A DNA stretch of 64,000 nt from Mizuhopecten yessoensis (taxonomy: Eukaryota), in contig NW_018404348.1 in assembly GCF_002113885.1 (NCBI RefSeq), forward strand, positions 198,364-262,363, read 5' to 3'. Both the position numbers and the translations under genes were made by a program. The notes under the pieces are model-generated. The model worked only from the letters and a program-made list of their open reading frames with translations. It was not told the DNA's origin and searched no databases. Positions 1 to 64,000 of this stretch are shown here, in pieces; positions within the stretch are counted from its first letter, which is position 1, and each line of letters opens with the position of its first letter.

Positions 1-14211: not shown

Positions 14212-15593
14212 AACAAGAGGCCCAATGGGCCTGCATCGCTCACCTGGTATAAATCTCACACTTGTAACCTTAAAAGTGATCTAAAATAAAGCTACAGGCA
14301 AAAACAAATTTCAGTATTTATGATTAAAATTCATTCAAAAGAACCTGTTATTTTTTTTTTAAACATTTCACCCCTGTGATTGAAAGTCGAACAAAGTCAT
14401 TATGTTAAACAAATTTTATAGCCTTTCATCTCAGGATGCAACTTGCAAAGTATCAACATCCTGGGACCCATGGTTATTCAGAAGAGGTCGATTAAAGATT
14501 TTAAACAAATTTGACCCCTGTGACCTTGAATATAAGTCAAAGTCATTCACTTTAACAAACATAGTAGTCCTTGATCCCAGCATGCTACTGACTAAATATC
14601 AACATCCTNNNNNNNNNNNNNNNNNNNNNNNNNNNNNNNNNNNNNNNNNNNNNNNNNNNNNNNNNNNNNNNNNNNNNNNNNNNNNNNNNNNNNNNNNNNN
14701 NNNNNNNNNNNNNNNNNNNNNNNNNNNNNNNNNNNNNNNNNNNNNNNNNNNNNNNNNNNNNNNNNNNNNNNNNNNNNNNNNNNNNNNNNNNNNNNNNNNN
14801 NNNNNNNNNNNNNNNNNNNNNNNNNNNNNNNNNNNNNNNNNNNNNNNNNNNNNNNNNNNNNNNNNNNNNNNNNNNNNNNNNNNNNNNNNNNNNNNNNNNN
14901 NNNNNNNNNNNNNNNNNNNNNNNNNNNNNNNNNNNNNNNNNNNNNNNNNNNNNNNNNNNNNNNNNNNNNNNNNNNNNNNNNNNNNNNNNNNNNNNNNNNN
15001 NNNNNNNNNNNNNNNNNNNNNNNNNNNNNNNNNNNNNNNNNNNNNNNNNNNNNNNNNNNNNNNNNNNNNNNNNNNNNNNNNNNNNNNNNNNNNNNNNNNN
15101 NNNNNNNNNNNNNNNNNNNNNNNNNNNNNNNNNNNNNNNNNNNNNNNNNNNNNNNNNNNNNNNNNNNNNNNNNNNNNNNNNNNNNNNNNNNNNNNNNNNN
15201 NNNNNNNNNNNNNNNNNNNNNNNNNNNNNNNNNNNNNNNNNNNNNNNNNNNNNNNNNNNNNNNNNNNNNNNNNNNNNNNNNNNNNNNNNNNNNNNNNNNN
15301 NNNNNNNNNNNNNNNNNNNNNNNNNNNNNNNNNNNNNNNNNNNNNNNNNNNNNNNNNNNNNNNNNNNNNNNNNNNNNNNNNNNNNNNNNNNNNNNNNNNN
15401 NNNNNNNNNNNNNNNNNNNNNNNNNNNNNNNNNNNNNNNNNNNNNNNNNNNNNNNNNNNNNNNNNNNNNNNNNNNNNNNNNNNNNNNNNNNNNNNNNNNN
15501 NNNNNNNNNNNNNNNNNNNNNNNNNNNNNNNNNNNNNNNCGGACGCCGCACCACGGCATAAGCTCACTTGGCACTTCGTGCCAGGTGAGCTAA
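14212..15593. mobile_element. Helentron-associated (HINE-like) element spanning the assembly gap
   Basis: Starts aacaagaggcccaatgggcctgcatcgctcacc and ends ataagctcac...ggtgagctaa (hairpin), with tgaccttga core repeats. These termini match 58405-60246 in reverse orientation. Confidence 0.7.
14609..15539. other. Assembly gap (931 N)
   Basis: Run of N. Confidence 1.
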
Positions 15594-17569
15594 AAATATA
15601 AGATGCACAACTATATATGAAAGGAAACTACATATAAAATTTGTAAAGCATTTTTTGAGAAATAGTGATAACAAATTTGAGCTCTCAAAATCCAAGATGG
15701 TCACCTGGCAGCCATTATGTTTTCGCGATCAATCCCATTATGAAACATGTAAAACTCGGGACCATGGGAAACCTTCGTAAGAAATTTGAGTTCAACGATG
15801 ATTACTTCAATGCTTCTTGAGTAATGGAGACAACAAGAAATGTCTAAGGACTGACCATTAACGATTTGTAAAGCCCACAATACGAAAAAGATCGACAGAT
15901 GGACGACAGATACTGCACTTTACCACAAATTCAAAGGTATTTTGTGCTGACTGAATCTATGACTTCTTCAATGAAATTACCAGAACAAAAAAAAAGAAAA
16001 TGTTGACATGGATTTTTAATATGGATGCATGAATATTTATACAAACACTAAACACAATTTTATAAGAGAATAACTGGGCAGAATGTTTTCATACATTATA
16101 CATCAAACGAGAAAATCTTTCTAGCACAACAACGATCAACCAGGAAGATTGGAGAATAGGTTAACTTCATATTTAGTAAACTGTTTCAAATCAAGCCGTG
16201 TCACTCATAAGCAATTATTTTTCCACAAGTATAATTTGCTGTGAACATGCCATACCTTAAAATGTCTCTAAAATCAAACTGTAAAAGATACTTTGTGTAT
16301 AGTGAATACATATGGCACCTTTACATATTATTTTTACAGTTTCATCAACAGCTCTGTGCAATATCACAACATTGTAAATGCTGGTAAGTAATTTTTTGAT
16401 TGTACTTACTGTAATATATGTCCCAAGATTATATCTTAAATAGGTCTCAAAGAGTGTCCGTCAACAAAAGAGGAGGAGAGAGAATGATGGGGAAACAAAA
16501 AAACATAAGCAGTTCTAGTATAAACGTCATTTCCTTCTTTGAATGTTACTGATCACAGAGTTTTCAATCTGGATTTTTAACGCCAATTTAACCGTTCTTT
16601 CTACTTGAAGAAAGGTGTATAGATTGCAAATTGTGATTTCGTGATCTTTAGCACTATCAATCTTCTGTGTCCATATCTTTTTCTGGCATAGACTTATCAA
16701 CACCTGTGTACTTGTAAAGTAGATTGGAAAAGAAATAAGCCAAGTACACAAAAAATCTAGTACTGTATGTAATACAATTGTCTGAATTGAGTAAAATAAT
16801 TATTCAAACTATCTACTTGCACATATTTTTGCTAAATGTCTGCTGCTAATATAATGAAAGTTTCAAACTTTAGTTATTTATTTCTACAAGCTAAAATTAA
16901 AATAAGAAAACAAACAACCATATTTCAAGTACAAAAAAAACCCCATGTTACAATTCAAATAAATTAAAACTTTATACAGAATCACAGTATCGAAAGGGAT
17001 TTTATACTCAATTTTAATCATTTCAATTAGGCGTCCTTGTAAACAGACACACTCCACACTGACTGCCTAAAGTTTGCTTAACGAAACGTTTCAAAATGCA
17101 ATAAGCTTCCATCAAATATTTAATTTACTTCACATATTTGCCTTTTTGAGTCGGATAACATCACTTTTGCACATTAAATAAGATGGGATTTGACGAGTTC
17201 AGAAACACATGTGTAGCCTTAACAATTGCAACGTACAGATTCTGGCCTGTTTTGTAATAAGCTTTCCATTTAATGTTTAGTAGTCATTCTTGAGGAACCG
17301 TCCTCCTAGTTAAGGTAATTGTAGCCACACAAACGAGGAATAAACATCATTTTGGGTAACCACAATATCTTATCACCTACTCAACTTCAGCTTCTGTTCC
17401 TCCTCTCAGGTGGACCGGGGAAGGCAACCTGAGATAGGCTTTGGATGATAATTCTGTGAATAAGATATATCATTTATGTTCAAGAGGTGAAAGCCTACAG
17501 TCTATATAATATCTTAGTCGCTTTTTTAATACACAAGGAGACGGGACAGAATCTCACTTTCCACACCTT

Positions 17570-26412
<8,843 letters not shown>

Positions 26413-27231
26413 CTGGAAAGCAAGTGTAACACATTTCATACATTCATATTTTTATAGTATTAGTAAATGCTTTTGGCAGGCTCCAGGACCACATATAACA
26501 TGCAGGGCTCATTAACTTTTAAATGCAGTTGCCCTGTGGTGCAAGTAAAATCAAATCTTGCTTCCCCAAATCAACTCTTGAACATGACCTAACCCCAAAA
26601 TAAATTTAAAATCATAACTCTGCTGTAGCTCTGTTGACATATAATAGATGATCTTACATTAGATGTTTATACCTTGTACCTACTTTTGCATTAAATGCAT
26701 TAATCGAAATATTTCTGTGTAACTTCTAAATATATATATATAATATATATAAACCATACCTGTTGTTACACATAATTCACGTGAAAAAATATAAATGTCT
26801 TAAATACAAAATGGTCTGAAATTGCTAGCTAGCTCGGTAAATTAAGTAAATAATAAAACCTGAAATGATCATAATGATGATGGTTGACCACTTCTTTATT
26901 GTAAGCCATTGACCATTAGAATTTGTTTCCCGAAAAAACTTTTCGTTGACAATATGTTCTTAAAAAGGAGTTTGTGTTGTTTTTTTTATTCCATATTCAT
27001 GACATTGTGTTTGTAACAACATGTTTGTCCCTGTACAAAGAGATTCCCTCAAGCATGCAATTCCCAATCTGCACAATATTTCATATTTAGTAGAACAACG
27101 TCTCCTGTGATACAAAAGCTGGTTTATTTAAAAACATGCCTCATGCGTCTGATTTACAATAGACTGCCTTTTTTCGGTCAGAGTGTATTTTCTTTCTACA
27201 TTTTCTGAATTTCCATGGATGACGGACATAC

Positions 27232-27716
27232 CCAGGACGATAGCAGATCTATTTTCGTGAAGAACAGTGAAGAAAACAGGAATCACAAAATAAGGAGTGA
27301 TTTATCTATATCGTATTAATCGATTTTAGCGTTTTAATTAGAGATATTTTCAGCAGTAACAAAAAAATCCCCTTCTTAGATGCTTGTCAACAAAATATTC
27401 CGCCATTTTGTTGGCATGAGAGCACACGTTCGTCAATATAAAATCATCCGTTTTTGAGACTAAATCGTTTACGGATTTGATTTATATTGAAAGACTTCTT
27501 TCTTGGAGAACTCCCTTTCCCTCAAATTCGAAGAAATTCAATCACACTTGAAAACAACTCTTACTTTTTTGGTTTTCTATGTCCTCTTCTTTGATTTATA
27601 AGTGTATATTCGTGCAATATTTCCACCTACCGGCGATTCAATAAAACTCTGCTCACAACAAGATAGATAACTCGTGCTATCTCCACCGTCATCGCTAAAA
27701 ACGTGGCCATATATGG
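27232..27716 (-). promoter_or_regulatory. SKP1: Putative SKP1 promoter and non-coding first exon
   Basis: An upstream exon is required because the ATG follows an acceptor. YY1 motif CAAAATGGCGG at 27400-27410, candidate donor TGG|GTATGT at 27232/27231, perfect CArG box CCATATATGG at 27707-27716. Confidence 0.5.
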
Positions 27717-28044
27717 AGGCATATATGCGTAAAATAGCATGGTGATTCGTAACCGAATATAATTAGCGATGTTATAATAATGATGGTGAAAGTCATAATA
27801 GATCTTATTAGATGATGACAATCATTATTTCTACTTAATCACTAGTAAAAGGAAAGAAAAAATCACACAAAAATAAAAGTAGTTGGTAAATAATGTCACA
27901 GAATGTGATTATTGCTATCTAAGTCCGTGATAGTGTCAAGGGAGAATAACGTTAACTCGTCGGTTTTTCATCATATTTTTTTTTTTCATTTTTTTCTTCT
28001 ATTTTACACAAGATTAGTTTACGTACACACAAAGACACAAAGAT

Positions 28045-31000
28045 CCTTCTCGAGACTTGCGTCGCCTTGATGTCATGTTTTTACCTGCAGGCTTGCTTGT
28101 TCGTCTTAAAGTAACTAAAACATTGCAGTTTCGTTCAAAGCATATTGCTGTTATTTTGCCCATGCTGGGGAATCACCCCTTGTGCCATTGTTCTGCCCTG
28201 CTAGCTGTCTTATCTTTACCTGGGAAGGTACTAGATCCCTAAATCACATATTTATCTTATACGGTGTTTAACTGCCTGGGATTAGATCCCAAGGTTTATG
28301 GAGGGCACTCTTTTCGTCGGGGAGCTGCGACTTGGGAATGTTGTGGTCCCTGCAGACTCCATTAGACTTCTGGGTCCCCGCAGACTCCATTAGACTTCTG
28401 GGCCCCCGCAGAATCCATTAGCCTTCTGGGTCCCCGCAGAATCCATTAGACTTCTCGGTCCCCACAGAATCTCTTTACCTGGGGAGGGACTAGATCCCTA
28501 AATCACATATTTATCTTATACAGTGTTTAACTGCCTGGGATTAGATCCCAAGGTTTATGGAGGGCACTCTTTTCGTCGGGGAGCTGCGACTTGGGAATGT
28601 TGTGGTACCTGCAGACTCCATTAGACTTCTGGGTCCCCGCAGACTCCATTAGACTTCTTGGTCCCCGCAGAATCCATAAGACTTCTGGGTCCCCGCAGAA
28701 TCCATTAGACTTCTGGGTTCCTGGACAAGTGGTTGCTTTTTGCGATATGTCGATTCAAATATCAAACAACACTCAGAATCCATTAGACTTCTGGGTCCCC
28801 GCAGAATCCCTTAGACTTCTGGGTCCCCGCAGAATCCATTAGATTTCTGGGTCCCCGCAGAATCCATTAGACTTCTGGGTTCCTGGATAAGTGGTTGCTT
28901 TTTGCGTTATGTCGATTCAAATATCAAACAACACTTGGATGCATTACAACTTTTCCCCACTACCTTACCACGTTAAACAACACCTTTATCCCACTGGATA
29001 AATGTATACATGCTAGGTCTTTCATAGTAATATTTCTTAATAAAACGCTTTCTTAAATCTAAAAAACATTAACATTTTAATATAAAACGAAATTCATCTT
29101 CAATATCCCCACTGTTACAGTATGCACATGTTCTTTCAATCCTATCTACTTATACAGTGTTTAACTGCCTGGGATTAGATCCCAAGTTTTATGGAGGGCA
29201 CTCTTTTCGTCGGGGAGCTGCGACTTGGGAATGTTGTGGTCCCTGCAGCCTCCATTAGACTTCTGGGTCCCCGCAGACTCCATTAGACTTCTGGGGCCCC
29301 GCAGAATCCATTAGACTTCTGGGTCCCCGAAGAATCCATTAGACTTCTGGGTCCCCGCAGAATCCCTTAGACTTCTGGGTCCCCGCAGAATCCATTAGAT
29401 TTCTGGGTCCCCGCAGAATCCATTAGACTTCTGGGTTCCTGGACAAGTGGTTGCTTTATGCGATATGTCGATTCAAATATCAAACAACACTCAGAATCCA
29501 TTAGACTTCTGGGTCCCCGCAGAATCCCTTAGACTTCTGGGTCCCCGCAGAATCCATTAGATTTCTGGGTCCCCGCAGAATCCATTAGACTTCTGGTCCC
29601 CGCAGACTCCATTAGACTTCTGGGTCCCTGCATAATCCATTAGACTTCTGGGTTCCTGCAGAATCCATTAGACTTCTGGGTCCCCGCAGAGTCCATTAGA
29701 CTTCTGGGTCCCCGCAGAATCCATTAGCCTTCTGGGTCCCCGCAGAATCCATTAGACTTCTGGTCCCCGCAGACTCCATTAGACTTCTGGGTCCCCGCAG
29801 AATCCATTAGTCTTCTGGGTCCCCGCAGAATCCATTAGACTTCTCGGTCCCCACAGAATCTCTTTACCTGGGGAGGGACTAGATCCCTAAATCACATATT
29901 TATCTTATACGGTGTTTAACTGCCTGGGATTAGATCCCAAGGTTTATGGAGGGCACTCTTTTCGTCGGGGAGCTGCGACTTGGGAATGTTGTCGTCCCTG
30001 CAGACTCCATTAGACTTCTGGGTCCCCGCAGACTCCATTAGACTTCTGGGGCCCCGCAGAATCCATTAGACTTCTGGGTCCCTGCAGAATCCATTAGATT
30101 TCTGGGTCCCCGCAGAATCCATTAGACTTCTGGGTTCCTGGACAAGTGGTTGCTTTTTGCGATATGTCGATTCAAACATCAAACAACACTTGGATGCATT
30201 ACAACTTTTCCCCACTACCTTACCACGTTAAACAACACCTTTATCCCACTACCTTACCACGCTAAACGACACCTTTATCCCACTAGCTTACCACGTTAAC
30301 CCACGGAATTAGATTAGACACCACCTTTATTCCACTACCTTACCACGTTAAACAACACCTTTATCCCACTACCTTACCACGCTAAACGACACCTTTATCC
30401 CACTAGCTTACCACGTTAACCCACGGAATTAGATTAGACACCACCTTTATTCCACTACCTTACCACGTTAAACAACACCTTTATCCCACTGGATAAATGT
30501 ATACATGCTAGGTCTTTCATAGTAATATTTCTTAATAAAACGCTTTCTTAAATCTAAAAAACATTAACATTTTAATATAAAACGAAATTCATCTTCAATA
30601 TCCCCACTGTTACAGTATGCACATGTTCTTTCAATCCTATCTACTTATACAGTGTTTAACTGCCTGGGATTAGATCCCAAGTTTTATGGAGGGCACTCTT
30701 TTCGTCGGGGAGCTGCGCCTTGGGAATGTTGTGGTCCCTGCAGACTCCATTAGACTTCTGGGTCCCCGCAGAATCCATTAGTCTTCTGGGTCCCCGCAGA
30801 ATCCATTAGACTTCTCGGTCCCCACAGAATCTCTTTACCTGGGGAGGGACTAGATCCCTAAATCACATATTTATCTTATACGGTGTTTAACTGCCTGGGA
30901 TTAGATCCCAAGGTTTATGGAGGGCCCTCTTTTCGTCGGGGAGCTGCGACTTGGGAATGTTGTGGTACCTGCAGACTCCATTAGACTTCTGGGTCCCCGC

Positions 31001-31407
31001 AGACTCCATTAGACTTCTGGGTCCCCGCAGACTCCATTAGACTTCTGGGGCCCCGCAGAATCCATTAGACTTCTGGGTCCCCGCAGAGTCCATTAGACTT
31101 CTGGGTCCCCGCAGAATCCATTAGATTTCTGGGTCCCCGCAGAATCCATTAGACTTCTGGGTTCCTGGACAAGTGGTTGCTTTTTGCGATATGTCGATTC
31201 AAATATCAAACAACACTTGGATGCATTACAACTTTTCCCCACTACCTTACCACGTTAAACAACACCTTTATCCCACTACCTTACCACGTTAAACGACACC
31301 TTTATCCCACTAGCTTACCACGTTAAACCACGGAATTAGATTAGACACCACCTTTATTCCACTACCTTACCACGTTAAACAACATCTTTATCCCACTACC
31401 TTACCAC
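28045..31407 (+). mobile_element. DIRS/Ngaro-type tyrosine recombinase relic amplified into a composite tandem array (28-bp and 34-bp minisatellites)
   Basis: TKTLQF...HPLC and six copies of LGLDPKVYGGHSFRRGAATW (YR box II; one copy has H to P). The 28-bp unit gggtccccgcagaatccattagacttct reads VPAESIRLLG. The 34-bp unit is ccactaccttaccacgttaaacaacacctttatc. Confidence 0.8.
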
Positions 31408-34400
31408 GTTCAGTTCAGTTTTTTATTACCTTGAACCTTACGACTCATCAGTTCAAAATAAACATATATACAAGGATAAACAATACAATCACTCACACCC
31501 ATATACACCCCCACAAATACACCCCACACACAAATACACACTCACATACCCATTGGTATAGTGTAGAGAGACATCCCTCTTTATATAGGTACATAGTCTT
31601 CCTTTTCTTATTACTCAGTTTAATATATTTGGCTAAATTTGTTAACTGTTTTTTGTTCCCTGTTTCCATAAGTTGGATAAATGTATACATGCTAGGTCTT
31701 TCATAGTAATATTTCTTAATAAAACGCTTTCTTAAATCTAAAAAACATTCACATTTTAATATAAAATGAAATTCATCTTCGATATCCCCACTGTTGCAGT
31801 ATGCACATGTTCTTTCAATCCTATCTACATTGTTATACCTACCAATTTCAATATTTAATTTGTGAGATGACAGTCTAATTTTTGTAATTTCTTTCAGATT
31901 TGTATTTCCTATGGGTTTTGTTAAATATGGTTGTAAACAGAAATTTTCGCCAATAAACTTGTACAGTGAACACTTAGAAGATGAATCTATTTTTTCTTTA
32001 CATTCTTGCGTAAATATATCACACATTCTGCTTTTAATAATATTCATAATATAATCGGATGTATAGGTATCTCCATATTGCCATATGTACCCTACTCCCA
32101 TTCTAAATAGTTCGTTTCTTACTCCATTCATCCATTCACTACCATTTTCTAACATTTCTTGATAACATGCATGTAAAACACAATTGTCAGTTTGTTTTAA
32201 TTTTAACCAGTATTTAAAAATTCTAAATTTCCTAATAATTTCCAAAGGCAATCTTCCTAATTCTTGGTAAACCATAAAATTTGCAGTAGATTTCTTAACC
32301 CCTAATAATCTTTTACAATAACTTAAATGTATTTTCTCTATATCTGGTGCTTTATGAAAGCCCCAAACTTCCGCTCCATAATTAAAAATACTACAGACAT
32401 ATGTATCGAAAACATGAAGCTGAGTTTCAACGTTAAAATATTTTTTCTTAGACACGTTTGATACTGAAAACAATGCTTTTCTTCCTTGTTCAGCGATTTT
32501 TTGTTGAGTTTTTTTGAATTTACCATTAAAATTCATTAATATACCCAGGTAATTAAATTCATCTACAATATCTAAAACACCTCCATCAAAGTACCACTTA
32601 TCTTTATCTCTTAATTTACCTCCGTTACGGAAAACCATCACCTTGGTTTTACAAGTATTAACCGTAAGATTCCATTTATTTGTATAAAGTAATAAAGTAT
32701 CTAACATTTTCTGCAATCCCTCAGAGGTTTCGGCCAATAACACCATATCGTCTGCATACATCATTAAAAATATATTAATAGTTTGTAGCTCTATAGAAGG
32801 ACACCCTTCTGTTAAAAAAATCATTTCGCAATCATTGACATACAAAGAGAACAATAGAGGAGACATAATTTCCCCTTGAAATAATCCATTTTTACATTGA
32901 AAAAAATCTGACATGTTTTTGTTATACTTTACACAACATTTTACATCTCTGTACAAAGAACGTATAATATTCAACATCTTTCCTTCTATACCTTCTTTGA
33001 TAAGTTTGTACCACAGATTCTGTCTATTAACGAAGTCAAAAGCTTTTTTGTAATCAATAAAACAGCAATACAGTCTATTTCTATTTTTCAGGGTTTTACT
33101 TATTAATGTGTGTAATACAAATATAGCGTCAATAGTTGATAAATTCTTCTTAAAACCAAACTGAGCATCACTTAATTTACAATAGTCACTATCGAAATTA
33201 GCAAGACGCTCATTAAGAATTGATGTAAAAAAAATCCCTAAACAACTTACTAAAGTAATTCCTCTGTAATTATTGGTATCGTTCTTGTCTCCTTTCTTAA
33301 AAATAGGAATTATATTACCTACCGACCATGATGTAGGATAAAAACCAGATTTAAAAACATTGTTAAACAGTACCACAAGACATGGCATAAGTACCCCTTT
33401 ACCCTTAATAAAATACTCATTAATTAGTAGATCTGGACCACACGCCTTCGAGTTGCTCAATTTATTGATAGCTTTGAGCACTTCACTATCAGATATCTGA
33501 TCATCTAATTTTTGAAACATAGTATTTGGTACATTAACATCATAATTATTTAAAAACTCATTAACCATTTCATTCTCAACAGGTTCCGTTGAAGACAATT
33601 CGCTAAAATACTTAAAAAAATCTTGTTCACTAAGATCCCCCTTATCGTTATTATTTCTTTTCTTGCATCTACTATAGAAAGCCTTAGGGTTACTTTTTCG
33701 CAAGTAATCCATCATATTACCTTGTTGATCTATATATTCGCGCTTTAATCTAGTTTCCAGTTTTTTATAGTTACACTTTTTAGATATAAAAATGTTCTTA
33801 TTTTCCTCTGACTTAAGTGAATCAAAAGTAAATAATGCGTTTTTGTATTCAATATATCTGTTTTTACAAACTTCGTTAAACCATGGTTTATTCTCCACTC
33901 GAACTTTTTTAAACCTTTCTAGATGTGCATTTAGTAACATTTAAAGACATTAACAATTCATTTAATATATTAGTAAACTTATTCACACACTCATCTATAC
34001 ATTTTTGATTATCCTCAATATTATTACAAGCATTAAATAACTCTACGGTTTTCCTCTAGTAAATGCAAAGCTCTCTCTGCATGATCCCCATTCCATTTAT
34101 CATGTGTATATATTATCTTTATCATTATAATCAGGTACAACTACGTTTTGTTCAAATGAATCCACAGTAATACAAATTGGAGAATGGTCTGAAAAAAATT
34201 ATAAATTCCACTCTCAAAGTGAGTAATATTCTTTAAGAAATCATCAACAGTCAATACATAATCTATTAGACTAGATCCCCTACTATTCAAAAAAGTTATA
34301 CTACCATTAGGATCATCTTTATGTCGTCCATTTACAATTCTCAAGGAAGTAGATTTACACAGTGAAAGAAGATGTCTTCCAAATTGGTTAATATGCAGGT

Positions 34401-35120
34401 CAGAATTGGAACGTTTGGATGGTACAGAATCATTAACATAATTTACAATATTTGAAATAATATGCGCAGGCCCTTGATTAACAATATCATTACTTATATA
34501 ATCGTCGTAAATACCCGTTCTACTATTGAAATCTCCTAGTACAATCACTTTACCTAATCCTTTATATTCACACACCATTTCCTCAAGTCTGGCAAAAATA
34601 TCAATTTCACATTTGTGATTAAAAACACTATTTACAGGTGGGAAATAACAAGCAAATGCATATATTTCACTGACATTATTTCTAATGTTATTGGATATTT
34701 TTAACAATACAATGTTGTCATTAATGTTATCTATTACCCTACAATAATCGCAGATAGTTGATTTAATAAAAAATACGATTCCACCGCCTTTACCATGCAT
34801 TATAGGAAACACACAGCTGTCATAACCTTCCAATTCTACTTCATCCTCTTTCTCATTCTGTTTCATACAAACATACAACATCATATTTGGTAATAATATT
34901 TACAAACTCTTCTGTATCTAATTTGTCCGTGATCGATCTGCATATATTCCATAAGATAATGGAAAGTCCCTCCAAACAACCCTAATACGACAAGTCGTGA
35001 TTCCCTCTAGGTGGATCGCGATCGAAGCGCGCACTGTGGTCCTTTCGCGAAGATGAACCCCTCCACCTCTGGCCAGTAGCCGTATGTTGTCCTCGCGAAG
35101 CTCACGGTTGGAATTCGCGT
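31408..35120 (-). mobile_element. LINE (CR1/L2-group-like) with near-intact ORF2: EN 34141-34980, RT 31493-33940
   Basis: WNI...VCLYET, GDFN and SLIDY (EN); NNYRGITL, FIDYKKAFD, GLFQGEIMSPLLF and YADD (RT); CAYC...DEFHFILKC. Short-repeat tail (AACTG)n. Inserted in the 34-bp array. Confidence 0.93.
31493..33940 (-). CDS. LINE ORF2 reverse transcriptase (815-aa open frame)
   Basis: Complete RT motif set including YADD. Confidence 0.85.
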   Translation of the reverse strand: MLLNAHLERFKKVRVENKPWFNEVCKNRYIEYKNALFTFDSLKSEENKNIFISKKCNYKKLETRLKREYIDQQGNMMDYLRKSNPKAFYSRCKKRNNNDKGDLSEQDFFKYFSELSSTEPVENEMVNEFLNNYDVNVPNTMFQKLDDQISDSEVLKAINKLSNSKACGPDLLINEYFIKGKGVLMPCLVVLFNNVFKSGFYPTSWSVGNIIPIFKKGDKNDTNNYRGITLVSCLGIFFTSILNERLANFDSDYCKLSDAQFGFKKNLSTIDAIFVLHTLISKTLKNRNRLYCCFIDYKKAFDFVNRQNLWYKLIKEGIEGKMLNIIRSLYRDVKCCVKYNKNMSDFFQCKNGLFQGEIMSPLLFSLYVNDCEMIFLTEGCPSIELQTINIFLMMYADDMVLLAETSEGLQKMLDTLLLYTNKWNLTVNTCKTKVMVFRNGGKLRDKDKWYFDGGVLDIVDEFNYLGILMNFNGKFKKTQQKIAEQGRKALFSVSNVSKKKYFNVETQLHVFDTYVCSIFNYGAEVWGFHKAPDIEKIHLSYCKRLLGVKKSTANFMVYQELGRLPLEIIRKFRIFKYWLKLKQTDNCVLHACYQEMLENGSEWMNGVRNELFRMGVGYIWQYGDTYTSDYIMNIIKSRMCDIFTQECKEKIDSSSKCSLYKFIGENFCLQPYLTKPIGNTNLKEITKIRLSSHKLNIEIGRYNNVDRIERTCAYCNSGDIEDEFHFILKCECFLDLRKRFIKKYYYERPSMYTFIQLMETGNKKQLTNLAKYIKLSNKKRKTMYLYKEGCLSTLYQWVCECVFVCGVYLWGCIWV

Positions 35121-35615
35121 TAAACAACACCTTTATCACACTACCTTACCGCGTTAAACAACACCTTTATCCCACTACCTTACCACGTTAAACCACGGAA
35201 TTAGATTAGACACCACCTTTATCCCACTACCTTACCGCGTTAAACAACATCTTTATCCCACTACCTTACCGCGTTAAACAACACCTTTATCCCACTAGCT
35301 TACCGCGTTAAACAACACCTTTATCCCACTACCATACCACGTTAAACAACACCTTTATCCCACTAGCTTACCACGTTAAACAACACCTTTATCCCACTAC
35401 CTTATCGCGTTAAACCACGGAATTAGATTAGACACCACATTTATCCCACTACCTTACCACGTTAAACAACACCTTTATCCCACTACCATACCACGTTAAA
35501 CAACACCTTTATCCCACTACCATACCACTTTAAACAACACCTTTATCCCACTACCTTACCACGTTAAACAACACATTTATCCCACTACCTTACCACGTTA
35601 AACAACACCTTTATT
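35121..35615. repeat. 34-bp minisatellite (continues 30212-30490 and 31240-31407)
   Basis: Units of ccactaccttaccacgttaaacaacacctttatc. Confidence 0.95.
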
Positions 35616-35789
35616 CCCCCAGTGTTGGGAGTTTGGAGTCTATATTGTCATACATATGTACATTCAAGTTCGAGGGGGAGGGGGTTGTTTTGGTATGTGT
35701 AATGTTTTTGATAGATCTTTGGATAAGCATCCTGATGTCAATAAATGTCCCAGTCTTTGATTGCTTGTTTCTGTTTTATTTTATGGTAA

Positions 35790-36250
35790 GGTAAACCACA
35801 CATTGAATACGTGGCGTGTGTTTGGAATCCACACAAAATAAAGGAAATTGAACTTCTAGAATCGGTACAAAGAAGAGCCACAACATTGTTGCCATGGTTA
35901 ACGGCCAAAAACACTCAAACTACCAACTTTAAAATACCGAAGGATGCGACTCGGAGAAATTCTTCATGTGTTTAAGATAATAAACAATATATTTGACGAG
36001 AGAGTCAGCAATTAATGGACTCTTTGTACACGATAACTTATCAAGAAACCATTGTAATTTAGATCTCGGAAAATTCAGTTTCAACTTCAGTACAGTAAGA
36101 CTATGGAACAGTTTGGAGAATTATAGACTCCACTACAATTATAGACTCCACTACAATTATAGACTCCACTACAATTATAGAATTCGAGGTCCATTCAGAA
36201 CACTGGGAAATAGATATGAAATATGATCACTTTGCAAATTTATAAGTTTT
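35790..36250 (+). mobile_element. Degraded CR1-like LINE 3' fragment with an internal 18-bp triplication
   Basis: VWNPHKIKEIELLESVQRRAT motif; RLWNSL; aattatagactccactac repeats at 36119-36180. Confidence 0.6.
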
Positions 36251-36439
36251 TACGTATGTTTTATTAATTTGTTAATGACGAATATGTAACATTCAATTAA
36301 AACATACATGTAAAAACTTACATGTAGTGTATCATTGATATGATATAGAGGCAGATATTTGCCTGCGTCCATCTTTTTTCCTATTAAAGATCATATTAAA
36401 AACAACTAGAAAAATGTATATGTTTTTGAACAAGGAACG

Positions 36440-36620
36440 GCGGACGGGGTTCGATTCCCCGATCGGAAGTGAAAATGTATGGGGGTCACCTGCCAGGCAT
36501 CATGGATTTTCTCTGGGTACTCCGGTTTGCTCCCACATTAACTAAGACAACAAGAGTGATTAATAGAAGTTGTAAAATTTTGTTTCATAATTGTTGTTAA
36601 ATAAATAAAGTTTACATTTA
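36440..36620 (+). mobile_element. tRNA-derived SINE fragment
   Basis: B-box gggttcgattccc and central motif ttttctctgggtactccggtttgctcccaca. Confidence 0.55.
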
Positions 36621-36949
36621 GAAGCATATCAAGTAGAGAATCAAATATCTGAAGTAATGCATGCACATCTTTACATACACATAGACAATGCATTATTGTT
36701 TACCGCCACTAGTGGTTTACCAAAATGTTGCCCAACTCCGGGCCTATTTATCCAATGAGTTAGGAGCGAGGAAACCTACGGTGGTTGTGAAGAAATTGAT
36801 ATATAAATAAACAAACATTGGCTTATCTATTCAGAATATAACAAAATGACACAAATGCTTTCTAGAAGAGACTTTATTCGTCAATAAACAACCCTATGGA
36901 AATGTCTATGTTACCAAAGTTAATATAAGAAATGATATACAACATTATA

Positions 36950-39900
36950 AAAGTGAGTTGATTATTTGGTTAAAAATCACTCTACCTAATTTTGTATTGG
37001 TAATTCTGTTTTACTTTTTTGGGAGAATTTACGTACGTCTTTAAACCATGCTCTAGATATTTTACCAAATGTTTTAATCACGGGTGATTTTAACGTCGAC
37101 TTATTCACTGCATCTCGTAACCATGTTTTTCTTGATATTATTAATTCCTTTAGTATGGCAAATGTTATCAATGAACTAACTCGTATTGGACCGACTCGAT
37201 CTAGTCTACTTGATCCTATACTTTTAACCGACTCGCTTTCTTGTATTGATTCTTCTGTTATAACTATAGACAAATCATGGAGTGACCATGACGGTTGTAT
37301 TGCTTGCATTGATATTCCCTGTATTGTCAAACCTATTTTTAAGCGAAAAATTTGGCTGTATAAGCGGGCAGATTTTGACAGATTTAATGATCTTATTTCT
37401 GATTATAATTGGAATGAACTTTTTTTAAATTGTGATTCAGTTGATACTGCCTGTAATCGTTTTACTGATACGTTCCTAAAATTTGCAAATATATGTATTC
37501 CATCAAAAGATGTAACTATGAGACCTAATGATAAACCTTGGATGATCTCTGAATTAAGAAAAACAATAAAAATTAGAGATAAGTTGCATAAAATTGCGAG
37601 GTCAACCAAACATCTTTCGGACATCAACAAATTCAAATCTCAACGGAATAAGGTCAATAACATGAAAAAATATGGCCGTAAACTATTTTATGAAAATGTT
37701 CATGGTATTATTGAAAGGTACTCGTCCTCTGATCCAAAAGCTTAATGGAGACTCATCAAAAGGTTAATGCTATCGTCTGGTACTACACAATCTATACCTA
37801 CTCTAGTAGATCCTGTTTCTGACAATGTGGTTACTAGTGATGAAGACAAAGCTAATTTATTAAATGACTATTTTTGTAATATAACTCGTGTAGATGACAG
37901 AAATACTGCGGTTCCTCTCATCGAGTCAAAAACTAACAAGAGTCTTAGGTACATTAGAGTCAATAATAATGAAATACGAGATATTTTACAGATATTAAAG
38001 CTTGGTAAGGCCTCGGGTGAGGAGGGAATCAGTCACCATATGCTCAGAAACACATCAGAAACAGTTTGTGTTCCCCTTGAAATGATTTTTAATAAGTCTT
38101 TATCGTCTGGTGTTTACCCAATCTCTTGGAAAACAGCCAAAGTTATGCCACTGTTTAAAAAGGTGACAGGCATTCTCCCTCTAACTATTGGCCAATTTCT
38201 TTATTACCTACAGTTGGAAAAGTGCTTGAGAGGGTAATTTTCAAATACTTGCATAATTATTTTATTGAAAACTCACTTTTTTTATAAGCACCAGTCTGGT
38301 TTTTTGCCTGGTCATTCTACTGTATATCAGCCCATTGAAATTTATCATAACATCTGTATTGCTCTAAAAGAAAAAAAAAACATGTATGTATGGTATTCTG
38401 CGATATTTCTAAGGCTTTTGATAGGGTTTGGCATAAGGGGTTGATGATTAAGTTAAAATCCTATGGAATTTCAGGGGAATTGTATCATTGGTTGGAAAAT
38501 AACCTATTTTAGAGGCACCAGAGAGTCTTTTTGAATTCTTCTTACTCCGACTTTTCATTGAAGCAGGTGTTCCTAAGGGTTCGATTCTTGGACCTCTGTT
38601 GTGTCTTATCTATATAAATGATATTGCTGATGTGTTTGAATCAACTTCTCGCCTTTTTGCAGACGATACTTCTTTGTTTAAATCATCCTCTTCATGTCTA
38701 GAAATCCAAACGGTTATGAATCTCGAGTCTCTTAATGCATGGTCCCAAACTTGGTTAGTAACATTCAAACCAGAAAAAACTGAGGTAATTTTTGTTTCAA
38801 ACTTGATTGAAATTGATGAAGATTTACAATTAGAATTTAACTTCGAATTTTTATATTTTACTGATCATCATAAACATTTAGGTGTAATTTTTAATACAAG
38901 TGCATAATGGGGGGATCATATTTGTGCAATATATACTTAAGTTATGAAAAATGTCAACGTCTTACGTAGACTAAAATACTTATTAAATCGTGATTGATCT
39001 TTTAAAGATTTATAAATCATTTATTTTACCAGTTTTAGAATATGCTTGTGAATTGTGGGATGGTTGTACAACTTATGAAACAGAAATGTTAGAGAAATCC
39101 CAAAGAGAAGCGTCTCGTATTATAACTGGTCTTCCTTCATATGCCCGAATTGAAGACTTACTTTTTGAAACTGGTCTAGAAACTCTTTCGAATAGAAGAA
39201 AACGCAGAAAACTCCAACTTTTGTATTACATGCACAACAAATTAACTCCAGACTATTTAAATTCTCTATTACCATCTTCCGTTGCAGAAAATAACCGTTA
39301 TCCCTCAGAAACAATGATGATTATAGAATTCGTCCTTTCAGGCTTTCTCTAGCAAATTCATCTGTTATACCTTCAACTCTTCGCGGCTGGAATTCATTGG
39401 ACCTTTCAGTACGATCATTGACCTCATTACATTCTTTTAAAAACTCGTTAACTTCAAATGTACAATCTACTCCACCAATATACTTAGGTTTCGGTGAACG
39501 TAAATTGAACATTTTGCATACTAAACTTAGACATCAGTGTAGTCCACTTAAATATGATCTTTTTAGAGTAAATCTGGTTGATAGTCCAGATTGTTATTGT
39601 GGCCATCCCTGTGAAAATGCCTTTCACTTTTTTTGTGAGTGCTTACTTTTTAACAACGAAAGACACACCCTGCTCCAAAATTTGAATGCCTTGCATGCTA
39701 ATTTTAATTTAGAACTACTTTTGTTTGGAAATAGTCAACGTTCGGTAGAAAACAACATAAGTATATTTAGACATGTGCATCATTACATCAAATCCAGCAA
39801 TAGGTTTTGATAGTTATAATTACTTTTCTATTTTTATTTATGTGGAAGTTGTTATATGAGTTTATGAAATTGTATTTCATTATTTTGCCTGATCTATTTG

Positions 39901-40216
39901 TTACATTGATTCTGTTCATTTTGAAATTAATCTACCAGGATGAATGTCATGAAATCTGTATAATTTATAATTTATTCACATGCGGATCGATTTTTCAGTT
40001 TACCCGTTTTCTTTTCTAGGTAACCCTCTCCCCTTCATCCCCCCCCCCCCCACCCCTCCCACCCCACATTTCCTTCCCCAACCTATCTTTTTTCCTTTCC
40101 CCCAAAACATATACACTATTTTTACAATAAGTATTGAGGAGAGGACTCTATTAAGTTGCAATAACTTGTTGTCCGATCCATTTGTATATTTGTACAATAA
40201 AATATGTTTAAACTTA
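36950..40216 (+). mobile_element. CR1-clade LINE, 5'-truncated, frameshifted ORF2
   Basis: GDFNVD, SDH, YKRADFD, RPNDKPW, DISKAFDRVWH, FADD and CYCGHPCENAFHFFCEC; 3' stem-loop and AATAAA near 40140-40216. Confidence 0.9.
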
Positions 40217-41528
40217 TAAAAGTGATTTTAAATTTGATCGTTATAATGCTAATGATAAATGCTAATTATACCTACATTGAAACGCAAATTAATAAGAAAT
40301 GTGAACATTATTTCTCTCTCAAAATCAAAAGATTTGAGAATATAATATAAAGATAAAAGAAAACAAAATCTGTACAGTTGAATTGAGCAAGCATATGCGG
40401 AGGAAAGTAATGTCTGTTCTCAACTTCGAATGTCGGAAATTGCTTGCAAATCTTAGAAGTTATCATAACTTCAAGATTCAGTATGGCAGAACTAAAACAT
40501 ACCTCGTCCGTTACGTTTGTGTAAAACGTGTAAAGTATAGAAAGATGAAGTCCCTTTCATCGTATAGATTAATTAGATACATTAAGAGCTATCTTAATGT
40601 ATATGCTGAAAAAATAATGTCGTTATCTTATGATCAACAGATTTTTTATGAATTAATTTCTACGTTAATAAGTCACTTGAGCGGAGGAAAGCAAGTTTAC
40701 TGAATGTACAATACATCTCGTATTTATTTGACCGTTAATTGTACAATACACTTATTTGATGTTGTATTATGTTTGTATTGCAAATTGCATATTGATCCGC
40801 CACTGATATGTTATAGCTGTAAATGCAATACAATTGACATATTAAGTACATGAGATATAATTTTAATTAGATTGACGAGAAGAAGATGTCAAAACGCGCA
40901 AGAATTGCTTGAGATGATAAGTTTACTAAATGATCTGCAAAACACAGACAGCTGAGTTCACAGATCTATAACCAAATTTCAATTCATAACCTCAAACAAG
41001 GTTTGCATTGTCTGATTTTTATCAATTCTAGGTCTTCGAAAAGGTAACCACCTGTCAAGTATCTATCAGTATGAGTGGAACTGCATCACGGATGAGTGTC
41101 AAACATTGAGAGCATTCAAACCACCTTTGTCTATAGTTAAGGATATTAACCAATTAAAGTTACAAAAGGTGTTAACCAATCAAGATACCAATCATTGCTT
41201 ACATAAATATTGAACAGATGCTAAACTAAACACATTATAATTAAAGGTGTTTATCTTTAACTCTCAAAGGTGCAATAATTTATCTTCAATAAACTTTCAA
41301 GAGACCCTCGCATCACTCCTATGGGATGGAAGGTTGGGTGGTGTGGAGTGTGGAGTAGCGCTTTTGACAAGGGCATCAGTTTCAGTGACACCTTTTAGAC
41401 TTACATGTACGTTTGCTGAACATATGCGTTTATTTTTTTAGACGGAACAACTGCATACCGGAAGTCATTTATAGGAGATATATTTCGGTAGACAACCCCG
41501 TGAAGAGCTTCAACATTTTAAAACACGG

Positions 41529-44330
41529 CTAGGCATCGCTCTTTTTAATGCCACTGTGGAACGCTCTATCAACCTGCTCCGTTCCAAAGAAAGCTTCGAG
41601 AACTTTGACTACTACTAGCTTGGCCGAACTGGCGAAGTTCTCGTGATTCTGTGACACAAACTTGACCATGTCGTCAAGCTGGAAGTCAACGAAGGTCAGT
41701 GTCTGATGCTCAAACTTGTCTTTTGGTCCACTTGTGAAGCGGGCCTTGATGCTTTCCGCACTTAGGCGGTGTTTCTCGACTATCCTCTCATCCTTCAAGT
41801 CGACAAAACCACACAAGCCCCACTCATAGAAGTCAAACTTAAGATACACTGTCGACAGACAAATGGCGTCCAACTCTCTTCCGGTTAGCTCCACACCTAT
41901 CTCTTCCATCAAACCCCTGGCTGCCGTATTTACCAGATCGACGTAATATTGGCCGTTTTGTAGACACTTGTCCAGGGCAGATACGCTCTCCACTACACCG
42001 CACGTGATTGCACCTGGACTGGCCATGCCCAATCTCCTTGACCTTCGGGCGAAGACAAATTTCTGAGAACTATCAGGTCCCTCGTTTGTCAGAACAGCGA
42101 CATGGAGACCAAATGAATTACTATACAATGGACTGACAATACTCTTGCACGGAACGGTTTTATCTTTGTCTGTATCAGAGAGGGATATCCACATATCTCG
42201 CATTGTCCTGTGGTGGCAGTAGAGCGACTCCTGGAAGTGAAGTTCTATAGCCTGATCTTCATTAGTACCACACCTTGAGTATGTGAGCTTCTTCAAGGCA
42301 CTTAATACATTGTTGTCTATCTCCTTCCTAGCTGCCAACAGCCGGTATTTTTCAGCCGTGCGTGTGTACAAGTCTATCTGTTCAAAACCTAACGTATCAG
42401 GCACATCCATCTGTTGTACATCAACAGTTTCTATTTCACACATCAACTGTGCGTGATTATACCCTGAATGGCGAACTTTTGTGTCATAAAACCCGTTTGG
42501 CCCCGAGAAGAAAGAATCAGCAACATAAATTTGAGTGTTTTTCAGAAATCCGAAAGAGAAGAACTCAGCATTAGTGGGGTCATTGTCGTAAGGGTTTTTC
42601 TTCAGCGAGAAATATTTTGAATGAAGTTCTTCTGTTGTTGGCCGCTGGGAAGGACAGTTCTTCAAACACGATTCGATGACATCAAGAAGGGGACCATCTA
42701 AGTCCTCGGGTAGGGGTACAAAATCACCGATGAGTTGCTCAGTATTGTAGAGTTTCGACTGGTTGTCGTCAGTAGCCTTGCCCTTGTCACACTTGACATC
42801 GGCTGTCTTTATCCCCCGGTCCCGCTGTACTGCAGACATGAGTTGCCGAGTTGAAAGTTGAGCCATTGCCTTCTTCCCAGACATTGCAAAACAGGTGACC
42901 AACCCAAACGAGTAAATATCGCCACGTTTGTAATCCTGGAGACTGACGGCATTGCCAAAATCGCTCTTAAACACGAATTCCGGGGCTCCCCATCGCACAT
43001 GCACGTATCCACGTCGAGGTCCTTCCTGCAGACCATAGTTAAAAAGAGACGAAGTTACAAGCTTTTCTACGCCACAGCCCCAAGCAAGTCCAAAATCGGC
43101 GACCTTGACCCTCAACCTTGCCGGCCCAACTTCCACTAAGATATTATCAGGTTTAAGGTCACGATGTACAACGTCATTAGAATGAAGGTATGCAATAGCG
43201 TTGAAGACTTGACTGGAAATGTCCCACGCACAAGCATAACTCAGGGGACTCGTGAGCATGCGCAAGTATCCCAACAGGTTCAAATCTACGTATTCCATCA
43301 CTACAAACATAGAAGTCTCATGGTTTGTGATCACCTGATGAAGTAGAGATCTCCGTTTTTTATCTACACGTTTTTCGCGCGTTTGTGTTTTGGAGACGCT
43401 GCACGGAAGTATATACCCTGGACATAACGGAGTTGTTTTGACGGCTCCAAACTGTCCTGATTGTATCTGTTGGGCAACGGGCTCACATGAGCTAACATAA
43501 CCTTTGATGTCTTGTTGTAAATTATCAGGATCTTTGTTTTGAACATCAGTTAATGCATTTCTTACCGTTTGCATCTCAGTAACCGCTGGAGACAATGCCT
43601 CTGACTTTTGTACCGAAGATTCATCGACATATCCTCTAGCGTCACACTTCCAACTGTCTGGCACGACAAGTCTGGTATCAAGTGTTCGGGAATACTCTCC
43701 TGGAGGCATTCCTGTCTCAATATCTACGTCACTGTCACAATGAGTTGAATGTTCTGGTGATGTGGAGACTGCTGGACTAGCCATACACACGCCACTGTCC
43801 ATACCTGACTGTGACATAATGTGGCCGTATGTAGTAGGACCAGTAGACACAGGTTGTCCAGAGTATGTTTCTGTATCTATATTCGCCTGACCAACGAGGC
43901 ACTGAGAAAGGTGGTGGTGAGACACCAATCCCATCCCCCGGAACGCTACTACGTTGTCGTGATAAAGTTTTCGAAGCAGATGACATTCCAGGAAAGATGA
44001 CCGGGCACGTTCCTTTAATATTTTCACAGCAACGCGTACTCCTTGAAGACGGCATTCATAGACTTTACCAAAATGTCCTTCCCCTTTTAACGCCCAGTCA
44101 GAAAGCTGACGAGGATCAAGCAAAGCCGGTAAGCTTGGTTTTTGAACGAGTTTGAACAGTAAGAACAACTCGTGTATTTGTGTCTGCAACTCGTCGAAAA
44201 GAAGAGCGCCGTTTGACAGAATAGTGGCTAAATCGTCGTTCACGGGACATAACTGGGCGAGACTATCGAAGATGTCGTGCAGTCTACACATATAAGTACG
44301 TACAAGTGTCTCTCGCTCCAGCAGATCCAT
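41529..44330 (-). CDS. Kinase-Nudix fusion protein A (933 aa): helical N-terminus, TKL-like kinase with a ~200-aa insert, NUDT22-like Nudix domain; single coding exon
   Basis: Uninterrupted 2.8-kb ORF with GEGHFG, VAVK, HRDLKPDN, DFG, RWGAPE and DIYSFG; C-terminal SNSFGLHVAVLT...RRS...PG...RGLMEEIGV. Paralogue of 52367-54538. Confidence 0.9.
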   Translation of the reverse strand: MDLLERETLVRTYMCRLHDIFDSLAQLCPVNDDLATILSNGALLFDELQTQIHELFLLFKLVQKPSLPALLDPRQLSDWALKGEGHFGKVYECRLQGVRVAVKILKERARSSFLECHLLRKLYHDNVVAFRGMGLVSHHHLSQCLVGQANIDTETYSGQPVSTGPTTYGHIMSQSGMDSGVCMASPAVSTSPEHSTHCDSDVDIETGMPPGEYSRTLDTRLVVPDSWKCDARGYVDESSVQKSEALSPAVTEMQTVRNALTDVQNKDPDNLQQDIKGYVSSCEPVAQQIQSGQFGAVKTTPLCPGYILPCSVSKTQTREKRVDKKRRSLLHQVITNHETSMFVVMEYVDLNLLGYLRMLTSPLSYACAWDISSQVFNAIAYLHSNDVVHRDLKPDNILVEVGPARLRVKVADFGLAWGCGVEKLVTSSLFNYGLQEGPRRGYVHVRWGAPEFVFKSDFGNAVSLQDYKRGDIYSFGLVTCFAMSGKKAMAQLSTRQLMSAVQRDRGIKTADVKCDKGKATDDNQSKLYNTEQLIGDFVPLPEDLDGPLLDVIESCLKNCPSQRPTTEELHSKYFSLKKNPYDNDPTNAEFFSFGFLKNTQIYVADSFFSGPNGFYDTKVRHSGYNHAQLMCEIETVDVQQMDVPDTLGFEQIDLYTRTAEKYRLLAARKEIDNNVLSALKKLTYSRCGTNEDQAIELHFQESLYCHHRTMRDMWISLSDTDKDKTVPCKSIVSPLYSNSFGLHVAVLTNEGPDSSQKFVFARRSRRLGMASPGAITCGVVESVSALDKCLQNGQYYVDLVNTAARGLMEEIGVELTGRELDAICLSTVYLKFDFYEWGLCGFVDLKDERIVEKHRLSAESIKARFTSGPKDKFEHQTLTFVDFQLDDMVKFVSQNHENFASSAKLVVVKVLEAFFGTEQVDRAFHSGIKKSDA

Positions 44331-45159
44331 GTTTAATACGGCTGGTTTTGTTCACTGCATATAATAAGATATGTTTATGTATGGTCAAACGCACGTTAGT
44401 TTCTAGCACCAATACTACGGTTACATCATGGAGTCTAGTGAGTGGTGCGTAAACAAAATCCTTGGAAATGCCACATTTTCACTTGCAATTTACAAAGTGC
44501 ATCTTCATCATAAGGTTAGGTCCTGGTGCGCGTGACTTACCATGCATGTAGCTAAACACAACCCAAAACGACCACATCCCTGATTGCACACTGTAGACGA
44601 TCGTTGAATAATGACTCATTACGTAAATTCCAGTTCAGCTTTTAGAACACACGAGTGTTTGCAGACGTCCATCAGTTGTTTTAGAGGGAGGAAGAGCAGT
44701 ATCCCAAATGTCACTATCAGATCTAAAATATATTTGTATCTCTAATGATTAATCTGGGACGCGCGTCATCACACACCTGGTCGCGGTATGGTTATGGCGT
44801 CCTCATCTATTTCAGCCCATATTTCCTTTGTAGACACGGAAGTAGTTACACGACGGTGAGCTAGACTGATCATTCTGTATACGAACCTGTCGCTGCATAT
44901 CTTGATATGTTTTTAACAATCTCGTTCAAAACAGAAACCTGAGAAAAACTTCCTTGTTCACCGGTTCGCTTATATTTGATAGACACAGTGCATCAAGGTA
45001 AACTGAAAACGAAACCCGGTAATACAAATAAACGGGGTTTTAAACTTCCATGTTTGTATGCAATAACTCCATATCTGCAACACAATTCGCTGTTGTTGGT
45101 GTTGCTGAATTTGAACATATGGTTAACCAGGTGAAAAACAAACACATGAAAGCATGGCT

Positions 45160-46430
45160 ATATAAACCAATAGGGACGTGAGAAGATGATAAACCAAAAG
45201 GACGTGAGAAGATGATAAACCAATAGGGACGTGAGAAGATGACAAACCAAAAGGGACGTGAGAAGATGACAAACCAAAAGGGACGTGAGAAGATGATAAA
45301 CCAAGAGGGACGTGAGAAGATGATAAACCAATAGGGACGTTGGAAGATGATAATCCGATAGGGACGTGAGAAGATGATTAAGCGATAGGGACGTGAGAAG
45401 ATGATAAACCAATAGGGACGTGAGATGATGATAAAGCAAAAGGGACGTGAGAAGATGATAAACCGTTAGGGACGTGAGAAGATGAAAAACCAAGAGGGAC
45501 GTGAGAAGATGATAAACCGATAGGGACGTGAGAAGATGCTTAACCGATAGGGACCTGAGAAGATGATAAACCGATATGGACGTTAGAAGATGATAAACCA
45601 ATAAGGACGTGAGAAGATGATAAACCAATAGGGACGTGAGAAGATGATAAACCAATAGGGACGTGAGAAGATGATAAACCAATAGGGACGTGAGAAGATG
45701 ATAAACCAATAGGGACGTGAGAAGATGATAAACCAATAGGGACGTGAGAAGATGATAAACCAATAGGGACGTGAGAAGATGATAAACCAATAGGGACGTG
45801 AGAAGATGATAAACCAATAGGGACTAGGGAAGATGATAAACCAATAGGGACGTGAGAAGATGATAAACCAATAGGGATGTGAGATAATGATAAACCAATA
45901 GGGACGTGAGGATATGATTAAGCGATAGGGACGTGAGAAGATGATAAACCGATATGGACGTGAGAAGATGATAAACCAATAGGGACGTGAGAAGATGATA
46001 AACCAAAAGGGACGAGAAAAGATGATAAACCAATAGGGACGTGAGAAGATGATAAACCAATAGGGACGTTGGAAGATGATAATCCGATAGGGACGTGAGA
46101 AGATGATTAAGCGATAGGGACGTGAGAAGATGATAAACCAATAGGGACGTAAGATGATGATAAAGCAAAAGGGACGTGAGAAAATGATAAACCGTTAGGG
46201 ACGTGAGAAGATGAAAAACCAATAGGGACGTGAGAAGATGATAAACCGATAGGGACGTGAGAAGATGATAAAGCAAAAGGGACGTGAGAAGATGATTAAC
46301 CAATAGGGACGTAAGATAATGATAAACCAATAGGGACGTGGGAAGATGATAAACCGATAGGGACGTGAGAAGATGATAAACCAAAAGGGACGTGAGAAGA
46401 TGACAAACCAATAGGGTCGTGAGAAGATGA
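45160..46430. repeat. 27-bp minisatellite (~47 copies)
   Basis: Unit gataaaccaatagggacgtgagaagat; the LLVYHLLTS ORFs are artefacts. Confidence 0.95.
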
Positions 46431-46839
46431 TGGAGGGATTGGATGTGGTCATATTTCTTTTCTATCTTTGATTTCCGGGTAATTTTTAAAAAAGATCTAT
46501 GTTTCAATTTTATCTGAAAAGTAGTTTCATGTGTGTGTTTGTGATTGTATGTCTACGCAATAACTACTTCGGACCACGTGACAACGCTTTCTTTGTTCCT
46601 GGTTTTGGTTACGCTTTCGGATAGCTGACATTCGTCGGACACCATCTATAAGTCAAAATTGCCTTTTGTCATTTTGTGATGAATAGAATAGTGTTCGGTG
46701 TAGACAACCTACGGAATTCCACAACTTGGTATATCATTTTACCGTTTACCGTTAGATGTGTACTGTTTGGGTTGGGCTGCAAAAAAATATGCAAACCCAA
46801 TATTCAAACACTATGTATTTTAAATTGAAATTCATGATA

Positions 46840-47337
46840 CTATAAAAGTGGAAACTTTTGCGTGTGAAAATCATTGTTGTGTCGACCCTTTAAACTAATC
46901 GCGGCATGGAAATGTCCGCGATGTGTCGATCCTTTAAACAAATCGCGGCGTGGCAATGTCCGCGATGTGTTGACCCTTTAAACTAATCACGGCGTGGAAA
47001 TGCCCGCGATGAGTCGATCCTTTAAACTAATCGCGGCGTGGAAATGTTCGCGATGTGCACGTGTCGATCCTTTAAACTAATTGCGGCGTGGAAATGTTCG
47101 CGTTGTGTCGATCCTTTGAACTAATCACGGCGTGGAAATGTTCGCGTTGTGTCTATCCTTTGAACTAATCACGGCGTGGAAATGTTCGCGTTGTGTCGAT
47201 CCTTTACAGTAATCGCAGCGTGGAAAACATTTTTATATATACATAAATGAATATTCCGATGTGGATATTTTCGCACTATTTTACCAAATGCGAAAACCGC
47301 GAACATTACAACATCGCAAAAATGTCCACTTTTACAG
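46840..47337. mobile_element. MITE (TA TSD, 23-bp TIR) carrying a 44-bp internal tandem repeat
   Basis: Left end TA|CTATAAAAGTGGAAACTTTTGCG, right end CGCAAAAATGTCCACTTTTACAG|TA. Internal gtcgatcctttaaactaatcgcggcgtggaaatg units at 46880-47225. Confidence 0.8.
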
Positions 47338-48923
47338 TATATGACGCATAATTATTATCATTAATATTGGAGACACAGATACGTCTACTACGTAAATAAC
47401 AAATGTATGCCTCCCCTTTCTCTGTAGAGGTGACAACATTGACCAAAGGGAATGGGATACAGGAGCGCAGCTACCACTAAAAGACATCTGACAATACAAC
47501 ATTGTAGTATACATGAACAGGTGAAAAATACCATAACTGCTAGTATACATATAAACTAATGACTGGCAATTTTGCCATTGTTGCCAGTCCACTGTCAAGA
47601 GCAGCAAAAGAACGCAAAACCTCTTACATTTTGGGTCATCGACAATAAAACTACAAGAGGAAATAACTGTCAACAAACGAATTAACCAGATTTCGATCTC
47701 GAAATCGATAAAACTATGATAACGATGAATAAAGGAACTATGCATATCCTTGTAAAGGTAGAAGGAGACTAAGACATTTGTTCTGGAAGGTAAGCGTTTC
47801 CTGCTTCTAGGTAAAATCAAAGTGATATACCACATCCTCCAAACGAGTACCTGGGTAGTAAAAACGAAATAACAAGACACACTAAGGGGAATAATAAAAA
47901 AAATGTATCGCACAAAAAAATCACAATGACATCATGATGCCGAACATAAAACCTGACCATAGTCCATCCATAAACCTGCAGAAAATCATTATAGTCTTGA
48001 CGTCGCTGTTGTTCTTATTTAAAGTAAAGACCAAGGTCAGCGGCAGAGGAAGAATATTGACTGCAGTTTCTAGCTTCAAGCTTCAGTAGGGTATATCCGA
48101 TCAACGTGGTCCGTAGGTCTTTTTTTCTAAGGACAGTACATCGTCGATTTATCTGAAAATCAAATTGAGGGAACTAGCGGCAAACTTTCTGAAAATGAAA
48201 TCAAGTCGGCCAGGAGAGGGTCACAGAGTGCACGATCACCGGAATGTCAAAGACTGCTGGACAACGTTGTCACTGAACTCGATCAGCTTGTATATGTTTT
48301 CAACAAGAACTTAATCAATCTCGCAAAGTTGCACCCTCATTTTTTCTTAAAATATGATTCGAAAAGTTCACAAAACTATCCATATAATAAATATTATTTC
48401 TGTTTGCGTCTCTTGGAAAATGTGTTCCCTCAGTTTGGTATGAGAAAGTAAAATGTTCTGAAGGAAGAAAATGTTCTGTTAATTCCATTTCTGGAATACA
48501 GTATCACAATACCACTTTAATCATAGTTAAATGGAACTAACAGATCCAGCGGTGGAACAAAGTTTCAGAATCCAGTGTTCGTATCCAGATCAGTATCGGA
48601 CAGCATTCGGAATGGCTGTAATACCAAACTAGTGAAAGCATTATATACACAGTATTCCGTTTTCGGACATCCGGGTTAGAGCAATGCGGAGTTGTGGAGT
48701 ATGCCTCGTAGAATATTGCTAATGTTCATTACGTCTAACCCCTCACGGTTAGTAAATGTTTTACCATGTCCCTTCGGGGGCTCCGTAGTTGTGACAATTC
48801 ACACATGGAATATTTTGTTTTCTAAAAGAGGTCAAATCTGAGGTGATAATACACATAGTAAAACAGAATATGATTGTGTTATGATTGGCAAAGATAACAG
48901 GCGCTAGGTGTCAAGTATAATTT

Positions 48924-49246
48924 GGAGGCACGGTAGTCTAGTGGTAGGACGCCGGGCTCGTGACCTCAGGGTTGCTGGTTCGAGTCACGTCACGGCACGG
49001 TGTTGTATCTTTGAACTAAATACTTTATTCCGCTTGTTCCAGTCTACTCAGCTGTACTTGAGTACGTGGTTGAGCAGAGCTAGAATTGTTGAATGCTAGC
49101 TGTGAGATCCGAAATGGCAGCACCAGCTGTATGCTCCCCAAGGAGTTGAGAAAGATACCAAGGACAATAATTTGTGAACCGCTTTGAGACGACATACAAA
49201 CTACGTTGTGATAAAGCGGTATAAAAAAATCTCGAAATATTATTAT
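48924..49246 (+). mobile_element. Full-length tRNA-derived SINE
   Basis: A-box ggtagtctagtggtagg, B-box ggttcgagtc, body shared with 2365-2660, (tat)n tail. Confidence 0.8.
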
Positions 49247-49454
49247 ATGTATAATACTTTTAATGTCAATAGTGGCAAAAGTAAGAGATGTCACAATTAG
49301 CACAATAAATGTCAATAGTGGCAAAACCCCCAGATGTCAGATGTATAGATGTCAATAGTGGCAAAATTAACACATGTGAAAAGAATGATACAAGTTCCTC
49401 TCATTTCTTATTCCTCTATCCCTTTCTTTCTTCCTCTATAACAGTACATAAATA

Positions 49455-50075
49455 GAGAATAATACATGTCTTTTTCCATATAACACCCAGTATAAATCCG
49501 AGACTGCAATATCAGTACAAGGACCGAAGGCCCAAGGGCTGATATTGGTCGAGGGTTGATACTGGGTGTGATATGGAAAAAGGCATTTTTTATTCTGTTT
49601 ATTACATACTTACTAATAAAAGCTACTACCTTATAATCTATTTTCTTTTGAAATATTGAAAAACGAAAATAAAATCCAAAAGAGGTGTGATGCGAGTTTT
49701 GCGAGCTGATACAGGTTTTGGGGTGTCATACAGGTTTTGCAGGCTGATACAGGTTTTGGGGTGTCATACGGGTTTTGCGGGCTGATAAAGGGTTTTGGGG
49801 TGTCATACGGGTTTTGCGGGCTGATACAGGTTTTGGGGTGTCCTACGGGTTTTGGGGTGTCATGCGGGTTTTGCGGGCTGATACAGGTTTTGGGGTGTGA
49901 TAAGGGTTTTGCGGGCTGATACGGGTTTTGTGGGCCGGTACAGGTTTTGGGGTGTGATACAGCTGGGGCTGATACGGTTTTTGGGGTGTCATATGGCGAG
50001 GGCTGATATGGGTAAGAGCAATTGTGTCGTATCGCATATTCAAAAAACCTGTATTTAATAGTAAGTATGTAATAA
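49455..50075. mobile_element. Foldback non-autonomous element (Crypton-like?) with an internal ~39-bp tandem repeat
   Basis: Hairpin at 49470-49583; 22-bp inverted repeats at 49599-49620 and 50054-50075; ggttttggggtgtcatac repeats at 49690-50005. Confidence 0.55.
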
Positions 50076-50218
50076 CACTTGATATACCAGGTTCAATATA
50101 TTTCTCACCTATAATTATTGCATACATGTCATGTTAAGCAATGTGATATGGCTTAATTTTATATAGAGTTATGAATGAAAACAATTGCCCGAGTGAATAA
50201 TAGTAATTCAAAATTGGT

Positions 50219-50374
50219 ATAATATTCAATTATAGCCTTTGGCTGAGGTCGATACCTGGATTTATCGACCCGAGAAAAGATATATTGACCGAGGACGCAG
50301 TCCGAGGTTTATAAATCTTTTCTCGGGTCAATAAATCCAGGTATTAACCGGAGTTAAAGGCTTCAATTGTTTTA
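50219..50374. repeat. Long inverted repeat/hairpin (second foldback element)
   Basis: Arms tacctggatttatcgacccgagaaaagat and atcttttctcgggtcaataaatccaggta. Confidence 0.75.
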
Positions 50375-51649
50375 TTATTTTACAAAACAGTAATGTTTGC
50401 AAACTAAAAAAAACACACAACAAAAAAGCTTCGGGAGTGGGACGGTGTATTGTTTGGAGACACGTCATAATTCTATTTTTAGAAACACCCAGTCCTTCAA
50501 CAAAAATCACGCGCTCCAAGTCAATATCGTTTTTTATCGGAGGACACGTGATGCACTCCTGGCCAATCACTTGTCGGGAATAATATGAAAAAATAATAAC
50601 TCATATTATTTTATATTTGAGAATGCAAAAAAAATGGGGGCAAAGCAATAAAAGAAAATGAGTGAGAACAGAGAATGTGTAACTGAAATATACCTGTAAT
50701 GTACTGTTAAAAAATTACAGTGATCTGTTTTAGGGGAAGTTTTCTCAATATAGTAAGGGTTGGACAAATAAGGATCAACACAAATTTAAAACTTCCATAT
50801 ATATATATATATTGTCAAAATTAATCTCTGAGGTGTAATATTAAAATTGCCTGATCTTTAATAAAGATAAAATAAAAACACATTAAAAATATCTTTAAAT
50901 CACTGAGTAAGAACATGACACAACTTCAATCCTGTGGTAAAAACAGATATAACATTAAGTTTAAAATCTACATGTAAAATATTCCAATATTGAAGTAAAC
51001 GTTTAGGCAAACAACACATCTTTGAGCATTACCAAAAGTATCACAAAAAAATCATTTTTCATCTACAATATGTCTAACAACCTATGTTGATATAAATACA
51101 AAATTAATGTAGTTTTAAGAAAGATACAATTGTATAGGTCAAAATAAGAAATAGGTATGTTGTATGTTTTTTCAGGTAACATGACTGAAAAAAGGGTAGG
51201 TCCGTAGGAATATATATAAAAAAAAATAGGGGTTGGGGGGTGGGGCTAGTTTAAGGAATTCTGGCCAATATCATTTATTTTTCATTATGTTTTATGGTCT
51301 TTAGATCATTATGTGGGATGTGATACCTGCCTATGAAATAGACATGTGTAATGAGAAAAAAAATATACTAGGGACCGTAAAAACTAGGGTCGGTCAGGGA
51401 ACCTGAAACATACATAATTTGTTTGGCCTTAACAAAGAAAGTGTGGAGAACTTTTTTGTTACAGGTTTGTTTCATGATCACTAAACAATCTCCTGTTAAG
51501 TAATGTTGATAAGGCAGATATGTTTTTGTATAATAGGTTATCTAGGATCTCTACTGCATTGACCATTCAATGTCAGCTTTGACTTTTACCTAAAACCTGG
51601 TAAGAGGTAGGAGAAAAAAGCTAGTATGGTTGATATAAAATGTATGCTG

Positions 51650-52062
51650 TCCACTGTAGAACTTGGTGTACAAACTACACTGTAGAACTTGGTGTACAAA
51701 CTCTACTGTAGAACTTGGTGTACAAACTCCAGTGTAGAACTTGGTGTACAAACTACACTGTAGAACTTGGTGTACAAACTCCAGTGTCAAACTTTGTGTA
51801 CAGACTCCACTGGTGTACAAACTCCAGTGTAGAACTTGGTGTACAAACTCCAGTGTAGAACTTGGTGTACAAACTCCAGTGTAGAACTTGGTGTACAAAC
51901 TCCACTATAGAACTTGGTATACACACTCCACTGTAGAACGTAGTGTACAAACTCCAGTGTAGAACTTAGTGTACAAACTCCAGTGTAGAACTTGGTGTAC
52001 AAACTCCAGTGTAGAACTTGGTGTACAAACTCAACTGTAGAACTTGGTGTACACACTCCACT
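51650..52062. repeat. 26-bp minisatellite (~15 copies)
   Basis: Unit ctccagtgtagaacttggtgtacaaa. Confidence 0.95.
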
Positions 52063-52366
52063 GCCTATGATAGAATATTGGTAGGTCCTCCATATGTAAA
52101 TCTACTAAATTGCCACAAAGGAGTTATTTGACACTGAATACAACATCATCAACCAGATCTTTCCCGGAGGTCAGAAATGTTCGTTCCGGTGATGCTATTT
52201 ATGAAAAATGATGTCATGATATGATGCTGATCGGCCGTGGCATCTTTTTTTTGTCTTTTATTTCTCTGTCTAAAAACTTTTCTCAGCTGAAGGCCAGAGT
52301 GACCCTACTCCATCACCCAATATTTATCTTAAACTAAGACTTCAATACTTTGACTGTTTACACTAC

Positions 52367-54538
52367 CTACATATCCTGGTTAAATTTCTGGTGTACTTTA
52401 TCACTTCCAAAGAAGGCTTCAAGTACTTTGACCACCACCAGTTTGGCTGAACTTGCAAAGTTCTCATGATTTTCAGACACAAACTTGACCATTGGCTCCA
52501 ACTCGAAGTCCACAAAGGTCAGAGTTTGGTGTTCAAACTTGTCCTTCGGTCCACTGGTGAAGCGTGCCTTAATATTTTCTGCACTCAGGCGATGCTGCTC
52601 AGCTATCCTCTCATCTTTCAGGTCGACAAAGCCACACATGCCCCACTCATGGAAGTCAAACTTAAGGTATATTGTTGTCAGGCAAATGGCATCTAAATCT
52701 TTCCCAGTCAACTCCAGACCTATTTCCTCCATTAATCCCCTCACAGCTGTGCTCAGTAGATTGACATGTGTATCACCTCCACTTTTAATATAGTCTGGTT
52801 TGGAAACACTCTCTACTGCCCCACATGTAAAATTTCCTGGGCTTGACATGCCCTTTCTTCTTGCTCTCTGGGGAAATACAAACTTCTGAGGCTTGTCTGG
52901 ACCCTCATTGGTCAGAATGGCAACATGGAGTCCAAATGAATTGCTGAAGTATGGATGGACATCCCCTTTGTAAGGGACTTCCGTATTTTTTTCTGTGGGA
53001 GAGAGTGACATCCAAATTTCTCGCATACTTCTATGATGGCAATAGTCAGACTCCTCAAAGAGCAGATCAATTGTTTGCTTTTCATCCTCTCCAGGTCTGG
53101 CTAACACCAAACCTTTCAGTGCAGTTGTAGGATTGTTATCTATCTCTCTCTTCTTAGCCATGTTTAGATATTTTTGAAGACAGTCCTGGTACAGAGCTAA
53201 CTCATCATCCTGTGCCCATTGGTCAGGTATGTCTCGATATGGGGCATTTCTGGTTTCTATCTTACATATCAAGTCTTTGTGGTCATAGCCTGTTGGCCTC
53301 TTTCTGGTACCAGATTCAAAGTAGCCTTGTTTTGCATCACCTTCTTCTATGCAGGAATCTGCCACAAATATGTCAGTTTTCTCCATGAATCCACAGGAGA
53401 AAAACTCCACCTGTGTAGGATCAATCTGGTATGGATTCTTATCCACGGAGAAATATTCTGTCAACAGATCTTTGGCGCTCTTTCTTGCTTCCGGATCAAG
53501 TTGCACACATGTTTCAATAACTGTTCGTAGAGTCCCTTCCAGGGATTTTGGTAATTCCACAGGGTCACTGTCTGGCTCACTGTCAGGTGTTGATGAAGAA
53601 AGTCGTGAAGAGGATATATTGGCCAAAGCTTTCTTTCCAGTGAGTGTATAAGCCATCACCAATCCAAATGAATACATGTCTCCTCGTTGGTAATCCTCAA
53701 TGAGGAATTCTTTCTCCTCATATCTGGCAAACTCTGGGGCTCCCCATCGAATATTTAAATAGTAAGAACTTCCACCTCGAAATCTTGATGATCCAGAAGG
53801 TCTGACATAGTCCATTTGCTTTGTGTCATTGTGGCTGTACCATGCCAGCCCGAAGTCTGCCACTTTCACCAAGATGCGGTTAGGCCCCACCTCTATGAGG
53901 ATGTTGTCCGGCTTCAGGTCCCGATGTACCACGTCCAGAGAGTGGAGGTAGGCTAAAGCACTAGATATCTGCTTACCGACACTCCACGTCTGGCTCTCAG
54001 TTAGACCATGTCTCTCATGTGTTTCCAGATCCTTAATGTACTGGAACAAGTTCTTGGACATGAACTCCATCACCAGGAACATGTGTTGGTCCCCATCTAA
54101 CACATTTCCATGTAGGTCCGGCAACAACTCTCTCATTTCATTCTCAGTCATATAACCCATGCCACGGTAAGCCACAATGTTGTCATGAGTTAGATAACGG
54201 AGCAGGTCAGATTCACGGAATTTAGTCTTAGCTTGTTCTTTAAGTGTTTTGACAGCCACCCTTGATCCATTCAATTTACACTCAAAGACCATTCCAAAAT
54301 GGCCCTCACCAAGGAATTTCCTCTCATTCAAGCTACTTGGCGCCACGCAGGCGATGGAGGAAGATTTCTTTGAAAGTTGAAGCAAATCTTTCACGTGGTC
54401 ATAGATCGTGTTAACAATGGATTTAACTTCCTTAACTGTTATGTCTAGTTTTTCGCTTATTCCCGAAAAACTTTTGAAAAGATTATCAATCGTTTGAAAG
54501 CATTCTTTCAGCTGTTCTGATCGTGTATCCGGATCCAT
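52367..54538 (-). CDS. Kinase-Nudix fusion protein B (723 aa from ATG 54538): helical N-terminus, TKL-like kinase, NUDT22-like Nudix domain; single coding exon
   Basis: GEGHFG, VAVK, HRDLKPDN, DFG, RWGAPE, DMYSFG and RGLMEEIGL. First ATG (MDPD) aligns with MDLL of paralogue A; the ORF-track start at 54547 is a TTG. Confidence 0.92.
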   Translation of the reverse strand: MDPDTRSEQLKECFQTIDNLFKSFSGISEKLDITVKEVKSIVNTIYDHVKDLLQLSKKSSSIACVAPSSLNERKFLGEGHFGMVFECKLNGSRVAVKTLKEQAKTKFRESDLLRYLTHDNIVAYRGMGYMTENEMRELLPDLHGNVLDGDQHMFLVMEFMSKNLFQYIKDLETHERHGLTESQTWSVGKQISSALAYLHSLDVVHRDLKPDNILIEVGPNRILVKVADFGLAWYSHNDTKQMDYVRPSGSSRFRGGSSYYLNIRWGAPEFARYEEKEFLIEDYQRGDMYSFGLVMAYTLTGKKALANISSSRLSSSTPDSEPDSDPVELPKSLEGTLRTVIETCVQLDPEARKSAKDLLTEYFSVDKNPYQIDPTQVEFFSCGFMEKTDIFVADSCIEEGDAKQGYFESGTRKRPTGYDHKDLICKIETRNAPYRDIPDQWAQDDELALYQDCLQKYLNMAKKREIDNNPTTALKGLVLARPGEDEKQTIDLLFEESDYCHHRSMREIWMSLSPTEKNTEVPYKGDVHPYFSNSFGLHVAILTNEGPDKPQKFVFPQRARRKGMSSPGNFTCGAVESVSKPDYIKSGGDTHVNLLSTAVRGLMEEIGLELTGKDLDAICLTTIYLKFDFHEWGMCGFVDLKDERIAEQHRLSAENIKARFTSGPKDKFEHQTLTFVDFELEPMVKFVSENHENFASSAKLVVVKVLEAFFGSDKVHQKFNQDM

Positions 54539-54716
54539 GATAATCAACTTTTAAACTTCCTGATCAAAATGAAAGTAGTATTCGGAACATCTCGGATATT
54601 TCGGAACGCGTCGGCCGATTATACCGTTGCACATGGTAGGCTGAGGTAACTGTTTTGACAGCTCCAGTACTAGTTCAGTCTCGGGTCAAGGTTATACACG
54701 ATATATAGTGGCTAGC
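54539..54716. promoter_or_regulatory. Head-to-head interval (178 bp) between kinase-Nudix B and GBE1; probable shared promoter/5'UTR region
   Basis: Divergent ATGs at 54538 and 54717; locally CpG-rich; ETS-like ACTTCCTG and repeated TTCGGAAC. Confidence 0.6.
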
Positions 54717-63998
<9,282 letters not shown>

Positions 63999-64000
63999 TG

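Follow-up and report, generated by a model that had tools for sequence, protein, structure and literature searches.

Two scallop genes from a conserved marine-invertebrate family that joins a protein kinase to a predicted NUDT22-type Nudix module

A conventional Nudix box is reportedly absent from human NUDT22 (PMC5688067), which hydrolyses UDP-glucose to UMP and glucose-1-phosphate (PMC10101856). Fusions in which a Nudix sensor is attached to an output domain are established for HTH regulators (PMC9503650), and in TRPM2 the Nudix-fold module NUDT9H controls an ADP-ribose-gated channel (PMC4974056). In bacteria, the EACC1-caspase two-gene system was described by Kaur et al. (2020; PMC7159879), who interpreted the variable C-terminal domains of the EACC1-associated caspases as effectors and not as sensors, and a preprint (10.1101/2025.11.14.688446) reported that EACC1 is a pore former released by a protease to which sensors are fused; neither paper mentions anything NUDT22-like in its account of those domains. 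Both Nudix hydrolases and protein kinases are familiar enzymes; a conserved fusion of the two in a single chain is undescribed in the searchable literature, and our search for the fusion itself, for TIR-, caspase- or kinase-Nudix combinations and for the locus names of orthologues returned no description of it.

Here, we analyzed a 64,000-nucleotide stretch of DNA from the scallop Mizuhopecten yessoensis (hereafter the window), in which the original prediction had placed a tandem pair of genes each fusing a kinase to a NUDT22-like Nudix hydrolase. Both genes, labelled A and B, have intact, stop-free reading frames on the minus strand (Table 1), and each frame contains a kinase and a NUDT22-like module, in agreement with that prediction. 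The two proteins share 51% identity overall and 74% in the Nudix half, with 61% between the two modules (gene A being row 2 of alignment A1). Synonymous sites are saturated (pS ~0.78) and dN is just 0.17 in the Nudix half; A and B are old duplicates under constraint. A protein identical to that of gene B is present in the public collection (P0151), and gene A has a colinear orthologue in another species (P0176, 59% identical) as well as one in Pecten maximus (65% identical), where the A and B orthologues keep the same order. A profile search of the scallop's own genome returned only these two genes and, within the reach of a method that is blind to intron-split, distant genes, no separate NUDT22 orthologue. 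A match on contig C79468 was rejected as a third copy; it is a 99% copy of the 3′ end of gene A and most likely an unplaced haplotig. The ORFs lying between A and B (45158-46507) were likewise rejected as genes: the region is a 27-bp minisatellite with 47 copies, and the ORF translations find counterparts at hundreds of repeat loci across the genome. Elsewhere, the window holds a run of N at 14609-15539 and, near the genes, LINE reverse-transcriptase debris at 31493-34884.

Table 1. Positions of the two fusion genes, their predicted domains and neighbouring features, numbered from the first nucleotide of the window.
Feature	Position	Strand	Details
Gene A	41529..44330	-	Intronless ORF, 933 aa + stop; helical N-terminal region, split kinase, NUDT22-like module
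Gene A NUDT22-like module	41532..42608	-	Residues 575-933
Gene A Nudix helix RGLMEEIG	41895..41918	-	Residues 805-812
Gene A kinase domain including insert	42615..44102	-	Residues ~77-572; Pfam Pkinase in two stretches, best 336-572
Gene A kinase insert	43341..43913	-	Residues ~140-330; Ser/Thr/Pro-rich, N-lobe to hinge
26/52-bp tandem repeat	51650..52063		In or just beyond gene B 3′ UTR; RNA contigs break there
Gene B transcript	52003..54560	-	Assembled RNA, colinear, jointless, whole ORF
Gene B	52367..54538 (from ATG)	-	Intronless ORF, 723 aa + stop
Gene B NUDT22-like module	52370..53446	-	Residues 365-723; N-terminal beta-rich and Nudix subdomains
Gene B Nudix helix RGLMEEIG	52718..52741	-	Residues 600-607; E604, E605 invariant across family
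Gene B kinase domain	53456..54325	-	Residues 72-361; Pfam Pkinase E=2.1e-39
Short divergent promoter region, gene B / glycogen branching enzyme	54561..54651		Between contig ends 54560 and 54652
Glycogen branching enzyme exon 1	54652..54820	+	ATG 54718, donor after 54820, next exon from 56640

Transcription was assessed from assembled and raw RNA data. A transcript spanning both the kinase and the Nudix parts, which a genuine fusion gene should yield, was found for gene B, where one RNA-Seq contig (X10, 52003-54533) spans both and another contig (X1) covers 52003-54560. RNA depth drops to about 0 past 55.2 kb, and the raw reads of two transcriptome runs are sparse, with few over the gene B ORF.

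Both kinase domains were recognized by Pfam Pkinase models (PF00069/PF07714), with scores of 110.6 bits for A (E=1.1e-31) and 136 bits for B at a cut-off of 31.7. In the gene B protein, the motifs GEGHFG, VAVK, HRDLKPDN, DFG, WGAPE and YSFG start at residues 77, 94, 205, 228, 265 and 289, respectively, followed by RGLMEEIG at 600; gene A has the same motifs plus an insert of ~190 aa that separates the kinase lobes, is missing from B and is kept in P0176 and the Pecten orthologue. The Gly-rich loop, beta3 Lys, alphaC Glu, HRD...N, DFG and APE are all present in A and B. Among 18 orthologues, D-K-x-x-N and DFG are invariant, the HRD arginine is variable in a few, and the kinase catalytic residues are retained in most. 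These motifs and Pfam matches fit the claim that both ORFs encode a complete, apparently active kinase, and the A and B kinases look catalytically competent. Comparison with solved structures gave mixed best relatives (GCN2, Src, B-Raf and TrkA) at only E~1e-16, and the public kinase names of the orthologues contradict one another. A PADLOC match to mad6 (E=7.6e-51, kinase only) was rejected as a sign of a defence system and read as generic kinase similarity, because the NCBIfam score for the same family was 85 bits against a 460-bit cut-off.

The C-terminal module (~359 aa) was modelled by AF2 from a 41-sequence alignment with a pLDDT of 92.5 and a pTM of 0.91; these values belong to the alignment-based model only, as single-sequence AF2 gave a pLDDT of 32.6. 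With this model, Foldseek returned NUDT22 as the top match (E=1.6e-12, TM 0.73), the next proteins having E-values of at least 6e-6, and the VIA structural search likewise returned NUDT22 (Z=22.2, rmsd 3.7 Å, 274/290 residues aligned), other Nudix proteins reaching Z of at most 13.9 among the matches listed. In total, 86 chains had Z of 8 or more, and the best 50 of the 86 were almost all Nudix-fold; TIRR and NrtR were also among the structural matches. A profile search of the PDB again ranked NUDT22 first (E=2.4e-4), ahead of other Nudix-fold proteins, the NUDT22 match being a partial one limited to the N-subdomain and the first Nudix strand. At the level of single sequences, phmmer against the PDB found no NUDT22 at E<=1 and no meaningful match for the module, and the module gave no match in Pfam, NCBIfam or PADLOC; for Pfam PF00293, the window proteins had no match at E<=0.1, and one bacterial relative matched weakly (E=0.0084, below the cut-off). 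The prediction that the last ~300 aa would model as a NUDT22-like Nudix domain was thus borne out by AF2, Foldseek and VIA, and, on its model, the C-terminal ~359 aa can be securely identified as a NUDT22-type two-domain Nudix module. Several short resemblances to human NUDT22 had also been proposed; the SNSFGLHVAILT / ADPLGVGAALAT strand and RRS...PG reappeared in the profile alignment to solved NUDT22 chains, and two C-terminal ones were not recovered by sequence, though they fall inside the structural alignment, which extends to model residue 346. The module is not an orthologue of NUDT22, given the ~15% identity, the failure of the single-sequence search to find NUDT22 and the near-canonical Nudix helix of this family, a conventional box being reported as missing from NUDT22. 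Within the Nudix half, E47, R71, E75, E76, D53 and D137 are invariant in 26 sequences drawn from all architectures, and none of them varies among 18 metazoan orthologues either. When the module was modelled as a homodimer, with the alignment unused, the score was 0.00, a value that counts neither way on self-association.

Homologues (n=72) were found in molluscs, a brachiopod, cephalochordates, a hemichordate, tunicates, cnidarians and a sponge, and the family was not detected in vertebrates among the homologues found. Full-length fusion orthologues, each of them without a name or wrongly named, are present in bivalves, abalone, a chiton and a brachiopod, and further ones in amphioxus, a hemichordate, tunicates, many cnidarians and a sponge. 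The architecture had been put forward as one unfamiliar from animals; it proved instead to recur from sponge and cnidarians to amphioxus and tunicates. The kinase and NUDT22-fold fusion is a conserved, uncharacterised marine-invertebrate family and not a scallop-specific one. In amphioxus, a single predicted model adds a Death domain to the kinase and module, which may reflect an error of gene prediction. Introns are present in the Nematostella orthologue, and the orthologues of Pecten (chromosome-level assembly) and oyster are intronless. The many public ORFs of 160-210 aa with ~60% identity to the Nudix half were rejected as a separate short family, since an exon boundary in common with Nematostella identifies them as the last exons of intron-bearing eukaryotic orthologues.

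The module also has bacterial relatives, which are much closer to it than NUDT22 is (25-34% identity) and which either stand alone or are fused to TIR, caspase, kinase or HTH domains, a set of fusions that is new. Caspase, TIR and kinase fusions, as well as the Death+kinase fusion of amphioxus, were found among the sequence homologues, and HTH and TIR+Hexapep fusions by shape search; in one bacterial architecture there is also Hexapep/GMPPB_C, a region of the sugar-nucleotidyltransferase type. In a tree of the relatives, the TIR fusions arise at least two times. The joining of module relatives to immune output domains is recurrent and occurs in defence neighbourhoods (a defence island, and EACC1 adjacency twice): one TIR form lies among Type ISP, FokI, DUF3800, UvrD and IS66 genes, another adjoins a second TIR gene near BrnT/BrnA, and two caspase forms have an EACC1 gene directly upstream. 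Some stand-alone bacterial members sit amid housekeeping genes. The effector reading of Kaur et al. counts against a sensor role for the module in the caspase forms, and the papers searched hold no experiment demonstrating protection against an invader by module-bearing systems.

Our preferred reading, with a probability of about 0.5, is that the module is an active NDP-X hydrolase or sensor coupled to the kinase, probably in nucleotide-linked immune or stress signalling. In this reading, genes A and B are ancient paralogues, both functional, within a conserved marine-invertebrate family, each encoding a short helical N-terminus, a competent eukaryotic-type kinase and the C-terminal NUDT22-fold module. 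Since the Nudix metal-binding glutamates are kept, the module would most likely bind and hydrolyse a nucleoside-diphosphate-X compound, candidate substrates being nucleotide sugars, molecules derived from ADP-ribose or NAD, or a related signal. From the N-terminal TIR, caspase, kinase and HTH fusions in defence-type bacterial neighbourhoods, we infer that the module would be the ligand-handling part, a sensor and/or signal terminator controlling an output domain that is switched on through proximity or a change of conformation; for the animal fusions, that output would be phosphorylation, probably in an innate-immune or stress pathway. The original prediction had likewise proposed a signalling enzyme that is coupled to nucleotides and acts in immunity or metabolism, and this proposal is strengthened by the bacterial TIR and caspase fusions and the amphioxus Death model, while its enzymatic activity, ligand, module-kinase coupling and immune role stay conditional. 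A more specific version, which we consider doubtful, is that the family forms an unrecognised class of animal nucleotide-signal receptor kinases, in which the module would detect and then destroy an immune nucleotide, e.g., an ADP-ribose isomer made by TIR or another NDP-X signal related to it, and the ligand would switch the kinase on. If true, such receptor kinases would be a signalling axis common to bacterial TIR/caspase systems and marine invertebrates.

The gene next to B suggests another role, namely that the kinase-module proteins are a metabolic regulator co-regulated with glycogen branching enzyme through a shared divergent promoter. The ATGs of gene B and of the branching enzyme (whose further exons can be made out at 60738-60980 and 63193-63477) lie head to head, 179 bp apart, and this layout is retained in Pecten maximus with a 161-bp gap and a neighbour carrying CBM_48, Alpha-amylase and Alpha-amylase_C, but no branching-enzyme gene was seen within 10 kb of the oyster or Nematostella orthologues; the adjacency may be scallop synteny only. 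Although the closest solved structure, NUDT22, is a UDP-glucose hydrolase (PMC10101856), the ~15% identity and the differing Nudix helix mean that its substrate is not transferable to the module. Similarly, the bacterial relative that adds Hexapep/GMPPB_C would suit a metabolic role, whereas the other bacterial partners (TIR, caspase with EACC1, restriction genes) have an immune character, and we regard a metabolic regulator as unlikely.

The Nudix box itself departs from the consensus G-x5-E-x7-R-E-U-x-E-E-x-G-U, as the helix R-G-L-M-E-E-I-G carries RG where the consensus has RE, and a long insert in the loop leaves ~23 residues between the strand glutamate and the helix against 7 in the consensus. 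Activity can therefore not be assumed, and the module might be a non-catalytic ligand- or protein-binding domain that gates or scaffolds the kinase, like NUDT9H, NrtR and TIRR. The established Nudix sensor-output fusions of HTH regulators (PMC9503650), the existence of an HTH-fused relative and the presence of TIRR and NrtR among the structural matches all agree with such a role. However, no sampled architecture shows any change in the three canonical metal-ligand glutamates or the helix arginine. Pure Nudix binding modules usually lose these residues, and a purely binding module would be an improbable outcome here. That A and B are retrocopies without function, or arose through misassembly or contamination, is highly implausible and already contradicted: although both are intronless while the Nematostella orthologue has introns, and LINE debris lies nearby, the frames run unbroken for 2.2 and 2.8 kb with low dN and saturated synonymous sites, intronless orthologues occur in the same order in the chromosome-level Pecten assembly and in oyster, RNA contigs cover gene B, and the flanking gene is an ordinary intron-bearing animal gene.

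The swapping of the module between TIR, caspase (with EACC1), kinase and HTH partners in bacteria would place an animal gene family among the growing number of immune parts common to prokaryotic conflict systems and marine invertebrates, and NUDT22, a human enzyme whose fold had stood isolated, gains its first clear relatives with informative contexts.

In comparison with known systems, the bacterial TIR immune proteins (Thoeris-type and related) provide one parallel, as TIR-NUDT22-like fusions lie beside restriction, toxin-antitoxin and TIR genes; the animal kinase fusions differ in lacking TIR, and the module drew no PADLOC match. With the EACC1-caspase systems the common element is that bacterial relatives of the module supply the caspase component with its variable C-terminal domain, whereas the scallop proteins are eukaryotic single genes with a kinase in place of the caspase and without an EACC1 partner. 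Human NUDT22 (a UDP-glucose/galactose hydrolase; PDB 5LOR, 5LF9) has the same fold of an N-terminal beta-rich and a Nudix subdomain, but it is stand-alone and ~15% identical, whereas the scallop-type family is kinase-fused and keeps R-G-L-x-E-E-x-G. Finally, TRPM2 NUDT9H and the NrtR-type HTH regulators resemble the scallop proteins in joining a Nudix-fold module to an unrelated output domain; those modules belong to the NUDT9 and NrtR clades, whereas the scallop-type module is NUDT22-like, has a protein kinase as its output and retains the catalytic glutamates.

The two long open reading frames of the original prediction, designated gene A and gene B, are both present on the minus strand and run without interruption. 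Each protein has a Pfam protein kinase domain (A, E=1.1e-31; B, E=2.1e-39), and the last ~360 residues of either drew no Pfam match. All motifs expected of an active kinase were found in A and B (in B starting at GEGHFG 77, VAVK 94, HRDLKPDN 205, DFG 228, WGAPE 265 and YSFG 289), and the catalytic D-K-P-D-N and DFG residues were invariant in an 18-species alignment; on these motifs the kinases are complete and apparently active, as had been proposed. The kinase of A is interrupted by a ~190-residue Ser/Thr/Pro-rich insert at the junction of N-lobe and hinge. Since the closest solved kinases matched only at E~1e-16 and were mixed (GCN2, Src, B-Raf and TrkA), the A/B kinase appears to fall in no obvious named kinase group. 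The ~65 residues N-terminal of each kinase look helical by eye only and matched no family. Elsewhere in the window, long ‘ORFs’ at 45158-46507 were rejected as a product of the 27-bp minisatellite, their translation matching hundreds of repeat loci in the genome. The LINE-type element carries, upstream of its reverse transcriptase, a 247-aa ORF with an endonuclease/exonuclease/phosphatase domain, and the low G+C reading at 14-16 kb is due to the N run.

Features of the window and of one bacterial locus (L020, a contig carrying a related gene)
Feature	Position	Strand	Details
Weaker reverse transcriptase debris	9752-10486		
N run	14609-15539		assembly gap or masked stretch
LINE-type retroelement	31493-34884	-	815-aa ORF with reverse transcriptase domain
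Gene A ORF	41529-44330	-	uninterrupted, 933 aa
Gene A pre-kinase N-terminal stretch	44130-44330	-	18% A-B identity
27-bp minisatellite	45162-46431		47 copies, 89% match
26/52-bp tandem repeat	51650-52063		just 3' of gene B stop, in or beside 3' UTR
Gene B ORF	52367-54538 (from ATG)	-	uninterrupted, 723 aa
Gene B pre-kinase N-terminal stretch	54340-54538	-	18% A-B identity
Glycogen branching enzyme exon 1	54652-54820	+	splice donor after 54820
Branching enzyme exon 2	from 56640	+	intron-bearing gene
Branching enzyme, further segments	60738-60980; 63193-63477	+	
Second TIR-NUDT22-like context	L020:6001-9172		GCA_022842825.1; BrnT/BrnA pair nearby

With the C-terminal module as a single sequence, a PDB search found no match and AF2 modelling failed (pLDDT 32.6). 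When the B module was searched exhaustively against 1.84 billion representative proteins, 183 homologues were recovered, from which 41 sequences were taken for an alignment, A1. The A1 profile matched human NUDT22 best among solved proteins (E=2.4e-4), over the N-terminal subdomain and the first Nudix strand, with other Nudix-fold proteins ranking after it, and the alignment reproduced the correspondences ADPLGVGAALAT and RRS...PG of the original prediction. AF2 with A1 gave a model of pLDDT 92.5 and pTM 0.91. Foldseek placed NUDT22 on top (E=1.6e-12, TM 0.73 by target, ~340 columns), followed by ordinary Nudix proteins at E>=6e-6, and an independent structural search of all against representatives gave NUDT22 Z=22.2 (rmsd 3.7 A, 274/290 residues), every other chain having Z<=13.9. 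Together, the profile match, the quality of the model and both fold searches bear out the predicted NUDT22-type Nudix fold. The module was rejected as a NUDT22 orthologue, identity being about 15% and its second half having no sequence match. NUDT22 has been described as an outlier that lacks a conventional Nudix box (PMC5688067); in contrast, the scallop module family retains a near-canonical helix, R-G-L-x-E-E-x-G. The strand Glu, the helix Arg, both helix Glu and two more acidic residues were invariant across 26 sequences of all architectures, and the same six positions were invariant in 18 animal orthologues. The box departs from the consensus by RG in place of RE and by a ~16-residue beta-hairpin inserted between strand Glu and helix; constraint on this variant Nudix box, with its RGLMEEIG helix, is borne out.

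To the original prediction this architecture was unfamiliar in animals; it belongs to a widespread animal family, a novel combination of known kinds of domain. A search of the named collection with the B module returned 72 proteins, nearly all of 620-820 aa with the kinase first and the module second. These came from scallops (Argopecten, Pecten and Ylistrum, 85-87% identity), mussels, oysters, pearl oyster and Solemya, abalone and a chiton, the brachiopod Lingula, three Branchiostoma species, the hemichordate Glandiceps, the tunicates Styela, Ciona and Clavelina, many corals, anemones and octocorals, and the sponge Oscarella. Vertebrates, insects and nematodes contributed none of the 72, a non-detection that leaves absence unproven. 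Public names are either ‘uncharacterized protein’ or conflicting kinases (MAP3K7, TAO2-like, CTR1, casein kinase I-like and others), which shows that the family has so far gone unrecognised. One predicted Branchiostoma belcheri model has an extra N-terminal Death domain, which may be an artefact of the gene model. The jakobid Andalucia and some unnamed metagenomic proteins have kinase-module fusions that are more distantly related. In the module tree the animal sequences formed a single clade (SH-aLRT 99), with A and B as sisters (SH-aLRT 97).

Over their whole length A and B share 51% identity; the N-terminal ~68 residues are the most divergent part (18%), the kinase (47%) and the module's first half (46%) are intermediate, and the Nudix half is the best kept (74%). 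Saturation at synonymous sites (pS about 0.78) against a dN of 0.17 for the Nudix half rules out recent copies or decaying retrocopies and points to old duplicates under purifying selection. No further copy was found in the species' own genome (988 Mb, 82,659 contigs searched); the sole other match, contig C79468 (1.9 kb), holds the last 150 codons of A at 99% identity and was set aside as a third gene, being most likely an unplaced haplotig.

Transcription of gene B was seen in two sequencing runs: a single 2,541-nt contig from X10 (recorded as RNA-Seq) is colinear with 52003-54533, and a 2,558-nt contig from X1 covers 52003-54560. No joints were reported in either, so the transcript is unspliced and spans the whole ORF, giving for B the message joining both domains on which the proposed fusion hinged. 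Assembled contigs break at the 26/52-bp repeat, and depth is ~zero past 55.2 kb. In two further transcriptome runs raw reads were sparse over B, so its expression there is low. For A, a colinear orthologue in another species (P0176) derives from a 3.4-kb assembled contig.

The ATG of B (54538) lies 179 bp from that of the branching enzyme (54718) on the opposite strand, and RNA contigs end at 54560 for B and start at 54652 for the enzyme, which would make the divergent promoter between them very short. Pecten maximus has branching enzyme, B and A orthologues in the same order, the enzyme gene head to head with B at 161 bp and A 4.3 kb downstream. Both of its kinase genes are intronless, as is the oyster orthologue, whereas the Nematostella orthologue covers 9.9 kb with introns and a last-exon boundary near residue 562; the comparison suggests intron loss in the bivalve genes, perhaps by way of an ancient retrocopy. 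That last-exon boundary also accounts for numerous 160-210-aa ORFs of public assemblies with ~60% identity to the Nudix half; these are last exons of intron-bearing orthologues and not separate proteins.

Members of the module family are mostly bacterial. Actinomycetota, Chloroflexota and Pseudomonadota have stand-alone forms (325-415 aa), one of them in a housekeeping neighbourhood with a GNAT acetyltransferase after it. The scallop module's direct homologues by sequence include three with an N-terminal caspase, three with TIR and several with a kinase; a shape search added HTH-fused and TIR+Hexapep/GMPPB_C-fused clusters, and the module tree gave at least two origins of TIR fusions. One TIR form neighbours DUF3800, Type ISP restriction, FokI-nuclease, UvrD and IS66 genes. 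At L020 the TIR-NUDT22-like gene is followed by an overlapping, weakly alpha/beta-hydrolase-like ORF (sub-threshold, Pfam E 0.005-0.04) and then by a second TIR gene, and the locus is a possible TIR-based defence operon not described before.

Alongside the observed fold, residue conservation, distribution and gene contexts, we infer activity, ligand, coupling of module to kinase and biological role as follows. TIR, caspase, kinase and Death domains are activated by induced proximity or conformational change. As one C-terminal module is swapped among them, the simplest view is that it would be the part that handles the ligand. The invariance of its catalytic residues suggests that the ligand would also be hydrolysed, and the module may act as a self-resetting sensor or signal terminator. 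Nudix modules controlling an output domain have precedents in TRPM2 NUDT9H (PMC4974056) and in NrtR-type regulators (PMC9503650). From this ligand-handling reading and these precedents, the scallop proteins are proposed as a putative NDP-X-responsive protein kinase of innate-immune or stress signalling, and the phyletic pattern agrees with the immune expansions in marine invertebrates that Kaur et al. 2021 discuss (PMC8195603). Control might run in reverse, the kinase regulating the hydrolase. The module might instead be a catalytically silent binding domain, but its retained metal ligands argue for, rather than prove, a working pyrophosphohydrolase. A role in UDP-sugar or glycogen metabolism would draw on the divergent branching-enzyme layout, but this adjacency was found in the two scallops only, with no branching enzyme gene within 10 kb of the oyster or Nematostella orthologue; it is treated as scallop synteny that speaks only weakly for a metabolic link.

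Of the new findings, the network of prokaryotic fusions is the most informative, and it opens the function to direct testing. In the literature examined, a NUDT22-like domain was not named in caspase or TIR fusion positions. The EACC1-caspase two-gene conflict system was defined by Kaur et al. 2020, with about 50 alternatives for the C-terminal domain of its caspase (PMC7159879), and EACC1 is reported in a 2025 preprint to be a protease-released pore-forming effector whose proteases are fused to diverse sensors (10.1101/2025.11.14.688446). Two of the caspase-NUDT22-like forms, one from Thermomonospora, have an EACC1 gene directly upstream and so show the same arrangement as that system.
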